Positions 1 to 64,000 of a stretch of 64,000 nucleotides of DNA are shown one piece after another. Location: assembly GCA_035532755.1 (NCBI GenBank), contig DATKQI010000279.1:2203-66202 (forward strand). Reading direction: 5' to 3'. Within the stretch, counting starts at the first letter, position 1. Each line of letters opens with the position of its first letter. Origin of the DNA: Acetobacteraceae bacterium. GTDB taxonomy: Bacteria > Pseudomonadota > Alphaproteobacteria > Acetobacterales > Acetobacteraceae. The translations under genes and the position numbers were made by a program. The notes under the pieces are model-generated. The model did no database searches and had not been told where the DNA came from. It saw only the letters and a list, made by a program, of their open reading frames with translations.

Positions 1-239
1 ATGGCGAGCGGCTCCTTGACCTTGACGATCATCTCGGCCTTCGCCCAGATCGTATCCGCCTCGCCGATGATCGTGGCGCCTGCGCCCAGGTAGTCCTGGT
101 CGGCGATGCCGGCGCCCTTGCCGGCACCCTCTTCGACCCAGACTTCGTGGCCTTTTGCGGTGAGCTCACGCACCGATGACGGCACCAGCCCCACCCGATC
201 CTCGTGATCCTTGATCTCTTTCGGCACACCGATGCGCAT
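1..239 (-). CDS. ald: alanine dehydrogenase, N-terminal part (gene runs off the left edge)
   Basis: Reverse translation from the ATG at 239-237 reads MRIGVPKEIKDHEDRVGLVPSSVRELTAKGHEVWVEEGAGKGAGIADQDYL, the conserved Ald N-terminus. It is absent from the ORF track because it is truncated. Confidence 0.85.
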   Translation of the reverse strand, partial: MRIGVPKEIKDHEDRVGLVPSSVRELTAKGHEVWVEEGAGKGAGIADQDYLGAGATIIGEADTIWAKAEMIVKVKEPLA

Positions 240-323
240 CGATTTATCCTCCCTGGTCGGTTGTGATCGATGTTCCGATCGCTCACACCGGATTCTGAGC
301 GCTTATCGGTGCAATTTTCCGTC

Positions 324-367
324 ATTCCTATATGGATTTCGGCGAAATATTGGCAGATTATAGGAAT
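324..367. promoter_or_regulatory. candidate operator: 9-bp perfect inverted repeat ATTCCTATA-N26-TATAGGAAT in the ald/lrp-type divergent intergenic region
   Basis: Arms at 324-332 and 359-367 were read directly. They lie in an AT-rich spacer between divergent ald and the AsnC-type regulator. Confidence 0.3.
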
Positions 368-390
368 AACCGTCGATTGATTCGAAGTTC

Positions 391-858
391 ATGCCACCGA
401 TCGTTCTTGATGAACGGGATGTCCAGATTCTCAACGCGCTGCAAAGCGACGGCCGGCTGTCCAATGCCGAGCTGGCCGAGAAGGTGAATCTCTCACCCTC
501 TGCCTGCCTGCGTCGCGTCCATCTGCTGCTGGCGAATGGCCTCGTTGCCGGCACGCATCTCGTGCTCGACCAGAAGGCAGCGGGGTATCATGGCACCGCC
601 TATGTCTTCATCACGCTCGACGGCCAGGAACGCGAAAAGCTTGACGCCTTCGAGGCTCGGGTGAAGCTCGTACCGCAGATCCAGGAATGCTATCTGCTGG
701 CCGGCCAGGCGGACTACCTGTTGCGCATCATCTTTCATGACATGGAAGACCTCGAGCGCCTGCATTCCGAGGTGCTGACCCGCGTGCCTGGTGTCCTGCG
801 CGTGCAGTCGACGCTGACGCTTCGGACCGTCAAGCGGACAACGAGTCTGCCTTTGTGA
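391..858 (+). CDS. Lrp/AsnC family transcriptional regulator
   Basis: The N-terminal HTH reads LDERDVQILNALQSDGRLSNAELAEKVNLSPSACLRRV, followed by an AsnC-type ligand domain. It is divergent from ald, as in AldR-type arrangements. Confidence 0.9.
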   Translation: MPPIVLDERDVQILNALQSDGRLSNAELAEKVNLSPSACLRRVHLLLANGLVAGTHLVLDQKAAGYHGTAYVFITLDGQEREKLDAFEARVKLVPQIQECYLLAGQADYLLRIIFHDMEDLERLHSEVLTRVPGVLRVQSTLTLRTVKRTTSLPL

Positions 859-904
859 TGAACAGGCGTGATGCACCCGTCCGACGGGTGCGCGCCACTC
901 GGGA

Positions 905-1852
905 TCAGACGATGGATTTCAGCCAGGTGCCCGCTTTCTCGACCGCCTCGCGAGCACGGCTGACGCGACCGGTGGCGCGCATGAAGCCGTGCAGCATGCC
1001 CAGGAAGACCTCGCTTTCTGTCCGCACGTCGGCGGCGATCAGCCGCTGCGCCAGCGCTTCACCTTCGCTGCGCAGGACATCAAGCTCGGCCAAGTGCAGC
1101 AGAACCGGCGGCAGGCCGGCGAGATCGGCGCGCAAAGGCGCGGCGAGAGGATGGCATCCGTCCAGCCCATGCGGCAGATAGGAAGCCCAATAGAATTCCA
1201 TCTTTTCCCGCGTCAGCCCATATCCTTCGGCGAACTCCCGATAGCTGTCAGTGTCGAAGGCGCGGTCGCAGACCGGGTAGGCGGCGAGTACGCCGCGCAG
1301 AACGGGCTCGCCCGCATCGCGCAGCAGCAGGGCGGTGGCGAGTGCGAGGTTGCCGCCGGCTGAATCGCCACCCACGATCAGCCGCGTACCGTCCAGCCCC
1401 CAGGCCGTGCCCGCGGTCGCCACGTGGCGCACCACGGCCGCACATTCCTCCAGTGCCTGTGGAAACCTGGCCTCCGGCGAAAGTGCATAATCGACGCTGA
1501 CGACCGCCATCTCTCCAGCCGCAGCATATTCGCGCGCCACCCGATCGTGCGTATCGAGAGACGACCAGACCCAGCCGCCGCCATGGAAATATACCAGCGC
1601 TGGCAAAGGCCGGTCGGTGTGCGGCCGGTGCACGCGGCACAGGATGCGCCGCCCGCGAGCGGCCACCCAGCGATCGGTGCTCTCCGCCATCGTCGGGCCG
1701 CCTTGTGCCGCGATCAGGTTCAGCGTGTCATTGATCGCGCGGGACGCCTCGAACGGCATGACCAGTTCGATCGGTGGGTATTTGGCCGCCTCGGCATCGT
1801 AAGCGGCCTGGGCCTGCCGCATCTCCATATCCAGCCGTGGGTCGTCTTTCAT
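905..1852 (-). CDS. alpha/beta hydrolase, HSL-family carboxylesterase/lipase
   Basis: Carries the HGGGW oxyanion motif and the GDSAGG nucleophile elbow. I chose the start at MKDDPRLD (ATG 1852); the track ORF begins 13 codons upstream. Confidence 0.85.
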   Translation of the reverse strand: MKDDPRLDMEMRQAQAAYDAEAAKYPPIELVMPFEASRAINDTLNLIAAQGGPTMAESTDRWVAARGRRILCRVHRPHTDRPLPALVYFHGGGWVWSSLDTHDRVAREYAAAGEMAVVSVDYALSPEARFPQALEECAAVVRHVATAGTAWGLDGTRLIVGGDSAGGNLALATALLLRDAGEPVLRGVLAAYPVCDRAFDTDSYREFAEGYGLTREKMEFYWASYLPHGLDGCHPLAAPLRADLAGLPPVLLHLAELDVLRSEGEALAQRLIAADVRTESEVFLGMLHGFMRATGRVSRAREAVEKAGTWLKSIV

Positions 1853-1950
1853 GCAAATCTCCGCGCCGCTATGGCATCCTGGCCCATGCAATGGCAGCTT
1901 TGTGCGTTTGGCAACCCGGCCAGAGTTGATCGATGATCCAGTGACGCCAC

Positions 1951-4377
1951 ATGCTGCAACGCAACATGATGATCAGGTCCCCCGGAACATTCGGCCACTT
2001 CCGCCTTGAAAGCCTGTTTCGTCCCGCTTCCGTCGCGGTGGTCGGCGCCGGCACGGCCATGGGCGGGCTGGTCATGGGAAATCTGCTGGCCGGCGGTTTT
2101 GGCGGGGCGATCCTGCCCGTCGCGCAGGATGGGCCGTCTGTTGCCGGTGTCCTGGCCTACCCGGCGATCGCCGATTTGCCGCTGGCGCCAGATCTCGCCG
2201 TCATCGCGAGCGCGCCGGAGGCGGTCGGCCCTGCGCTGGCGGCCCTGGCCGCACGCGGCACATGGGCGGCGGTGGTGATGGGCCAGGCGCCGAACCTGCG
2301 GGAAGCGGCGCTGCAAACCGGCGTGCGGGTGCTGGGGCCAGGCTCGTTCGGCATTGCCGTGCCGGCAAGCGGCTTGAATGCGTCCTGCGCGCACCTGCCT
2401 CCCCCGGCCGGGCGGATGGCATTGCTGTCGCAATCGGCGGCGCTGTGCAGGGCAGTGCTGGATTGGGCGGGGCCGAACGGGGTTGGATTCAGCCACGTGA
2501 TTGGGATCGGCGGTAACGCCGACATCGGCTTCGGCATGGTGCTGGACTGGCTTTCGCGCGATTCTGGAACCGGGGCAATCCTGCTGGATATCCGGCTGAT
2601 CCGCGACAGTCGCATTTTCCTTTCAGCTGCTCGTGCCGCCGCGCGGCTGCGGCCGGTGATGGCGATACGGGCCGGCGGCCTGCTCGCCGACCCGTCGGGC
2701 TGGACGGATGCGGTGTTTGACGCGGCATTGCATCGCGCCGGCATCCTCACCGTGTCCACCTTGGAAGACCTGCTTGCCGCTACCGAAACGCTGACGCGGG
2801 CGGCTCCGCTGCGCAACGAGGGTCTCGCCATCGTCACAAATGCGATCGGGCCGGCCGCCTTCGCTGCCGATGCAGTGCTGCGCGACGGTCTGGCATTCGC
2901 CCGGCTGACGCCGCAAACCCGCCAGGCATTAGCCGTCGCGCTGCCGGTTGGGATGAAAGTGGCGGAGGCAGGGCCTATCTATGTTGGCCTCGACGCATCG
3001 ACCCGACTGGCCGAGATTGCAGCCATGCTGGCCGCCTGTCCTGAGGTGGGGGGTGTGTTGGTGGTGCATGCGCCCACCGGCCCATCCGATGCGGCGGGAA
3101 TCGAGGCATTGGCCGCGACCGCCGCGACCATCCGCATCCCGCTGATCGCCTGCGTGATGGGGGAGAGCACCGCCGCCGCGCATCGGCAGCGCTTGGTCGA
3201 AGCCGGCGTGCCTGTTTTCGCCGCCCCGGCACAGGCTGTGCGAGGGTTGCTGCATCTTGTGCAAAGCCGCCGCAGTCGCGCCGCCGCGCGCGAATTGCCA
3301 CCCCGCACGGTGCTGGCATTGGCGCCGGACCGGGATGGCGTGCGCGGCCTGTTCGCTGCGGTCCGCCGGGCAGGTCGGCTCGCGCTGACGCAGGACGAAG
3401 CACTTTCGGTGATGACCGCCTACGGCCTGCCCATAATGTCTGCCAGGCATCGCCACCCTGGGCATGGGCAGGAACTGCTGATCCGAGTGAATGACGATGC
3501 GGTGTTCGGTATGGCCGTAGGCTTTGGCCAGGGTGGCACGCCGGCTGCGATCCCGCATGACATCGCGGTCGATCTGCCGCCGTTGAATCTGCCGTTGGCC
3601 CGCGCGTTGATGGCCCGTACCCGTGTCGCCGCCGCGCTGGCCGCCGCGCCGGACCGATCACAAGTAGATTCTGCGCCCGTGGCCGACGCACTGGTGCGCA
3701 TCAGCCAGCTCATCATCGACTTCCCGGAGATCGCGACCATCGAGATCAATCCGTTGCTCGCTGACGCGGGCGGCGTGGTCGCGGCGCATGCCGGGCTCAC
3801 GCTGCGTCCTTTCGGCGCGCCACCGGGTCGTTTGTCGATCCCACCCTACCCGACCGAACTCACCGGCTGTTTCCAGGCAGGGCTGGATCGGCTGGTGATC
3901 CGCCCGATCCGCCCGGAGGATGCGGAGGCCCATCTGGAACTCTTCCGCGCCCTCGCGCCGGAGGATGTGCGGATGCGGTTCTTCACCAGCCTGCGCGAGC
4001 TGCCGCCGGAGCAGATCATCAGCATGACGCAGGTGGATTACGAGCGGGAGATGGCCTTCGTCGCGGTGCGCGACGACCCTGCGGAGACGGTGGGTGTTGC
4101 CCGCCTCGTGCGCGGGACGGACGGAACCGAGGGCGAATTCGCCGCCGTCGTCCATCCCGCGATGAAGGGCAGGGGCATCGCCACCCATCTGATGGAACGG
4201 CTGATCGACTGGGCGCGCGCACACGGCGTGCAGCGGATCATCGGGCTGGTGCTCGCGGAGAACGCGCCGATGATGGGATTCGTCCGCCACCTGGGCTTCA
4301 CCCTGCGTCGATTGCCGGAAGAGTCCGATATTGTCGAAGCCCGGCTGTCGCTGGATCCGGATCAATCCGAGCGCTGA
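1951..4377 (+). CDS. bifunctional ADP-forming acetyl-CoA synthetase-like / GNAT acetyltransferase (Pat-type protein acetyltransferase architecture)
   Basis: 808 aa. Has an N-terminal CoA-binding/succinyl-CoA-synthetase-like region (FRPASVAVVGAG), an ATP-grasp-like middle, and a C-terminal GNAT domain (RIRPEDAEAH...AVVHPAMKGRGIATHLM). Confidence 0.75.
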   Translation: MLQRNMMIRSPGTFGHFRLESLFRPASVAVVGAGTAMGGLVMGNLLAGGFGGAILPVAQDGPSVAGVLAYPAIADLPLAPDLAVIASAPEAVGPALAALAARGTWAAVVMGQAPNLREAALQTGVRVLGPGSFGIAVPASGLNASCAHLPPPAGRMALLSQSAALCRAVLDWAGPNGVGFSHVIGIGGNADIGFGMVLDWLSRDSGTGAILLDIRLIRDSRIFLSAARAAARLRPVMAIRAGGLLADPSGWTDAVFDAALHRAGILTVSTLEDLLAATETLTRAAPLRNEGLAIVTNAIGPAAFAADAVLRDGLAFARLTPQTRQALAVALPVGMKVAEAGPIYVGLDASTRLAEIAAMLAACPEVGGVLVVHAPTGPSDAAGIEALAATAATIRIPLIACVMGESTAAAHRQRLVEAGVPVFAAPAQAVRGLLHLVQSRRSRAAARELPPRTVLALAPDRDGVRGLFAAVRRAGRLALTQDEALSVMTAYGLPIMSARHRHPGHGQELLIRVNDDAVFGMAVGFGQGGTPAAIPHDIAVDLPPLNLPLARALMARTRVAAALAAAPDRSQVDSAPVADALVRISQLIIDFPEIATIEINPLLADAGGVVAAHAGLTLRPFGAPPGRLSIPPYPTELTGCFQAGLDRLVIRPIRPEDAEAHLELFRALAPEDVRMRFFTSLRELPPEQIISMTQVDYEREMAFVAVRDDPAETVGVARLVRGTDGTEGEFAAVVHPAMKGRGIATHLMERLIDWARAHGVQRIIGLVLAENAPMMGFVRHLGFTLRRLPEESDIVEARLSLDPDQSER

Positions 4378-4455
4378 CGGCCCAGGGGCTCTATGCGGCA
4401 TGGCGAGGGCGCATTACCTTTACGGGCGACATCTTGCCGAACTCCGAGGAGCGCC

Positions 4456-5598
4456 ATGGACAAGTCTCTCGCCGACACACTCACCACCTGGCGCCGCCAT
4501 CTGCACACGCACCCGGAACTCTCGCTGCAGGAGGCGCAGACCGCGGCTTTCGTCTGCGCGCGCCTGGCCGAACTTGGCGTTCCCTTCACGGCGAATGTCG
4601 GCGGACATGGCGTGGTCGCCACCCTCAATCGCGGCGGCTCCAACCGCGCCGTCGGCCTCCGTGCGGACATGGACGCGCTGCCGATCACGGAATCCACCGG
4701 CGTGCCCTACGCCTCCGCCAACCCGGGCGTGATGCACGCATGCGGCCATGACGGCCATACCGCGTCCCTGCTCGGCGCCGCGGCCCTGCTCGCGCAGGAC
4801 GCCTCCTGGTCCGGCACCGTCCATTTCGTCTTCCAGCCGGCGGAGGAAGGCTACGGTGGAGCAAAATCGATGCTGGCCGACGGGTTGCTGACACGCTTCC
4901 CGATGGAGCGCATCTTCGGCTACCACAACTGGCCGGGCCTGGAAGCCGGCACGGTGATGCTGCATGACGGGCCGGTGATGGCCTCCGGCGCGCGCGTCAT
5001 CATCACCCTGCGCGGCCACGCCGGCCACGCCGCCATGCCGCATCTGACGCGCGATCCTGTGCTGGCGGCGGCGCATGTCCTGGTTGCGCTGCAATCCATC
5101 GTCTCCCGGGCGGTCGATCCGCTGGATGCGGCGGTGCTGTCGATCTGCATGATCGAGGGTGGGCTGGCCGCCAACCAGATCCCGCAGCAGGCAGTCATGC
5201 GCGGCACCTTCCGCACGCTGCGCCGCACGGTGCGCGACCAGATGGAGGCCGACATCCGCCGCATCGCCGAGGGTATCGCCCAGAGCTTCGGCATGGCGGC
5301 GGACGCCGAAATCCGCCATGGCATGGGCAACACGACGAACACGAAACCCGAGGCCGAGCTTGCCGCACGTGCCGCGGCCGGCGCGGGCCTCACCGTCCGC
5401 CGGGATCTGCCGCCCAGCATGGCCAGCGAGGATTTCGGATGGTACCTCGAAGAAATCCCGGGTGCCTTCGCCTGGATCGGCAACGGCCCGTCCACAGGCG
5501 GGCGGGAACTGCACAACCCCAACTTCGACTACAACGATTCGATCTTGCCGGTGGCCGCGACCTTCCTGGCATCCACCGCGAAGGCGGCGTTGCGTTAG
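4456..5598 (+). CDS. M20 family amidohydrolase (hippurate hydrolase / N-acyl-amino acid amidohydrolase type)
   Basis: Contains WRRHLHTHPELS, HACGHDGH and FQPAEEG motifs. The ATG at 4456 is preceded by GAGGAG. Confidence 0.85.
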   Translation: MDKSLADTLTTWRRHLHTHPELSLQEAQTAAFVCARLAELGVPFTANVGGHGVVATLNRGGSNRAVGLRADMDALPITESTGVPYASANPGVMHACGHDGHTASLLGAAALLAQDASWSGTVHFVFQPAEEGYGGAKSMLADGLLTRFPMERIFGYHNWPGLEAGTVMLHDGPVMASGARVIITLRGHAGHAAMPHLTRDPVLAAAHVLVALQSIVSRAVDPLDAAVLSICMIEGGLAANQIPQQAVMRGTFRTLRRTVRDQMEADIRRIAEGIAQSFGMAADAEIRHGMGNTTNTKPEAELAARAAAGAGLTVRRDLPPSMASEDFGWYLEEIPGAFAWIGNGPSTGGRELHNPNFDYNDSILPVAATFLASTAKAALR

Positions 5599-5608
5599 AT
5601 CACGCCAC

Positions 5609-5992
5609 TCATACGTGGAAGCTCTCGCCGCAGCCGCAGCGGCCCTTCTCGTTCGGATTGACGAAATTGAACCCCGAAGATAGCGCATCCACGGTGTAGT
5701 CCATCACCGTGCCGATCAGGAACAGGCTTGCCTTGCGCTCTACCAGCACGGTCAGCCCCTGGTCGGTCACCACTTCATCGCCCGGGCCCGGTGCGTTCAC
5801 CCAACTCATGTCGTAGGACATGCCGGAGCAGCCTTTCGTGCTCACGCCGATGCGCAGCAGCATTCCCTCCTGACCAGCCGCATACAGCTTGCGCAGCCGT
5901 TCGGCAGCGGCATCCGTCAGCCGCATCAGCGGCGGCAGGGCGCGGGCGGGCTTCTTGCCTTGCGTATCGGATGCTTGCAGGGTCGTGCTCAT
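5609..5992 (-). CDS. sufA: A-type Fe-S cluster carrier (SufA/IscA/ErpA family)
   Basis: Has CSGMSY and the C-terminal CGCGESF motifs, and is the last gene of the suf operon. Confidence 0.85.
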   Translation of the reverse strand: MSTTLQASDTQGKKPARALPPLMRLTDAAAERLRKLYAAGQEGMLLRIGVSTKGCSGMSYDMSWVNAPGPGDEVVTDQGLTVLVERKASLFLIGTVMDYTVDALSSGFNFVNPNEKGRCGCGESFHV

Positions 5993-6008
5993 CGCGGTGC
6001 CCTTCCTC

Positions 6009-6377
6009 TCAATACATGTTCAGTTGCAGCCGGGCTTCCTCGCTCATCCGGCTCTGGTCCCACGGCGGATCCCACACGGTTTCCACCTCGGCGCCGGTCA
6101 CGCCCGGCACCGCCATCACGGCTTCGCGCACCTGCTCCGGCAGTTCCTGCGCGCTCGGGCAGGCCGGCGCGGTCAGCGTCATCTCCACCTTCACGTGGCC
6201 GTCATCGCCGATGTCGATCGCGTAGATCAGGCCAAGCTCGTAGATGTTCACCGGGATTTCCGGGTCGTACACGGTGGCGATGGCGTCGATCAGCGCGGCC
6301 TCACTGGGCTTGCCAGCGGTCTCGCCGTCCGGCGTCCAGGCCGCGTGCGGCTGCTCGGCAAGCGGGGAGTCAGTCAT
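6009..6377 (-). CDS. sufT: SUF system Fe-S assembly protein, DUF59/SufT type
   Basis: Has the DUF59 core VYDPEIPVNIYELGLIY...LTAPACP. The ATG at 6377 overlaps the sufU stop. Confidence 0.8.
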   Translation of the reverse strand: MTDSPLAEQPHAAWTPDGETAGKPSEAALIDAIATVYDPEIPVNIYELGLIYAIDIGDDGHVKVEMTLTAPACPSAQELPEQVREAVMAVPGVTGAEVETVWDPPWDQSRMSEEARLQLNMY

Positions 6378-6822
6378 CAGCCACCTCCTGGCCGCCATCC
6401 AGCGCGGCCGTCAGCGCGTGCCATGGCAACGTGGCGCATTTCACGCGCGAGGGGAATTCATGCACCCCGGCAAAGACGCGCAGCGATTCCATCGCCGCGT
6501 CGCAATCCGGGCAGTTTCCGGTGCGCACCATCGTGGCGAAATCGGCGAACAGCCGTTTTGCCTCAGTGGAAGTGCGGCCCGCCACCGCCTCGGCCATCAG
6601 GTCGGCCGAGGCCACCGAGATCGCGCAGCCCCGCGCCTCGAACCCGGTCTGCGCGATCCGCTTCATCTCATCGAGGCGCACCCACACCTGCACGCGGTCA
6701 CCGCACATCGGGTTGTCGCCCTTGGCGGTGGTATCGAACACGGCCAGCCGATGCCCGTGCCGCGGCGCGCGCCCGTGGTCGAGGATCACTTCCTGGTACA
6801 GCTCGCGCAGATCGTCGAACAT
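6370..6822 (-). CDS. sufU: SufU-type (NifU N-terminal domain) Fe-S scaffold / sulfur acceptor
   Basis: Three conserved Cys contexts are present: NPMCGD, ARGCAIS and RVKCATLPW. I chose the start at MFDDLRELYQ (6822), which abuts the sufS stop. Confidence 0.75.
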   Translation of the reverse strand: MFDDLRELYQEVILDHGRAPRHGHRLAVFDTTAKGDNPMCGDRVQVWVRLDEMKRIAQTGFEARGCAISVASADLMAEAVAGRTSTEAKRLFADFATMVRTGNCPDCDAAMESLRVFAGVHEFPSRVKCATLPWHALTAALDGGQEVADD

Positions 6823-8078
6823 CAAGCGAAGAACTCCCGCACCCGTTCCAGGGCTTCCGCCAGCGCGTCGATTTCGGATTTTGTCGTATACATTCCGAAA
6901 CTCGCACGTGCGGTGCTCTCCACCCCGAAGCGATGCATCAGCGGTTCGGCGCAATGGTGGCCCGCGCGGACGGCGATTCCCTGGCGATCCAGCAGCGTGG
7001 CCACGTCGTGCGCATGGGCACCCTTCAGCGTGAATGAAACCACGCCCCCCCGGTCCTGCGCCCGGCCCAGAATCCGTACGCCGGGAATCGCGGAAAGGCT
7101 GGCGATGGCGTGCTCGGTCAACGCCGCCTCGTGCGCCGAGATCGCTTCGAACCCGATTGCCTCCACATAGGCGATAGCCGCGGCAAGCCCGATGCCCTCG
7201 ACGATCGCCGGCGTGCCCGCCTCGAACTTGTGCGGCACCTGTGCCCAGGTACTGTGCTCGAAGCTGACAGAGGAGATCATCTCCCCTCCGCCCATGAATG
7301 GCGGCATCGCTTCCAGCAGTTCAGCCCGGCCCCACAGCACGCCGATCCCCGTGGGGCCATACAGCTTGTGACCGGTGAACACATAAAAATCCGCATCCAG
7401 CGCCTGCACGTCCACCACCCGGTGCACCGCGGCCTGGGAGCCATCGAACAGCACTTTCGCCCCGGCCGCGTGCGCCATCGCGGCGATCCGCTGCGCCGGC
7501 GTATAGGTTCCCAGCACGTTCGACATGTGGGTGATGGCGACCAGCCCCACCTTTCCATCCGCCAGATGCGTGGCCAGGCTCTCCAGATCAAGCTCGCCCG
7601 CATCCGTCACCTTCGCCACGCGCATCTCGGTGCCATGCGCATCCCGCAGCATCTGCCAGGGGATGATGTTGGAGTGGTGCTCCATCTCACTGATCACCAC
7701 TGCCTGGCCGGGCTTCATCACGCCGCGCCCGTAGCTGTGCGCGACAAGATTGATCGCCTCGGTGCTGTTGCGTACGAATACGATCTCCTCGCGCGCGCGC
7801 GCGTTCAGCAGCCGCGCGGCGGCATCGCGCGCGCCCTCGTACGCATCGGTGGTGCGTTCGCTCATCCAGTGCAGGCCGCGATGGACGTTGGCGTACTGCG
7901 TTTCCATCGTAGTGCTCATCGCCGCGATCACCGTGCGCGGTTTCTGCGCCGAGGCCGCGCTGTCGAGGAAGACGAGCTTCTTGCCGCGGACGGTCTGCGA
8001 CAGGATCGGGAAATCCGCACGGACTGCCTCCACGTCCAGCATCGCCGTCGGCCGCTTGATGGATGTCGCGATGCTCAT
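6822..8078 (-). CDS. sufS: cysteine desulfurase SufS (class II aminotransferase V)
   Basis: Carries typical SufS motifs (HRGLHWMS, ITHMSNVLG, FTGHKLYGPTGIGVLWG, RAGHHCAEP). There is an ATGA start/stop overlap with sufD at 8075-8078. Confidence 0.93.
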   Translation of the reverse strand: MSIATSIKRPTAMLDVEAVRADFPILSQTVRGKKLVFLDSAASAQKPRTVIAAMSTTMETQYANVHRGLHWMSERTTDAYEGARDAAARLLNARAREEIVFVRNSTEAINLVAHSYGRGVMKPGQAVVISEMEHHSNIIPWQMLRDAHGTEMRVAKVTDAGELDLESLATHLADGKVGLVAITHMSNVLGTYTPAQRIAAMAHAAGAKVLFDGSQAAVHRVVDVQALDADFYVFTGHKLYGPTGIGVLWGRAELLEAMPPFMGGGEMISSVSFEHSTWAQVPHKFEAGTPAIVEGIGLAAAIAYVEAIGFEAISAHEAALTEHAIASLSAIPGVRILGRAQDRGGVVSFTLKGAHAHDVATLLDRQGIAVRAGHHCAEPLMHRFGVESTARASFGMYTTKSEIDALAEALERVREFFA

Positions 8079-9355
8079 GCCACCTGCCTCGTCCACCAGT
8101 TTTCCACGGCATGCTCCAGCGCGGCCCGCGCCGGCTCGTGCGTGATCGGGTCGAGCGCCTCGGCCAGGAAGGCCCGCACCAGGATCGCCCGCGCATCCGC
8201 AAGGGCGATGCCGCGGCTGCGCAGATAGAACAGCTGCTCAGGGTCAAGCTCCCCCACCGTCGCGCCGTGGCTGCATTTCACGTCGTCGGCGAAGATTTCA
8301 AGCTCCGGCTTGCAGTCGATCTCGGCATCCGGGGAAAGCAGCAGCGCCTGGTTCATCTGGTAGCCATCGGTCTTCTGCGCGATCCGCGCGACCTCGATCC
8401 GCCCCTGGAATACGCCGCGCGCGTGGTCGGTCAGCACCGATTTCACGGTCTGGCGGGAAGCGCAGCCGGGCGCGTCGTGGGACACGATCGTGGTGAAATC
8501 CGCATGCTGCGTCCCGCCAAGAAGCTGCGCGGCATTCAGATGCGCCGCCGCGCCCGTCCCGGTCAAGCGTGCGTGAATCTCCGTCCGCCCCAGCCGCGCC
8601 CCCAGGATCAGCGAAAATCCATCATACGTGCCGCCACCCGCCACATCGGCATAGATGGTCGCCAGATGGAATGCGTCATGGCTCTCGTCTTGCAGCCGGA
8701 TATGCGCCAGATGCGCATCCTTGCCCACGGTGATCTCGCTCACCGGGTTATGCAGGTACACGCCCTCGCCCGCCGCCACCTCGATCACCGTCAACCGCGC
8801 ACCCGCTTCCAGCCTCAGCACATGCCGCGGATGGAACGCGACCGGCCGTGCCGCTGTGCCGCTCGCAAGGCTCACCAGCAGCAGCGTGCCGCCGTCATGT
8901 CCCGCGGGCACGGTGATCACCGCGCCGTCCTGCGCCAGCATCGTGTTCAGCGCGGCCAGGCTCTCCCGCTCCGGCCGCGCGAGCCCGCCAAACGCGGGTT
9001 CGGCCGCGAAGCTCTCCGTCATCATTCCGGTCGGCATCACCGACAGATCGGCGCGAAATCGTCCATCGACCAGTACGATGCGCGGTGCGGCGATCGCCGG
9101 AAGCCGCGCCAGCAGGTCGGTGCCGCCGATCGCGGGTGTGAGCGGGCCATGAAAACCCTGCTCCGCCATCGGGCGCAGATTGGTGTAGCGCCATGCCTCC
9201 TGCCGCACCGAAGGCAGGCCCGCCGTACGGAAGGCGTCCGCAGCGGCCTCGCGCACCGCCGCATCGCCGGGCAGCCGGTCGCGAAGTCCCTCGAACCGCG
9301 CGAGAAACCCCGCAGCACCGGCAGCCAGCACGCTCGATGGAAGCACGGTGTTCAT
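8075..9355 (-). CDS. sufD: Fe-S cluster assembly protein SufD
   Basis: 426 aa, positioned between sufC and sufS, with a C-terminal beta-helix region conserved with SufB (CSHGATVGELD). Confidence 0.9.
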   Translation of the reverse strand: MNTVLPSSVLAAGAAGFLARFEGLRDRLPGDAAVREAAADAFRTAGLPSVRQEAWRYTNLRPMAEQGFHGPLTPAIGGTDLLARLPAIAAPRIVLVDGRFRADLSVMPTGMMTESFAAEPAFGGLARPERESLAALNTMLAQDGAVITVPAGHDGGTLLLVSLASGTAARPVAFHPRHVLRLEAGARLTVIEVAAGEGVYLHNPVSEITVGKDAHLAHIRLQDESHDAFHLATIYADVAGGGTYDGFSLILGARLGRTEIHARLTGTGAAAHLNAAQLLGGTQHADFTTIVSHDAPGCASRQTVKSVLTDHARGVFQGRIEVARIAQKTDGYQMNQALLLSPDAEIDCKPELEIFADDVKCSHGATVGELDPEQLFYLRSRGIALADARAILVRAFLAEALDPITHEPARAALEHAVENWWTRQVA

Positions 9356-10101
9356 GCCGCCTCGGCCGCAAGGTTCGCGTAGCCATGCGCTTCCAGCTCA
9401 TGCGCCAGTTCGGGCCCGCCGGAGCGCACGATCCGCCCGGCTGCGAGCACGTGCACCCGGTCCGGAACGATATGGTCCAGCAGCCGCTGGTAATGGGTGA
9501 TCACCAGCGCCGAGAAGGCGGGCCCGCGCAGCGCGTTCACCCCCTCGGCCACGATCTTCAGCGCATCGATATCAAGCCCGCTGTCGGTCTCGTCGAGAAT
9601 GGCGAGCTTCGGCCGCAGCACCGCCATCTGCAACACCTCGTTGCGCTTCTTCTCGCCGCCCGAGAAACCCACGTTCACGTTGCGCTTCAGCATTTCCTCG
9701 GGCATCGACAGCCGCTTCACCTCGGCGCGGGCGAGCTTGAGGAACTGGATCGCATCCAGCTCCGCCTCGCCGCGGCCGCGGCGGATCGCGTTCAGCGCCG
9801 TGCGCATGAAATTCGCATTCCCCACGCCCGGAAGTTCCACCGGATACTGGAAGGCGAGGAACAGCCCGGCGGCGGCGCGCGCCTCCGGCTCCATCGCCAG
9901 CAGGTCCTGTCCGTCGAATGTCGCAGTGCCGCTCGTCACCGTATAACCTTCGCGGCCGGAAAGCACGTAGGAGAGGGTGGATTTGCCCGCTCCGTTCGGC
10001 CCCATGATGGCATGCACCTCGCCGTCCGGCACCGTCAGGCTCACGCCGTCTAGGATGGCCTTGCCGTCGATTTCCGCGCTCAAACCCTCGATCTTCAACA
10101 T
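9352..10101 (-). CDS. sufC: Fe-S cluster assembly ATPase SufC
   Basis: Walker A GPNGAGKST, ABC signature FSGGEKKR, Walker B LAILDETDSGLD. Confidence 0.95.
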   Translation of the reverse strand: MLKIEGLSAEIDGKAILDGVSLTVPDGEVHAIMGPNGAGKSTLSYVLSGREGYTVTSGTATFDGQDLLAMEPEARAAAGLFLAFQYPVELPGVGNANFMRTALNAIRRGRGEAELDAIQFLKLARAEVKRLSMPEEMLKRNVNVGFSGGEKKRNEVLQMAVLRPKLAILDETDSGLDIDALKIVAEGVNALRGPAFSALVITHYQRLLDHIVPDRVHVLAAGRIVRSGGPELAHELEAHGYANLAAEAA

Positions 10102-10105
10102 GGCC

Positions 10106-11590
10106 TTACCCCACCGATCCTTCGAGGCTCACGGCGAGCAGCTTCTGCGCCTCGACTGCGAATTCCATCGGCAATTCCTTCAATACGTCCTTGCAGAACC
10201 CGTTGACGATCATCCCCACGGCGTCCTCTTCCGAAAGGCCGCGGCAGCGGCAATAGAAAAGCTGATCCTCGGCGATCTTGGAGGTGGTGGCCTCGTGCTC
10301 CACCTTCGCCGTCGGATTGCGGCTTTCGATGTAGGGCACCGTGTGCGCCCCGCACCGGTCGCCGATCAGCAGGCTGTCGCACTGCGTGAAGTTCCGCGCG
10401 CCGGAAGCTTTCGGCAGGATGCGCACCAGCCCGCGATAGGTGTTGTTCGAATGCCCGGCGCTGATCCCCTTCGAGATGATGGTGCTCGTGGTGTTGCGCC
10501 CGATGTGGATCATCTTCGTGCCGGTGTCGGCCTGCTGATGGTTGTTCGTCACCGCCACCGAATAGAACTCGCCCACGCTGCCCTCGCCCTGGAGGATGCA
10601 GGAGGGATATTTCCAGGTGATCGCCGATCCGGTCTCCACCTGCGTCCAGCTGATCCGGCTGCGCACGCCGCGGCACGCGCCGCGCTTGGTCACGAAATTA
10701 TAGATGCCGCCGCGGCCCTGCGCATCGCCCGGGTACCAGTTCTGCACGGTGCTGTATTTGATGCGCGCCTCGTCCAGCGCCACCAGTTCCACCACCGCCG
10801 CATGCAACTGGTTCTCGTCGCGCATCGGCGCGGTGCAGCCCTCCAGATACGAAACGCTGGCGCCCTCTTCGGCGATGATCAGCGTCCGCTCGAACTGGCC
10901 GGTGTTGCGCGCGTTGATGCGGAAATAGGTGGACAGCTCCATCGGGCACTTCACCCCGCGCGGGATGAAGGCGAAGCTGCCGTCGGTGAACACCGCCGAA
11001 TTCAGCGCCGCGAAATAGTTGTCGCCGGCCGGCACCACGGAGCCGAGGTATTTGCGCACCAGATCGGGATGCTCCTGCACCGCCTCGCTGATCGGGCAGA
11101 AGATCACGCCCGCCTTGGCCAGGGTCGCGCGAAAGGTGGTGGCGACCGAAACGCTGTCGAACACCGCGTCCACCGCCACGTTGCTACCATTGCTCCCCGC
11201 ACCCTCCACGCCGGCAAGGATCGCCCGCTCCTTCAGCGGAATGCCGAGCTTTTCATACGTGCGCAGCAACTCCGGATCGACCTCGTCGAGGCTTGCCGGC
11301 CCCGCCTTGCGCTTCGGCGCGGCGTAGTAGTGCAAATCCTGGTAGTCGATCGGCGGATGGTCCACCCGCGCCCAGTGCGGCTCGGTCATCGTCTGCCATG
11401 CCGCATAAGCCTTCAGCCGCCACGCCAGCAACCACTCCGGCTCGTTCTTGCGCGCCGAGATCAGGCGGATGATGCCCTCGTTCAGCCCCTTGGGCGCGAG
11501 ATCCATCTCCACATCGGTCACGAACCCGAACTTGTAGCCGGACCCGGTGACGGAGCGGACGGTATCGAGCGTTTCGGCAACAGCTGGCAT
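10106..11590 (-). CDS. sufB: Fe-S cluster assembly scaffold SufB
   Basis: Highly conserved SufB sequence ([26 protein letters not shown]-type region). I chose the start at MPAVAETLD (ATG 11590). The 65-codon upstream extension in the track overlaps the regulator gene and is Arg/Gly/Pro-rich. Confidence 0.93.
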
Positions 11591-11595
11591 GGTTT

Positions 11596-12078
11596 CTACT
11601 CGGACAGAGGAATGGATGCGGGCGCGGCAGACAGGTGGTGGGCCGCGTCGGCAGGCAGGCGGAACGCGCGCGGCACGGCTGCCTCCTGCATGTCGGCAAG
11701 CGTGATGGCCGCCAGCGCCGCGCGGATCGCCGCGTTCACCGGGTCCCACCGCCCGGCCATCGGGCACAGACCCTGGGATTCGCAATGTCCTTCGGCGCCG
11801 TCCACGCAGGCGGTGAGCGCGATGGGCCCGTCGATCGCGGCGATCACGTCGGAAACCGGAACGGCATGCAGCGGGCGCGTCAGCCGGTACCCGCCCCGCG
11901 CTCCGCGCGAGGAGGTAACCAGGCCACGGCAGGTCAGCGCTTTCAGCACCTTCGCCACCGTCGGTTCGGGAATGCCGATGGCCGCCGCAATGCCGGGCGA
12001 AGTCTGCACCCCATCGCCGCTCGACAGGCGCACAAGCACCACGACGGCATAATCGGTCAGCTTGGACAGCCTCAACAT
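11596..12078 (-). CDS. Rrf2 family transcriptional regulator (IscR/SufR-like), first gene of the suf operon
   Basis: Starts [18 protein letters not shown] with a winged HTH. A Cys cluster ([16 protein letters not shown]) is compatible with Fe-S sensing. Confidence 0.85.
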
Positions 12079-12145
12079 GGCGATATCCTCGGCACCTGGC
12101 CGGCGCGGGCGCCTCGCCCGCTCCTTCGGCATCCTGATGGAACTA

Positions 12146-12166
12146 ACCGGACAACCACGGTCCTGT
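12146..12166. promoter_or_regulatory. candidate operator: imperfect palindrome ACCGGAC-N7-GTCCTGT upstream of the Rrf2/suf operon
   Basis: Read directly. It lies about 70-90 bp upstream of the Rrf2 start codon in the divergent intergenic region. Confidence 0.2.
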
Positions 12167-12340
12167 TTACCGGAAGTGGCCTATAGAGCCGGCGGCGTCA
12201 AGGGGCAAGCGGTGAATACCGGCGCCGCGAAAGGGACACAACCCCGGGGGCGGAAACCCCCGGAAGGCGGGCAATCCGCGGGGGCTGACAACCCGTCTGG
12301 CACCCCCTAACGTCTGCCGGCGCGGAAACGGAGGTCGCAT

Positions 12341-13261
12341 ATGCCGCAACACCCGATGCTTGCGGGAAAAGTCGCCGTCGTCACCGGCGCGGGCAGCGGC
12401 ATCGGCCGCGCGGTCGCGGTCGCGATGGCCGAAGCCGGGGCGAAGGTGCTGATCAACGACATCGGCGTGTCATTGGCCGGGGAGGGCGGATCGGCGAGCC
12501 CGGCCGAGCAGACGCGGCAGATCATCGTCCAGCAGGGCGGGGAAGCCGCGATCAGCACCGAATCCGTGGCGGAATGGCCCTCCGCGCAGCGCATCGTAGC
12601 CGACGCGCTGGATCATTTCGGCCGCATCGACATCGTGGTGAACAACGCCGGCATCCTGCGGGACGCCATTTTCCACCGGATGCGCCCGGAGGACTGGCTT
12701 GCCGTCATCAATGTCCATCTCAACGGCAGCTTCTTCGTCAGCCGCGCCGCGGCGGAGCATTTTCGCGCCCAGGGCTCCGGCGCCTTCGTGCACATGACCA
12801 GCACCTCCGGCCTCATCGGCAATATCGGCCAGGCGAACTATGCCGCGGCCAAGCTCGGCATCACCGCGCTTTCCAAGTCGATCGCGCTCGATATGAAGCG
12901 CTTCGGCGTCCGCTCCAACTGCATCGCCCCCTTTGCCTGGAGCCGGATGACCAGCTCCATTCCGGCCGAAACGCCGGAACAGCAGGTGCGGGTGGCGAAG
13001 CTGCAGCAGATGACGCCGGACAAGAACGCCCCGCTCGCGGTGTTCCTCGCCTCGGACGCCGCGGCCGCCTTCACCGGCCAGATCTTCGCCACCCGCCACA
13101 ACGAGATCTTCCTGATCGGCCAGAACCGCCCCCTGCGGGGCATTCATCGCGCCGAGGGCTGGACACCCGATACCATCGCCACCCACGCCGCCCCCGCCCT
13201 GCAGCCGGACCTCGTGCCGCTCGCCGTCAGCGCCGATGTCTTCGGCTGGGACCCCGTCTGA
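12341..13261 (+). CDS. SDR family oxidoreductase
   Basis: TGAGSGIGRA cofactor motif, NNAG, and YAAAK catalytic motif. Confidence 0.85.
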   Translation: MPQHPMLAGKVAVVTGAGSGIGRAVAVAMAEAGAKVLINDIGVSLAGEGGSASPAEQTRQIIVQQGGEAAISTESVAEWPSAQRIVADALDHFGRIDIVVNNAGILRDAIFHRMRPEDWLAVINVHLNGSFFVSRAAAEHFRAQGSGAFVHMTSTSGLIGNIGQANYAAAKLGITALSKSIALDMKRFGVRSNCIAPFAWSRMTSSIPAETPEQQVRVAKLQQMTPDKNAPLAVFLASDAAAAFTGQIFATRHNEIFLIGQNRPLRGIHRAEGWTPDTIATHAAPALQPDLVPLAVSADVFGWDPV

Positions 13262-13278
13262 CCGTCAAGGAACCTCCC

Positions 13279-14142
13279 ATGAGCCGCATCGCCTACGTGA
13301 ACGGCCGCTACCTGCCGCAGCGCCATGCCTGCGTGAACATCGAGGATCGCGGCTACCAGTTCGGGGATGGCATCTACGAGGTGGTGCATCTCTACAATGG
13401 CCGCTTCATCGACGCGGACCTGCACCTCGCCCGGCTGGAGCGCAGCCTGCGGGAGATCCGCCTGCCCGCGCCGATGGGCCGCGCGGCGCTGATCCAGGTG
13501 CTGCACGAGGTGGCGCGGCGCAACCGCATCACCGAGGGGCTGCTGTACATGCAGATCACCCGTGGGGTCGCCCGCCGCGACCATGCCTTCCCCGATGCGG
13601 CCATCCCGCCGGCCCTGGTCGTCACCATCCGCCGCATCCCGCCCTATCCGGCCACCATTGACCGCTGGACGGCCGCGGTGATCACCCGGCCGGACGAACG
13701 CTGGGCGCGCTGCGACATCAAGAGCGTCAACCTGCTGCCCAACGTGCTGGCCCGGCAGGCGGCGCGCGAGCAGGGCGCGCAGGAGGCGGTGCTGGTCGAT
13801 GTGCAGGGAATGGTGACCGAGGGGGCCGCGACCAGCTTCTGGATCGTCGATGCCGCCGGCGTTCTGCGCGTGCGCCACCTTGATGCGCATATCCTGCCCG
13901 GCTGCACGCGGGCGGCCCTGCTCGGCCTGCTGGGCGACACGCCGTTCGAGGAACGCGCGTTCAGCGTGGCGGACATGCGTGCCGCGCGAGAGGCGTTCAT
14001 GACCAGCGCGACAAGCTTCGTGAAGCCGATCACCCGTATCGACGGCGCGGCCGTCGCCGACGGGCAGGTCGGCCCGGTCGCCCGCCGGCTGTTCGAAGCG
14101 TTTGCGCGACATGTGAAAGGCGACCTGCGGAACGCTGCCTGA
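13279..14142 (+). CDS. dat: D-amino-acid (D-alanine) aminotransferase, class IV PLP enzyme
   Basis: Reads MSRIAYVNGRYLP...EDRGYQFGDGIYEV...CDIKSVNLLPNVLA. The track ORF 12574-14142 is an upstream frame extension across the SDR gene. Confidence 0.85.
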   Translation: MSRIAYVNGRYLPQRHACVNIEDRGYQFGDGIYEVVHLYNGRFIDADLHLARLERSLREIRLPAPMGRAALIQVLHEVARRNRITEGLLYMQITRGVARRDHAFPDAAIPPALVVTIRRIPPYPATIDRWTAAVITRPDERWARCDIKSVNLLPNVLARQAAREQGAQEAVLVDVQGMVTEGAATSFWIVDAAGVLRVRHLDAHILPGCTRAALLGLLGDTPFEERAFSVADMRAAREAFMTSATSFVKPITRIDGAAVADGQVGPVARRLFEAFARHVKGDLRNAA

Positions 14143-14307
14143 CCTGCCGATTTATCCACACGTAGCGGGCGCGCCGTTTGCCATTTTGCGCCGGGTGCGC
14201 CGGCTGCTACTCTGGTAAAGCGGCCGGCTGCATGGTGCAGACGCTCGCCCACCGCGCACAAGAACGCAAACAGTAACGACCCAACAAGAAGAAGAAGGAC
14301 TTTTCCC

Positions 14308-14592
14308 GTGGCCACCGAAAAATCGCAAAATGTTCAGGACGTGTTCCTGAACCATGTGCGAAAGAACAAAACGCCCGTGACCGTATTCCTCGTCAACGGT
14401 GTGAAGTTGCAGGGCATCATCACCTGGTTCGACAACTTCTCCGTCCTGCTGCGCCGTGACGGGCATACGCAACTTGTCTACAAGCATGCCATCAGTACGG
14501 TCATGCCTGGCGCGCCGATCCAGTTGTTCGACGCGACGAAGGTGGAGGGCGCCGCCCGCGATCCTGCCGCCCCGGCCGCCAGTGAGCAGTGA
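14308..14592 (+). CDS. hfq: RNA chaperone Hfq
   Basis: Sm motifs [39 protein letters not shown] and [11 protein letters not shown] start. Confidence 0.95.
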
Positions 14593-15871
14593 GCCTGCCC
14601 AGCCGCCGCCCGCGAGGGCGGCGGTCATTCTGCCCTGGAGCCGGGCGGACCGCGCCGAGGCCTCCCGCGCCGCCGAGGCGCGGCTGGCCGAGGCCGTGGG
14701 CCTCGCGGCATCGATCGGCCTTGTGCTCGTCCACACCGTCATCCTGCCGCTGCGCGCCCGCCGCCCGGCCACCCTGCTCGGCGAGGGGCAGGTGGAAGGG
14801 CTGCGCCTGGCGATCGATGAACAGCAGGTCGATGTCGCGATCGTGGATGCCGCGCTCAGCCCGGTGCAGCAGCGCAACCTGGAGCGCGCCTGGGGCTGCA
14901 AGGTGATCGACCGCACGGGGCTGATCCTCGATATCTTCGGCGCCCGCGCCCGCACGCGGGAAGGGACGCTGCAGGTGGAACTCGCGCATCTGGAATATCA
15001 GCGCTCGCGCCTCGTGCGGTCCTGGACCCATCTGGAGCGCCAGCGCGGCGGCTTCGGCTTCCTGGGCGGCCCCGGCGAAACCCAGATCGAGGCGGACCGG
15101 CGGCTGATCGGCACGCGCATCGTGCGGCTGAAACAGGATCTGGAGCAGGTTCGCCGCACCCGCGGCCTGCATCGTGCGGCACGCCGGCGTGTACCCTATC
15201 CGGTGGTCGCGCTGGTCGGTTACACCAATGCCGGCAAATCCACCCTGTTCAATGCGATGACCGGTGCTGTGGCGTTCGCGCAGGACCAGCTTTTCGCCAC
15301 GCTCGACCCCACGATGCGCGGCCTCGACCTGCCTTCCGGGCGCACGGCCATCCTGTCGGACACGGTGGGGTTCATCAGCGAACTGCCGACCGAGCTGGTC
15401 GCGGCCTTCCGCGCCACCCTGGAAGAGGTGGCGGAGGCGGATGTGATCCTGCATGTGCGCGATGCCGCCCACCCGGATACCGCTGCCCAGAAGATGGATG
15501 TGACGGCGGTGCTGGACGGCATGGCGAAGGAGGGCACGCTCGATCCCGCCTGGACGGCGCGCACCGTGGAGGTGCTGAACAAGGCCGACCTGCTGGGCGG
15601 CGTGGCGCAGGTTCACGATACCGGCAATGAGGCCATCGCCGTCTCGGCGCTGAGCGGCGAAGGGCTGCCGGCCCTGAAATCCATGATCGATACCCGCATC
15701 GCCGAGGGCATGCAGGTGGCCGCCTACGCGTTGCCACCCTCCGACGGCGCCCGTCTCGCCTGGCTCTATCGCCACGGCGAGGTGATCGAGCGGCAGGATA
15801 CCGAGCAGTCCATCCAGCTCACCGTCCGCCTGCTGCCCGCCGACCGCGCCCGGTTCGAGCGCAAGGCGTGA
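14582..15871 (+). CDS. hflX: GTPase HflX
   Basis: G motifs GYTNAGKST and DTVGF, plus the HflX N-domain [12 protein letters not shown]. The GTG start at 14582 overlaps the end of hfq. The position after hfq is canonical. Confidence 0.9.
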
Positions 15872-16692
15872 GCTTCACGCCGGCCGATCTGCAACGGGTG
15901 GCCACTTTGCTGCGTGACGCGGCGCGGGCCGAGGTCATGCCGCGGTTCCGCAACCTCGCCCCCGGCATGGTGCGGACGAAATCCGGCCCGCTCGATCTGG
16001 TGACGGATGCCGACGAGGCGGCCGAACGGATGATCGCCGCCGGCCTGCGCGCGGCCTTCCCCGGTTGTGTGGTGGTGGGCGAGGAAGCCGCTTCCGCAGA
16101 TCCGTCGCTGCTCGGCGGGCTCGCCGAAGCCGATCTCGCCTTCGTCGTCGATCCGGTGGATGGCACGGCGAACTTTGCCGCCGGCCTGCCGCTGTTCGGC
16201 GTGATGGCGGCGGCGATCCGCCGTGGAACGGTGGTCGCGGCCGCGATCCACGATCCGATCGCCGACGACACCGCTTTGGCACTGCTGGATGGCGGCGCCT
16301 GGATCGAGCGTCCGGACGGCACCCGCGCCGATCTGCGCGTCGCTACCCCGGTGCCGGTGGCACAGATGGCAGGCATGGTCTCGTGGCGCTACATGCCCGA
16401 ACCGATGAAATCCCGCGTCTGCGCCCGCTTGCCACGCCTGGCCGCTGTGTTCGATCTTCGCTGCGCGGCCCACCAATACCGCCTTGCCGCGGCGGGCGGT
16501 GCGCATCTGCTGCTCTTCAACCGCCTGCTGCCGTGGGACCATGCCCCCGGCTGGCTGCTGCACAAGGAAGCCGGTGGCTATTCCGCCCGACTCGACGGCA
16601 GCGCCTACAGCCCCGCGATCATCACCGGCGGGCTGCTCTGCGCGCCCGATCGGGCAAGCTGGGATGCACTGCACGCCGCGCTGCTGACATGA
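15868..16692 (+). CDS. inositol monophosphatase family protein
   Basis: GEEA and VDPVDGTANF motifs. There is a GTGA overlap with the hflX stop. Confidence 0.8.
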   Translation: MSFTPADLQRVATLLRDAARAEVMPRFRNLAPGMVRTKSGPLDLVTDADEAAERMIAAGLRAAFPGCVVVGEEAASADPSLLGGLAEADLAFVVDPVDGTANFAAGLPLFGVMAAAIRRGTVVAAAIHDPIADDTALALLDGGAWIERPDGTRADLRVATPVPVAQMAGMVSWRYMPEPMKSRVCARLPRLAAVFDLRCAAHQYRLAAAGGAHLLLFNRLLPWDHAPGWLLHKEAGGYSARLDGSAYSPAIITGGLLCAPDRASWDALHAALLT

Positions 16693-16778
16693 TACAGAAT
16701 TTTTGAGATATAGAAATTTTTGTAATATCCCGATTGGGGTAGCCATCCGTTCATACCTGTCGGCCGATATTGCGAGGC

Positions 16779-17564
16779 ATGGACGCCAATGCGCTGCCAC
16801 GCGCCATCGCCTTGCAATACGACAAAGGTGAAGTGGTCTATCCGGCTGGCCGCGCGCCCATGCTGCGCGAATACAGCTTCAACGGGCTCGGGCTGCGAAC
16901 CTTCGGCAAGACTGCCGATTTCATCGGCGATCCGCGGTTCGAGCGGGCCTATGCCCGGGGGTGGAACAGCGGCCACAAGAAGGCCCAGGGGATGGACGAT
17001 GCCCGCTGGGCCGTGCACGTCGCGCTATGGGCCGCCACCCAGGCGGCGCGGCTGCCGGGTGATTTCGTCGAATGCGGCGTTGATACCGGCATGCTGTCGC
17101 TCGCCATCTGTGAATGGCTTGATTTCAATGCGTTAGATAGGGATTTCTGGCTGTTCGATACCTTCCGCGGCATCCCGGAAGCACAGATGAGCCCCGCGGA
17201 GCACGCGGGAATCGGCGGCTGGCACAACGCGCATTCCTACGAGGAGTGTTTCGACCGGGCGGCGGCGAACTTCTCGCCCTGGCCGCGCTGCCGGCTGGTG
17301 CGCGGGGAGGTGCCGGGCACGCTTGCCGGCTTCCCGGCCGAGCGGCGGGTGGCCTATCTGTCGATCGACATGAACATCGTGCTGCCCGAAATCGCCGCGC
17401 TGGAGTTCTTCTGGCCTTTTCTGGTGCCGGGCGCGGTGGTGCTGCTGGACGATTATGGATGGGCGACCCACCGCGACCAGAAGGCCGCGTTCGACGCTTT
17501 CGCGGCCGAACACCGTGTGCCGATCCTGGCCGTGCCGACCGGGCAGGGCATCCTCATCCGCTGA
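16779..17564 (+). CDS. class I SAM-dependent O-methyltransferase, TylF/MycF family
   Basis: Family-typical GDFVECGVDTG and LLDDYGW motifs. The start is uncertain (TTG 16770 or ATG 16779). Confidence 0.7.
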   Translation: MDANALPRAIALQYDKGEVVYPAGRAPMLREYSFNGLGLRTFGKTADFIGDPRFERAYARGWNSGHKKAQGMDDARWAVHVALWAATQAARLPGDFVECGVDTGMLSLAICEWLDFNALDRDFWLFDTFRGIPEAQMSPAEHAGIGGWHNAHSYEECFDRAAANFSPWPRCRLVRGEVPGTLAGFPAERRVAYLSIDMNIVLPEIAALEFFWPFLVPGAVVLLDDYGWATHRDQKAAFDAFAAEHRVPILAVPTGQGILIR

Positions 17565-18786
17565 GCGTTTCGGCCAGCGCCTTTTCCGGTTGGCCCGGCT
17601 GACGGGGCTGGGTGACCTGGGCGAGGATGCGCGGATGGCCCAGGAAACCGTCCATCGCCAGCGCAACCCCGCCCATCGGCACCGAATCATTACCCAGCGG
17701 CGAGACCAGGATGCCGGCCCCCGCCTGCATAACCGCCAGCGCATTAACGGCCATGACGGCATGCGCGGCCGGCAGCATGTGCTCGGCAAGTGCGGCAAGA
17801 TTGCCGCCGAGCACGATGCGGCCGGGATTGAAGATGTTGATGAGGTTGCCCAAGGCGAAGCCCAGATGCTCCCCGGCCTCGGCCAGTACCGCCAACACCA
17901 CCGGGTCTCCTATTGCCGCGGCGCGGGCGATGACCTCGGCATCGGCCAGGGTGCGGCCCTTTTCCGCCAGGCGCAGGCGGATCGCCGGTTCGGAGACGTA
18001 GGCCTCGAAACAGCCTCGCCCGCCGCAGCCGCACGGTCGGCCGCCGGGGACGATCTTCATGTGGCCGATCTCTCCGGCAAGACCGCCGGCGCCACGGTAG
18101 AGATTGCCCATCAGATAAACGCCGCCGCCGATGCCCGAATGGCCGTGGATGAAAATGAAATCCTGCACGCCCCGACAGTCGCCGAACAGATGCTCGGCCA
18201 GGGCGGCGGCCTTGGTATCGTTGTCCACATGGACCGGCACGGGGAACCGGTCGCTCAGCATCCCGGCGACGGGCACGTTGCGCCAGCCCAGGTTGGGGGC
18301 CAGCAGGACCTGGCCGGCAGTGTCGATCAACCCCGGCACGCCCACCCCTATGCCGCTGAGCGACTCGTAGTCCACGCCACAATCGGCCAGCAGCCGATCG
18401 ACGCCGGCCCGCAAGGCGGCCAGCGCGGCATCGACGGACTGGGTGCCGGCCACATTCAGCCGTGCCCGCACCTGGCCATCGAGGCCCGTGGCCACCAGGC
18501 GGATCACATCCGGCTCGATCCCCGCACCGATCAGCCATCCGCCATCGGGGGCGAGGCGCAACGCGGCTTCCGGCCGCCCGGCCCGGCCGGAACGACGGAC
18601 CGATCCGCGCTGGACGATGCCGCCGGCTTCAAGCTGGGTCGCGATGATCGACACCGTCGCCGCATCGATGCCGGTGAGGGCCGCCAGCCGGCGCTGGGAA
18701 ATATCCGGGTTCTCCCGCAGCGCGTGGAACAGACGCGCGGTATTGATCTTGCGGATCAGTGCCGAATTGACACGCGCTACACTCAT
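17554..18786 (-). CDS. ROK family transcriptional regulator (NagC/XylR type)
   Basis: N-terminal HTH (NTARLFHALRENPDISQRRLAALTGIDAATVS) plus a ROK sugar-kinase-like domain with a CGCGGRGC zinc motif. I chose the start at MSVARVNS (18786). Confidence 0.85.
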   Translation of the reverse strand: MSVARVNSALIRKINTARLFHALRENPDISQRRLAALTGIDAATVSIIATQLEAGGIVQRGSVRRSGRAGRPEAALRLAPDGGWLIGAGIEPDVIRLVATGLDGQVRARLNVAGTQSVDAALAALRAGVDRLLADCGVDYESLSGIGVGVPGLIDTAGQVLLAPNLGWRNVPVAGMLSDRFPVPVHVDNDTKAAALAEHLFGDCRGVQDFIFIHGHSGIGGGVYLMGNLYRGAGGLAGEIGHMKIVPGGRPCGCGGRGCFEAYVSEPAIRLRLAEKGRTLADAEVIARAAAIGDPVVLAVLAEAGEHLGFALGNLINIFNPGRIVLGGNLAALAEHMLPAAHAVMAVNALAVMQAGAGILVSPLGNDSVPMGGVALAMDGFLGHPRILAQVTQPRQPGQPEKALAETLSG

Positions 18787-18886
18787 GCCACCATCCCCGG
18801 ACCTGGGTGCGAACCTTGGCCCGAACCCTCGCTTGAAGCCCAATTTGCCGTGCCTTGACGCCACTGGCGGGCGCTGCTTATTGTCT

Positions 18887-18967
18887 GACGAATTCGTCGG
18901 AGTTCGACGTTAAAAAAAATAAGCACAAACAATCAGCTTTGCGAAGCCCATGTGCTTTGCGCGAAGC
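18887..18967. promoter_or_regulatory. candidate operators in the ROK/ABC divergent region: 12-bp palindrome GACGAATTCGTC and two tandem GCTT-N4/6-AAGC palindromes
   Basis: Palindromes read at 18887-18898, 18936-18947 and 18954-18967. Confidence 0.25.
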
Positions 18968-19097
18968 CGATTGCACCTTGGGAGGATCGACGCGCTTCAT
19001 ACGATCGCGGTCGATCGGCGGATCAACGGGACAGGCGTTCCGGCATCCGCCATGCAAGCTCCGGCATTTCGATCTGATATTGCAACGGAGGGAGCCA

Positions 19098-20204
19098 ATG
19101 AGCAACGAATCGAAGGAAGCCGGGCCCAAGAACGAACTGGTGGCGGCGATCGAAAGCCGGCTGCGCCGGCGTGGAGTCCTCGGCGGGGCGGCGCTGGGTG
19201 CGGCGGCCACGATGCTGGGCGGGGCGGTGACGCAGGCGCATGCGGCGACCGGCGGGCCGTTCCCGAGCCATCCGAAATGGAAGTTCGTGTTCGTCAACCA
19301 CGTGACAAGCAATCCGTTCTTCGTGCCGACGGTGTACGGCATCCAGGACGCCTGCGCCGTGCTCGGCTGCTCCTATCAGTGGACGGGCTCGGAAATCAGC
19401 GACGTCGCGCAGATGGTGAATTCGATGAATGCCGCCATCGCCGGCAAGGCCGATGCGATCGGCGTCGCGATCGTCGATCCGAAAGGCTTCGACGCACCAA
19501 CCGCACGGGCGATGGATGCCGGCATCCCGGTGTTCAGCTACAACGCCGATGCCCCGGCCGGCAGCCCCAACAAGCGTCTCGCCTATATCGGCCAGGACCT
19601 GTTCAACTCCGGCTACCAGATGGGCATGCGCATCGTGAAGCTGGTGGGCGAGGGGCCGGTGGTGCTGTTCATCGCCACGCCGGGCCAGCTCAACATCCAG
19701 CCGCGCATCGACGGCGCGGTGGCCGCGCTGAAGAAATACGGCCCGAAGATCAAGTACGACGTGGTGGCGACCGACCCGACGGTGAACGTCTCGCTTTCGA
19801 AAATCCAGGCTTATTACCTCGGCCACCAGAAGGTGAAGGGCATGTTCGCCGTCGATGGCGGCAGCAGCCAGGGCGTGGCCCAGGTGATGCAGCAGTACGG
19901 CCTGGCGAAGAAGGGCGTGCATGGCGGCGGCTTCGACCTGCTGCCGAAGACCCTGCAACTGATCAACGCGGGCATCATGGGCTTCGCCATCGACCAGCAG
20001 CCCTATCTGCAAGGGTTCTACACGGTGATGGAAATGTTCATGTTCAAGGCGTCCGGCGGCCTGGTCGGCCCGGCCAACGTGAACACCGGCCTGAAATTCG
20101 TGGTGAAGGGCAGCGTCAAGCCGTACCTGACCACGCATTCACGCTACGAAGGCACGGCGTCGGCGCAGATGATCGTGCCGCACACCGGCCCGATCGCCGG
20201 CTGA
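19098..20204 (+). CDS. sugar ABC transporter substrate-binding protein (Tat-type signal peptide)
   Basis: SRLRRRGVLGGAALGAAATMLGGAVTQAHA signal, then a periplasmic-binding-protein type I fold. The ATG at 19098 is preceded by GGAGGGAG. Confidence 0.85.
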   Translation: MSNESKEAGPKNELVAAIESRLRRRGVLGGAALGAAATMLGGAVTQAHAATGGPFPSHPKWKFVFVNHVTSNPFFVPTVYGIQDACAVLGCSYQWTGSEISDVAQMVNSMNAAIAGKADAIGVAIVDPKGFDAPTARAMDAGIPVFSYNADAPAGSPNKRLAYIGQDLFNSGYQMGMRIVKLVGEGPVVLFIATPGQLNIQPRIDGAVAALKKYGPKIKYDVVATDPTVNVSLSKIQAYYLGHQKVKGMFAVDGGSSQGVAQVMQQYGLAKKGVHGGGFDLLPKTLQLINAGIMGFAIDQQPYLQGFYTVMEMFMFKASGGLVGPANVNTGLKFVVKGSVKPYLTTHSRYEGTASAQMIVPHTGPIAG

Positions 20205-20212
20205 GCGCGGGG

Positions 20213-21235
20213 ATGGCCGGGGAAGGCAATCCGGTGGGGGGCGCCATGGCGGCGCCCCCTGCCAAGGCGCAGGCGCGGCGGGGCAGCGTACTCCAGCGCT
20301 TTCTGATCTGGCGCGAGGCGAGCGTGATCGTGGTGGCGATCGCACTCGTTGTGTATTTCGAGCTGACGAACGACAACTTCGTCAGCAGCGCCAATCTCCA
20401 GACGCTTTCGCAGTTCATCGCGGCCCCGGCCATCATCGCCTGCGGCGAGATCATGCTGCTGATCTGCAAGGAGATTGATCTTTCCGCCGGGCAGACCTTC
20501 GCACTCGCGCCATTCATCGTCTATTTCGCCGCACAGGCCGGGCTGCCGGTTATTGTCGGCATCATCCTCGCGCTGATGGTCTGCGCGATGATCGGGTTCA
20601 CGATCGGCATGATCACCGTGAAGCTTGGCGTGCCGTCGTTCATCACCACGCTTGGCACGCTGTTCCTGATCAACGGGCTGACGCTGACGATCTCCCGCGG
20701 GTTTCCGGCCAATACCGTGGGCGGCCCGGCGCTGTCCTACATCATGGGCAACGCGCCCTATGCCGAGATCATCTGGGCGGTGCTGATCGTTTTCGTGGGG
20801 CACATGGTGCTGCGGCGCACACGCTGGGGCATGCACACCATCGCGGTCGGCGGCAACCTGATCGGCGCGGCGGAAGCGGGCATCCATGTGAACCGCATCA
20901 AGGTCGGCAATTTCATGCTGACGGCCACGCTCGCGGGGTTTGCCGGCATCCTTGAAGCCTTCCGCATCGGTTCGACCGACCCGCTGGCCGGCGGCAGCAA
21001 CATCATGTTCCTGGCCGTGGCATCGGGCGTGATCGGCGGCACAGCGCTCACCGGCGGATCGGGCACCATCATCGGCGGCCTGCTCGGCGCGGTGGTGCTG
21101 GGTGTGCTGCAGGACGGTTTCACCTTGCAAGGCATCAACGCCTTCACCTTCGACATGATCATCGGCGCCGCGATCCTGATCGCCATGACGTCGAACATCT
21201 ATCTTGGCCGCATGCGCAACGGAGGCCGGTCATGA
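20213..21235 (+). CDS. sugar ABC transporter permease
   Basis: Polytopic hydrophobic protein of the RbsC/AraH type. The track shows it fused in frame to an upstream artefact (18950-21235). Confidence 0.85.
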   Translation: MAGEGNPVGGAMAAPPAKAQARRGSVLQRFLIWREASVIVVAIALVVYFELTNDNFVSSANLQTLSQFIAAPAIIACGEIMLLICKEIDLSAGQTFALAPFIVYFAAQAGLPVIVGIILALMVCAMIGFTIGMITVKLGVPSFITTLGTLFLINGLTLTISRGFPANTVGGPALSYIMGNAPYAEIIWAVLIVFVGHMVLRRTRWGMHTIAVGGNLIGAAEAGIHVNRIKVGNFMLTATLAGFAGILEAFRIGSTDPLAGGSNIMFLAVASGVIGGTALTGGSGTIIGGLLGAVVLGVLQDGFTLQGINAFTFDMIIGAAILIAMTSNIYLGRMRNGGRS

Positions 21236-22023
21236 GCGGCGGGAGCGGAAACGGCGCCGGCATGAACGGCACGGAGGCGCTGCGGGCGGAGAACATCGTC
21301 AAGCGCTTCGGCGCGGTGACGGCGCTGAACGGCGTGTCGGTCACGTTGAACCACGGCGAGGTGCTCGGCATCTTGGGCGACAACGGCGCCGGCAAATCGA
21401 CGCTGATGAAAATCCTGACCGGCTTCCATGCGCCGACCGAGGGCCAGCTGCATGTGCAGGGGCAGTCGGTGGCGCTGCGATCGGTCGATCATGCGCGCGA
21501 ACTCGGGATCGAGTGCGTCTATCAGGATTTGGCGCTGATCAACACACTCTCGGTCTATCACAACATGTTCCTCAACCGGGAAGTGGTCGGCGGCCTGCCG
21601 TTTCGCCTTCTTAACAACCGTGAAATGCGCCGGCGCGCGAACGAGGCCCTCGACGACATCGGTGTGACCGTCCCCTCGGTGGACGAGGAGGTGGCAATGC
21701 TCTCGGGCGGGCAGCGCCAGGCGGTCGCGGTGGCGCGCGCGGTGTATTCGAAGGCGAAGATATTGCTGCTTGACGAGCCGCTGGCGGCGATGGGCGCACG
21801 CGAGGCCGGGCTGATCATCGACCTGCTGATGCGGCTGAAGGCGCGCGGGGATCTGTCGATCGCGATGATCGCGCATAATTACGCCCAGACGCTGGAGATC
21901 TGCGACCGGGTGATCCTGGTGCAGCACGGGCAGATCACGTTCGAGCGGCGTTCGGCCGAAACCTCGGTGGAGGAGTTGCTGGAGGTCGTTCGCCGCGAAT
22001 ACCGGGCCTATCGCCGCGCCTGA
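21232..22023 (+). CDS. ABC transporter ATP-binding protein
   Basis: Walker A GDNGAGKST, signature LSGGQRQ, Walker B LLLDEP. Confidence 0.9.
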   Translation: MSGGSGNGAGMNGTEALRAENIVKRFGAVTALNGVSVTLNHGEVLGILGDNGAGKSTLMKILTGFHAPTEGQLHVQGQSVALRSVDHARELGIECVYQDLALINTLSVYHNMFLNREVVGGLPFRLLNNREMRRRANEALDDIGVTVPSVDEEVAMLSGGQRQAVAVARAVYSKAKILLLDEPLAAMGAREAGLIIDLLMRLKARGDLSIAMIAHNYAQTLEICDRVILVQHGQITFERRSAETSVEELLEVVRREYRAYRRA

Positions 22024-22061
22024 GCGCTTCCACCGCGATTTCATTGAAGGAGAGCCATATC

Positions 22062-22838
22062 ATGGCCGATCCCGCACGCTTCGCCACCTATCCCAGCCTG
22101 CGCGGACAGCGCGTGTTCATCAGCGGCGGCGCCTCCGGCATCGGCGAATCGCTGGTCGCGCATTTCGCGGCCCAGGGCGCGTATGTCGGCTTCCTCGACA
22201 TCGCGGACGCGCCGGCGAAGGAGGTGTGCGCGAAGGTGAAGGCGGCCGGCCATCCAGAACCCGCCTATCGCCATGCCGATGTGCGGGATGTGGCGGCCTT
22301 CCAGGCCGTGATCAGGGAATTGGCGACCGAGGTCGGGCCGTTCACCGTGCTGCTGAACAACGCCGCCCATGACCAGCGCCATCCCTGGCAGGAGGTGACG
22401 GCCGAGTACTGGGATGACCGGGTCGCGGTGAACCTGCGGCACCAGTTCTTCGCCATCCAGGCGATCGCCCCGATGATGCAGGCCGCCGCCGGCGGCTCGA
22501 TCATCAATTTCGGCTCGTGCAGCTGGCATATCGGCCAGGGCGGCATGCCGGCCTATACCTCGTCCAAGGCGGCCGTCGAGGGGTTGACGCGGGGAATGGC
22601 GCGCGACCTGGGGCCGGACCATATCCGGGTGAACTGCATCATTCCCGGCTGGATCATGACGGAACGGCAGATCAGCCTGTGGCTGACGCCCGAGGCCGAG
22701 GCGGATCTGATGAGGAACCAGTGCCTGAAGGAGAAGGTCTATCCGCCAGATATAGCGCGGATGGCGCTGTTCCTGGCATCGGATGACAGCCGCATGTGCA
22801 CGAACCAGACATTCGTGGTGGATGGCGGCTGGATTTGA
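22062..22838 (+). CDS. SDR family oxidoreductase
   Basis: SGGASGIG, NNAA and YTSSK motifs. The ATG at 22062 follows GAAGGAGAG. Confidence 0.85.
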   Translation: MADPARFATYPSLRGQRVFISGGASGIGESLVAHFAAQGAYVGFLDIADAPAKEVCAKVKAAGHPEPAYRHADVRDVAAFQAVIRELATEVGPFTVLLNNAAHDQRHPWQEVTAEYWDDRVAVNLRHQFFAIQAIAPMMQAAAGGSIINFGSCSWHIGQGGMPAYTSSKAAVEGLTRGMARDLGPDHIRVNCIIPGWIMTERQISLWLTPEAEADLMRNQCLKEKVYPPDIARMALFLASDDSRMCTNQTFVVDGGWI

Positions 22839-22880
22839 TCCGACACCTGCGCGGGGTAGGGCGAGCGGAACTCGGGGCGA

Positions 22881-25556
22881 ATGTTCGGAGCTGGGAGCCT
22901 GGAGCAGCGGATCGCACGCAACCCGCATGCCTTGCCGATCCTCCTGCTGATCCTGTTGCCGGTCACCGCAAATGTGCTGGCACTCACTGGTGTTTTCAAT
23001 CCGGACCCTGCTCTGTTGCTCAGTGGTCTTGGAAACGGGCTTGGCGGGAATCTGCTGAAAGGCGCTGCTGGATGGCTTGATCCGGATGTCGGCTACATTA
23101 CGCAGCCGTTGGGCCATCTGAGTGCGCAGGACTGGCTTCACGGCATCATTCCTTGGTGGAATCCCTTTACCGGCGTGGGCATGCCGCTTGCGGCAGAAAT
23201 GCAAACGTCGTCGCTCTTCCTGCCTTTCGTCCTGCTCCTGCATTTCTGGTCAGGCTGGTTATGGCTGCGGCTGACGCTGCAGATTCTATGTGGACTTTTC
23301 ACGTACGCGCTACTGATCGAACTACGATTGGGACGGTTCTCTGCTCTGGTTGGTGCAGGTCTTTTTGCATTGAACGGAGCGTTTATTCTGGTGCCTCACG
23401 CTCCCATTGCGCCGCTTCCGTTCCTGTCGTTGCTGCTGCTTGGGGTGGAACGCGCACGGCGAGCCGCTGTGGAGGGCGCGCCGCTCGGCTGGTCATTGAT
23501 CGTGATAGCGGTCAGCTATTCGCTTTATGCTGGCTTTCCGGAGGTGGCCTATTTCGATGGGTTGCTTGCCGTGGTTTGGTCGATGTGCGTGTTGCTGTCT
23601 TTGCCGCAGGATGCCGCGGTCCGGTTTGCAAGGAAACTCCTGCTGGCGACGATGATCGGTCTGTGCGTGGCATTGCCGTTGATCGTTCCGTTCTTGCTGT
23701 ATCTACGGGCCGGGTTCGTCGGCAACCACGCTGGTTTTTTTGCCCAAGCGTCGCTGCCGCGCGAAATGACGGCCTTTCCGCTTTTCCCGTACATCTTCGG
23801 CCCGTTTGGCGTGGTGCCAAAGGGGGGGTCCGGCGGGTTGATCTGGCGATTTTGGGGGCAGGTCGGCGGGTGGATTGGCGTGCTGCCGACATTGTTGGCA
23901 TTGATCGCGGTGTTGAACACACTTGGCCGACGGGTGCCACATGCGCTGTTGCGGTGGGTCTTATTGGCGTGGGCATTCCTGTGGCAGGCCCGCAGTTTCG
24001 GATTTCCGGGCACTATTGCACTGGTCAATTTAATTCCCGGCGTATCCGCTGCCAATGCGATGCGGTTCGCCATTCCCTCCACCTCCTTCGCTGTGTTCGT
24101 ATTGGCGGCCTGCGCCCTGGCCGATTGGCGCCGGGGATTGTGGCTGCTGCGTCGATCTATGACAGGTTGTGTTTTAATCATCGTGGTTGCCGTCGGGATG
24201 CTGCTGTCGTCGGCGGGAGTGGTGCTTGCCAACTCGCAAGTGGCAATGTTCTTTGCGGTGGCCTCGGTCATCGGAAGCGCCGGGCTTGTCTGGCTTTTGC
24301 TGGCGGTGCTGGCTGCACCACCTACGCCGGCTCGCGCGTGGCTGGCAGCTGGAATCATGCTGTTGGAAGCTATAGTTCTGATCAGTCTACCGCAATTAGC
24401 CGGTGTGCGGCGCGGGCGGATCGATCTTGGTGTCGTGTCGTTTCTGAAAGCGCATCAACATCTCTCGCGCCTGTACACGCTGGGGCCGCTCGGAGTGAAC
24501 TATCCGGCGATGTTTCGGCTTGCCGCCATCAATGGCACTCAGCTGCCTCTGCCGCTCGACTGGGCACACTTTATTACCCATCGGCTTGATCCCTATGCCA
24601 ACCCGATAATGTTCACCGGCTCCGAGCCCCGCGGGCGTACCGGCCGCCCTGATCAGACGGCGGAGTTGCGGCGGCACCTGGGCAGCTACAAAGCCATCTG
24701 CGTGCGCTACATTTTGGCTCCGCCGGGAATAAACCCATTCCGACGTGCGATCTCACTGCCGATATCCGATCGGTTCTCCTCCTGGGTGCGGCTGGACGCG
24801 GGGCAGGTGGTGTCCGGCACGCTGTCACCTGTTCCAGCCGCCGGCGTGAAGGCCGATGCAGCCGGCGTGGTTGTCGGTACCTATGCGGGCGCGGCGAGCG
24901 GCCATCTGGTGCTGCGATTGTGTGCCGGGAGCCGTTGCGCGCAGGGAAGTGCCGATCTGCGTGGGGTGCTGGACAACCTGCCGCTCACCATTCCTCTTCG
25001 CCCGACCCTCACGCTGCCGCCGCGGGCTGTGGTGCATTTCCGTATCACCCATGACGTCGGGAGCCCGGTGATAATCTGGCTGGGGCGGGCGATCGGTGTT
25101 CACGCTTCCATCGGCACACGGCAGTTGCCGGGCCGCGTGCCCATCGTCAGCCTGATATCGCCACCGACCGGCCTGGCACCGGTGCGTGTGTTTCGCAATG
25201 CGACAGCAGATGTCTATCGTTTACCCGATCCTGCGCCCTATTTCGCCATCTCGGGCGGCCCGTGCCGCTTGCAGCCGCGCGGCCGGCAGGCCGTACGAGT
25301 CTCTTGCACCGCTCCGGCGCGTTTGATTCGCCACGAGCTTTTCTTCGCTGGCTGGGGCGCACATGTAAACGGCGTAAGCGCCCCCGTCACCCGGGCTGGA
25401 GCGATCTTCCAATCCGTGCCGCTGCCAACGGGTGACAGCATGATTCACTTCACCTATCGCCCTCCCTATACCCGCACGTCCACCGCCGTTGCCTTGTTGG
25501 CAGTCGTGGCATGGCTCGGTGCAATCTTGAGAGGAGGCGGGAAACCGGGCCGTTGA
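22881..25556 (+). CDS. large polytopic membrane protein, YfhO-like / GT-C-fold putative glycosyltransferase, with a roughly 400-aa C-terminal extracytoplasmic domain
   Basis: 891 aa. More than 10 hydrophobic segments occur in the first 480 or so residues, and a WWNPFTGVGMPLAAEMQTSSLFLP motif resembles the YfhO family. GC is visibly lower than the flanks. The function is inferred only. Confidence 0.5.
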   Translation: MFGAGSLEQRIARNPHALPILLLILLPVTANVLALTGVFNPDPALLLSGLGNGLGGNLLKGAAGWLDPDVGYITQPLGHLSAQDWLHGIIPWWNPFTGVGMPLAAEMQTSSLFLPFVLLLHFWSGWLWLRLTLQILCGLFTYALLIELRLGRFSALVGAGLFALNGAFILVPHAPIAPLPFLSLLLLGVERARRAAVEGAPLGWSLIVIAVSYSLYAGFPEVAYFDGLLAVVWSMCVLLSLPQDAAVRFARKLLLATMIGLCVALPLIVPFLLYLRAGFVGNHAGFFAQASLPREMTAFPLFPYIFGPFGVVPKGGSGGLIWRFWGQVGGWIGVLPTLLALIAVLNTLGRRVPHALLRWVLLAWAFLWQARSFGFPGTIALVNLIPGVSAANAMRFAIPSTSFAVFVLAACALADWRRGLWLLRRSMTGCVLIIVVAVGMLLSSAGVVLANSQVAMFFAVASVIGSAGLVWLLLAVLAAPPTPARAWLAAGIMLLEAIVLISLPQLAGVRRGRIDLGVVSFLKAHQHLSRLYTLGPLGVNYPAMFRLAAINGTQLPLPLDWAHFITHRLDPYANPIMFTGSEPRGRTGRPDQTAELRRHLGSYKAICVRYILAPPGINPFRRAISLPISDRFSSWVRLDAGQVVSGTLSPVPAAGVKADAAGVVVGTYAGAASGHLVLRLCAGSRCAQGSADLRGVLDNLPLTIPLRPTLTLPPRAVVHFRITHDVGSPVIIWLGRAIGVHASIGTRQLPGRVPIVSLISPPTGLAPVRVFRNATADVYRLPDPAPYFAISGGPCRLQPRGRQAVRVSCTAPARLIRHELFFAGWGAHVNGVSAPVTRAGAIFQSVPLPTGDSMIHFTYRPPYTRTSTAVALLAVVAWLGAILRGGGKPGR

Positions 25557-25572
25557 CGCCATCCGCTGCACT

Positions 25573-26868
25573 TCACAAAGACAGCGCCTCGCAACTCTGC
25601 TTGTTGTCCGCCTTCAGTACTTCCCCGGCCAGATACAGGCTGCCGCAGATCAGCACGCGGGCGGGCGGGGTGGCCTGGGCAAGGGCGCGCAGAGCTTCGG
25701 CGACCGTGGGGCCGGGCATTGCGTGGCCGCTCGCAGCGGCAATGATGGCATCCACCGGCAGGGCCAGGTACTGCTCGGGTTCGGCAACGGCCCAGACTGT
25801 GGCCGCCAGCGGCAGCAACGGGGCGAGGAAGGCCGCGGCATCCTTGCTCTGCTTCATCCCGACGACGAGATGCGTGGGCCGGTCCGACCAGGTGGCGAGA
25901 TGGGCGGCGAGCGCCTGGCCGGCACCGGGGTTGTGCCCGCCATCCAGCCAGAGTTCGAAGCCCGCCGGCAGCATCACGGCGAGCCTGCCGTGCAGGCGTT
26001 GCAGCCGGGCCGGCCATTCGGCGCGGCCGATGCCGGAAGCCTGCGCGGCGGTTGGAACGGGCAGGCGGGAGGCGCGCAGGGCGGCGAGCGCGATGCCGGC
26101 ATTCTCGAACTGGTGCGGGCCGGGCAGGGCCGGGCGGGGCAGGTCCAGCGCGCCGTACGCATCGGTGTAGCGGGCGCCGTGGGGGGTGGGGGTAATCTGC
26201 CAGTCCAGTCCGCGCAGCAGCAACGGCGCGCCGAGTTCCGCGGCCTGGGCGGCGATCACCACGGCGGCTTCTTCCGGCTGGGTACCCGTGGCGGCCGGAA
26301 CGCCCGGTTTCAGGATGCCGGCCTTCTCGCCGGCGATGGCGGCAAGCGAGTCGCCCAGGAATTCCTGATGGTCGAGCGAGATGGAGGCGATGGCGCAGGC
26401 AATCGGCGGCGGGATCACGTTGGTCGCGTCGAACCGGCCACCCAGGCCCACTTCCAGGATGCACAGATCGGCCGGATCGCGGGAGAACAGCAGCAGGGCG
26501 ACGGCCGTGATCATCTCGAACACAGTGATCGGCGCGCCGGCGTTGATCGCCTCCGCTTCTTCCAGCGCATCGCCGAGTGCAACATCGGAGACGAGACCGC
26601 CGCCGAGGCGGATACGCTCGTTGAAGCGCACCAGATGCGGGGAGGTGTACACCTGCACGCGCAGGCCGGCCGCCTCGCTCATCGCGCGAAGAAAGGCGCA
26701 AGTGCTGCCTTTGCCGTTGGTGCCGGCCACATGGATCACCGGCGGCAGGCGTTGCTCCGGATGATCGAGCCGCGCGAGAAGACCGCGCAGCCGATCGAGG
26801 CTGAGATCGATCAGCCGCGGATGCAGGCCGTGCAGGCGGGCGACGAGACCTTCTACGCGGCCGCTCAC
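25573..26868 (-). CDS. folC: bifunctional folylpolyglutamate synthase / dihydrofolate synthase
   Basis: HVAGTNGKGST P-loop and Mur-ligase architecture. The position after accD is conserved. Confidence 0.9.
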   Translation of the reverse strand: MSGRVEGLVARLHGLHPRLIDLSLDRLRGLLARLDHPEQRLPPVIHVAGTNGKGSTCAFLRAMSEAAGLRVQVYTSPHLVRFNERIRLGGGLVSDVALGDALEEAEAINAGAPITVFEMITAVALLLFSRDPADLCILEVGLGGRFDATNVIPPPIACAIASISLDHQEFLGDSLAAIAGEKAGILKPGVPAATGTQPEEAAVVIAAQAAELGAPLLLRGLDWQITPTPHGARYTDAYGALDLPRPALPGPHQFENAGIALAALRASRLPVPTAAQASGIGRAEWPARLQRLHGRLAVMLPAGFELWLDGGHNPGAGQALAAHLATWSDRPTHLVVGMKQSKDAAAFLAPLLPLAATVWAVAEPEQYLALPVDAIIAAASGHAMPGPTVAEALRALAQATPPARVLICGSLYLAGEVLKADNKQSCEALSL

Positions 26869-27743
26869 GCCGCCGGCACCGTTTCCGGCATTGCGTTCTT
26901 CATCCGCAGCAGGTCGATCAGCCGGGCCAGCGTGTCCCGCATGTCCGTGCGCTTCACCACCATGTCGATGATGCCATGATCGAGCAGGTATTCCGCGCGC
27001 TGGAACCCGTCGGGCAGCTTCTCGCGCACCGTCTGCTCGATGACGCGGGCGCCGGCGAAGCCGATCATCGCGCCGGGTTCGGCGATCTGGATGTCCCCCA
27101 GCATGGCAAAGCTTGCCGTCACCCCGCCGGTTGTGGGGTCGGTCAGCAGCACGATGTAGGGCAGGCCGGCTTCCTTCACCATGCGGCTTGCGATGATGCT
27201 GCGTGGCATCTGCATCAGGCTGATCGCGCCTTCCTGCATGCGCGCGCCACCCGATGCGGTAACGACGATCAGCGGCGCGTCCTGCAATACGGCAAGCTGG
27301 GCGGCGGCCACCAGCCCCTCGCCCACTGCCGCCCCCATCGAGCCGCCCATGAAGGCGAACTCCATCGCCGCCACCACGGCCTTGTGACCGCCGATGGTGC
27401 CGTGCGCGACGAGGATCGCGTCATCGGTCTTGTTGGCTTCGCGTGCCTCGCGCAGCCGGTCGGTGTAGCGCTTCTGGTCGCGGAAGCGCAGCGGGTCGGG
27501 CGGGGCCTTCGGCAGGTCGATGCGGGTGAAGCCGCTGTCATCGAACGTCCAGGTCAGCCGCTCCGTGGCGGTGGCGCGCATGTGGTGGCCGCAATGCGGG
27601 CAGACCTTCAGCCCGTTGATCAGGTCGCGGTGGAAGATCATCTGCTGGCAGGCGGGGCACTGGTGCCACAGGTTGTCCGGCGCTTCCCGACGCCCCAGCA
27701 GCGTGCGGATTTTCGGGCGGACGTATTCGGTGAGCCAGCTCAT
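26865..27743 (-). CDS. accD: acetyl-CoA carboxylase carboxyltransferase beta subunit
   Basis: N-terminal zinc ribbon CPACQQ...CPHCGHH and a carboxyltransferase domain. Confidence 0.93.
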   Translation of the reverse strand: MSWLTEYVRPKIRTLLGRREAPDNLWHQCPACQQMIFHRDLINGLKVCPHCGHHMRATATERLTWTFDDSGFTRIDLPKAPPDPLRFRDQKRYTDRLREAREANKTDDAILVAHGTIGGHKAVVAAMEFAFMGGSMGAAVGEGLVAAAQLAVLQDAPLIVVTASGGARMQEGAISLMQMPRSIIASRMVKEAGLPYIVLLTDPTTGGVTASFAMLGDIQIAEPGAMIGFAGARVIEQTVREKLPDGFQRAEYLLDHGIIDMVVKRTDMRDTLARLIDLLRMKNAMPETVPAA

Positions 27744-28570
27744 GCCGCCACCCGCGCGCCGCGCACACCGGCGGCGAGATCGCGCACCTGGTTCAGCACC
27801 TTCTCCACCGTGCCGGGCCGGGCCCGGCCGGCATCGTCGAGGCTGGCCGCCAGCGTCTCGATCAGGGCGGAGGCGACCACGGCGGCATCGGCGATCTGCG
27901 CGGCTTCGGCGGCCTGCGCCGGGGTGCGCACGCCGAAGCCGATGGCCACAGGCAGGTCGCTCACCCGGCGGATGCGCGGGATGTTGGCGGAAAGCTGCGC
28001 GGCCGTGGCGCTGCGCGTGCCGGTGATGCCGGTGATCGCGACGTAATAGATGAAGCCCGAGCTGCCGGCGAGCACCTTCGGCAGCCGGGCATCGTCGGTA
28101 GTGGGGGCGACGAGGCGGATGATATCGAGCCCGTGCGCGGCGGCGTGTCCGGCCAGCAGGTCGGCCTCCTCGCTCGGCAGATCGACGATGATGAGGCCGT
28201 CCACCCCGTCACGTGCGGCATCCGCGCAGAAGCGTTCCGGGCCGTAGGAGAGGATGGGGTTGAGGTAGCCCATCAGGATCACCGGCGTTTCGGCGTCGGC
28301 CTTGCGGAATGCGGCCACCATGGCGAGCGTGCGGGCGAGCGTGGCGCCGGCTGCGAGCCCGCGCTTGCCGGCGGCCTGGATGGTGGGGCCGTCGGCCATC
28401 GGGTCGGTGAAGGGCATGCCGATCTCGATCAGGTCCGCCCCCGCCGCGGGCATGCCGCGCAGGATGGCCATGGAGGTCTCGGGATCGGGATCGTACGCTT
28501 CGAGGAACGGGATCAGCGCTCCGCGGCGCTGCTGCGTCAGCGCGGCGAAGCGCGCGGCGATGCGGCTCAC
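27740..28570 (-). CDS. trpA: tryptophan synthase alpha chain
   Basis: Conserved TrpA sequence ([35 protein letters not shown]). The GTG start forms a GTGA overlap with the trpB stop. Confidence 0.9.
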
Positions 28571-29793
28571 AGCGACACCCCCAGATGCTGGGCGACGGTG
28601 AAGATGTCCTTGTCGCCCCGGCCGCACAGATTCATCAGGATGATCTTCTCCCTGTCCATGGCGGGGGCGATCTTCGCCACATGGGCCAGCGCGTGGGCGG
28701 GTTCGAGAGCGGGGATGATGCCCTCGCTGCGGGTGCAGAGCTGGAAGGCGGCGAGCGCCTCGTCATCGGTGGCGGCTACGTATTCCACGCGCCCGATCTC
28801 GTGCAGCCAGGCGTGTTCGGGCCCGATGCCGGGATAGTCCAGCCCGGCGGAGATGGAATGCGCCTCCTCGATCTGTCCGTCCTCGTTCTGCAGCAGGTAG
28901 GTGCGGTTGCCGTGCAGCACGCCGGGGCGGCCGCGCGAGAGGCTTGCCGCGTGTTCATGCGTATCGAGGCCGCGCCCGGCAGCCTCCACGCCGATCAGCC
29001 GTACCGAGGGATCATCCAGGAACGGGTGGAACAGGCCCATCGCGTTGGAGCCGCCGCCGATCGCGGCCACCGCGACATCGGGCAGCCTTCCCTCGGCCTG
29101 GTGCATCTGCGCCTTGGCCTCATCCCCGATCACCGACTGGAAATCGCGCACCATGGCGGGGTAGGGGTGCGGGCCGGCCACGGTGCCGATGAGGTAGAAC
29201 GTATCTTCCACATTCGCGACCCAGTCGCGCAGCGCGTCGTTCATCGCATCCTTCAGCGTGGCGGCACCGGAGGTGACGGGCTTCACCTCGGCGCCCAGCA
29301 GCTTCATGCGGAACACGTTGGGCTTCTGCCGCTCGATGTCGGTCGCGCCCATGTAGACCACGCAGGGCAGGCCGAACAGCGCGCAGACGGTGGCGGTTGC
29401 CACGCCGTGCTGGCCCGCGCCGGTTTCGGCGATGATGCGCGTCTTGCCCATGCGGCGGGCCAGCAGGATCTGGCCCATGCAGTTGTTGATCTTGTGCGCG
29501 CCGGTGTGATTCAGCTCGTCACGCTTGAAATAGATCTTCGCTCCGCCGAGCGCGCGCGTAAGCCGTTCCGCGAACCACAGCGGGCTGGGGCGGCCCACAT
29601 AGTGGGCAAGATAGTAGTCCAGTTCGCGCCGGAAGGCCGGGTCGGCCTTCGCCGCGTCATAGGCGGCTTCGACCTGCAGGATCAGCGGCATCAGCGTCTC
29701 GGCGACGAAGCGGCCGCCGAAGCCGCCGAAGCGGCCGCGCGCATCGGGGCCGTTGCGCAGGCTGTTCACGCCGGCAGGAATGGGGTGGTTCAC
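28567..29793 (-). CDS. trpB: tryptophan synthase beta chain
   Basis: [26 protein letters not shown] and GGGSNAMG motifs. The GTG start at 29793 follows GGAG. The 749-aa track ORF is an artefactual upstream extension. Confidence 0.93.
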
Positions 29794-29840
29794 GATCGGA
29801 TCTCCAGTTGCCGCCGTCTTAGCGCAGCCGTGCCGTCCGG

Positions 29841-30488
29841 TCACGCCCGCCTGGCGATGCCGTTCTGGTTGCCGCGCGCGGCGGCGATGAAGGCGCGGAT
29901 CAGCGCCGGATCCTTCACGCCCGGCGCGCGCTCGACGCCGGAGGAGACATCGACGGTCTCCGCGCCGGTCATGCGGACGGCGGCGGCGACGTTCTCCGGC
30001 GTGAGTCCGCCGGCCAGAACCCAGGGTGCAGGGGCCCGCCAGCCGGCCAGCACCGACCAGTCGAACGGCCGCGCGTTGCCGCCGGGGCGTGTGGCGCCCG
30101 GTGGCGCTTTCGCCTCGATCAGCAGCCCATCGATGCCGGAGGCGTCCGCTGGCAGGTCGTCCGGCGCAGCCACGCCGACGGCTTGCCACACTTTTACGCC
30201 GAATCGGGCGCGCATCGCCCGAACCGCGTCGGCCGACGCATAGATCTGCAACACATCGAGCGGCAGCGCGGCCAGAGCGGCGGCGATCTCGGCCTCTGTC
30301 GGGTTCACGAACAGGCCCACGCGCGGCGGACCACCCGGGTGGCGCACCGACAGCGAGGCCGCGACGGCGGGCGTAACGAAGCGTGGGGAGGGCGGAAAGA
30401 ACACGAAGCCCACATGGCTTGCCCCGGCCGTCACCGCGGCGTCGAACGCCGCCGGGTCGTTGATCCCGCAGATTTTCGCGTGCGCCAT
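29841..30488 (-). CDS. trpF: phosphoribosylanthranilate isomerase
   Basis: Reads MAHAKICGI...[10 protein letters not shown]...[10 protein letters not shown]. There is a TGATG overlap with the pyrF stop. Confidence 0.9.
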
Positions 30489-31195
30489 CAGCCCATGCCG
30501 GCGGCGATGGCGGCGGCAGCGGCGCCAGGGTCGGGGGAGCCGGTGATCGGGCGGCCCACCACGAGCCAGTCCGCCCCGGCGGCGATGGCGGCGGCGGGTG
30601 TCGTGGTGCGGGCCTGGTCGTCGGCCCGGCTTCCGGCGGGACGGATGCCCGGCACGACCAGCACCGGAGCGGCGCCCAGGGCCGCACGCAGCATCGCCAC
30701 TTCCCGCGCGCTGCATACGAGGCCATCCGCCCCTGCGGCCAGCGCGAGCCGGGCGAGGCGCAGTACCTGCGGCGAAGGGTCGTCGGCGATGCCGGTGGCG
30801 CGCAAGTTGGCGGCATCCAGACTGGTGAGCACCGTCACCGCAAGCAGAACGGGCCGCGCGGCGCCGGCGGCCTCGGCTGCTTCCCGTGCAGCGGCGATCA
30901 TCGCCGCGCCACCGGCCGCGTGCAGCGTGAGCATCCGCGGCGCGAGCGGCAGCACTGCGCGCACCGCGCCGGCGACGGTGTTGGGAATGTCGTGCAGCTT
31001 CAGGTCGAGAAAAACAGGGCGGTCGGACACCGCGCGCACGCCGGCCGGCCCGTTCGCCAGGAAGAATTCCAGCCCCAGCTTCAGCAGGCCGCAATAGGGG
31101 GCGACGGCTTCTGCCCATGCGCGCGCGCGGGCGGGATCCGCCGTGTCCAGCGCCGCGATCAGGCGGCTCGTCCCCGCTGTGTCCACGTCACGCAT
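30488..31195 (-). CDS. pyrF: orotidine 5'-phosphate decarboxylase
   Basis: [12 protein letters not shown] motif and VVGRPIT near the C-terminus. Confidence 0.9.
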
Positions 31196-31200
31196 GCCTG

Positions 31201-31497
31201 TCAGGAAACGGGCGGCGGCGGGGCGGGCGAACGGGCGCGCAACTGCTCCACCTCGCTATCCAGCAGATGCAGCGCCGCCTCCGCCCGCCGCGCCCGGCGG
31301 CGCAGGCCGAAGGAGCCGAGCCAGACCAGCAGGCCGCCCAGCAGGAAGGCAAGCCCCATGGCCAGCAGGATGGTCAGCGACAGTGGGGCCTGGAGCGCGA
31401 AATTCGTCGGCCAGAGACCGAGATCCACGTTCTGGCGGTTCGACAAGGCGAACAGCACCAGCAACAGCAGCAACGGCAAGGCGAGGATCAGGCGCAA
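31201..31497 (-). CDS. LapA-family (DUF1049) small inner-membrane protein
   Basis: 98 aa with two TM segments and a short C-terminal coiled region. The position between ihfB and pyrF is conserved. Confidence 0.7.
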
Positions 31498-31509
31498 CCG
31501 GCCATCTCG

Positions 31510-31833
31510 TCAGGCGGACAGGCGTTCGGCCGGATTGGCGCCGCGGGCGGGCTTGCCGCGATTCACCCGTTCCCGCAACTCCTTGCCGGCCTTGAAGAAA
31601 GGCACCGCCTTCTCGTCCACCGGCACCGCGCCGCCGGTGCGGGGGTTGCGCCCGGTCCGCGCGCTGCGGTGCTTCACGGTGAAGGCGCCGAAGCCCCGCA
31701 GCTCCACCCGTTCGCCGCGGGCGAGGGCGATCGTGATCTCGTCAAAGATGGCGGCCACGATGGATTCCACATCCCGCGCCATCAGATGCGGGTTCGCCGT
31801 GGCCAATTCGGCGATCAATTCGGACTTGGTCAT
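31510..31833 (-). CDS. ihfB: integration host factor beta subunit
   Basis: Reads [11 protein letters not shown]...[10 protein letters not shown]...GRNPRTG. I chose the start at 31833; the upstream part of the track ORF is non-homologous. Confidence 0.9.
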
Positions 31834-32018
31834 GATTTCATGGCCGCCCACCGGGCCACCCCACCAATGTGAAGCCGCAACGTGCCAGAACGCAACCACA
31901 CCCGTCAAGCATAAGCCATTGGCAAGACAAGATTTTGAGGTGAGATTCGATTTGGCTTCGTACACAATTCGGGCGCCGCGGCATCGCCGCGGCGCCCGTT
32001 GGTCATGTTGGTGTCGGC

Positions 32019-33746
32019 TCAGTTCTCGGTCTGGGCCTGCTGGTTGCGTCGCCGGATGGCCGCTCCCAGGATGTCGCCAAGCGAGGCGCCGGAGTCCGAG
32101 CTGCCATATTCGACGATGGCCTGCTTGTCCTCCTCCATCTCCTTGCCCTTGATGGTGAGCGAGAGCTTGCGTGCCGCACGATCCACCGCGGTGATCTTCG
32201 CGTCCACCTTCTCGCCCACGGCGAAGCGGTCGGGTCGCTGGTCGGACTTGTCGCGGGCGAGTTCGGCGCGGCGGATGAAGCCGGTCAACACCTCGTCCAC
32301 CTTCACCTCGATGCCGTTGGACTGCACCGCCGTCACCACGCAGGTGACGATGTCGCCCTTGTGCACCTTGTCCAGCACGCTCGCCGCAGGATCGTCCTGC
32401 AACTGCTTGATGCCGAGGCTGATGCGTTCCTTTTCTACATCAACGTCAAGCACTTTCGCCTTGATGATGTCGCCCTTGTTGTACTTCGCCATGGCGAGTT
32501 CGCCCGGCTCGTCCCAAGACAGGTCGGACATGTGGATCATGCCGTCGATATCCGCCGACAGGCCGATGAACAGGCCGAACTCGGTGATGTTGCGGATCTC
32601 GCCCTCGACCTCGGTGCCGACCGGATGGTCGTCCACGAACTGTTCCCAGGGGTTGCGGCTGACCTGCTTGAGGCCGAGCGAGATGCGGCGCTTGGAGGCG
32701 TCCACATCCAGCACCATCACCTCCACTTCCTGGCTGGTGGCGACGATCTTGCCCGGATGGACGTTCTTCTTGGTCCAGGACATCTCCGAGACGTGCACGA
32801 GCCCCTCGACCCCCGGCTCCAGCTCCACGAAGGCGCCGTAGTCGGTGATGTTGGTGACACGGCCGGAGAACTTCACTCCCGCCGGATACTTGGCGGCCAC
32901 GCCCTCCCACGGATCGGCTTCGAGCTGCTTCATGCCGAGGCTGATGCGCTGGGTCTCCGGGTTGAACCGGATCACCTGCACCTTCACCGGCTGGCCGATC
33001 TGCAGCGCCTCGTTCGGGTGATTGATGCGGCGCCAGGCGATGTCGGTCACGTGGAGCAGGCCATCGACGCCGCCCAGATCGACGAAGGCGCCATAGTCGG
33101 TGATGTTCTTCACTACGCCGTCCAGGATCATGCCTTCCTTCAGGCCCTGGATCAGTTCGCTGCGCTGCTCGGCCCGGGTCTCCTCCAGCACGGCGCGTCG
33201 GGAGACGACGATGTTGCCGCGTGCGCGGTCCATCTTGAGGATCTGGAAGGGCTGCGGGGTACCCATCAGCGGGCCGACATCACGCACCGGGCGGATATCG
33301 ACCTGGCTGCCGGGCAGGAACGCGACCGCCCCGCCCAGATCGACGGTGAATCCGCCCTTCACCCGGCCGTAGATCGCGCCGTTGACGCGCTGGTTGCCCT
33401 CGAACGCCTTTTCAAGATTGGTCCAGGCCTCCTCGCGCCGTGCCTTCTCGCGCGAGAGCACGATGGAGCCATCCCGGTCCTCGTAGCGTTCCACGTACAG
33501 TTCGATCACGTCGCCGGGCTTCACCTCGGGCTTCGCGCCCGGGGGAGCGAATTCCTTGAGCGCGACGCGCCCCTCGCTCTTCAGCCCGACATCGACGATG
33601 GCGAACTCGTCGGTCAGGCGCACCACGCGGCCGGTGACGACGGAGCCTTCGAACCCGGAATCCCGTCCGAGCGTCTCGTCCAGCAGGGAGGCGAAATCTT
33701 CCTCGGGCCGGGTTGCGGCGCGGGTGGCAGTGGCTGCGGATGCCAT
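32019..33746 (-). CDS. rpsA: 30S ribosomal protein S1
   Basis: Six S1 repeats with repeated [14 protein letters not shown] motifs. ATG at 33746. Confidence 0.95.
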
Positions 33747-33965
33747 GTGGTGGTGTGTGTCCTGTGCGGCGCCGGCCTTGCCAGGCGCCCTGGGTGTGCG
33801 CGCTCCTTGTGGAACACGGCTTGCCCGCGCGGTGGCGGGCTGGTTGAACGGTGGCGCCGATCGGCGCGGGTGGAGGCGGAGCATGGCGGAGGCGTGCCAG
33901 ACGGATACGCGCAGCACCGCCGCCGGGACGATCACATAAGGGGTAGGGCCAGGGAGTGCAAGTCG

Positions 33966-33984
33966 GGCCGATCCCGAATCGGCC
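33966..33984 (-). terminator. hairpin (7-bp stem GGCCGAT/ATCGGCC, 5-nt loop) just downstream of the MFS gene; no U-tract
   Basis: Read directly. It lies 10-28 nt after the MFS stop codon. Confidence 0.3.
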
Positions 33985-33993
33985 ACTCCTTGC

Positions 33994-35253
33994 CTATGCG
34001 GGCGCAGGCCGCGGTTGGGTGCGGCCGATGAACGTCACCATGACGGAGGCACCCAGGCACAGCACGCCGGCCAGGATGAAGGCTTGCAGGTAGGTGCCGA
34101 GATCGGTGCGCATCAGCCCCGCCGCATAAGCCGCGCTGGCCGCGCCGATCTGATGCGCGGCGGCGATCCAACCGAACATGATCCCCGCCCGTTCCCGCCC
34201 GAACGCATTGGCCGCCAGCCGAACCGTGGGCGGCACGGTCGCGATCCAGTCAAGCCCATAGAACACGGCGAACACCGACAGCCCCCAGAACGAGAAGCGG
34301 AAGGCGAACGGCAGGAAAACCAAGGACAATCCCCGCAACCCGTAGTACCACGCCAGCAGCAACCGGTTGTCCATCCGGTCCGACAGCCAGCCGGAGAAGG
34401 TGGTGCCGAAGAAATCGAACACCCCCATAGCCGCCAACAGCCCGGCGGCGGTGACTTCCGGGATGCCGTGATCGATGCAGGCGGGGATGAGGTGCGTGCC
34501 GATCAACCCGTTGGTCGAGGCGCCGCAGACGAAGAAACTGCCGGCCAGAAGCCAGAAATCGCGTGACCGCAGCCCGTCGCGCAGCGCCTCCAGCGCGATG
34601 CGGGCAGGGTTGCCGGTCACGGGCGCGGGGGGCGGCGTGCTGGCGGCTTCGCCGTAACGGGTGGCGCCGACTTGCGCCGGATGGTCGCGCATCAGCAGCG
34701 CCACCAGCGGCAGCAGCAGCACCGCGACAGCCGCAACGGTGAGAGATACCGCGCGCCAGCCGAAATGCACGGCGATGGAGGCCAGCAGCGGCAGGAAGAT
34801 AAGCTGTCCGGTGGCGGAACTCGCGGTCAGCGCCCCCATCACCAGACCCCGTTGCGCGCTGAACCAGCGGGAGACCACGGTTGCACCCAGCACCATCGCT
34901 GTCATGCCGGTGCCGGAGCCGACCACTACGCCCCATAGCGCGATCAGTTGCCACGGTTCCCGCATCAGCGGAGTGACCGCCACACCGGCCGCGATCAGCG
35001 CCAGCGCCCCCAGCATGGTGCGGCGGATACCGAAACGCTCCATCACCGCCGCAGCGAACGGTCCAATCATGCCGTAGAGGAAGATGTTGACGGCGATGGC
35101 GAGCGAGATGGTGGCGCGCGACCAGTGGAACTCGCTCTGCAACGGCACGATGAGCACGCTGGGGGTCGCCCGCACTCCGGCCGCTACGAGCATGACAAGG
35201 AAGGTGATGGCCGCAATGATCCACGCGTAATGCAAACGCTTCAGGCGACGCAT
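33994..35253 (-). CDS. MFS transporter
   Basis: About 12 TM segments. I chose the start at MRRLKRLHYAWII. It is divergent from a TetR regulator. Confidence 0.85.
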   Translation of the reverse strand: MRRLKRLHYAWIIAAITFLVMLVAAGVRATPSVLIVPLQSEFHWSRATISLAIAVNIFLYGMIGPFAAAVMERFGIRRTMLGALALIAAGVAVTPLMREPWQLIALWGVVVGSGTGMTAMVLGATVVSRWFSAQRGLVMGALTASSATGQLIFLPLLASIAVHFGWRAVSLTVAAVAVLLLPLVALLMRDHPAQVGATRYGEAASTPPPAPVTGNPARIALEALRDGLRSRDFWLLAGSFFVCGASTNGLIGTHLIPACIDHGIPEVTAAGLLAAMGVFDFFGTTFSGWLSDRMDNRLLLAWYYGLRGLSLVFLPFAFRFSFWGLSVFAVFYGLDWIATVPPTVRLAANAFGRERAGIMFGWIAAAHQIGAASAAYAAGLMRTDLGTYLQAFILAGVLCLGASVMVTFIGRTQPRPAPA

Positions 35254-35292
35254 GGCCAACTCCTCGACAGACTCGCTCCGGGGCTGTATGAG

Positions 35293-35319
35293 AGAGACAG
35301 GTCTGTCTCTTGTCAAGAG
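35293..35319. promoter_or_regulatory. candidate TetR operator: palindromes AGAGACAG-GT-CTGTCTCT and overlapping CTCTTG-T-CAAGAG
   Basis: Perfect inverted repeats read in the 107-bp MFS/TetR divergent spacer. Confidence 0.4.
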
Positions 35320-35360
35320 CGGGATGAAGTGCGAGGCGTGTTGAAGCACGGAGCGGAAGC

Positions 35361-35966
35361 ATGACGGAAGCGGTGCTGCGCGTGCCCGTGCGGGAGCGGA
35401 TCCTGCGCACGGCGGCCCGGTTGTTCTACCGGCACGGGGTGCGTGCCGTGGGGATCGATACCATCATCGCCCGTTCCGGCGTGGCGAAGATGAGCCTCTA
35501 TCGCAGCTTCGCCTCGAAGGACGAACTGGTGGCGGCGTGGCTCGCCGAGCGCAATGTGGCGTTCTGGCGTCGCTGGGATGCGGCCGTGGCGGCTGCCGGA
35601 GAGGATCCGCGGGCAGGGCTGGAGGCGATCCTCGACATGGTGGCCGCGAGGGTTGCCGCCCCGGCCTGGCAGGGCTGCCCGTTCCTGAAGACCTGGGCGG
35701 AGTTTCCCGAAGGCGTGCATCCGGCCCGGCAGGTCATCGAAGCGAACCGGGTGGGGGTGCATGTCCGTCTTGCGGCCCTCGCGCAGGCCACCGGCGCGCG
35801 CGATCCGGCGCTGCTGGCGGACCAGTTGCAGGTGCTGATCGATGGTGCCTACATCAATGGACAGACCCATGGCCCGGGCGGACCCGCGTGTTGCGTGGCC
35901 GGCGCGGGGCGGGTGCTGATCGCCGCGCAAATCGGCAGACCGGACGGGGTGGGCGCGCCGATCTGA
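35361..35966 (+). CDS. TetR/AcrR family transcriptional regulator
   Basis: N-terminal HTH RILRTAARLFYRHGVRAVGIDTIIARSGVAKMSLYRSF. Confidence 0.9.
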   Translation: MTEAVLRVPVRERILRTAARLFYRHGVRAVGIDTIIARSGVAKMSLYRSFASKDELVAAWLAERNVAFWRRWDAAVAAAGEDPRAGLEAILDMVAARVAAPAWQGCPFLKTWAEFPEGVHPARQVIEANRVGVHVRLAALAQATGARDPALLADQLQVLIDGAYINGQTHGPGGPACCVAGAGRVLIAAQIGRPDGVGAPI

Positions 35967-35977
35967 GGTGTGCGTGA

Positions 35978-36298
35978 TGTCCGCGGCGGGATTCGAACCC
36001 ACGGCCCCAGGATTCATCCCACTTCGGCTTTCGCCGCCGCCGCGGGGCCTGCCCGTTGCGTTCGTGGTCTGGACTGTCCCTTCACCCTGGGCCGAGGGCG
36101 GTGTGTGCCCGGCCTTTAGGTGCCGCCCGTCCAGTCTCTACACCTTCCCGGGAAGGTCCCGGGCTTGGCTCGGGATCGGCAGGGCGCATCGGGCGCCACA
36201 GCTTTCCCCGACTTTGAGCGGTTCCGCCGCACCGTTTCCGCGTGCGACGCCCAGTTCGACAAGGAATCCTGTGCTCTATCCTGCTGAGCTACGCGGAC
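35978..36298 (-). tRNA. tRNA-Arg(CCU) gene split by a group I intron (5' exon 36298-36262, 3' exon 36014-35978)
   Basis: The joined exons give a 74-nt cloverleaf: acceptor GTCCGCG/CGCGGAC, D arm GCTC-AGCAGGATA-GAGC, anticodon stem CAGGA/TCCTG with loop TTCCTAA, T arm GTGGG-TTCGAAT-CCCGC, discriminator A. CCA is not encoded. Confidence 0.88.
36015..36261 (-). ncRNA. group I intron (IC3-like, 247 nt, no ORF) inserted between tRNA positions 36 and 37
   Basis: The 5' exon ends in U and the intron ends in G (GGGATG). The core strings GAGCCAAGC and GAAGGTGTAGAGACTGGACGG...CACCTAAAGGC closely match the Azoarcus tRNA-Ile intron core as I recall it. The P2-like hairpin carries a GGAAAC loop. Confidence 0.85.
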
Positions 36299-36367
36299 AA
36301 CGCGGCCGGACCATAAGGGGCCGAGGGACCGGGGGCAAGCGGGACAAAAAGGCGCCGCGACCGCAGA

Positions 36368-37285
36368 TTAGCGTTGCGGCATACCCTTCGGCACCATCGT
36401 CCGCACGATCGAGGCATCCAGCGCTTCGTATCCGGCATAGTCGATCGTTTCGTACAGCTCCGTTCGCGTCAGCATCCGGTCGATCTGGTTGTGCGCCCCG
36501 CCGTCATGCGCGATTGCGGCATATAGCGATTCCTGCGCCTTCGCCGCCACCCGCAGCGCGCTCACCGGCCAGATCACCATGCGGTAGCCCATCGCTTCGA
36601 ATTCCGCGGCGGTGAAGAACGGCGTCCGGCCGAACTCGGTCATGTTGGCGAGCAGCGGCGCGCTTACCCGTGCGGCGAATGTACGGAACATCTCAGCTGT
36701 GGTCAGTGCCTCGGGGAAGATCGCGTCCGCGCCGGCTTCCAAGTACAGTTTCGCGCGCGCCACCGCCCCATCCATGCCCTCGCTCGCCGCGGCGTCGGTG
36801 CGGGCAATGACGAAAAGATGCCGCCGCGCTTTTGCCGCCGCCGCCACCTTGGCTGCCATGTCATGCGGATCGGCGAGCTTCTTGTCGTTCAGATGGCCAC
36901 ATTTCTTCGGCAGCAGCTGATCCTCGATATGCACCGCTGCTGCGCCGGCCTCCTCGAAGGAGCGCACCATGTGCATCACGTTCAGCGCCTCGCCATAGCC
37001 GGTATCGCCGTCGACCAGCACGGGCAGGCCGCTCGCGCGCGCCACCTGCCGGATGTGGAAGCCGACCTCGTCAACCGTGATCACGCCCAGATCCGGAAGG
37101 CCCATCTGCGCGCTCATCGCGGCACCCGAGAGATAGAGTGCGTGGAATCCGGCACGCCTGGCCTGCAATGCCGCGAGCCCGTTCGGCGCGCCCGGAATGC
37201 GCAGGATGCCCGGTTGTGCCAGCAGCGCGCGAAAGCGGTCCCCGGCCAGGGCGGAAGGAGTGTCGGCGGCGACCAGATAGCTCAT
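36368..37285 (-). CDS. prpB: 2-methylisocitrate lyase (isocitrate lyase/PEP mutase family)
   Basis: DGDTGYG, KKCGH and MTEFGRTP motifs. Confidence 0.8.
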   Translation of the reverse strand: MSYLVAADTPSALAGDRFRALLAQPGILRIPGAPNGLAALQARRAGFHALYLSGAAMSAQMGLPDLGVITVDEVGFHIRQVARASGLPVLVDGDTGYGEALNVMHMVRSFEEAGAAAVHIEDQLLPKKCGHLNDKKLADPHDMAAKVAAAAKARRHLFVIARTDAAASEGMDGAVARAKLYLEAGADAIFPEALTTAEMFRTFAARVSAPLLANMTEFGRTPFFTAAEFEAMGYRMVIWPVSALRVAAKAQESLYAAIAHDGGAHNQIDRMLTRTELYETIDYAGYEALDASIVRTMVPKGMPQR

Positions 37286-37301
37286 CGGGCGGGCTCCGGG
37301 A

Positions 37302-38726
37302 TCAGACGAAAAACAGCAGCGTCAGCAGGGCGTAAACCGGCAGCAGGATACCCGCAACCCAGCCGATGTAGCCGAAGAAGCCCGGCATGCGGATGCCACG
37401 GTGCGCTGCGATCGACTGCACCATCATGTTCGGCGCGTTGCCTATATAGGTCAGCGCGCCGAAGAAGTTCGCCCCCGCCGCGATGGCCACCAGCAGATGG
37501 TTCAGCCTGCCGGTCAGCACGGCCGCGTCCCCGCCGGCCATCTGGAAGAACACGAGATAGGCCGGCGCGCTGTCCAGGAATGCCGAGACCACGCCGCTCA
37601 ACCAGAAATACATCGCCGCGACAGGCTGGCCGGCGGCATTCTCGGTCAGCCGCAGCAGGGGTGCCGCGGGGCCGTGCAGCCCCGCCGAAAGAATGGCGAG
37701 CATCGGCGTGATCGTGATGAAGATCGCGGCAAACAGCTTCGCCACTTCCGCCATCGGCGCCCACGCGAACATGTTGGCCTGCCGGACCGCAAGCGGTGTG
37801 AACCGGATCGACACCAGCGTGACCAGGAGGAATACGGCGATCGCCATCAACTGTTGGATGCCGACGGGCTGGCCGAGCAGCCTCACGCGTCCAGGTGTCC
37901 AGAGCCCTTGCAACAAAACCGCCCCAACCACCAATACCAGCAGCGCGATGTTGCCTGTTCCGCGCAGCCGCAGGCGCCCGGTCGGCGGGGAAGCCGGTTC
38001 CGAGGCCGCAAGATGCCGGTCATAGGCATGGAAGGCCGCCAGAAGGATGGCCGCGACCACCAGCATAGGCGCCAGCAGATAGCGGATCGGCCAGAAGAAC
38101 GGCACGCCTTCCAGGAACCCGACATATTGCGGCGGATTGCCCAGTGGCGAGGTGACACCCCCGACATTCGCGACCAGGATGATGAAGAACATCACCAGAT
38201 GCGTTTTGCGGGCCCGGTGCGCGTTGCTGCGCAGCAGAGGATGGATCAGTACCATCGCGGCCCCCGTCGTGCCCATCACGCCGGCGAGTGCGGTGCCGAT
38301 GGCGAGCAGCAGCGTGTTGCCCGCCGGCCGCCCCCAGGGTCCGCCCTGGACCAGGATGCCGCCGCCCACGGTGAACAGCGCCAGCAGCAGGGTCACGAAG
38401 GGCAGATATTCCAGCAGCAGGGCGCGCCAGACTTCCGCCGCGGTCATTGCCATGCCCTGATGCAATGCCTGCGGCACCACCAGAAGGGCGATCCACACCA
38501 GGCAGACCGTCCCCATGCGCCGATGCCACAGGCGGGGCGCAAACATCGGGAACAGCCCGATCGAGGCAAGCACTCCGAGGAACGGCACCCCCCAGATCAG
38601 GCCTGGAAGCGGCGTCGCTCCTTGCGCAGCCCAGCATCGCACCGGCACAAGGGTTGCGATGACCGCCGTGAGAGCCGACATCACGGGCACCTGATGCCGG
38701 TACGGCAGGCGGCGGCTTGGTTGCAT
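37302..38726 (-). CDS. ArsB/NhaD-superfamily permease (sodium:proton antiporter / citrate-transporter-like)
   Basis: Polytopic membrane protein. The start is uncertain (38726 or 38681). The N-terminal 78 codons of the track ORF overlap the coxG promoter region. Confidence 0.7.
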   Translation of the reverse strand: MQPSRRLPYRHQVPVMSALTAVIATLVPVRCWAAQGATPLPGLIWGVPFLGVLASIGLFPMFAPRLWHRRMGTVCLVWIALLVVPQALHQGMAMTAAEVWRALLLEYLPFVTLLLALFTVGGGILVQGGPWGRPAGNTLLLAIGTALAGVMGTTGAAMVLIHPLLRSNAHRARKTHLVMFFIILVANVGGVTSPLGNPPQYVGFLEGVPFFWPIRYLLAPMLVVAAILLAAFHAYDRHLAASEPASPPTGRLRLRGTGNIALLVLVVGAVLLQGLWTPGRVRLLGQPVGIQQLMAIAVFLLVTLVSIRFTPLAVRQANMFAWAPMAEVAKLFAAIFITITPMLAILSAGLHGPAAPLLRLTENAAGQPVAAMYFWLSGVVSAFLDSAPAYLVFFQMAGGDAAVLTGRLNHLLVAIAAGANFFGALTYIGNAPNMMVQSIAAHRGIRMPGFFGYIGWVAGILLPVYALLTLLFFV

Positions 38727-38775
38727 GCCCCCAACCCTGCAAGTAACGTCCGGTGCGCGCAAGGAGAACAGCCTC

Positions 38776-39420
38776 ATGGACATGACCGGCGAGCGGCGTA
38801 TTCCGGTACCGCGGCAAAAAGTATGGGAAGCGCTGAACGACGCGGCGATCCTGAAGGCCTCCATTCCCGGCTGCGAGACCATGGAGAAGCTGTCCGATAC
38901 CGAATTGAAGGCCACGGCGGCGGTGAAGATCGGCCCCATCGCGGCGCGCTTCACCGGCAAGGTGCAGCTCAGCGATCTTGATCCGCCGAACGGCTACACC
39001 ATCAGCGGCGAGGGCCAGGGGGGCGTGGCCGGTTTTGCCAAGGGCGGTGCGGCGGTGCGGCTGACCGATGAGGCCGGCGAGACGCTGTTGAGCTATGATG
39101 TGAAGGCCCAGGTGGGCGGCAAGATCGCCCAGCTCGGCGCGCGGCTGATCGATGCGTCCGCGAAGCAGATGGCGGATGCGTTCTTCGATCGGTTCACCGC
39201 ATTGCTCAGCCCCGAACCGGCGGCCGTGGTCTCGCCCGAGGATGCGCTGGCCGAGCAGCCGCTCGGCATTCCACCGGCGCTGATGCAGGCCGAGCCGGCG
39301 CGGGTCAGCCTGTTCGCCATGTTGCCCGAGGAGCCGATGGGCCTGCCCATGGTCGCCTGGGTCGGCGGCGTGATCTGTTTTGCCATCATCGTCCTGATCT
39401 TCGGAAGATACGTCTTTTGA
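38776..39420 (+). CDS. coxG: CoxG-family SRPBCC protein with C-terminal membrane anchor
   Basis: Reads MDMTGERRIPVPRQKVWEALND...GFAKG. The C-terminus has a hydrophobic tail VAWVGGVICFAIIVLIF. AAGGAG lies upstream of the ATG at 38776. Confidence 0.8.
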   Translation: MDMTGERRIPVPRQKVWEALNDAAILKASIPGCETMEKLSDTELKATAAVKIGPIAARFTGKVQLSDLDPPNGYTISGEGQGGVAGFAKGGAAVRLTDEAGETLLSYDVKAQVGGKIAQLGARLIDASAKQMADAFFDRFTALLSPEPAAVVSPEDALAEQPLGIPPALMQAEPARVSLFAMLPEEPMGLPMVAWVGGVICFAIIVLIFGRYVF

Positions 39421-40322
39421 TCCCGACCACCGTTTCCGAAACCGCGGCCCTGCTCGCCGGGCAGGGTTATGTGGCCAGCCGCGATCTGGCCACGACCGTT
39501 CATCTGGCGCTTTCACTCGGCCGGCCGCTGTTCCTGGAGGGCGAGCCCGGCACCGGCAAGACAGAGATCGCCAAGGTGCTGGCTACCGGCTTGGGCCGGC
39601 GGCTGGTGCGGCTGCAATGCTATGACGGCATGGATCTTGCGGCCGCCGCTTATGAATGGGACCATGCGCGGCAGTTGATGGCGATCCGCATGGCGGAAAC
39701 CGCGGGCCAGACCGATCGCAGCACGCTGGCGCGGGATATCTATGCCCGGGAGTTCCTTCAGGCCCGCCCGCTGCTCTCGGCGATCGACCCGGACCTGCCG
39801 CCGGCCGTGCTGCTGATCGACGAGCTCGACCGCGCCGACGAGCCGTTCGAGGCATTCCTGCTGGAGCTGCTCGCCGACTTCCAGATCACCATCCCGGAAT
39901 ACGGCACCATTCGCGCGACGACCCCGCCGGTTGTGGTGCTGACGTCCAACCGCACGCGCGAGGTGCATGACGCGATCCGCCGCCGCTGCCTGTACCAGTG
40001 GGTGGACTATCCCGACGCCGCGCGCGAGCGGGCCATTCTGCGGGCGAAGGCGCCGAACGTGCCGGCGCTTCTGTCGGCCCAGGTGGTGGCCTTCGTACAG
40101 CGCCTGCGGGAGGTCGATCTGTTCAAACTGCCCGGCGTGGCGGAGACGATCGATTGGGCAGGTGCGCTCACCCATCTCGATCAGCACGAGCTGGCAGCTG
40201 GGTCGGTCGATGAGACGCTTGGTGTTTTGTTGAAATATCAAGATGATATCGCCAAAATCAAAGGTGCCGAGGCGGCTCGCCTGGTAGGTGAGGCGCAGGA
40301 AGCGACGGCCCACGCGGCATGA
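39417..40322 (+). CDS. MoxR-family AAA+ ATPase (CoxD-like)
   Basis: Walker A GEPGTGKT and Walker B LLIDELDRA. Followed by a VWA protein. Confidence 0.85.
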   Translation: MIPTTVSETAALLAGQGYVASRDLATTVHLALSLGRPLFLEGEPGTGKTEIAKVLATGLGRRLVRLQCYDGMDLAAAAYEWDHARQLMAIRMAETAGQTDRSTLARDIYAREFLQARPLLSAIDPDLPPAVLLIDELDRADEPFEAFLLELLADFQITIPEYGTIRATTPPVVVLTSNRTREVHDAIRRRCLYQWVDYPDAARERAILRAKAPNVPALLSAQVVAFVQRLREVDLFKLPGVAETIDWAGALTHLDQHELAAGSVDETLGVLLKYQDDIAKIKGAEAARLVGEAQEATAHAA

Positions 40323-41521
40323 TCGGGGAGCGGCGATTGGGGGCGAACGTGATGCATTTCGCCCATCTGTTGCGCCGCGCCGGCCTTCCGGTCGGCCCTG
40401 CCGAAACACTGGCGGCCCAGCAGGCGTTGACGCTGATCGACCTCGGCGACAAGCAACAGGCGCGCACCGCGCTGCGGGCGGTGATGGTGCATCGGCACGA
40501 GCATCAGGAGGTGTTCGATCAGGCGTTCGGCCTGTTCTGGCGCGACCCGGATGCGGCAAGGCAGGCCGCGGCGATGGCCCTGCTGGAGGGCCAGAAGGAA
40601 ACCAGGACCGACTGCGCGGCACCCGCGAGCCGCCGCGTCGCCGAGGCTTTCGCCACGAAGAAAGACCCGAAGCCGCATGCGCAGCCTCCACCGCCGCTGC
40701 AGGACGCGGTGCTGACGGTGAGCGAGCGCGAACGGCTGCAGACAATGGATTTCGAGGCGATGGGAGCGGCCGAGATCACCAACGCCAAGGCCGAAATCCG
40801 CCGCCTGCACCTGCCGCTTGACCTGCGCCGCACCCGCCGCCACCGCCCCGACCCGGCCGGACCGCGCGCGGACCTGCGCGCGACGATCCGGCAGAGCCTG
40901 CGCCAGGGCGGGGAGATCATCGACCTCGCCCGCAGCCGACGCATTACAAAACCGCCGCCATTGGTCGTGATCTGTGACATATCGGGCTCGATGGCGCGCT
41001 ATGCGCAGATATTGCTGCATTTCCTGCACGCGGTCGCGAACGACCGGGACCGTGTGCAGGTGTTCCTGTTCGGCACGCGGCTATCCAACATCACCCGCCA
41101 GCTCCGCCACCGGGACCCGGAGGTGGCGTTCCAGATGGTCAGCCACGTCGTGCCGGACTGGTCTGGCGGCACCCGGATCGGGGAGACGTTGGCGGTCTTC
41201 AACCATACCTGGGCCAGGCGGGTGCTGGGCCAGGGGGCGGTGGTACTGCTGGTGACCGATGGGCTGGACCGCGACGGGGCGAGGGGACTCGCCGAAAACA
41301 TGGATCGGCTGCACCGTTCCTGCTCGCGGCTGATCTGGCTCAACCCGCTGCTGCGCTGGGACGGCTTCAGCCCGAAATCGCAGGGCATCCGTGCCATGTT
41401 GCCGCATGTGGACGATTTCCGGCCGGTGCATAATCTGGCGAGTTTGCATGCGCTGATCGATCTGCTCTCCCGCCCCGCCCCGCCAAGGGCAGTGCTGGAA
41501 GCCTGGAGGAACGCATCATGA
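40319..41521 (+). CDS. VWA domain-containing protein (CoxE-like)
   Basis: The C-terminal VWA domain has a MIDAS-like DISGSM motif. Paired with the MoxR ATPase. Confidence 0.8.
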   Translation: MIGERRLGANVMHFAHLLRRAGLPVGPAETLAAQQALTLIDLGDKQQARTALRAVMVHRHEHQEVFDQAFGLFWRDPDAARQAAAMALLEGQKETRTDCAAPASRRVAEAFATKKDPKPHAQPPPPLQDAVLTVSERERLQTMDFEAMGAAEITNAKAEIRRLHLPLDLRRTRRHRPDPAGPRADLRATIRQSLRQGGEIIDLARSRRITKPPPLVVICDISGSMARYAQILLHFLHAVANDRDRVQVFLFGTRLSNITRQLRHRDPEVAFQMVSHVVPDWSGGTRIGETLAVFNHTWARRVLGQGAVVLLVTDGLDRDGARGLAENMDRLHRSCSRLIWLNPLLRWDGFSPKSQGIRAMLPHVDDFRPVHNLASLHALIDLLSRPAPPRAVLEAWRNAS

Positions 41522-41847
41522 CTCTACCGACAGAAGCCGAAGATGTGCTCGGCCTCGCCTCAGCTTGGCGCGCGGCGGGCGAGCAGGTGGCGATTGCCAC
41601 CGTTACCGAAACCTGGGGCAGCAGCCCGCGCCCGGCCGGCAGCCAGATGGCGGTCACCGCCTCCGGCCGCATGGCAGGCTCGGTTTCCGGCGGTTGCATC
41701 GAAGGGGCGGTAGCCGAGGCGGCGCAGGAAGCGATCCGTACCGGCACGCCGAAGCTGCTCGATTTCGGGGTGACGAACGAACAGGCGTGGGAAGTGGGCC
41801 TCGCTTGCGGCGGCAAGGTGAAGGTGTTCGTGGAGGCCCTCGGATGA
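41518..41847 (+). CDS. XdhC/CoxI family protein (N-terminal-domain-only form)
   Basis: Reads ATVTETWGSSPRPAGSQMAV...GSVSGGCIEGAV, typical of the XdhC_CoxI domain. Confidence 0.8.
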   Translation: MTLPTEAEDVLGLASAWRAAGEQVAIATVTETWGSSPRPAGSQMAVTASGRMAGSVSGGCIEGAVAEAAQEAIRTGTPKLLDFGVTNEQAWEVGLACGGKVKVFVEALG

Positions 41848-42542
41848 CACCCGAAACGCTTCACGCTTTGAGCCGGGCAAAGGCGGAGGGCCGCGCTGTC
41901 GTGCTTGCCACCACACTGCCCGCCGGCACTCAGCGCCTGTTGCCGGACCCGGCGGCTCCCACGGCGCTGAACACGGCGGCGGAGCGGGCGCTGGCCGCGG
42001 ATGCGAGCGGGACCGTCATGATCGATGGCGCGAGCGTCTTCCTGCAGGTGCACAACCCGCCGGTTCGTCTTGTGGTGGTGGGGGCGGTGCATATCGCGCA
42101 GGCCCTGGTGCCGATGGCGGCGCAGCTTGGCCTGTCGGTCATCGTGGTCGATCCGCGGCGTGCCTTCGCCTCGGATGAACGTTTCCCGAACGTCGCGATC
42201 TCGACCGACTGGCCGGACGAGGCGCTGGATGCTCTGCGCCCGGATGCCCGCACCGCCATCGTAACACTTACCCACGATCCGAAGCTGGACGATCCCGCGC
42301 TGGACCGGGCCCTGAAATCGCCCGCTTTCTACGTGGGGTCGCTCGGCTCGCGGAAGACCCACGCGGCGAGGCTCGCCCGGTTGCGCGAGCTGGGCCACGA
42401 CGAGGCGGCGCTGACGCGCATTCACGGGCCGGTGGGGCTGGACATCGATGCGGTGACGGCGCCGGAGATCGCGTTGTCGATCCTGGCCCAATTGGTCGCG
42501 GTGCGGCGAGGGGCCAGCCGGGCTCAGCGGGCTGCGGCATGA
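41844..42542 (+). CDS. XdhC family Mo-cofactor insertion chaperone (Rossmann-domain form)
   Basis: Reads RLVVVGAVHIAQAL...LTHDPKLDDPAL...YVGSLGSRKTHA. There is an ATGA overlap with the preceding gene. Confidence 0.8.
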   Translation: MTPETLHALSRAKAEGRAVVLATTLPAGTQRLLPDPAAPTALNTAAERALAADASGTVMIDGASVFLQVHNPPVRLVVVGAVHIAQALVPMAAQLGLSVIVVDPRRAFASDERFPNVAISTDWPDEALDALRPDARTAIVTLTHDPKLDDPALDRALKSPAFYVGSLGSRKTHAARLARLRELGHDEAALTRIHGPVGLDIDAVTAPEIALSILAQLVAVRRGASRAQRAAA

Positions 42543-44206
42543 TCTTCGGTGTGCTGCCCATCGAGGAGGCGCAGGGTGCGATCCTTGCCCACAGCCAGCG
42601 CCTGGACGGGCGCATGTTGCGCAAAGGTGCGCTGCTGGACGAGACGGCGATCGCGGGGCTGCGTGCGGCCGGGCTGTCCGAGGTCATCGCCGCGAAGCTG
42701 GAGCCGGGCGAGGTGCCGGAGGATGCGGCGGCGGATCGGCTGGGGCAGGCGCTGCTCGGCCCGCTGATCGGCCGGTCGCGTGCCGGAACCGGTCGGGTGA
42801 ACCTGCTGGCCGAAGCGGCCGGGCTGCTGCGGCTCGATGCCGCGCGGATCGATCGGCTGAATGGCATCGACGAATCCGTCACTCTCGCCACTCTTCCCGA
42901 TTTCTCGGTCGTCGCGCCGAAGGACATGCTGGCAACGCTGAAGATCATCCCCTTCGCGGTGCCAGGTGCGACGCTCGCGGTGGCCGAGGCGGTGATCCGC
43001 CAGGGCACGCCTGCGCTGATGCTGCATCCTTTCCGGCCGCTGAAGGTCGGGCTGGTGCTGACCGAACTGCCGCACCTGAAGGATGCGGCGATCCAGCACA
43101 CCATCGAGGCGACGGAAGCCCGCGTGCGGGGGCTGACCGGCACGCTGCTGCCGCCCTTGCGCACGCCGCATTCCGAAAGGCCGGTGGCGGACGCACTGCG
43201 GAAGTTGCTTGCGCAGGGGGCGGAACTGCTGCTGGTGGCCGGGGCCTCGGCCGTGGTGGATCGGCGTGATGTCGGCCCGGCCGGGATCGTGGCGGCGGGC
43301 GGAGAAATCGGACATTTCGGGATGCCGGTCGATCCGGGAAACCTGATTTGCCTGGGGCGGATCGGGGCGGTGCCGGCGCTGGTGCTGCCCGGCTGCGCGC
43401 GCAGCCCCAAGCTGAACGGCATCGACTGGGTTCTGGCCCGGTTGTTCGCCGACCTGCCCGTGGGCGCGCGCGAAGTGGCGCGAATGGGGGTGGGTGGCCT
43501 GCTGAAGGATGTGGAGGCGCGCCCTCTGCCGCGCGCGACCGCGCCCGCCACCCCGCGCACCGGCGCCGCCCCACGGCCTCGCCCGTCAGTCGGCGCGATC
43601 GTGCTCGCGGCCGGGCGGTCACGCCGGATGGCGCCACGCAACAAGCTGCTGATCGAGGATGCGACCGGGAAGGCGATGGTCGCCCGTGTGGTGGACAACA
43701 TCCTCTCCTCCGGCGCCCGCCCGGTGCTGGTGGTGACGGGCCATCAGGCCGAGGAGATCGAACACGTGCTGGCCGGCCGGCCGGTGCGCTTCGTCCATGC
43801 CGCCGACTATGCCGAGGGCCTTTCGGCCAGCCTGAAAACCGCCGTCGCGGCATTGCCGCCGGAGGCTGCGGCGGCGATCATCTGCCTTGCCGACATGCCG
43901 CTGGTGACCGGCGCGATGATCGATCGGCTGATGGCGGCCTACGACCCGGACGAGGGGCGGGCGATCGTGCTGCCGACCTTCCGCGGCAAGCAGGGCAACC
44001 CGATGTTGTGGGACCGCCGATTCTTCTCCGAAATCATGGCGGTGACCGGCGATATCGGCGCGCGGCACTTGCTGGCGAAGCATCTGGAACTGGTGGCCGA
44101 GGTCGAGATGGCCTCCGACGCCGTGCTGCGTGATTTCGACACGGCCGACAGCCTTGCCACGCTCCCTGGCCATCTGCGCCCGGCCGGCGCTCGCCCGGGC
44201 GCCTGA
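42539..44206 (+). CDS. fusion of a molybdopterin-binding (MoeA/CinA-like MoCF) domain and a MocA-type molybdenum cofactor cytidylyltransferase
   Basis: The central block VAGASAVVDRRDV...GMPVDPGN is the MoCF-binding fold. The C-terminal block AIVLAAGRSRRM...LADMPLV is a MobA/MocA-like NTP transferase. Confidence 0.7.
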   Translation: MIFGVLPIEEAQGAILAHSQRLDGRMLRKGALLDETAIAGLRAAGLSEVIAAKLEPGEVPEDAAADRLGQALLGPLIGRSRAGTGRVNLLAEAAGLLRLDAARIDRLNGIDESVTLATLPDFSVVAPKDMLATLKIIPFAVPGATLAVAEAVIRQGTPALMLHPFRPLKVGLVLTELPHLKDAAIQHTIEATEARVRGLTGTLLPPLRTPHSERPVADALRKLLAQGAELLLVAGASAVVDRRDVGPAGIVAAGGEIGHFGMPVDPGNLICLGRIGAVPALVLPGCARSPKLNGIDWVLARLFADLPVGAREVARMGVGGLLKDVEARPLPRATAPATPRTGAAPRPRPSVGAIVLAAGRSRRMAPRNKLLIEDATGKAMVARVVDNILSSGARPVLVVTGHQAEEIEHVLAGRPVRFVHAADYAEGLSASLKTAVAALPPEAAAAIICLADMPLVTGAMIDRLMAAYDPDEGRAIVLPTFRGKQGNPMLWDRRFFSEIMAVTGDIGARHLLAKHLELVAEVEMASDAVLRDFDTADSLATLPGHLRPAGARPGA

Positions 44207-44212
44207 CCATCC

Positions 44213-45163
44213 GTGATCGCTGATCCGGACATGCTGCACGCTCCGCCGCCGAGTTTCATGGGCGTGCGGATGACGCGCGATCTTCTTGGTTGCCAGGCCG
44301 CGATCCTTGGCGCGCCGTTCGATTGCGGCACCCACCCGGTGCGTATCGGCGCCCGCCAGGGGCCGGCGGCGATCCGTGCGCAGTCCACTCTGGTGCGCCC
44401 CTACGAGCCGCCGGAGGATGATTTCGACCCGCTGGCGGCGCTGGGTGTGGTCGATTGCGGGGACGCGGCAGTGGTGCCAAGCGCGCTTGCCGAATCGTTC
44501 GAGGCGATCGCGCAAGCGACCGCCAGGATCATTGGCGCCGACGCGCTGCCGGTCGTGCTGGGGGGTGATGGGGCGATCACATTGCCGGTGCTGCGCGCCC
44601 TGCATGCACGGCATGGCGCCGCGCTTTGCGTCCTGCATATCGATGCGCACACCGACGCCTATGCCGGCGACGGCAACCGGGAGCGTGACCGGTACAACAC
44701 CGCGACCACGTTTACCCGCGCCGCCGAGGAAGGGCTGGTGGATGCCCGGAATTCGCTGCACCTGGGCGCGCGCGGACCGACCTACCAGCAGGGTGTGTTC
44801 GGCCATACGCGGGGGCTCGGCTACCGTCTGATCCCGGGGGATGAGCTGTGGCGCCGCGGCATCGCGGATGTCCTGGCGGAGGTGCATGCACTGCTGGCAG
44901 GGCGGCCTGTGCATCTTTGCTTCGACATGGATTTCTTCGATCCCGCTGCTGCCCCGGGCGTGTGCACGCCCACCTGGGGCGGGGCCTCCGCGCGGGAGGG
45001 GTTGGAATTGATCCAGGGGCTCGCCGGTATCGATTTTGTCGGTTTTGACATCAACACGGTCAGCCCGCCGCATGATCCATCGGGCATGACGGCATTCCTG
45101 GCCGCCACATGCGTGCGGGCTTTCCTTGTGCTGGCTTGCCGCCGTCCCGGGGGCACCTCATAG
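44213..45163 (+). CDS. arginase-family ureohydrolase (agmatinase/guanidino-acid hydrolase type)
   Basis: Mn-ligand motifs GGDG, HIDAHTD and CFDMDFFDP. The substrate is not assignable from sequence. Confidence 0.8.
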   Translation: MIADPDMLHAPPPSFMGVRMTRDLLGCQAAILGAPFDCGTHPVRIGARQGPAAIRAQSTLVRPYEPPEDDFDPLAALGVVDCGDAAVVPSALAESFEAIAQATARIIGADALPVVLGGDGAITLPVLRALHARHGAALCVLHIDAHTDAYAGDGNRERDRYNTATTFTRAAEEGLVDARNSLHLGARGPTYQQGVFGHTRGLGYRLIPGDELWRRGIADVLAEVHALLAGRPVHLCFDMDFFDPAAAPGVCTPTWGGASAREGLELIQGLAGIDFVGFDINTVSPPHDPSGMTAFLAATCVRAFLVLACRRPGGTS

Positions 45164-45249
45164 CCTGTCTCAACATTCGAAAATATTGGTGCTGGGCTGG
45201 ATCCGTTTCCGGCGGGCTGCGCTGCGGCTGCGCGGGATCCGGCGTGATG

Positions 45250-46600
45250 ACGGCTATGAAAGAATGATCAAAACGGTTTTTGGAGAAAAAAGATTATAAT
45301 CCATAAATAGATACTAATTTGGTAACAAAACACCACCTGGAAAAGAAAATTATTGTAACTTGCAATCCAGGGTGGTAATTTACGTTTTGTTATTCCAACG
45401 GAGGATGAGCGTGCGAATTTTGCTCGTAGAAGATGATCCGCTGGCCGCTCAAGCCATCACCCTCGCTTTAAAGAGTTGTCATGCAATCGTTGATCAGTGT
45501 GATCTTGGGCAGGATGCGGTAAATATAGCTAAACGTTACGACTATGATGTAATATTAGTTGATTTAATGCTATCTGATATCGACGGATACGAGGTTATAA
45601 AAAAGATCAGGTCAGAAAAAATTATAACTCCGATTATTATTCTATCCGGATTGACAAGAACTCAATCAAAAATTAAAGGATTAAATGTAGGTGCCGATGA
45701 TTTTATAAATAAACCATTTGATAAAGAAGAGCTAATAGCCAGATTACAAGCAATTGTGCGAAGAAGCAAAGGTTACAGCGAACCTCATATAAAAATAGGA
45801 AACTTAGTTATAAATCTGCAAAACCAAGAAGTGTCTGTAAATGGGAATATAATAAATCTCACATTAAAGGAATATTTAATACTTGAATTAATGTGTTTGA
45901 GAAAGGGAATTGTTGTCAGTAAAGAAGCGTTTCTGAATAATCTATACGGCGGTATCGATGAGCCAGATCTAAAAATTATTGATGTATTTATCTGCAAGAT
46001 CCGAAAAAAAATGCTTTTGAATAATTGCCCAAATATCATAACAACCATATGGGGTCGTGGTTATATGATAAAAGATAATATAAAAGATAATAAAGCTTCA
46101 GAAGTTGATTCACATAAAATGCTGCCTGTAAATGATAGATCTCCAGAATGTTGGGCGGCTGGCTGATGCGCAGGCGCATGAATTTGTAGGGTCGCAGAAC
46201 TGATCGAAAGAAATCTTGAGCGGGTTGGGTCAGAAATGATTCTCTCGCTGGCATGGATGGAGTGGGGCAGTGTCGGTGTGAAATCTGGAGCATCGTCCGT
46301 GTGGCGTTGCGGCCGGCAATGCCTCGCTTCGTAGCGCCGTGTCGCCAATGATGTGCATTTGACGATCGTTCGCCGTAAAGCGCGAATGTTCATGTATACA
46401 TTTGTAGTTTTCGCTCCAGAGCACGTGTCAATGTTCCAACTGTGCTGGTCATCACATAATACATCGCGCCAATCGTCAGAAATATCGCAAAATTCTGAAA
46501 TGTTGAACTGATCACCATCTGTGCCGATAGAAACAATTCCTGTACAGTCACCAATGATACCAAGGCAGAATTCTTCGTCAGCGCAACGAATTCATTGCCC
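45250..46600. other. compositional island: AT-rich segment in an otherwise roughly 65-70% G+C window
   Basis: My hand count of 45541-45600 gives 18/60 G+C. The left edge is about 45250. The right edge, about 46600, lies inside the permease CDS. No integrase, transposase or flanking direct repeats were seen. Confidence 0.8.
45405..46166 (+). CDS. OmpR/PhoB-class response regulator closely resembling CtrA (orphan, no adjacent kinase)
   Basis: The receiver domain has an LLVEDD acidic pocket, the phospho-acceptor context VILVDLMLSDIDG, and KPF. The winged helix has CtrA-like strings LTLKEYLILELM, LYGGIDEPDLKIIDVFICKIRKK and WGRGY. The ATG at 45405 follows ACGGAGG. Confidence 0.85.
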   Translation: MSVRILLVEDDPLAAQAITLALKSCHAIVDQCDLGQDAVNIAKRYDYDVILVDLMLSDIDGYEVIKKIRSEKIITPIIILSGLTRTQSKIKGLNVGADDFINKPFDKEELIARLQAIVRRSKGYSEPHIKIGNLVINLQNQEVSVNGNIINLTLKEYLILELMCLRKGIVVSKEAFLNNLYGGIDEPDLKIIDVFICKIRKKMLLNNCPNIITTIWGRGYMIKDNIKDNKASEVDSHKMLPVNDRSPECWAAG

Positions 46601-47049
46601 AGCGGCGGCAGCATCCGCAGCAGCGCTTGTGGGAACACCACATGGCACATCGCCTGCCGTTCGGAGAGCCCCAGTGCAACCGCCGCTTCCACCTGTCGCC
46701 GATCGACTGACTGGATGGCTCCGCGCACGATCTCGGTCTGGTACGCGCCGGAATAGACCGCAAGCGCACCGACCGCCGCCACCATTGCCGGAATCGGCAG
46801 GCCGAGTTGCGGCAGCGCGTAGTAGATGAAGAACAACTGCACCACGAACGGCGTGCCGCGGATCACCGAGACATAAACCGCGGCCGCTCCGCGCAGCACG
46901 CGCCGGTGCGACAGCTTGGCGAAACCGCCCGCGAGGCCACAGCCCACCCCGAGCACGAGGGCCATCACCACGATCTCAATCGTCTTCAACGCTCCGCCGA
47001 GCAGGAAGGGCAGAGAAAGGAGAACAGTGTGCAGCCCAGCCGCTGTCAT
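46390..47049 (-). CDS. polar amino acid ABC transporter permease (His/Glu/Gln/Arg/opine family)
   Basis: 219 aa with an EAA-type loop (VDRRQVEAAVALGLSERQAM). It is intact, but its last 70 or so codons are encoded by AT-rich DNA. Confidence 0.85.
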   Translation of the reverse strand: MTAAGLHTVLLSLPFLLGGALKTIEIVVMALVLGVGCGLAGGFAKLSHRRVLRGAAAVYVSVIRGTPFVVQLFFIYYALPQLGLPIPAMVAAVGALAVYSGAYQTEIVRGAIQSVDRRQVEAAVALGLSERQAMCHVVFPQALLRMLPPLGNEFVALTKNSALVSLVTVQELFLSAQMVISSTFQNFAIFLTIGAMYYVMTSTVGTLTRALERKLQMYT

Positions 47050-47079
47050 CGCCGATCAGCCAATGGAATCAACGGCTGC

Positions 47080-47883
47080 CTACCCGGCGCTGCCGAACCA
47101 CGTCTGCTCCAGCTTCGCCATCGTGCCGTCCTGTTTCAGCGCGTCCAGCGCATCGTTCACGGCCTTCAGCAGCGCGGGGTTGGTCTTCCGGATGGCGAGC
47201 CCATACATCTCATGTGTCAGCAGGAACGGGGCGACCTTCGCGCCGCCGTGTATCTTGATGTAGTAGCGTGCGGCGGGGTAGCCGGTGACGACCGCATCCG
47301 CCCGCCCGCTCTGCAAGGCCTGGAACATCTGGTCGTTGGTCTGTACCACCACCAGCCGCGCCTTGGGGAAGGTCTTCTTCAGATAATCGACCGATTTGGT
47401 GCCGACCTGCACGGCAATGCGCTTGCCTTCAAGATCGGCGGCCTTCGCAATTGCGGTATTGCCCGGCTTCAGCATCACGCTCAGCCCGCCGGTGAAGTAG
47501 GGCTGCGAGAAATTCACCACCTTCTCCCGCGTGGCGGTGATGTAGATGGCGGAGGCGGCGAGATCGATATGGTTGGCGATCAGGCCGGGGACGAGCTGCC
47601 CGAACGGCACCTGCTGAAAGCGTACCTTGGCAATGCCGATCTTCGATGCGATCGCCTGGACCAACGCGATGTCGAACCCGGATTTCGCGCCGGCTGGCGA
47701 GGTCTGCTCGAACGGCGGAAAAGTGGCATCGGTGCCCACCACCAATGTCCTGTGCCCGGATTTCAGCGCGGCAAGCAGCCCTGCCGCGTACGCGCGAGCC
47801 GGCAACGCGGCAAGCGCAGCGCCGAGCGAGAGGCAGGCAGTAGCTGCGACCAGGCCGATCCGGCGACGGGTGAAAGTCATCAT
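47080..47883 (-). CDS. polar amino acid ABC transporter substrate-binding protein
   Basis: Signal peptide MMTFTRRRIGLVAATACLSLGAALAALPARA, then a PBP type 3 fold (GTDATFPPFE, GFDIAL). Confidence 0.85.
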   Translation of the reverse strand: MMTFTRRRIGLVAATACLSLGAALAALPARAYAAGLLAALKSGHRTLVVGTDATFPPFEQTSPAGAKSGFDIALVQAIASKIGIAKVRFQQVPFGQLVPGLIANHIDLAASAIYITATREKVVNFSQPYFTGGLSVMLKPGNTAIAKAADLEGKRIAVQVGTKSVDYLKKTFPKARLVVVQTNDQMFQALQSGRADAVVTGYPAARYYIKIHGGAKVAPFLLTHEMYGLAIRKTNPALLKAVNDALDALKQDGTMAKLEQTWFGSAG

Positions 47884-48005
47884 GCGGCTCCTTTTGCGCG
47901 AACGGCGGAGAATATGGGCAAATGCCTCGATGTGGAAGGATCGGTGGGTTCTTGTCATTTCCGGTACGTGATAATGCACTCCCGCTGGTATTGGAGGTTC
48001 GGGCG

Positions 48006-48767
48006 ATGCGGCGACTGGTGCGGGGCGTTGTGGCCGGCATGCTCGTTCTGGGCGCAGGATCTCATGCCGCCCAGGCCCAGCCGCCAGCCGGCGGGTATGC
48101 CTGTCCGGCCGCGCCGGTCCAGCGGCTCGATCTGCCGCGCACGCGTGCGGCCATCCTGCGCCAGCAGCCGGTGGTGATCGTCGCGTTCGGCTCATCCTCC
48201 ACTTTCGGTGCACAGGCGTCCGATCCTGGCGATTCCTATCCCGCCGAATTGCAGGATCGGCTGAACGCCGCCCTGCCGGGGGCGGAGATCAGCGTGTTGA
48301 ACCGCGGCATCAACGGCCAGGACGCGAAGCGGGAGGATGCGCGCATGACTGCCGATGTGCTCGCCGTCCGCCCGCAGGCGGTGATCTGGCAGGTGGGGGC
48401 GAATGCGGCGCTGCGCGGCGAGAAGCCAGCGGTTTTCACACCCCTGCTGCAATCAGGCCTTGCCCGGTTGCGCGCGGCGGGGATCGATGTGGTTCTGATG
48501 GATAACCAGCGCTCGGTGCGGATGCTCGCCTCACCGACCAACCATCGCATCAATGCGGCACTTTCCGTGCTTGCCCGGCGGAATCGGGCAAGCCTGTTTT
48601 CGCGGGACCGGCTGATGCGCCTGTGGGCGCCGGACGGCACGCCGCCGGCGGCCTATCTCGCCGCCGACGGCATCCACATGAACGATCGGGGCTATGCCTG
48701 CCTGGCGCAGGCGCTCGGCCGGTCCATCACAGCCGCCCTGCGGGAAGATACCAGCAAGGCGCGTTAA
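48006..48767 (+). CDS. secreted SGNH/GDSL-family hydrolase
   Basis: Signal peptide, block I VAFGSSST, and later GINGQ and DGIHMN blocks. Confidence 0.75.
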   Translation: MRRLVRGVVAGMLVLGAGSHAAQAQPPAGGYACPAAPVQRLDLPRTRAAILRQQPVVIVAFGSSSTFGAQASDPGDSYPAELQDRLNAALPGAEISVLNRGINGQDAKREDARMTADVLAVRPQAVIWQVGANAALRGEKPAVFTPLLQSGLARLRAAGIDVVLMDNQRSVRMLASPTNHRINAALSVLARRNRASLFSRDRLMRLWAPDGTPPAAYLAADGIHMNDRGYACLAQALGRSITAALREDTSKAR

Positions 48768-48830
48768 CCGGCTTCGGCCTGCCCCGGCATCGGCCAACTG
48801 AGCCCATGTACCATCAAACAGGCCTGTCCT

Positions 48831-48865
48831 ATCAAAAAAGAAGACCCCGGGATGCACCCGGGGCC
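48831..48865 (-). terminator. intrinsic terminator (9-bp GC stem, 5-nt loop, followed by TTCTTTTTTGAT on the minus strand)
   Basis: Plus-strand GACCCCGGG-ATGCA-CCCGGGGCC at 48843-48865. The A-run at 48833-48842 gives a U-tract on the minus strand. Confidence 0.7.
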
Positions 48866-48907
48866 TTCGCATTGTCTGCGGGCAGAAGCTGCCCAGTCAG
48901 GGAAGGA

Positions 48908-48982
48908 TCAGGCGCTCACCCGAACGTGTGCAGCGGAGATCCAGCCCATGGCAGCCGATGCCGACACCAAACAATGAGACAC
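48908..48982 (-). CDS. candidate 24-codon small ORF (MSHCLVSASAAMGWISAAHVRVSA) behind an extended perfect Shine-Dalgarno
   Basis: The GTG at 48982-48980 lies 7 nt after GGAGG within GAAAGGAGGTGATCCAG. The ORF ends 43 nt before the terminator stem. There is no homology evidence. Confidence 0.3.
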   Translation of the reverse strand: MSHCLVSASAAMGWISAAHVRVSA

Positions 48983-49078
48983 TGGATCACCTCCTTTCAG
49001 TTTGTTGAACACCACGGAAGTCTGCCATCCGGCGCCTACGAGTCGCAACATGCTTGTGGACCGGTATAGTGCGTCCTC

Positions 49079-49537
49079 ATGGAAGAACCGGTGATCTCGA
49101 CCATCGGCTACGAAGGCCTGCCACCACCGGATTTCGTGCATATCCTGCGCGCGGCCGGCATCGCCTTCGTGGTCGATGTGCGGGCGATCGCCAATTCCCG
49201 TCGTCCCGGCTATGCGAAGCGTGCTCTGGCCGCGGTGCTGGAACAGGCAGGCATTGCCTATCTGCACCTGCCGGCGCTGGGCACGCCGAGGGAGGGGCGG
49301 GAAGCGGTGCGCACCGGCCGTCCGGCGGTCATGCGGCGGATCTATGCCACCCATCTCGCCACCGCACCGGCGCAGGCTGCGCTGGCAGACCTCGTCGCAG
49401 TGGCACGAGAGCGACCCAGTTGCCTGTTGTGCCTGGAAGCCGATCCGGCCCATTGCCATCGCACACTCGTCGCGGATGCGTTGGCCGCGAACTGGGGCTT
49501 CACGGTGCGGCACCTGCCGCAATCCGACGGCTGCTGA
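49079..49537 (+). CDS. DUF488 domain-containing protein
   Basis: Reads ISTIGYEG...VVDVRAIANSRRPGYAK...LLCLEADPAHCHR, characteristic of DUF488. Confidence 0.8.
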   Translation: MEEPVISTIGYEGLPPPDFVHILRAAGIAFVVDVRAIANSRRPGYAKRALAAVLEQAGIAYLHLPALGTPREGREAVRTGRPAVMRRIYATHLATAPAQAALADLVAVARERPSCLLCLEADPAHCHRTLVADALAANWGFTVRHLPQSDGC

Positions 49538-50501
49538 CCGCGCGCCGCTGCCGCCAGACATGGCCGGCTTCGGCTTCCGCCGCCGCGGGATCGGCTACCC
49601 GGCCAAGCGCCAGCAGCGCGAGCGCGATGGTGCCGCACACGACTGCCTCCGCGGGGCTGTTCGCCTCGTCGCGCCAGAGCGGCACAAGGTCCGCCGCCTC
49701 CCCCCGGAAAGCCGGGGCGATGGCCGGAAACGATGTCTCAAATCGGCCGGATGCGCTGTCCCAGACCGAGGCACGACAGGGCTTTGCCGGGTTGCGCTCC
49801 GCCTCGCCGCCCGCCCCCTTCACCACAGTCAGCCGCGGCCGACCCAGCGCCTCCGCCACACCCAGATGCAGCGTGACATAAGGTGGATGGAACACACCGT
49901 CGATCGCCGCCGCCGCACCTGCCGGATCGAGCAGTCGTGCGATGGTGTTTACCGGGGAGCGCAACCCCAGCACGGTGCGCAAGTCCAGCAGCGCCTGTAG
50001 CCGCGCCGACAGCACGGGCAAGGGCAGGAAGGCGAAGCCGCTTGCGTGCATCCGGTCCTCCGCCTCGGCCATGTTGCGTGCCGGTGCGCGCCCCAATGCC
50101 GCCAGCGCCGTATCGACATGCATCCCGGCGGCGAAATCATGCGCCCCGTGCATCAACACGCGCTCGCCCGCATCGGCCAGCGCCAGGGCGGCCAGCAGGA
50201 ACCAGGGCGCGGCGCGGGTGCGACCGGCGCCATAGCTCGGCCAATCGAGGCTCGGCACCGGCCCTCGCCAGGGCGGCAGCGTTGCCCGCGCCGCCTCGAC
50301 CATGCCCGCCGTCTCGTCGATGCTCTCGCCGCGCAGGCGCAGCAGCATCAGCAGCGCGCCCACCTGATGCGGGTCTGCCTCGCCCGCCAGCACTAGCGTC
50401 ATGGCCTCGCCGGCCTCCGCCCGCGTCAACGCACGGCCGCGCCCGGGGCCGCGCCCGAGTGTCGCCACCAGTTCTGCAAGCCGCGCGCGCCCGTCAGGCA
50501 A
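49500..50501 (-). CDS. glycosyl transferase family 3 protein, TrpD-paralog (TrpD2/YbiB-like)
   Basis: N-terminal helical domain (LTRAEAGEAMTLVLAGEADPHQVGALLMLLRLRGESIDETAG) and GLRSPVNT / GVFHPPY core motifs. Its start overlaps the cobA stop by 8 nt. Confidence 0.7.
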   Translation of the reverse strand: MPDGRARLAELVATLGRGPGRGRALTRAEAGEAMTLVLAGEADPHQVGALLMLLRLRGESIDETAGMVEAARATLPPWRGPVPSLDWPSYGAGRTRAAPWFLLAALALADAGERVLMHGAHDFAAGMHVDTALAALGRAPARNMAEAEDRMHASGFAFLPLPVLSARLQALLDLRTVLGLRSPVNTIARLLDPAGAAAAIDGVFHPPYVTLHLGVAEALGRPRLTVVKGAGGEAERNPAKPCRASVWDSASGRFETSFPAIAPAFRGEAADLVPLWRDEANSPAEAVVCGTIALALLALGRVADPAAAEAEAGHVWRQRRAVSSRRIAAGAAP

Positions 50502-51264
50502 TTTTCCGCACCTCGCCTATCGCAATCGCCCGTCGCTCCAGCACGGTGCCAATCAATACCAGGGTGGGGCCTTCGAGCCCCGCCACGGCTTCTGGCAAAT
50601 CTGCCACCCGCGCGTCGATCCGACGCTCGGCCGGCAGCGTGGCGTTCTCCACCGCTACCGCCGGCGTGCCGGGCGGCAGTCCGGAAGCGAGAAGCTGCGC
50701 GACGAGGCCAGGCATCGCACGCACGCCCATATACACCGCGAGCGTCCCGCCGCCCGCTGCCAGCGCCGCCCAATCCTCCGCGCTGCCCGGCCCTTGCCGG
50801 CCGTGGCCGGTGACGAAATGCAGCCGATGGGCCACGTCCCGATGCGTCAGCGGCACGCGCAGGCTGGCGGCCACGGCGCAGGCGGTGGTGATCCCCGGCA
50901 CCACCTCCACCCCGATCCCTGCCTGTTCCAGGCACTCGATCTCCTCACCACCACGACCGAAGATGGATGGGTCGCCGCCCTTGAGCCGCACCACATGTGC
51001 GCCGCCGCGTACGTGGTCCAGGATCAGCCGGTTGATCGCCGCCTGGCTCATCGCATGCCGCCCGCAGCGCTTGCCCACGTCGATCCGCCGGGCATGTGCG
51101 GGCGCGAGATCGAGCACCCCGGGGCCAACCAGCCTGTCGAACAGCACCACATCGGCTTGTTGCAGCACACGCAACGCCCGCATCGTCAGCAGCTCCGGAT
51201 CGCCCGGCCCGGCGCCGATCAGGCTCACCCGGCCGGCACGATCAGGCGGCGAGTGTGGGGGCAT
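50494..51264 (-). CDS. cobA: uroporphyrinogen-III C-methyltransferase (siroheme branch)
   Basis: Reads VSLIGAGPGDPELLT...VVRLKGGDPSIFGRGGEE...VVPGITT. I chose the start at MPPHSPP (51264). Confidence 0.85.
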   Translation of the reverse strand: MPPHSPPDRAGRVSLIGAGPGDPELLTMRALRVLQQADVVLFDRLVGPGVLDLAPAHARRIDVGKRCGRHAMSQAAINRLILDHVRGGAHVVRLKGGDPSIFGRGGEEIECLEQAGIGVEVVPGITTACAVAASLRVPLTHRDVAHRLHFVTGHGRQGPGSAEDWAALAAGGGTLAVYMGVRAMPGLVAQLLASGLPPGTPAVAVENATLPAERRIDARVADLPEAVAGLEGPTLVLIGTVLERRAIAIGEVRKIA

Positions 51265-53833
51265 CGCGCAGAATCCTCTCCAGTTCGGGCACGCAGGTGC
51301 CGCAATGGGTGCCGGCCCGCAGTGCCGCCCCGATGGCGGCAACAGAGGCAAGCCCACCGCGCGCCACGGCCTGTTGCAGCGTGATCAGCCCCACTGCGAA
51401 ACAACTGCACACGATTGCCCCGCCCGGTTGCGCCACCGCGCCCCGCCCGGCCAGCAGCGCCTGTGCGTCTTCGCCCGCGAACAGGGCGGCGAGCGCGGCG
51501 CGATCGGGCAGGGGAGTGCCGCCGGCCGCCATGAACACGGCCGCCTGCAAGGCGCCCTCGCGCAGCAGCGCCAGCCGGAACATTCCGCGGCCGCTATCCT
51601 CGACCTCGATCCGCTGATCGCCCGCGCCCGCGCCAACCAGCGCGGCCGCGCTCGCCGGCGCTTCCCACCCCGCCAGCGTCAACGCATGCCCGCCCGCCAC
51701 CGGCACGCGCGACCAATACAGCGGACCCTCCGGGACGACCGGCGTGCGGCTGAGCAGGATCGCACGCCACAGGATCGGCAGCCGCTCCACTTGCGCGGGC
51801 GTCGCCTTCAGCTCGGGCTGGCCGGAGATGGGGTCGAGCGCGGTCGCGATCAGCCGCCCCACCGGGCCTGCGGAGACATGCGCATCCGTCCAGTGAATCG
51901 GGAGAAACACCTCGCCCGATCGCTGCGCCATACTCACCGAGCCTGTCACCACCGCGCTGCCCGTCGGGGTGGTGATGCGCAACAGATCGCCGGGCGCGAT
52001 GCGCAGCCGCGCGGCATCGTCCGGGGCGAGTGCGAGCGTCGGTGCATCGATATGCGTGAGCAGCCGTCCGATCCGTCCGGTGCGCGTCATCGTGTGCCAC
52101 TGGTCGCGCACGCGGCCGGTGTTGAGCACGAACGGGAAGGTCGCATCGGCCGCCCGCGCCGGTGCCCGCCACCGCACGGGAACGCAGCGCGCGCGCCCAT
52201 CGGGCGTGGGAAACCCGCCCGCGCCGAACAGCCGCGCTGGCCCGGCAACCGGCCAGCGTGTCGGCGAAAGCGCGTCGTACGCAGCGTCCGGCAACCCGGC
52301 CAGCGCGCCAAGATCGAAAATCCGCGTGCCGTCGTTCTCGAAACCCGACAGGGCAGCGTGTTCGCGGAAGATCGCGGCCACGCCCGGCCAGCCGAATTCG
52401 GGCGCGAAGCCCATCCGTTGCGCCACCTGTGCCAGTGCCCACCAATCCGGCCGCGCCACACCCGGTGCTGCGCGGAAGCGGCGCTGGCGGGAGATCACGC
52501 GCTCCGAATTCGTCACCGTGCCGTCCTTCTCTCCCCAGCCGGCGGCAGGCAGAACAAGATCGGCGCAGGCGGTGGTTTCGGTCGGCCAGCAATCGGAAAC
52601 CACCACGAATTCGCAGCGCCCGAGAGCGGTGCGCACTGCGCCTATATCCGGCAGGCTTGCCGCCGGGTTGGTGCCGATGATCCACAGCGCCCGCAACCGT
52701 CCATCCCCCGCCGCGGCGAACATCTCGGTCGCCTTCAGCCCCGGCCGTTCCGCGATGCGCGCGGCATTCCAGAACCGGCGCAGCCGGTCGCGGTCCGCCG
52801 GTTCGTCGAGCCGCAGATGGGCCGCAAGCTGCGTCGCCAGCCCGCCCACCTCCCGCCCGCCCATCGCGTTCGGCTGGCCGGTGAGAGAGAACGGCCCCAT
52901 CCCCGCCCGGCCGATCCGTCCGGTGGCCAGATGGCAGTTGATGATGGCGTTGACCTTGTCGGTCCCCGCGATCGATTGGTTCACGCCCTGGGAGAACGCG
53001 GTCACGCTGCGTTCGGTTTTGGCGAACAGCGCGTAGAACCGCCGGATATCCGCCGGATCGAGGTCAGTGCCGGCGGCGACCTGATCGATCCCGGCCTCCG
53101 CCCGAGCCGCCGCCACCGCCGCGTCCAGCCCCGCCACGTGACGCGCCACCCAGTCCTCCGCGATCGCCCCCGACTCGGCGAGAAACGCAAGCAGCCCGTT
53201 GAACAGCAGCACATCGCTGCCCGGGCGGAGGGCAAGATGCAGATCCGCCGCCTCCGCCGTCTCGGTCCGTCGTGGATCGATCACCACGAGCTTCGCGTCA
53301 CGTCTCGCGCGCATTCTCTGGAACAGCACCGGATGGCACCAGGCGGCATGGCTGCCGACCAGCACCACCAGGTCGGCCTGCTCGAAATCCTCGTAGACGC
53401 CCGGCACCACATCCTCGCCGAACGCCCGCAGATGCCCCGCCACGGAGGAGGCCATGCACAGCCGCGAATTGGTGTCGATGTTGGCGCTGCCGATAAACCC
53501 CTTCATCAGCTTGTTGGCAACGTAATAATCTTCCGTCAGGCATTGGCCGGAGACGTACAGCCCCACCGAATCCGGCCCGGCTGCGGCAATGGCGGCGGCG
53601 AACTCATGGGCGATCAGGTCGGTCGCGACCTCCCATGTCACCGGCTTGCCATGCAGCAGCGGCGTGGTGAGCCGCTCCGCATCGTTCAGCGTGTCGCCCA
53701 GTGCCGCACCCTTCACGCACAGCCTCCCGGCGTTGGCCGGATGATCGGGGTCGCCTGCGATGGTTCCGTCTGGCCGGGCGAGCACGCCGCAACCCACGCC
53801 ACAATAGGGGCAGGTGGTGCGCACCACGGTCAT
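51242..53833 (-). CDS. nasA: assimilatory nitrate reductase catalytic subunit (molybdopterin oxidoreductase) with C-terminal BFD-like [2Fe-2S] domain
   Basis: N-terminal 4Fe-4S motif TTCPYCGVGCG...C..KG and MopB domains. The C-terminal block is CSCFAV...CGTCVPE. Confidence 0.9.
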   Translation of the reverse strand: MTVVRTTCPYCGVGCGVLARPDGTIAGDPDHPANAGRLCVKGAALGDTLNDAERLTTPLLHGKPVTWEVATDLIAHEFAAAIAAAGPDSVGLYVSGQCLTEDYYVANKLMKGFIGSANIDTNSRLCMASSVAGHLRAFGEDVVPGVYEDFEQADLVVLVGSHAAWCHPVLFQRMRARRDAKLVVIDPRRTETAEAADLHLALRPGSDVLLFNGLLAFLAESGAIAEDWVARHVAGLDAAVAAARAEAGIDQVAAGTDLDPADIRRFYALFAKTERSVTAFSQGVNQSIAGTDKVNAIINCHLATGRIGRAGMGPFSLTGQPNAMGGREVGGLATQLAAHLRLDEPADRDRLRRFWNAARIAERPGLKATEMFAAAGDGRLRALWIIGTNPAASLPDIGAVRTALGRCEFVVVSDCWPTETTACADLVLPAAGWGEKDGTVTNSERVISRQRRFRAAPGVARPDWWALAQVAQRMGFAPEFGWPGVAAIFREHAALSGFENDGTRIFDLGALAGLPDAAYDALSPTRWPVAGPARLFGAGGFPTPDGRARCVPVRWRAPARAADATFPFVLNTGRVRDQWHTMTRTGRIGRLLTHIDAPTLALAPDDAARLRIAPGDLLRITTPTGSAVVTGSVSMAQRSGEVFLPIHWTDAHVSAGPVGRLIATALDPISGQPELKATPAQVERLPILWRAILLSRTPVVPEGPLYWSRVPVAGGHALTLAGWEAPASAAALVGAGAGDQRIEVEDSGRGMFRLALLREGALQAAVFMAAGGTPLPDRAALAALFAGEDAQALLAGRGAVAQPGGAIVCSCFAVGLITLQQAVARGGLASVAAIGAALRAGTHCGTCVPELERILRDAPTLAA

Positions 53834-54144
53834 TCGGTGACCGCCAGAAGCACGCGCGCGCCCTCCAGCCGAACAACCACCACCTGTGCGCAGCCGTGAT
53901 CGGGCGCGACCGCTTCGCCGGTCGCCAGTTCGATCACCCAGTTATGCAGCGGGCAGGTCACGCGCGCATCGTGCACGATGCCATGCGAGAGCGGCCCGCC
54001 CTTGTGCGGGCAGCGGTCCACCAGCGCGAACACGTCGTCGGCGCCGGTGCGAAACACCGCCACGGGCCCTGCCGGCGTGCCGACCCGGATCGATCCGCGG
54101 GGCGGGATATCGGCCAGCGTGCCGACATCGCGCCAGACGAGCAT
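53830..54144 (-). CDS. nirD: nitrite reductase [NAD(P)H] small subunit (Rieske-like)
   Basis: 104 aa with CPHKGGPLSHG...CPLHNW. I chose the start at MLVWRDVG. Confidence 0.85.
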   Translation of the reverse strand: MLVWRDVGTLADIPPRGSIRVGTPAGPVAVFRTGADDVFALVDRCPHKGGPLSHGIVHDARVTCPLHNWVIELATGEAVAPDHGCAQVVVVRLEGARVLLAVTE

Positions 54145-54149
54145 GCCGC

Positions 54150-56573
54150 TCACGCCGGCACCGAAGCGCGCCGCTTCGCCGCCTCCTCGGCCCAGGGGTC
54201 GCGCTGCAGCAGCGCCTGCGCATGCCGGAAGCGCGCGGCCAATGCGGTGCGGCCCTCCGCATCCTCGGCGATGGACTGCCGTACATGGGCGATGCCCACG
54301 CGCTCCACCCACGGCGCGGTGCGCTCGAGATAGCGCGCCTCCTCCCGGTAGAGCTGCAGGAAGGCCGCACAGTATTCCAGCACCTGCTCGGCGGTCTCCA
54401 CCTTGCACAACAGATCGGTGGGGCGGACCTTGATGCCGCCGTTGCCGCCCACGTGCAGCTCCCACCCGCTGTCCACGGCGACCACGCCGAAATCCTTGAT
54501 CGTCGCCTCCGCGCAGTTGCGTGGACAGCCAGACACGGCAAGCTTCACCTTGTGCGGATGCCATGATCCCCAGGTCATCCTCTCCAGTGCAATGCCCATG
54601 GCGGTGGAATCCTGCGTGCCGAACCGGCACCATTCCGATCCCACGCAGGTCTTCACCGTGCGCAGCGCCTTGCCGTAGGCGTGGCCGGAGACCATTCCCG
54701 CCGCGTTCAGATCATGCCATACGTCCGCGAGCTGCTCGCGCGGCACGCCCAGCAGATCGATGCGCTGCCCGCCCGTCACCTTCACCGTCGGGATCGCGTA
54801 TTTATCGACCACATCAGCAATCGCGCGCAATTCGCCCGCACTGGTCACGCCGCCCCACATGCGCGGCACGACCGAGAACGTGCCATCCTTCTGGATGTTC
54901 GCGTGCTCCCGCTCGTTGACGAAGCGGGATTGCGGGTCGTCGGCATATTCTTCGGGAAAGGCGCACAGCAGATAGAAGTTCAGCGCCGGCCGGCACGATG
55001 CGCAGCCATCCGGCGTGGTCCAGCCAAGTGCCTCCATCGTCTGCGGAATGGTTCTGAACCCTTCGGCAACGATCCGTCTGCGCACCGTATCGTGGCCGAG
55101 CGCGGTGCATTTGCACATCGGCTTCTCGCCCACAGGGGCCGCATAGCGCTCGCCCAGCGCCTCGCGCAACAGGCCCTCCACGGCGCCGGCGCAACTGCCG
55201 CATGACGCCGAGGCCTTCGTATGCGCCCGCACGGCCTCGACGGTGGAGAGCCCATGCGCCGTGATCGCGGCCAGGATCGTGCCCTTGCTCACGCCGTTGC
55301 AGCCGCAGATCTCCGCGCTGTCCGCCAGCACGGGCACTCCAGCGGCGGGCGCATCGGCAAAAGCGGGGCCGAAGATCAGCCCATCGCGCAGGGCGGAAAC
55401 ATCCTGCCCGCTGCGCAGCAGGTCGAAATACCAGGCGGCATCGCGCGCCTCGCCATAGCACAGCACGCCGGCCAACCGCTCGCCCTCCAGCACCAGCCGG
55501 CGATAGCTGCCGCGCGCGGTGTCGCGCAGCACGATGCTCTCGGTCCCGGCCCCGCCTTGGAACCGCCCGGCTGAGAACATCTCGATGCCGGTCACTTTCA
55601 GCCGCGTGCCCGTCACCGCCGGGGTGAAGCCCGTTTCCGCCGTCTCGGTCAGGTGGTCGGCCGCAACCTTCGCCATCTCCCAGATCGGCGCCACCAGCCC
55701 ATAGCAGGCGCCGTCGTGCTCCACGCATTCGCCCACCGCGAAGATCGCCGGGTCGGAGCAGGTCATCGCGTCATCGACGATCACGCCGCGTCCGCAGGCG
55801 ATACCGGCCGCAGCCGCAAGCTGGGTGTTCGCGCGGATGCCGGCCGCCATCACCACAAGGTCGGCCGGCAGCACCGCACCGTCGGCAAGCTGCACCCCGC
55901 GCACCCGGTCCTCGCCCAGCAACGCGGCGGTCTGGGCCTCGAGATGCACGGCAATGCCACGGCGGACGAGGTCCTCCGCCAGCAGTTCGCCGGCGGTCTC
56001 GTCCAGTTGCCGCTCCATCAGATGCGGCATCAAGTGCACCACGTGCACGGCCATGCCCTGCTGGCGCAGCCCCCAGGCTGCCTCCAGCCCCAGCAGCCCG
56101 CCGCCGATCACCACCGCCTGCCGGTGCCGCGCGGCGGCCTGCTGCATCGTTTCCACATCGGCAAGGCTGCGGAACCCGATCACGCCCGGCAACTCCCGCC
56201 CTGGAAGGGGCAGCATCACGGGCAGGGAGCCGGTGGCAAGCAACAGCCGATCATACGATCGCACGGTGCCGCTGGCCCCGCGCACCACCTGGGCGGCACG
56301 GTCGATCGCCGCCACCGCCTCGCCGGCGATCAATTCGATGCCATGCTCGGCATACCAGTCGAAGCCGTGGGTGACGATCTCGGCGAACCGCTTCTCCCCG
56401 GACAGCACCGGAGAGAGCAGGATGCGGTTGTAGTTCGGCAGCGGCTCCGTGCCGAACACGGTGATGTCAAACCGGCCCGGCGCGCGGGCGAGGATTTCCT
56501 CCACCGTGCGGATGCCGGCCATGCCGTTGCCGATCACCACCAGCCGGCGGCGGATGGGTGCGATCATGTTCAT
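54150..56573 (-). CDS. nirB: nitrite reductase [NAD(P)H] large subunit
   Basis: FAD/NAD Rossmann motif VVIGNGMAG, a BFD-like 2Fe-2S block, and a sulfite/nitrite reductase siroheme domain (CPRNCAEA). Confidence 0.93.
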   Translation of the reverse strand: MNMIAPIRRRLVVIGNGMAGIRTVEEILARAPGRFDITVFGTEPLPNYNRILLSPVLSGEKRFAEIVTHGFDWYAEHGIELIAGEAVAAIDRAAQVVRGASGTVRSYDRLLLATGSLPVMLPLPGRELPGVIGFRSLADVETMQQAAARHRQAVVIGGGLLGLEAAWGLRQQGMAVHVVHLMPHLMERQLDETAGELLAEDLVRRGIAVHLEAQTAALLGEDRVRGVQLADGAVLPADLVVMAAGIRANTQLAAAAGIACGRGVIVDDAMTCSDPAIFAVGECVEHDGACYGLVAPIWEMAKVAADHLTETAETGFTPAVTGTRLKVTGIEMFSAGRFQGGAGTESIVLRDTARGSYRRLVLEGERLAGVLCYGEARDAAWYFDLLRSGQDVSALRDGLIFGPAFADAPAAGVPVLADSAEICGCNGVSKGTILAAITAHGLSTVEAVRAHTKASASCGSCAGAVEGLLREALGERYAAPVGEKPMCKCTALGHDTVRRRIVAEGFRTIPQTMEALGWTTPDGCASCRPALNFYLLCAFPEEYADDPQSRFVNEREHANIQKDGTFSVVPRMWGGVTSAGELRAIADVVDKYAIPTVKVTGGQRIDLLGVPREQLADVWHDLNAAGMVSGHAYGKALRTVKTCVGSEWCRFGTQDSTAMGIALERMTWGSWHPHKVKLAVSGCPRNCAEATIKDFGVVAVDSGWELHVGGNGGIKVRPTDLLCKVETAEQVLEYCAAFLQLYREEARYLERTAPWVERVGIAHVRQSIAEDAEGRTALAARFRHAQALLQRDPWAEEAAKRRASVPA

Positions 56574-56583
56574 CGCGCGCGCC

Positions 56584-57804
56584 CTAGATCCGTACGGCGC
56601 CGGTCGCGCCCGCCGCGTTCGTCCCCCACGTCGCGCGCCAACGGCGCTTTGCCACCGACAGGCCGAGCAGCGCCACCACCGCGAGCAGCGCGAAGATCAG
56701 GAAGCCCGACTGGTACGATCCGGTGATCTGCTTCGAATACCCAAGGCTGGAGGCGAGATAGAACCCGCCGATTCCGCCGGCCATGCCGACAAGCCCGGTC
56801 ATCACCCCGATCTCCCGGCCGAAGCGCTGCGGCACAAGCTGGAACACCGCGCCATTGCCCGCTCCGAGCGCCAGCATGGCGATCACGAACACGCCGAGCG
56901 CCATCGCGGCCGTCGGCAACCCCAGGCTGATCGCCGCGAGCGCGGCGGCGGCGATCACGTAAAGGCCGGTCAGCGCCCGCACCCCGCCGATCCGGTCGGC
57001 CAGCGCCCCGCCCACCGGGCGGACCATCGAGCCGGCGAACACGCAGGCAGCGGTGGCATAGCCGGCCGCCACCGGCGCCAGCCCATACTGATCGTGGAAA
57101 TAGATGGTGAGCGAGGAGGCAAGGCCGACGAAACCGCCGAACGTCACGCTGTAGAACAGCATGAGCCACCATGCGTCCGCATGCCGCAGAACCTTGAAGT
57201 AGTTCGGCAGCGGCTTCGGCGCCGGCTGGTTCGGGCTGTTCCGCGCCATCGCCAGATACAGCGCCAGCACGATCGCGAGCGGGATGGCGGCGAGACCGAA
57301 CACCGCATTCACGCCCACGGCCGCCGCCAGCCCGGGCGCGAAGAGTGCGGCGAGCACGGTGCCGGAATTGCCCGCCCCGGCGATGCCGAGCGCGACGCCC
57401 TGATATTCCGGCGGATACCACCGCGAGGCGAGCGGCAGCGCGACGGCGAAGGACGCGCCGGCCACCCCCAGCACGACACCCATCGCCAGCACCGCATGGA
57501 AGCTCGGCAGCCCGAACGCCCAGGCCGCCAGCAGCCCCGCGATCACGATCGTCTGCCCGAGCACTCCGGCAATCTTCGGCCCCATCCGATCGACCAGGAT
57601 GCCGCAAGCCACCCGCAGCACTGCCCCGGCGAGCACCGGAACCGCCACCATCAGCCCCTTCTGTGCGGGATCGAGATGCAGCTTGGCCGCGATCTGCACG
57701 CCCAGCGGCCCGAGCATGACCCAGACCATGAAGCTCAGGTCGAAATACAGGAAGGCGGCGATCAACGTGGGCGTATGACCAGACCGCAGAAAGGATTTCT
57801 TCAT
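56584..57804 (-). CDS. narK: NarK/NasA-family MFS nitrate/nitrite transporter
   Basis: 12-TM MFS protein. I chose the start at MKKSFLRSGH (57804). It is the first gene after the leader. Confidence 0.85.
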   Translation of the reverse strand: MKKSFLRSGHTPTLIAAFLYFDLSFMVWVMLGPLGVQIAAKLHLDPAQKGLMVAVPVLAGAVLRVACGILVDRMGPKIAGVLGQTIVIAGLLAAWAFGLPSFHAVLAMGVVLGVAGASFAVALPLASRWYPPEYQGVALGIAGAGNSGTVLAALFAPGLAAAVGVNAVFGLAAIPLAIVLALYLAMARNSPNQPAPKPLPNYFKVLRHADAWWLMLFYSVTFGGFVGLASSLTIYFHDQYGLAPVAAGYATAACVFAGSMVRPVGGALADRIGGVRALTGLYVIAAAALAAISLGLPTAAMALGVFVIAMLALGAGNGAVFQLVPQRFGREIGVMTGLVGMAGGIGGFYLASSLGYSKQITGSYQSGFLIFALLAVVALLGLSVAKRRWRATWGTNAAGATGAVRI

Positions 57805-58031
57805 GCCATGGCACCCGCGGGCCCGTCTGCTCGGCTGGAGCCTGGCCCGATGCGAACCATCCTTGGTTCGCCATTTCCCGGAACGGCGGGGAAAGCCCCG
57901 CGGCGTCGGACCCACCGCGCCATTGCAGCAGCCCGGCCAGGGCTCAGCCCGGCTCTGGCAGTAGAGCAAGCCTCATGCCAGTGCAGATTCTCGCTCTGAC
58001 CTAGATGCAGCGGGATATTATGCCTATTTTT
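57805..58031 (-). promoter_or_regulatory. 227-nt structured leader of the nitrate assimilation operon; candidate NasT (ANTAR) antitermination target
   Basis: Several GC-rich hairpins occur on the minus strand. One is GCGAACC-AAGGAU-GGUUCGC (57852-57871), a hexaloop with A at position 1 and G at position 4. Confidence 0.4.
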
Positions 58032-59207
58032 TCACCTTATTTGCGCGAAACTAACCATATTGCCTGTTTTTTCATCGAATAAGGCGCCATCGCAGAACGC
58101 ATCGGCGCGCATCGGGATCGGCGCCGGGCTGGCCGGCAACATCCATTCAGACGGATGCCCACCCTCCACTTTCTGGTTCATCCACGGCACGCTCCAATCT
58201 TCCGCCCGGGCGGCGGCTTCGTGCAGATCCGGGCGATAGATCGCGGCCACCCGCGATCGTGTCGCGTCGTCTTCCGCCATCATCCCCCAGCGCGCCATCT
58301 GGCCGGCGAACCATCGCGCGTGCGATCGCCAGGGGAAAGTCGCGGCGTGGGCGGCGAACACCGAGCGCAGCGGATCATCCTGCGTTCCGGCCGATGGCAG
58401 GGAGGCGCGCACCATCTCCGCCGGCACGCTGAGATAATCCGGCCTTGCCAGCAGCCGGGCGAGCCCGTCCGCCTCGGCCGGGTCGTCGCACAGCCGTCCT
58501 GCGCGCAGCAGCCCGCGCAGCAGGGCATGCAGCCGCTCCGGCGCGGTCGCTGCCCAGTCCGCCCGCACGGCAAGACATTTCTCCGGGTGGTTGCGCCAGA
58601 TATTCGCGGTGCCGAGCACGATCCGGCCCGTTCCCGCTTGCGCCGCCATTCCGCCCCACGGCGCGCCGGCGCAGAACCCGTCGATGCGGCCGGCTTCCAC
58701 CGCCGCCACCATGGCGGCCGGCGGCAGCACGGTCAGCATCACGTCGCGCTCGGGGTCGATGCCGCTCGCGGCCAGCCAGTAGCGCAGCAGCAGATGATGG
58801 GTGGAATACCCATGCACCACCGCCAGTACCGGCCTGCGGCCCTGCCGCGCGATCGCCGCCCGCAGTCGCGCGCCCACCGCCAGCGGCGCGGGATTGCCGT
58901 CCAGCGCCGGATCGGCGAGGGCGGGGGCGAGCGCGATCGTGTTGCCGCCGAGGCTGATCCCGCCGGGCACCAGCAGCGACACCGCCGGGCCGCGCAGGCC
59001 CAGTGTCGCGGCGATGGCAAGCGGTGGCAGCAGCACCGCCCCTTCCAGCAGCCCCACCGCCAGCTTGTCGGCCAGGTTGGCCCAGGACGGCTCGACCGAC
59101 AGATCGACCGAAAGCCCCAGCGCATGGAACAGCCCCAGCTCCTGCGCCGCCACCAGCGGCGCGGCGTCGGTCAGCCGCAGCAGGCCGAGGCGGATCGTCT
59201 CCGTCAT
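58032..59207 (-). CDS. nasS: NrtA/CmpA-like nitrate-binding sensor protein without signal peptide (NasS)
   Basis: 391 aa with an NMT1/NrtA-like periplasmic-binding fold but a cytoplasmic-type N-terminus. It overlaps the nasT stop. Confidence 0.8.
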   Translation of the reverse strand: MTETIRLGLLRLTDAAPLVAAQELGLFHALGLSVDLSVEPSWANLADKLAVGLLEGAVLLPPLAIAATLGLRGPAVSLLVPGGISLGGNTIALAPALADPALDGNPAPLAVGARLRAAIARQGRRPVLAVVHGYSTHHLLLRYWLAASGIDPERDVMLTVLPPAAMVAAVEAGRIDGFCAGAPWGGMAAQAGTGRIVLGTANIWRNHPEKCLAVRADWAATAPERLHALLRGLLRAGRLCDDPAEADGLARLLARPDYLSVPAEMVRASLPSAGTQDDPLRSVFAAHAATFPWRSHARWFAGQMARWGMMAEDDATRSRVAAIYRPDLHEAAARAEDWSVPWMNQKVEGGHPSEWMLPASPAPIPMRADAFCDGALFDEKTGNMVSFAQIR

Positions 59208-59776
59208 GCCTTGTCCTCCTCGCCTGTCAGCATCTCCTGCGCGATCTCGGCGATGCGCCGGCCGCGCTGCATCGCCTGCCGGCGCAGCCAGTGATAGGCC
59301 TGCGGCTCGCTGATCCCGCGCTGCCGGATCAGTCTGGCTTTTGCCGCCTCGATCGCGGCGCGCTCGGCCAGCGCCTGTTCGGCCCGCTGCAACCCGCTTT
59401 CCACTTGCCGGAACCGCTCGAACATCGCCACCGCCGCCTGCACGATCGGCTTCACGTCGGGCAATGCCGCGCCCACCACGTTGTAGGAACTCACGCCCGC
59501 GGCGATCGCCTGCCGCATGAAGGCTGGATCGTCGGCATCGACGAACATCACGATTGGCCGCGGATTGTGCGCATAGGCGCGGCGGATGCCCTCAAGCCCG
59601 TCGCGGTCGGGCCGGGCCATATCGACGATCACGACATCGGGCTGCACACGCGCGGCGGCGGCGGCCAGCAGTTCTCCCGGCAATGGCCGCACCACCGCCA
59701 CGCGCTCCATAGCCGCCAGATCCGCGATCAGCGCCCGCGCGCGCGCCGGGTCGCCGTCAGCCAACAGAACCTTCAA
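59204..59776 (-). CDS. nasT: ANTAR-domain response regulator (NasT)
   Basis: Receiver-like N-terminus (KVLLADGD) and C-terminal ANTAR block (AKARLIRQRGISEPQAYHWLRRQAMQRGRRI). I chose the TTG start at 59776; the ATG alternative is at 59818. Confidence 0.8.
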   Translation of the reverse strand: MKVLLADGDPARARALIADLAAMERVAVVRPLPGELLAAAAARVQPDVVIVDMARPDRDGLEGIRRAYAHNPRPIVMFVDADDPAFMRQAIAAGVSSYNVVGAALPDVKPIVQAAVAMFERFRQVESGLQRAEQALAERAAIEAAKARLIRQRGISEPQAYHWLRRQAMQRGRRIAEIAQEMLTGEEDKA

Positions 59777-59833
59777 TCGCCGCCATCCTGCCCGGTCGCA
59801 ACAGGGCAGGCTGTGCAAGCCGCGCGCCAGCCG

Positions 59834-61303
59834 TTATCGGCCGGTCAGCCGGAACTCGATGCGGCGGTTTTTCGCATATGCCGCGGCCGTATCCCCCGGA
59901 TCGATCGGGTGGGTCGAGCCGAACGCGGCGGCGGCCAGCCGGTCGGCCGGAATTCCGTTCGCGATCAGCAGCTTCAGCACCGACAGCGCCCGCTCGGCCG
60001 AGAGATCCCAATTGGATGTGTAGCGCCCGCCCGTGATCGGCTGCTTGTCGGCATAGCCATCCACCCGCAGGATCCAGGGGATGTTCTTCGGGATGCCGGG
60101 CGCGATCTGCTTCAGCGCGGTGGCGATCTTGTCGATCTGCCGCGTGCCCGCCGCGGTCAGATGCGCGGAATTGACCGGGAACAGCACGTCGGACTGGAAC
60201 ACGAACCGGTCGCCCACGATGCGGATATCCTTCCGCCCGGCCAGCACCTGCCGCAGCCTGCCGAAGAAATTGCTGCGGTACTGCTGCAGTTCCTGCACCT
60301 TGCGCGCCAGCGCCTCGTTCAGCTTGCGCCCCAGGGCGGCAATCTGCACGTCCTTCTCGCTGCCCGCCGTCTTCGCCAGGTCGAGGGCCGCCGAAATCTG
60401 CGCGAGCTGGGCGCGCAGCTGGATCATCTGCTGGTTGAGCAGGTCGATCTCGGCCTGCGCGCTCGCCGTGAGCCCCTTCTGAACGGTCAGTTCCGTCCGC
60501 GTCGCCCCCGTCGCGCGCGTCTGTTTGGCCAGATCCGCCCGCGCTGTCGTCACCGCGCGCGTCTGCTTGGCCAGGTCGGTTTGCGCCTGCGCGGTCAACT
60601 CCTTCTGGGCAGTCAGTTCCGCCTGCGCCGCCACCGCCGCGCGCGTTTGTTTGGCGAGGTCCGCTTGCACCTGTGTCGTCAGTCCCTTCTGGGTGGCAAG
60701 GTCGGATTGCGTGCTGGCAACCAGCTTCTGCTGCGCCGCCAGATCGGCCCGGGTTTGCGCGAGCGTCCGGCGCGCCTGCCCAAGCTCGCTTACGATGGCG
60801 GCGGTCTGCTGGCCCGCGGCCTCGCTGTGCCGTGCCGCCCCGGCCAACTGGTTCTGGAGCGTGACGATGCGGGCGGCGGCGGATTTCGCCTGCAACTCGG
60901 CGTCCGCGAGCTTCGCCGCCAGCGTATCACGCTGCGCCTGCAACGCCTGGAGGCTGGCGCTGCTGGCGGCAGCATCCTTGTGCGTGGCGGCCAGTTGCCG
61001 GGCGAGCGCATCGCGGGCGGCATTGGACGTATCCAGTTTGCGCGTGAGCGTGGCCGCGCTCTGCTGCAGATCAGCGGCCTGCCCCTTCTCCAGCGCCAGC
61101 ATGTTGGACAGTTGGGCGATCTCGCGGTTCAATCGGTCCAGCGCCTTGTTCCGCCCCGACAGCGTGACGGACAGGAACGCCTGCGCCAGCACGAACACCA
61201 GCAGCACGAAGATGATCACCATCAGCAGGGTGGACAGCGCGTCCACATAGCCCGGCCAGGCGTTCAGCCCGTTCTCCCCGCCGCGGCGGATGCGCCCTGG
61301 CAT
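59834..61303 (-). CDS. MotB-like membrane protein: N-terminal TM with conserved Asp, roughly 300-aa coiled coil, C-terminal OmpA-type peptidoglycan-binding domain
   Basis: WPGYVDALSTLLMVIIFVLLVF is a MotB-type plug/TM. A long Q/A/L/T-rich heptad region follows. The C-terminus reads GYADKQP...SNWDLSAERA...NRRIEF. Confidence 0.75.
   Translation of the reverse strand: MPGRIRRGGENGLNAWPGYVDALSTLLMVIIFVLLVFVLAQAFLSVTLSGRNKALDRLNREIAQLSNMLALEKGQAADLQQSAATLTRKLDTSNAARDALARQLAATHKDAAASSASLQALQAQRDTLAAKLADAELQAKSAAARIVTLQNQLAGAARHSEAAGQQTAAIVSELGQARRTLAQTRADLAAQQKLVASTQSDLATQKGLTTQVQADLAKQTRAAVAAQAELTAQKELTAQAQTDLAKQTRAVTTARADLAKQTRATGATRTELTVQKGLTASAQAEIDLLNQQMIQLRAQLAQISAALDLAKTAGSEKDVQIAALGRKLNEALARKVQELQQYRSNFFGRLRQVLAGRKDIRIVGDRFVFQSDVLFPVNSAHLTAAGTRQIDKIATALKQIAPGIPKNIPWILRVDGYADKQPITGGRYTSNWDLSAERALSVLKLLIANGIPADRLAAAAFGSTHPIDPGDTAAAYAKNRRIEFRLTGR
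60470..60760 (-). repeat. degenerate in-frame tandem repeat, 42-nt (14-aa) period, within the coiled-coil region
   Basis: GCGCGCGT(C/T)TG(T/C)TTGGC(C/G)AG(A/G)TC, encoding DLAKQTRA, occurs at 60513, 60555 and 60639. CCTTCTG...AGTTC units occur at 60476, 60601 and 60684. Confidence 0.7.
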
Positions 61304-61306
61304 GTC

Positions 61307-62461
61307 CTATCGCGCCTCGTTCTCGGCCAGGGCGGCGATCGTGCGCGTCAGGATGCGCAGGTCGTTGCGCAGCTCCGCCGTGCTCTGCACCCGCCCCTGT
61401 TCGGATTCCGCGAGCAGCCGCTGCAGCGCCACCTCGATGTTGCGCAGATGGGCGTGCGCCACCTCGTCCGACCGTGGAACGCTGTGCTCGCCCAGGCGCT
61501 GCAGGGCGGGGCCGAGCACGCTCTGCGTCTCCGCGATCCGCAGCATCAGCTGCTGGTTGGCGCGCATCGTGTCGCTGAAGCTGCTCAGCTTCTCGGCCAG
61601 TTGCAGCAGCGTCTGGTTGGCGTGTCCGCGGCTCTCCTCGCCGCGCCCCAGGATCGTCTGCAACCCTTCCATGTTCTCGGCGGTCTGCTCCAGCAGCGCC
61701 TGCACATAGATCGGCACCGAGCCTTCGCCCTCGCTGCCCAGCACGCCCGAAGACAGCCGGGTGAGCCCGGCGAGCCATTCCTCCAGCTCGTTGAAGAACC
61801 GGTTCTGCGCCTGCCCGGCGGTGAGGTCGAGGAAGCCCAGCACCAGCGCGCCGGCAAGCCCGAACATCGAGGAGGAAAATGCGGTGGCCATGCCGGAGAG
61901 CGGACCTGTGAGCCCTGTCTTCAACTGCTCGAACATCGCGTTCACGTCGCCGGTGCCCATGGTCATCCCGTTGATCACGTCGGAGACCGAGGCCACCGTG
62001 CGCAGCAGCCCCCAGAACGTGCCGAGCAGGCCGAGGAAGATCATCAGCCCGGTCATGTAGCGGGAAAGCTCGCGGCTCTCGTCCAGCCGGCTCGCGATGC
62101 TGTCCAGCAAACCCCGCATCGCCTGGGCGGACAGCGTGAAGCGCGCCTGCGGGTCGCGCGATTTCTCGGCTCGCGAGGCCATCATCCGCGCCATCGGTGC
62201 GAGCAGCCTCGGCGGCGGGATCGTGGCGAGCGACGGGCGGGACCGCTGGAACGCCTCCACCCAGTTCACCTCCGGCGACAGCCGCAGCACCTGGCGCAGG
62301 TTCCAGGCGATGCCGAGGATCTCGACCAGGAAGATCAGGCTGTTCAGCGGCGGGTTGTTGGCGAAGAAGACGCGCAGCTTCGGCAGCAGCAGCAGGGACA
62401 CGAGGATGACCACGGCAAGGAAGGCCAGCATGCGCAGCAGATAGGCGGTGGGGCGGGTCAT
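61307..62461 (-). CDS. MotA/TolQ/ExbB-family proton channel protein with a roughly 150-aa C-terminal helical tail
   Basis: Two N-terminal TMs plus the conserved C-terminal pair (GLLGTFWGLL...MATAFSSSMFGLAGALVLGF), then a helical tail. Confidence 0.75.
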   Translation of the reverse strand: MTRPTAYLLRMLAFLAVVILVSLLLLPKLRVFFANNPPLNSLIFLVEILGIAWNLRQVLRLSPEVNWVEAFQRSRPSLATIPPPRLLAPMARMMASRAEKSRDPQARFTLSAQAMRGLLDSIASRLDESRELSRYMTGLMIFLGLLGTFWGLLRTVASVSDVINGMTMGTGDVNAMFEQLKTGLTGPLSGMATAFSSSMFGLAGALVLGFLDLTAGQAQNRFFNELEEWLAGLTRLSSGVLGSEGEGSVPIYVQALLEQTAENMEGLQTILGRGEESRGHANQTLLQLAEKLSSFSDTMRANQQLMLRIAETQSVLGPALQRLGEHSVPRSDEVAHAHLRNIEVALQRLLAESEQGRVQSTAELRNDLRILTRTIAALAENEAR

Positions 62462-63225
62462 TTTGCCGGTCCGGAACGGGTTTGCGATGCGGCCGAGGAA
62501 ACGGGCAGGGCCGTGATCTCCACGCGGTCGGGCGATCCGTCGCCGGTGTTGCTGCCGAGCGCGCGCAGAATGATGTGCGTGTCGGCAACGCCGGATTTCA
62601 GCAGCACCCGCCTTACTGCCAGCGCCCGGGACAGCGACAGCCGCCGGGCCGTGGACGGGTTGCTCGCCTCTCCCGCGGCGAAGGCGAGCACGGTGAAGCG
62701 GCTGGTGGCAGGGCTGGCCGCCTGCGCGAACTGTGCGAGCGTGGCCGTCTCCGCGCCGCTCAGCGCCGGGTCCTGGGCCGCGAACGGCAGGGTCAGCTTC
62801 AGCGCACTCGCCGGTGGCGCTGGGGGTCGCGGAGCCTGCGGCGGAGGCATTTTGGCCGGGGTCGGCACAGGTGGTGCCGCTGGCGGCGCCGGCGTCGCCG
62901 TGGCGATCGTTGCCGGTTCGGCCGGGGCTGCGGCGGCTTGTTTCGGTGGGGAAAGCGGCGGGGCGAGCTGCGGCGGCGTGGGCGGCGGTGGCGGCGCGCC
63001 GGGCAGGGCTGCCAGCGCCGGCAGGGCGGGTCTGGGCGGAACGGCCGGGCGCGGGGCCGGATGCGGTCGCGGTGCGGGCCTGGGCGGTGGCGGCTTGGGC
63101 AGCACGGCTCCGGGCAGTGCGTTCAGCGCATTCAGATCGACCGTAACCTGCGCCCGCGCGGGCGCGGCCACCAGTACAGCGGCAAGAATCGGCAAAACCG
63201 GCAACAGGCAGAACGTTTGGCGCAT
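62458..63225 (-). CDS. secreted protein with Pro-rich linker and OmpA-like C-terminal domain
   Basis: Signal peptide MRQTFCLLPVLPILAAVLVAAPARA, a 100-aa or so P/A-rich tract, then FTVLAFAAGE...RRLSLSRALAVRRVLL. Confidence 0.65.
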   Translation of the reverse strand: MRQTFCLLPVLPILAAVLVAAPARAQVTVDLNALNALPGAVLPKPPPPRPAPRPHPAPRPAVPPRPALPALAALPGAPPPPPTPPQLAPPLSPPKQAAAAPAEPATIATATPAPPAAPPVPTPAKMPPPQAPRPPAPPASALKLTLPFAAQDPALSGAETATLAQFAQAASPATSRFTVLAFAAGEASNPSTARRLSLSRALAVRRVLLKSGVADTHIILRALGSNTGDGSPDRVEITALPVSSAASQTRSGPAK

Positions 63226-63239
63226 CGCGCAGGCACCCT

Positions 63240-63260
63240 AGCGAAGCCCCCCGCTTCGCT
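63240..63260 (-). terminator. hairpin AGCGAAGC-CCCCC-GCTTCGCT between suhB and the stator-like operon; no U-tract
   Basis: 8-bp perfect stem read directly. Its function as a terminator is uncertain. Confidence 0.25.
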
Positions 63261-63289
63261 CAATCAATGCTCTGCGATGGACCCGCCAC

Positions 63290-64000
63290 CTACTCGGGCG
63301 TGTGTGCCATCCGTGCATCCGCGGCCGCGATGCCCTCGGCCACCGCCTCGCGCAGCTTCGCGTGCAGGTGCGGGTTCGCCGCCACCACATTCCCTCCGGT
63401 CTCGTCGTGCCCGGCCGGGTCGGTGGCATAGCCGCCGGCCTCGCGCACCAGCAACAACCCCGCCGCGACATCCCAGTGCTTCAGCCCCAGCTCCCAGAAC
63501 CCGTCATATCGCCCGGCCGCGACCCAGGCGAGATCGAGTGCCGCGGCGCCGAGACGGCGGATGCCGGCCACTTGCGGCATCAACCCGCCCAGCGTCCGCG
63601 CGAAGGCGAGCCGGCGCGGGGCGGATACGGCGGCGAAGGGGATGCCGGTCGCGAGCATCGCATCCTTCATCTCACGCCGGGCGGATACACGCAGCCGCTT
63701 CTCGTTGACGAAGGCCCCGCCGCCCTTTTCCGCCCAGAACATCTCGTCGGCCACCGGGGCATAGATCAGCCCCGCGGCCAGCTCGCTTGCCCCGTTCGGC
63801 AGCCGCCGCTCCAGCCCGATGCTGATCGCCCAATGCGGAATGCCGTGCAGGAAATTGGAGGTGCCGTCCAGCGGATCGACCACCCAGCGCCAGCTCCAGT
63901 TCTCCGAGCCGGAGGCGCCGGATTCCTCCATCAGGAAGGCATAGCCGGGACGTGCCTTGCCCAGCTCCTCCTTCAGCGTCGCCTCGGACCGCAGATCGGC
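63290..64000 (-). CDS. suhB: inositol monophosphatase family protein (SuhB-like), 5' end beyond the right edge
   Basis: Motifs FLMEESG and WVVDPLDGTSNFLHG. The reading frame stays open to position 64000 (ADLRSEATLKEELGKARPGYAFLMEE). Confidence 0.85.
   Translation of the reverse strand, partial: ADLRSEATLKEELGKARPGYAFLMEESGASGSENWSWRWVVDPLDGTSNFLHGIPHWAISIGLERRLPNGASELAAGLIYAPVADEMFWAEKGGGAFVNEKRLRVSARREMKDAMLATGIPFAAVSAPRRLAFARTLGGLMPQVAGIRRLGAAALDLAWVAAGRYDGFWELGLKHWDVAAGLLLVREAGGYATDPAGHDETGGNVVAANPHLHAKLREAVAEGIAAADARMAHTPE

Follow-up and report, generated by a model that had tools for sequence, protein, structure and literature searches.

We have found that the 64,000-nucleotide stretch of Acetobacteraceae DNA analysed here (the window) very probably carries a functional tRNA-Arg(CCU) gene that is split, between nucleotides 36 and 37, by an ORF-less, IC3-type group I intron belonging to a known alphaproteobacterial family. 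The two gene halves, the insertion site, the homology to other introns and a conserved, covarying fold are observed, and catalysis and splicing in the organism itself would be expected by analogy with the published behaviour of the family. The gene lies at 36298-35978 on the minus strand and consists of a 37-nt exon, a 247-nt insert and a second 37-nt exon, with the insertion point immediately 3' of the anticodon CCU, and the coordinates proposed in an initial annotation of the sequence hold. The insert begins TGTCGAAC and ends GTGGGATG (written out as TGTCGAACTGGG...GAAGTGGGATG); as that annotation had pointed out, the last nucleotide is a U in the 5' exon and a G in the insert (the omega-G, invariant in the 12 sequences aligned below), and its description of the insert as lacking an ORF was borne out.

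When the exons were joined in silico, ARAGORN called a canonical tRNA-Arg(cct) of 74 nt. Its acceptor stem is perfectly paired over 7 bp, the D loop carries A20 and the anticodon loop reads UUCCUAA. The predicted spliced junction has ...GGAUUCCU joined to AAUCCUG... or, in a longer form, ...CAGGAUUCCU joined to AAUCCUGGGG.... Exon 1 shows no differences from exon 1 of two related loci, L045 and L064. The triplet following exon 2 is TCA (35975-35977, minus strand), so that CCA is not encoded and the 3' end of the tRNA must be finished after transcription; all of the 11 relatives used for comparison do encode CCA. Many bacterial tRNA genes normally have no encoded CCA. An identical locus is carried by two ENA metagenome contigs, with 100% identity over the 321 nt of the pre-tRNA, which is the length that was compared.

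As the initial annotation had anticipated, the gene is missed by standard annotation: neither ARAGORN in its default mode nor Rfam at gathering score detected a tRNA-Arg(CCU) gene in the whole 64-kb window. With its intron search ARAGORN placed a tRNA split by an intron of 247 nt at c[35976,36299], shifting the boundary by 3 nt and naming the gene His(atg).

The proposed group I class of the insert was upheld by a sequence profile, by a covariance model and by a covarying P1-P9 fold. An nhmmer profile made from 11 relatives, with the window left out, matched positions 36271-36005 of the minus strand end to end (model positions 1-251) with 209 bits and E=1.5e-63, and had no second match in the 64 kb. 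On a MAFFT alignment of the window and the 11 tRNA-Arg(CCU) relatives (12 sequences, alignment A1) a fold was drawn by hand that comprises P1, P2, P3, P4, P5, P6, P6a, P7 (as a pseudoknot), P8, P9, P9a and P9b. Standard pairs occupy 97.8% of the cells of this fold, as compared with 29-45% when the 3' partners were slid by 1-3 columns, and 20 pairs show compensatory changes; these values were reached by none of 500 shuffles. P3, P7, P4 and P6 thus pair on the P1-P9 scheme onto which the initial annotation had suggested that the insert be folded. A second alignment (A2) brought together 51 introns that interrupt other tRNA genes, without tRNA-Arg(CCU) introns and without the window. It gave the identical core fold, also 97.8% paired, with covariation in P3 (4/6 pairs), P4, P5, P6a, P7 and P8, the same helices in which compensatory changes are found across the A1 and A2 core.

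A covariance model (R1) built from the 51 introns of A2, which reside in tRNA-Leu, Ile, Thr, Lys and Arg(UCU) genes, matched the P3-P7 core at 36226-36069 (minus strand) over the full model length with 119.3 bits and E=1.9e-30. No non-standard pair was flagged in this match, which is unique within the 64 kb. The E-values of the profile and of the covariance model both lie well outside what chance would give. Every core helix (P1, P3, P4, P5, P6, P7 and P9) is fully paired in the window, and the junction nucleotides that are invariant in the family are all retained. The folding energy of the intron (MFE -112.1 kcal/mol, z=-0.43 against shuffles) does not improve on shuffled sequence, a z-score which is uninformative at 69% G+C; the MFE structure still recovers P2, P3, P4, P5, P6a, P8 and P9. 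An RNAalifold consensus was also tried and was rejected: RNAalifold cannot draw a pseudoknot, and it wrongly paired the guide region with the 3' strand of P7 for that reason. The hand-drawn P7 was used in its place, and a switch from G-C to A-U at columns 162/221 supports it. The positions of the individual elements are collected in Table 1.

Table 1. Exons, intron and structural elements of the split tRNA-Arg(CCU) gene, in window coordinates
Feature	Position	Strand	Description
tRNA-Arg(CCU) exon 1, 37 nt	36262..36298	-	GTCCGCGTAGCTCAGCAGGATAGAGCACAGGATTCCT; GTCCGCG...GGATTCCT; acceptor 5' strand, D arm with A20, anticodon stem 5' strand, loop through CCU; ends at U36
Group I (IC3-type) intron, 247 nt, ORF-less	36015..36261	-	nhmmer E=1.5e-63; covariance model R1 119.3 bits, E=1.9e-30; paired-fold counts
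P1 guide (IGS) GGG, intron nt 10-12	36250..36252	-	pairs with exon CCU 36262-36264; U.G wobble at 5' splice site
P2 hairpin	36225..36249	-	GAAA tetraloop 36235-36238
P3 5' strand CCGCUC	36216..36221	-	partner 36123-36128; 100% paired in A1, 4/6 pairs covary in A2
P4-P5-P6 domain	36143..36211	-	P4 UCGGGG/UCCCGA, J4/5 AAA, P5/P5a, P6 CC/GG, P6a CCCGGG/CCCGGG
P7 5' strand G-[A bulge]-GACUG	36132..36138	-	partner 36071-36076; 100% paired
P3 3' strand GGGCGG	36123..36128	-	with P7 makes core pseudoknot; A1 and A2 fold counts
P8	36083..36122	-	tetraloop-receptor-like motif CCUAAAG...CAGGG; distal stem GGCCGGGC...GCCCUCGGCC longer than usual
P7 3' strand CAGUCC	36071..36076	-	invariant J8/7 GAAGGGA just before
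P9 three-way junction	36019..36067	-	P9 CCAC/GUGG, variable P9a hairpin, P9b CGGC-GAAA-GCCG
omega-G	36015..36015	-	last intron nt, 3' splice site; G in all 12 sequences
tRNA-Arg(CCU) exon 2, 37 nt	35978..36014	-	AATCCTGGGGCCGTGGGTTCGAATCCCGCCGCGGACA; AATCCTG...GCGGACA; A37 A38, anticodon stem 3' strand, variable loop, T arm, acceptor 3' strand, discriminator A

The P2-like hairpin with a GGAAAC loop that had been noticed at the outset is present, and its loop is a GAAA tetraloop closed by a G-C pair; 7 of the 9 pairs of P2 show compensatory changes, while the GAAA loop is invariant. In P7 the pair G130-C186 is changed to A-U in 4/12 sequences of A1 and in 42/51 of A2, and the G-C pair beside the bulged A (G-[A]-GACUG / CAGUCC), which is the putative guanosine-binding pair, is invariant in 63 sequences. 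The guanosine-binding role is assigned to this pair by analogy with G264-C311 of Tetrahymena. P8 measures 40 nt in the window versus 25-43 in the relatives, P9a measures 23 nt versus 12-22 and is the longest in the sample, and the P9b hairpin GGCGGCGAAAGCC is kept family-wide. The peripheral sequence that was initially regarded as extra therefore does not set the intron apart, as the P8 tip and P9a reflect length variation within the family, the whole intron has 247 nt against 222-252 nt, and GGCGGCGAAAGCC is conserved.

The GAAA tetraloops of L2 and L9b are both intact in the window and invariant among the relatives. The window motifs CCUAAAG...CAGGG in P8 and GCUGUGG...CCCUGC in P5 are close to, and not the same as, the canonical CCUAAG...UAUGG of many relatives. 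P10 is weak, with an A.C mismatch, and P9a contains an internal loop. A confident P9.0 pairing was not found.

Relatives of the intron were sought with a 20-nt core motif, AAGGTGTAGAGACTRGACGG, which, with one genome counted per species, was found at 120 loci at least. ARAGORN in intron mode reported a split tRNA at 108 motif sites among the matches listed, two of them in plasmid loci (L001 and L002), and the split genes are mostly tRNA-Leu(UAA), with Arg(CCU), Ile/Met(CAU), Arg(UCU), Thr and Lys also represented. At least 12 of the motif loci, among the matches listed, are introns in tRNA-Arg(CCU), and with at least 120 species genomes carrying the motif the view that such introns are rare is an overstatement. 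By record titles, the exact 20-nt motif also occurs in split tRNA genes well beyond cyanobacteria and proteobacteria, in Acidobacteriota, Eremiobacterota/Vulcanimicrobiota, Gemmatimonadota, Chloroflexota, Bacteroidota, Bdellovibrionales and an actinobacterium (Tsukamurella), and at least seven types of tRNA host carry an intron with it.

The relatives used here are 11 alphaproteobacterial tRNA-Arg(CCU) genes with tRNA bodies like that of the window; a twelfth tRNA-Arg(CCU) locus (L115, from a MAG of the betaproteobacterium Herbaspirillum) was left out since its tRNA body is different. In all 11 the insertion is at the same site as in the window, and the introns have 222-252 nt. Their hosts include Rhodobacter sp. 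SW2, two Mesorhizobium species, Methylorubrum, Methylobacterium, Xanthobacter, Skermanella, Ca. Tokpelaia and an Acetobacteraceae MAG. Over the pre-tRNA (exons and intron) they are 70-84% identical to the window, the nearest among the matches listed being the Acetobacteraceae MAG with 83.6%. Over 141 core columns, the identity to the window is 69-88% for tRNA-Arg(CCU) introns (mean 81%, the four closest 85-88%), 63-84% for tRNA-Leu(UAA) introns (mean 76%, the best 80-84%) and 58-70% for tRNA-Ile(CAU) introns of the Azoarcus type. The four most similar cores, among the matches listed, are all tRNA-Arg(CCU) introns.

The first tRNA-Arg(CCU) group I intron was reportedly found in Agrobacterium tumefaciens by Reinhold-Hurek and Shub in 1992, and Paquin, Heinfling and Shub are said to have surveyed the alphaproteobacterial family in 1999. 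With a self-splicing member added in 2020, the family is thus already described and the window locus is one more example of it. The window intron shares with this family its host gene, the site after CCU, the lack of an ORF, a length of about 220-250 nt, the GGG guide, the GAAA loop of P2, the P3-P8 core and a P9 three-way junction with a GAAA hairpin. It differs in that its sequence is new, its P8 tip is longer, its P9a is the longest in the sample and CCA is not encoded in its host gene. Introns of the Agrobacterium and Bartonella type were likened to it by description, with those of Ca. Tokpelaia (Hyphomicrobiales) and Mesorhizobium serving as aligned proxies. In Bartonella bacilliformis, where the tRNA-Arg(CCU) intron was also un-annotated, as is typical of the family, in vivo splicing and in vitro self-splicing without protein were shown for the intron BbgpI in 2020 (PMC7717549).

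Like the tRNA-Arg(CCU) introns, the tRNA-Leu(UAA) introns of alphaproteobacteria and other bacteria, which are of the cyanobacterial/plastid-type IC3, have the core, junction sequences and fold of the window intron. They differ in being inserted 1-2 nt earlier, after U34, in having the guide GAGU rather than GGG, and mostly in a simpler P9. The tRNA-Ile(CAU) IC3 intron of Azoarcus sp. BH72, a model system with a crystal structure, has about 205 nt and is shorter than the window intron. It was compared through proxies, namely the tRNA-Ile(CAU) introns of Polynucleobacter, Neisseriaceae and Propionivibrio. These resemble the window in the insertion after the third anticodon base, in a 3-bp P1 and in the GAAA of L2 and L9, and GAGCCAAGC and GAAGGUGUAGAGACU.GACGG are common to both; they differ in the guide (GUG), in a P4 of the UCGGCG type and in a P9 that is a single hairpin without P9a. 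The motifs GAGCCAAGC, GAAGGTGTAGAGACTGGACGG and CACCTAAAGGC, on which the initial annotation had based a near identity to the Azoarcus core, are all in the insert, and the likeness stands as far as such short core motifs go; it does not extend to the core overall, in which the introns of tRNA-Ile(CAU) reach the 58-70% given above and the closest introns are alphaproteobacterial ones of tRNA-Arg(CCU) and tRNA-Leu(UAA).

A match to the Rfam group I model had been put forward as a check on the class of the insert, and this check turned out to mislead. RF00028 (Intron_gpI), with a gathering threshold of 50 bits, gave no match at gathering in the whole window, nor any match at E<=10 in positions 35800-36500; at both settings the Rfam tRNA model likewise matched nothing. 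When the model was applied to a control set of 8 confirmed relatives (L013, L030, L035, L045, L049, L064, L074 and L082), five scored 23.7-38.4 bits, below 50, and the other three gave no match. The three relatives missed are, among the matches listed, within the four closest to the window. Judged by these controls, the miss in the window, at which R1 gives 119 bits, is a false negative due to the low sensitivity of RF00028 for this subfamily. A plasmid-borne tRNA-Leu intron, described below, scored 36.8 bits. Standard annotation based on Rfam systematically overlooks the IC3 tRNA-intron subfamily.

The placement of the splice sites was decided in part by the guide. Directly upstream of P2, the guide tracks the anticodon of the host gene, with GGG facing CCU in 12/12 sequences (the window and its 11 relatives, all with P1 paired), GUG facing CAU in 6/6 and GCC facing GGU in 2/2; GAG occurs with CUU and, in tRNA-Leu introns, GAGU with ACUU. 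Such covariation of guide and anticodon would be expected if the two form a P1 whose U.G wobble lies at the splice site. The boundaries could alternatively lie 3 nt upstream, giving the anticodon AUG and a tRNA-His, which is the solution printed by ARAGORN in intron mode and likewise has a U before the insert and a G at its end. We regard this placement as extremely improbable, since the guide pairs only when the boundary is at CCU and the shifted exon end ...GAUU has no pairing guide sequence at all, and the anticodon would become AUG in some relatives and ACG in others with near-identical tRNA bodies, while CCU is constant. Furthermore, Sinorhizobium meliloti has a tRNA-Arg(CCU) gene without an intron, whose loop, UUCCUAA, is the same as that of the spliced window gene, and in Bartonella bacilliformis 5' RACE put the boundary at the same CCT (PMC7717549). 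Guide pairing, the constant CCU and the empty site of S. meliloti together place the boundary after CCU. It is likewise hardly conceivable that the RNA signal is incidental and that the 215-aa ORF which does occur at this locus (35968-36615, plus strand), overlying the tRNA gene, is a real protein gene. The ORF had been dismissed as spurious from the start and we agree, as it had no match in a Pfam search and was not called as a gene in either of the two metagenome contigs with the identical locus; in addition it is antisense both to a structured RNA that is supported at E=1e-30 to 1e-63 and to the 3' end of a PEP-mutase-family gene, in a window of 67% G+C, a composition at which long spurious antisense ORFs are common.

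That the intron has decayed and is catalytically dead, leaving the split gene as a tRNA pseudogene, would be in keeping with the lack of an Rfam match, the change of CCA to TCA (unlike 11/11 relatives), the A.C mismatch in P10 and the P9a internal loop, which most relatives do not have. We consider this very unlikely, given that the core helices are fully paired with the invariant junction nucleotides in place, that the exons are those of L045 and L064 except for CCA, and that the P10 mismatch is common to L045 and L074, the closest relatives over the whole pre-tRNA; an unencoded CCA is normal in many bacterial tRNA genes. A genuine intron might instead depend on a host protein or an RNA chaperone and so be unable to splice autonomously in vivo or in vitro. 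Many group I introns do rely on protein cofactors (PMC3984707), and the enlarged P8 and P9a, together with the non-canonical receptor motifs of P5 and P8, could weaken tertiary docking. Such a dependence seems unlikely, as the Bartonella member self-splices in vitro without protein (PMC7717549) and the GAAA tetraloops of L2 and L9b are intact.

For a self-splicing intron in a functional tRNA-Arg(CCU) gene, the reading which we favour, the course of events would follow the two-step pathway established for group I introns as a class (PMC3984707). The precursor would be transcribed from the minus strand and the intron would fold into its P3-P9 core with the P3/P7 pseudoknot, the guide GGG pairing with the exon CCU to form P1, in which a U.G wobble marks the splice site. 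The 5' splice site would then be attacked by a free guanosine bound in P7, after which the terminal G of the intron would take the same pocket and the freed 3'-OH of the exon would attack the 3' splice site. Ligation of the exons would yield a 74-nt tRNA reading AGG codons, and as CCA is not encoded, this pathway would need a CCA-adding enzyme to complete the 3' end. One could further imagine that the enlarged P8 tip and P9a and the missing CCA make splicing or maturation conditional, with the intron acting like a valve that controls how much AGG-decoding tRNA is supplied, or that the excised intron is a stable small RNA with a role of its own, an idea which comes from the high abundance of the Bartonella homologue; we hold both to be highly improbable.

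As for its surroundings, the tRNA gene begins 69 nt downstream of the PEP-mutase/isocitrate-lyase-family gene (36368-37285, minus strand) and is convergent with a TetR-family gene (35361-35966, plus strand). A scan for promoters and terminators around the locus found no consensus matches. Rfam at gathering score reported zero RNA families (no tRNA, riboswitch or sRNA) over positions 1-64000, and the split tRNA-Arg(CCU) is the sole supportable tRNA gene in the window. ARAGORN also reported two over-long tRNA-Gly genes of 92 and 99 nt, at 52156-52247 (minus strand) and 59118-59216 (plus strand), and in intron mode two more split tRNAs, at 38231-38636 and 56744-56927, both on the minus strand. 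These four calls were rejected, as neither R1 nor, at gathering score, the tRNA model of Rfam supports them, and one of them falls within a CitMHS_2 transporter ORF; in a sequence of 67% G+C all four are probably false positives.

One of the plasmid loci retrieved with the motif merits a separate description. In pCTX-M3 (NC_004464.2, about 61823-62118; L001 3930-4225) an un-annotated gap beside an aac(3)-IId / tmrB-like resistance module contains a tRNA-Leu(UAA) gene that is complete and is interrupted by a group I intron of 221 nt. The same split tRNA-Leu(UAA) is present on 1270 PLSDB plasmids, from E. coli, Klebsiella, Salmonella, Acinetobacter, Vibrio, Aeromonas and others. The plasmid gene is about 89% identical to the intron-bearing tRNA-Leu(UAA) genes of two alphaproteobacteria, a Novosphingobium MAG and Rhodovulum steppense, which suggests capture of the resistance segment from a chromosome of this kind. 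A literature search found no paper tying the plasmid tRNA-Leu intron to the resistance module.

The value of the finding is in large part one of annotation. With default ARAGORN and Rfam at gathering score, the organism would seem to be without a tRNA for AGG codons, and the spurious 215-aa ORF could be called in place of the tRNA gene. Since RF00028 under-scores these introns and a single motif led to more than 100 split tRNA genes from many phyla, a dedicated IC3 tRNA-intron model is worthwhile and would improve the tRNA annotation of genomes and MAGs. Biologically, the locus adds one further data point to a well-described family.

Follow-up and report, generated by a model that had tools for sequence, protein, structure and literature searches.

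Three adjacent minus-strand genes, here termed A, B and C, are located towards the end of the window, i.e. the whole 64,000-nt stretch of contig DATKQI010000279.1 from an Acetobacteraceae bacterium that was analysed. The ORF list agreed with the first-pass annotation, which had described three overlapping or abutting genes on this strand: A and B overlap by 4 nt, and B and C are separated by a gap of 3 nt. The features of the locus are as follows.

63290-64000, minus strand: suhB-like inositol monophosphatase family gene, the upstream neighbour; its ORF exits the window end.
62458-63225, minus strand: gene A, secreted accessory protein of 255 aa (ORF list).
63151-63225, minus strand: signal peptide of A, a single N-terminal hydrophobic segment ending ARA|Q.
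62800-63111, minus strand: Pro/Ala-rich spacer of A, residues 39-142, with 42% Pro and 25% Ala.
62545-62784, minus strand: OmpA-like domain of A, Pfam OmpA 30.6 bits against a cut-off of 27.2.
61307-62461, minus strand: gene B, predicted ExbB/TolQ/ZorA-fold channel (A-type) subunit of 384 aa (ORF, profiles and AlphaFold2).
61826-62071, minus strand: last two TM helices of B, residues 131-212, FLGLLGTFWGL ... PLSGMATAFSSSMFGLAG, with T148 and S198 invariant.
61310-61819, minus strand: helical tail of B, residues 215-384, with the end motif R..L+.L(A/T)RTIA.
59834-61303, minus strand: gene C, MotB-type (B-type) subunit of 489 aa, NF006543 member (ORF and profiles).
61172-61258, minus strand: WPGYVDAL motif and single TM helix of C, residues 16-44 (TM 26-44), with the Asp21 codon at 61241-61243.
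60386-61171, minus strand: coiled-coil stalk of C, residues 45-306, continuous heptads, ~39 nm if fully helical.
60475-60711, minus strand: tandem repeats in the C stalk, in-frame and degenerate, with a repeat length of 42 nt (14 aa) in one case and 126 nt (42 aa) in the other.
59837-60343, minus strand: conserved neck (YRSNFFGRL...GDRF) and OmpA/MotB-type peptidoglycan-binding domain of C, residues 321-489.

Analysis of ORFs and profile searches placed suhB upstream of this set and the nitrate-assimilation genes nasT/nasS downstream. Across genomes the usual order is efp-suhB-A-B-C. Among the 65 long loci compared, 45 have suhB upstream in the same orientation and 43 have efp before suhB, no conserved neighbours other than these two were found, and nothing is conserved downstream of C. 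The suhB-like gene is outside the machine, though conserved as its upstream neighbour. A contig-wide scan detected no flagellar, Tol or Ton genes on the contig holding A-B-C, and the genome carries separate systems elsewhere, namely tolQR on contig C6 (in the cluster ruvB-ybgC-tolQ-tolR), motB-motA on contig C239 and fliG on contig C362. The operon is stator-like yet non-flagellar, non-Tol and non-Ton, as had been proposed.

The composition of its spacer and its Pfam score bear out the description of A as a secreted protein with a Pro/Ala spacer and an OmpA-like domain. In addition, a V.VDL..L motif is conserved at the mature N-terminus of A, and all 53 aligned A homologues matched OmpA. Comparison of 109 loci revealed an A-type ORF immediately upstream of B in 82 (75%) and no A in any of the small genomes. 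Therefore, A is a frequent but dispensable accessory that does not belong to the core of an envelope-spanning machine, and the suggestion of such a machine from two tethers in one operon is not upheld.

For B, assignment to the MotA/TolQ/ExbB family stood at the level of fold but not at that of Pfam, where MotA_ExbB (PF01618) matched with 20.7 bits (E=3.6e-4), under the gathering cut-off of 22.9; a whole-genome PF01618 scan likewise did not recover this gene. When the AlphaFold2 model of B (pLDDT 88) was searched against the PDB with Foldseek, all 50 matches listed were ExbB, ZorA or TolQ chains (probability 0.82-1.00), the top ones being ExbB 5sv1, ZorA 8vvn_D (TM-score 0.58, 21% identity) and TolQ, with a probability of about 1.0. 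PADLOC ZorA1 also matched B at E=7.6e-13. These data indicate that B, as modelled, is a divergent subunit with the ExbB/TolQ/ZorA fold, i.e. the fold of an A-type subunit. Hydrophobic segments are present at residues 135-153 and 193-211, and G147, T148 and S198 in the last two TM helices are invariant in an alignment of 96 sequences. The tail that follows the last TM helix, ~170 aa of long helices (173-239, 251-325 and 332-383 in the AlphaFold2 model), is predicted to be cytoplasmic by analogy with the topology of ExbB and ZorA. Alignment of homologues showed conservation of its end in all those that possess the tail, and the distance from TM3 to the tail end is narrow in the family, mostly 220-240 residues, with no heptad phasing. 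Some B orthologues (258-330 aa) are without most of the tail.

Protein C belongs to NCBIfam NF006543 (PRK09039 'peptidoglycan -binding protein', PRK09039.1-2), with 453.3 bits (E=8.6e-136) against the curated equivalog cut-off of 305 bits, and was matched by PADLOC ZorB3 at E=1.3e-27. Residues W16, V20 and D21 of the motif W-P-G-[FY]-V-D are kept in all 113 C homologues, so the TM Asp is invariant on alignment, and Pfam OmpA matched residues 374-480 with 59.1 bits. Both findings substantiate the earlier view of C as a protein with a TM Asp and a peptidoglycan-binding OmpA domain. The best PDB sequence matches of this wall-binding domain were PomB 3wpw and MotB 3cyp.

The stalk of C has a single best heptad frame that runs with no break from residue ~41 to ~306 (~265 residues), and the AlphaFold2 monomer gave helices at 19-192 and 203-313 with low-confidence breaks at 193-202 and 314-317. 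Tandem Repeats Finder detected periods of 42 (2.1 copies) and 126 (1.9 copies) in the stalk, which appears from its sequence to have grown by 14-aa and 42-aa repeats. The linker of MotB is short and flexible, whereas C has in its place a rigid rod of heptads, 136-472 residues long in the family (median 254). At 321 residues in the window protein, the stalk is indeed long compared with MotB or TolR, as 'exceptionally long' had implied, but it is ordinary inside its own family. Of 106 proteins, 79 have a stalk length of class 6 mod 7 and none has one of class 1, 4 or 5, and all 106 have a YRS-to-GDRF spacing of 22 residues. Although orthologous stalks differ 3.5-fold in length, they change almost only by whole heptads, a pattern that speaks for a rigid rod locked in register rather than for a ruler of fixed length. 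Accordingly, of the two roles suggested for the stalk, that of a fixed-distance ruler is unlikely, and that of a rod transmitting force or torque would fit the heptad phasing. The distance from the inner membrane to the wall is far shorter than a stalk of 20-70 nm, so a simple upright anchor fails and the rod must tilt, fold or lie along the wall.

In 201 evenly sampled alphaproteobacterial genomes, B and C are both present in 131 (65%; Fisher p=6e-52), B alone in none and C alone in two incomplete MAGs. Both are retained, though unlinked, in three genomes of 0.8-1.4 Mb, and B is single-copy and vertically conserved at one locus. B-C is a near-core alphaproteobacterial housekeeping locus, which about two thirds of Alphaproteobacteria keep at one chromosomal position, and the A-B-C set of the window is an ordinary member of its family rather than an oddity of this genome. 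As expected from the first-pass annotation, homologues carry no more than generic names: 'flagellar motor protein MotA', 'ExbB/TolQ' or PRK09039 'peptidoglycan -binding protein'. Across the 201 genomes B is not associated with FliG (93 with both, 38 with B only, 46 with FliG only, 24 with neither; odds ratio 1.28, p=0.52).

Among known motors, ZorAB is the closest solved relative of B-C. ZorA and ZorB (PDB 8vvn, 8qyd) account for the top profile matches of both proteins (ZorA1 for B, ZorB3 for C); like ZorA, B has a helical tail past its last TM helix, and like ZorB, C combines a TM Asp with a peptidoglycan-binding domain. Neither this relationship nor the near-core status had been recognized in the first-pass annotation. 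ExbB-ExbD and TolQ-TolR (PDB 5sv0, 6tyi, 8odt, 9ddm) have the fold of B in common (probability about 1.0) and also possess a partner subunit with one TM helix and a conserved Asp. However, ExbD and TolR, unlike C, are without an OmpA-type domain or coiled coil and act via TonB or TolA. No TonB-, TolA-, TolB- or Pal-like genes are linked to A-B-C, and profile search found no ExbD domain in C. The wall-binding domain of C is nearest to those of MotB and PomB, and the flagellar systems have the same Asp-TM motif and operon logic. In contrast to MotA, B is without the torque-generating cytoplasmic domain, and in contrast to MotB, C is without the plug: Pfam detected neither MotA_N in B nor MotB_plug in C.

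Functional characterisation, which had been thought lacking, exists in part for Komagataeibacter hansenii. Over-expression of its 'motA/motB' led to longer cells and GFP fusions of MotA/MotB gave a polar signal (Jacek et al. 2019, PMC6570709), and disruption was viable with altered cellulose (PMC7347698 summary). That work handled the genes as motility genes and was directed at cellulose structure, not mechanism. The published proteins are 348 and 321 aa (PMC6570709), and a K. xylinus locus (L097) found with the B profile has the order suhB-A-B(348 aa)-C(316 aa), with 56% (B) and 52% (C) identity to the window proteins. By protein lengths and via this K. xylinus locus, K. hansenii motA/motB match the B-C family. 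The host there is likewise a member of Acetobacteraceae, a non-flagellated acetic acid bacterium, and the stalk is about 170 residues shorter than that of the window C. The phenotypes are based on over-expression and indirect, and C-terminal GFP on a periplasmic domain is of doubtful value as a reporter. No mechanistic study of the B-C family was found in the literature.

We propose, with an even chance of being right, that B-C is a housekeeping peptidoglycan-anchored ion-driven motor of the 5:2 type (MotA5B2, ExbB5D2, ZorA5B2). By analogy with these complexes, five B subunits would encircle a C dimer, and (de)protonation of Asp21 in the TM helix of C, facing Thr148 and Ser198 of B, would turn the B ring relative to C. 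The latter would be kept still by its rigid, parallel, register-locked coiled-coil rod, which would end in a MotB/PomB-like peptidoglycan-binding dimer. The B ring with its conserved ~170-residue tail would then be the part that moves and delivers the output, acting on a putative cytoplasmic partner, and the tail may be a short constitutive counterpart of that of ZorA. A would serve as the periplasmic wall-binding accessory. The tail as a universal output is weakened by the orthologues that have lost most of it. Judging from the one experimental system, the role may be envelope or cell-length (division/elongation) control at the poles, and probably neither swimming nor phage defence.

An unlikely but serious contender is a Tol-like periplasmic force transducer, in which B would be held in the membrane, the C rod with A would be rotated or pulled, so that the wall and outer membrane are remodelled or tethered in growth or constriction, and the tail would serve regulation or localisation only. 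TolA and GldM carry force across the periplasm, and a long, rigid, register-locked rod would suit such transfer of torque or tension. The presence in 75% of loci of another wall-binding protein, whose Pro-rich spacer is like that of TonB or TolA, the near-absent tail in some B orthologues and a K. hansenii cell-length phenotype that recalls Tol-type division effects point the same way. However, the terminal domain of C is an anchor of the MotB/PomB type, and such domains in known systems hold the B-type subunit in place rather than moving; the conserved tail end of B, the separate Tol-Pal of this genome and the dispensability of A in a quarter of loci also argue against it. It is improbable that B-C is a passive structural tether without motor activity, i.e. 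a strut from the inner membrane to the wall or a polar landmark. The highly variable stalk length, the polar GFP fusions and the divergence of B from MotA_ExbB would suit a tether, but the residues lining the channel, like the Asp, show no variation across the class, reduced genomes included, B and C co-occur strictly, and a strut would need no pentamer-type channel subunit.

A 5:2 motor that is anchored to the wall and has a signalling tail is already known in ZorAB (PMC11946911), and the top profile and structural similarity to ZorA and ZorB, with a faint match of B to NCBIfam antiphage_ZorA_2 (18.6 bits), might suggest a Zorya-type anti-phage module sensing envelope breach. This is highly improbable: the NCBIfam score is far under the cut-off of 100, and no linked genes of type I (ZorC/ZorD), type II (ZorE) or type III (ZorF/ZorG) are present, the neighbours being suhB, efp and nitrate-assimilation genes instead. 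The tail of ZorA is a pentameric coiled coil projecting ~70 nm (Hu et al. 2024, PMC11946911), whereas that of B is ~170 aa, and the long coiled coil is on the periplasmic B-type subunit C, not on the A-type tail. Moreover, vertical inheritance of a single-copy housekeeping locus in 65% of alphaproteobacterial genomes, including those of 0.8-1.4 Mb, is the opposite of the behaviour of a mobile defence island. There is equally little chance that B-C is an auxiliary flagellar stator, despite the NCBI name 'flagellar motor protein MotA' and the fliG, motA and motB of this flagellated genome, because MotA_N and MotB_plug are present in its genuine motB-motA pair on C239 and missing from B and C, 38 of the 131 carriers are without FliG and 46 FliG-positive genomes are without B, Komagataeibacter is non-flagellated (PMC6570709), and NF006543 at E <= 1e-30 had no match in 14 control genomes, flagellated Caulobacter vibrioides and E. 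coli among them.

The ion-driven motor proposed here can be extended to a further reading, which is possible but tentative: B-C may join Mot, Tol and Exb as a fourth housekeeping class of 5:2 motor in diderms, one that is specific to the majority of Alphaproteobacteria, and the Zorya sensor may have in it a constitutive sister, or its source. The wall-bound, heptad-locked rod would fix the angular register between the anchor and the Asp-bearing helices, proton flow would turn the B ring, and the short tail bundle would act on a polar or divisome-associated cytoplasmic target, thereby linking the state of the sacculus to elongation or division.

There are few ion-driven motors of the 5:2 type, and the classes known so far (Mot, Exb, Tol, GldLM, Zorya) have each opened a field of their own. 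By analogy with them, B-C is probably an uncharacterised housekeeping class of such motors; it is kept in ~65% of the sampled alphaproteobacterial genomes, including those of 0.8-1.4 Mb, yet is mis-annotated as flagellar MotA or a peptidoglycan-binding protein. Its heptad-locked variable stalk provides a testable design rule, in that insertions of 7 residues can be compared with insertions of 3-4 residues, and its resemblance to ZorAB prompts one to ask what relationship links a housekeeping motor to a defence sensor.

Three ORFs on the minus strand take up 59834-63225, and the three-gene operon proposed by the first-pass annotation was borne out in both its ORFs and its domains:

62458-63225, minus strand: A, 255-aa ORF, secreted OmpA-like protein
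61307-62461, minus strand: B, 384-aa ORF, ExbB/TolQ/ZorA-fold channel protein
59834-61303, minus strand: C, 489-aa ORF, MotB-type protein with a coiled-coil stalk
60475-60711, minus strand: degenerate in-frame tandem repeats in the stalk of C, with periods of 42 nt (14 aa) and 126 nt (42 aa)

With a 4-nt overlap of the A stop and the B start and a 3-nt gap between B and C, the three genes are translationally coupled. Their G+C content is 68-73%, as elsewhere in the window. A suhB-like inositol monophosphatase gene lies upstream of A on the same strand, and the 64-nt spacer between them contains a perfect 8-bp GC-rich hairpin (AGCGAAGC - GGGGG - GCTTCGCT; 63241-63260, minus strand), which ends 15 nt upstream of the A ATG, has no T-run after it, and could be a weak terminator, an attenuator or an RNA-stability element between suhB and the operon. 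Downstream of C is the nitrate-sensing pair nasT-nasS, in which nasT encodes an ANTAR response regulator. The C stop is 15 nt (59819-59833) from the first candidate nasT start, a TTG, and the true start may be further downstream. Given this short gap and a promoter/terminator scan of 59000-64000 that found no site, transcription of the motor operon could run on into nasT-nasS in the window's genome. The C-nasT adjacency is not kept in other loci, and no conserved gene was found downstream of C across the loci compared.

The assignment of B to the MotA/ExbB type failed at the Pfam level, where its MotA_ExbB score is below the cut-off (20.7 vs 22.9 bits), but was supported by its fold. A fold search was needed because a sequence-profile search of the PDB chains with B returned only coiled-coil noise, plus ZorA at E=0.17. 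The AlphaFold2 model of B, built from 96 homologues, is confident (pLDDT 88), and all 50 listed PDB fold matches are chains of ExbB, ZorA or TolQ, among which the Shewanella type I ZorA superposes best (8vvn_D; TM-score 0.58, 21% identity). In addition, B is matched by the PADLOC profile ZorA1 (E=7.6e-13). G144, G147, T148, G151, S198 and G201 are invariant in its last two TM helices. The tail that follows consists of ~170 residues in long helices and ends in a conserved R..L+.LARTIA motif. The distance from TM3 to this motif is narrow, mostly 220-240 residues; heptad phasing of the tail length was tested and none was found. Some B orthologues have almost no tail.

C exceeds the cut-off of the NCBIfam equivalog NF006543 (PRK09039.1-2) at 453 vs 305 bits. 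Its N-terminus (WPGYVDAL) leads into a single TM helix, and the conserved TM Asp noted earlier was confirmed, with W16, V20 and D21 invariant in 113 homologues. The C-terminal OmpA-family domain scores 59 bits, and its nearest solved relatives are the wall-binding domains of PomB and MotB. Between the two, a 35-residue window moved from residue ~41 to residue ~306 always favours the same heptad frame, and the stalk is thus predicted to be an unbroken coiled coil of ~265 residues, which would span ~39 nm if fully helical. An AlphaFold2 monomer of C gives helices at 19-192, 203-313 and 318-354, interrupted by breaks of low confidence; at one of these, 193-202, the heptad frame shows no corresponding shift.

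The stalk had been described as exceptionally long, which is true relative to MotB but not within the family: in 106 C proteins, the stretch between the TM Asp and the invariant neck motif YRSxFF has a median length of 254 residues (range 136-472), and in the window's C it is 321. These lengths are strongly quantised. Raw counts, which are inflated by related sequences, put 79 of the 106, the window's included, at 6 modulo 7, and a hand count gave ~52 distinct lengths with ~28 in this main class. The other lengths fall in class 2 (an offset of +3 residues), class 3 (+4) or class 0 modulo 7, and classes 1, 4 and 5 are empty. No comparable quantisation was found for the other moduli from 3 to 11. 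The tandem repeats in the stalk would provide a route for heptad-preserving growth and fit this pattern of variation. A length that is variable but heptad-quantised argues against a ruler, one of the two roles first suggested for the stalk, and for a torsionally continuous rod, in keeping with the other, force transmission. We infer that selection keeps the angular register between the Asp helices and the wall-binding dimer, not the distance. Rods of 20-70 nm are longer than the gap between membrane and wall, and such a rod therefore cannot simply stand upright. The longest C-type open frames, of 700-995 aa, occur in some Acetobacteraceae (locus L076, Falsiroseomonas stagni, 9140-12127; L075, 3690-5798; L070, 1089-3377); they represent either real stalks of greater length or ORFs whose starts were placed too far upstream in the high-GC sequence, and were left out of the length statistics.

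In A, a single hydrophobic segment at the N-terminus ends in ARA|Q. Residues 39-142 are a spacer composed of 42% Pro and 25% Ala, and the C-terminal OmpA-like domain is barely over the Pfam cut-off (30.6 vs 27.2 bits). All 53 aligned homologues match OmpA. Two motifs are common to them: RRLSLSRALAV and, at the start of the mature protein, the short conserved V.VDL..L. In only 82 of 109 loci does A immediately precede B, and it is missing from all small genomes; it is therefore an accessory and not a core part of the envelope-spanning machine first suggested.

B is matched by more than 8000 protein clusters. In 201 genomes sampled evenly from the families of Alphaproteobacteria, B (E<1e-30) was found in 131, nearly always as a single copy, and C-type proteins (NF006543 at E<=1e-30) in 133. 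Every one of the 131 B carriers has C, and C without B was found only in two incomplete MAGs (Fisher p=6e-52). B and C are also both retained, though unlinked, in three reduced genomes of 0.8-1.4 Mb. NF006543 (E <= 1e-30) was found in none of 14 control genomes, including the flagellated Caulobacter vibrioides and E. coli. In a profile search of genome contigs for related loci, the best 80 were mostly from Acetobacteraceae and Rhodospirillales. Many families have the genes in the order efp-suhB-A-B-C, with suhB in 45 and efp in 43 of 65 long loci. Across the phylum, strong B matches are nearly limited to Alphaproteobacteria. The few exceptions (E 1e-45 to 1e-82) are in the non-alphaproteobacterial Pseudomonadota genomes G297, G416, G446, G428, G386 and G480, in one of which (G428, locus L129) C adjoins B; they could reflect transfer or deeper ancestry. 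Weak B matches (E ~1e-6 to 1e-9) occur in open frames of ~640-940 aa, which is the length one would expect of ZorA. Away from the B-C locus, one to three additional C-type (PRK09039-like) genes are present in some large alphaproteobacterial genomes (G006:C1:4353091-4353927, G006:C1:4477817-4478653, G155:C3:1450390, G155:C3:2980024 and G191:C3:1435679). Most are just under the NF006543 cut-off, G155:C3:2980024 being over it, and no extra B gene was found in these genomes; these additional genes may be orphan coiled-coil paralogues that bind the wall.

No mechanistic study of the B-C family was found in the literature searched. A paper on Rgs/Tol-Pal of S. meliloti is unrelated and leaves MotA, ExbB and OmpA unmentioned, a review of the Brucella flagellum yielded nothing relevant to the family, and a preprint on GIT/FIT stator phylogeny treats diverse non-flagellar stators in general terms only. 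The family is nevertheless not wholly uncharacterised, as had been supposed. Jacek et al. (2019) studied the sole 'motA/motB' homologues, of 348 and 321 aa, of the non-flagellated Komagataeibacter hansenii (PMC6570709). The K. xylinus locus found with the B profile is suhB-A-B-C, and its B (348 aa) and C (316 aa) match these in size, which suggests, by way of K. xylinus, that the K. hansenii genes are members of the B-C family. Their over-expression gave elongated cells, wider colony spreading and looser cellulose, and the GFP fusions of both proteins were polar, or bipolar in long cells (PMC6570709); disruption mutants were viable with denser cellulose (PMC7347698).

We give about an even chance to a reading in which B and C form a B5C2 proton-driven motor for envelope or cell-length control. 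C would serve as the stator element, fixed to the wall, and the moving, cytoplasm-facing output would be the B ring plus its tail. A precedent is ZorAB, which cryo-EM shows as a proton motor of ZorA5B2 composition, anchored in the wall and signalling via its cytoplasmic tail (PMC11946911). The weak points of the B5C2 reading are the geometry of very long rods, the near-tailless B orthologues and the lack of a known partner. The main rival, a periplasmic, Tol-like output through the C rod and A, is rather unlikely. Nor is the module itself a Tol or Ton system: C lacks an ExbD/TolR domain, and the window's genome has a separate ruvB-ybgC-tolQ-tolR cluster elsewhere. That B-C is a passive strut is less probable than the Tol-like output.

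It is very improbable that B-C is a Zorya-type defence module: B scores 18.6 against the NCBIfam ZorA cut-off of 100, no effector genes are linked to the A-B-C locus, and defence islands behave in just the opposite way to a single-copy gene that sits at one housekeeping locus across two thirds of a class. Equally hard to credit is an auxiliary flagellar stator, since B lacks MotA_N and C lacks MotB_plug. The genome's flagellar motB-motA, with both domains, is on another contig (C239; motB at 30-1088 of locus L002, directly before motA, which is followed by a family 4 glycosyltransferase gene), and fliG is on a third contig. Moreover, B presence is independent of FliG across the 201 genomes (both, 93; B only, 38; FliG only, 46; neither, 24; odds ratio 1.28, p=0.52). 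The first-pass interpretation is partly supported: as first annotated, the trio belongs to no flagellar, Tol or Ton locus. The A-B-C module is best read as a separate and little-studied variation on the known 5:2 motor, and the window's copy is one of many members of its family.
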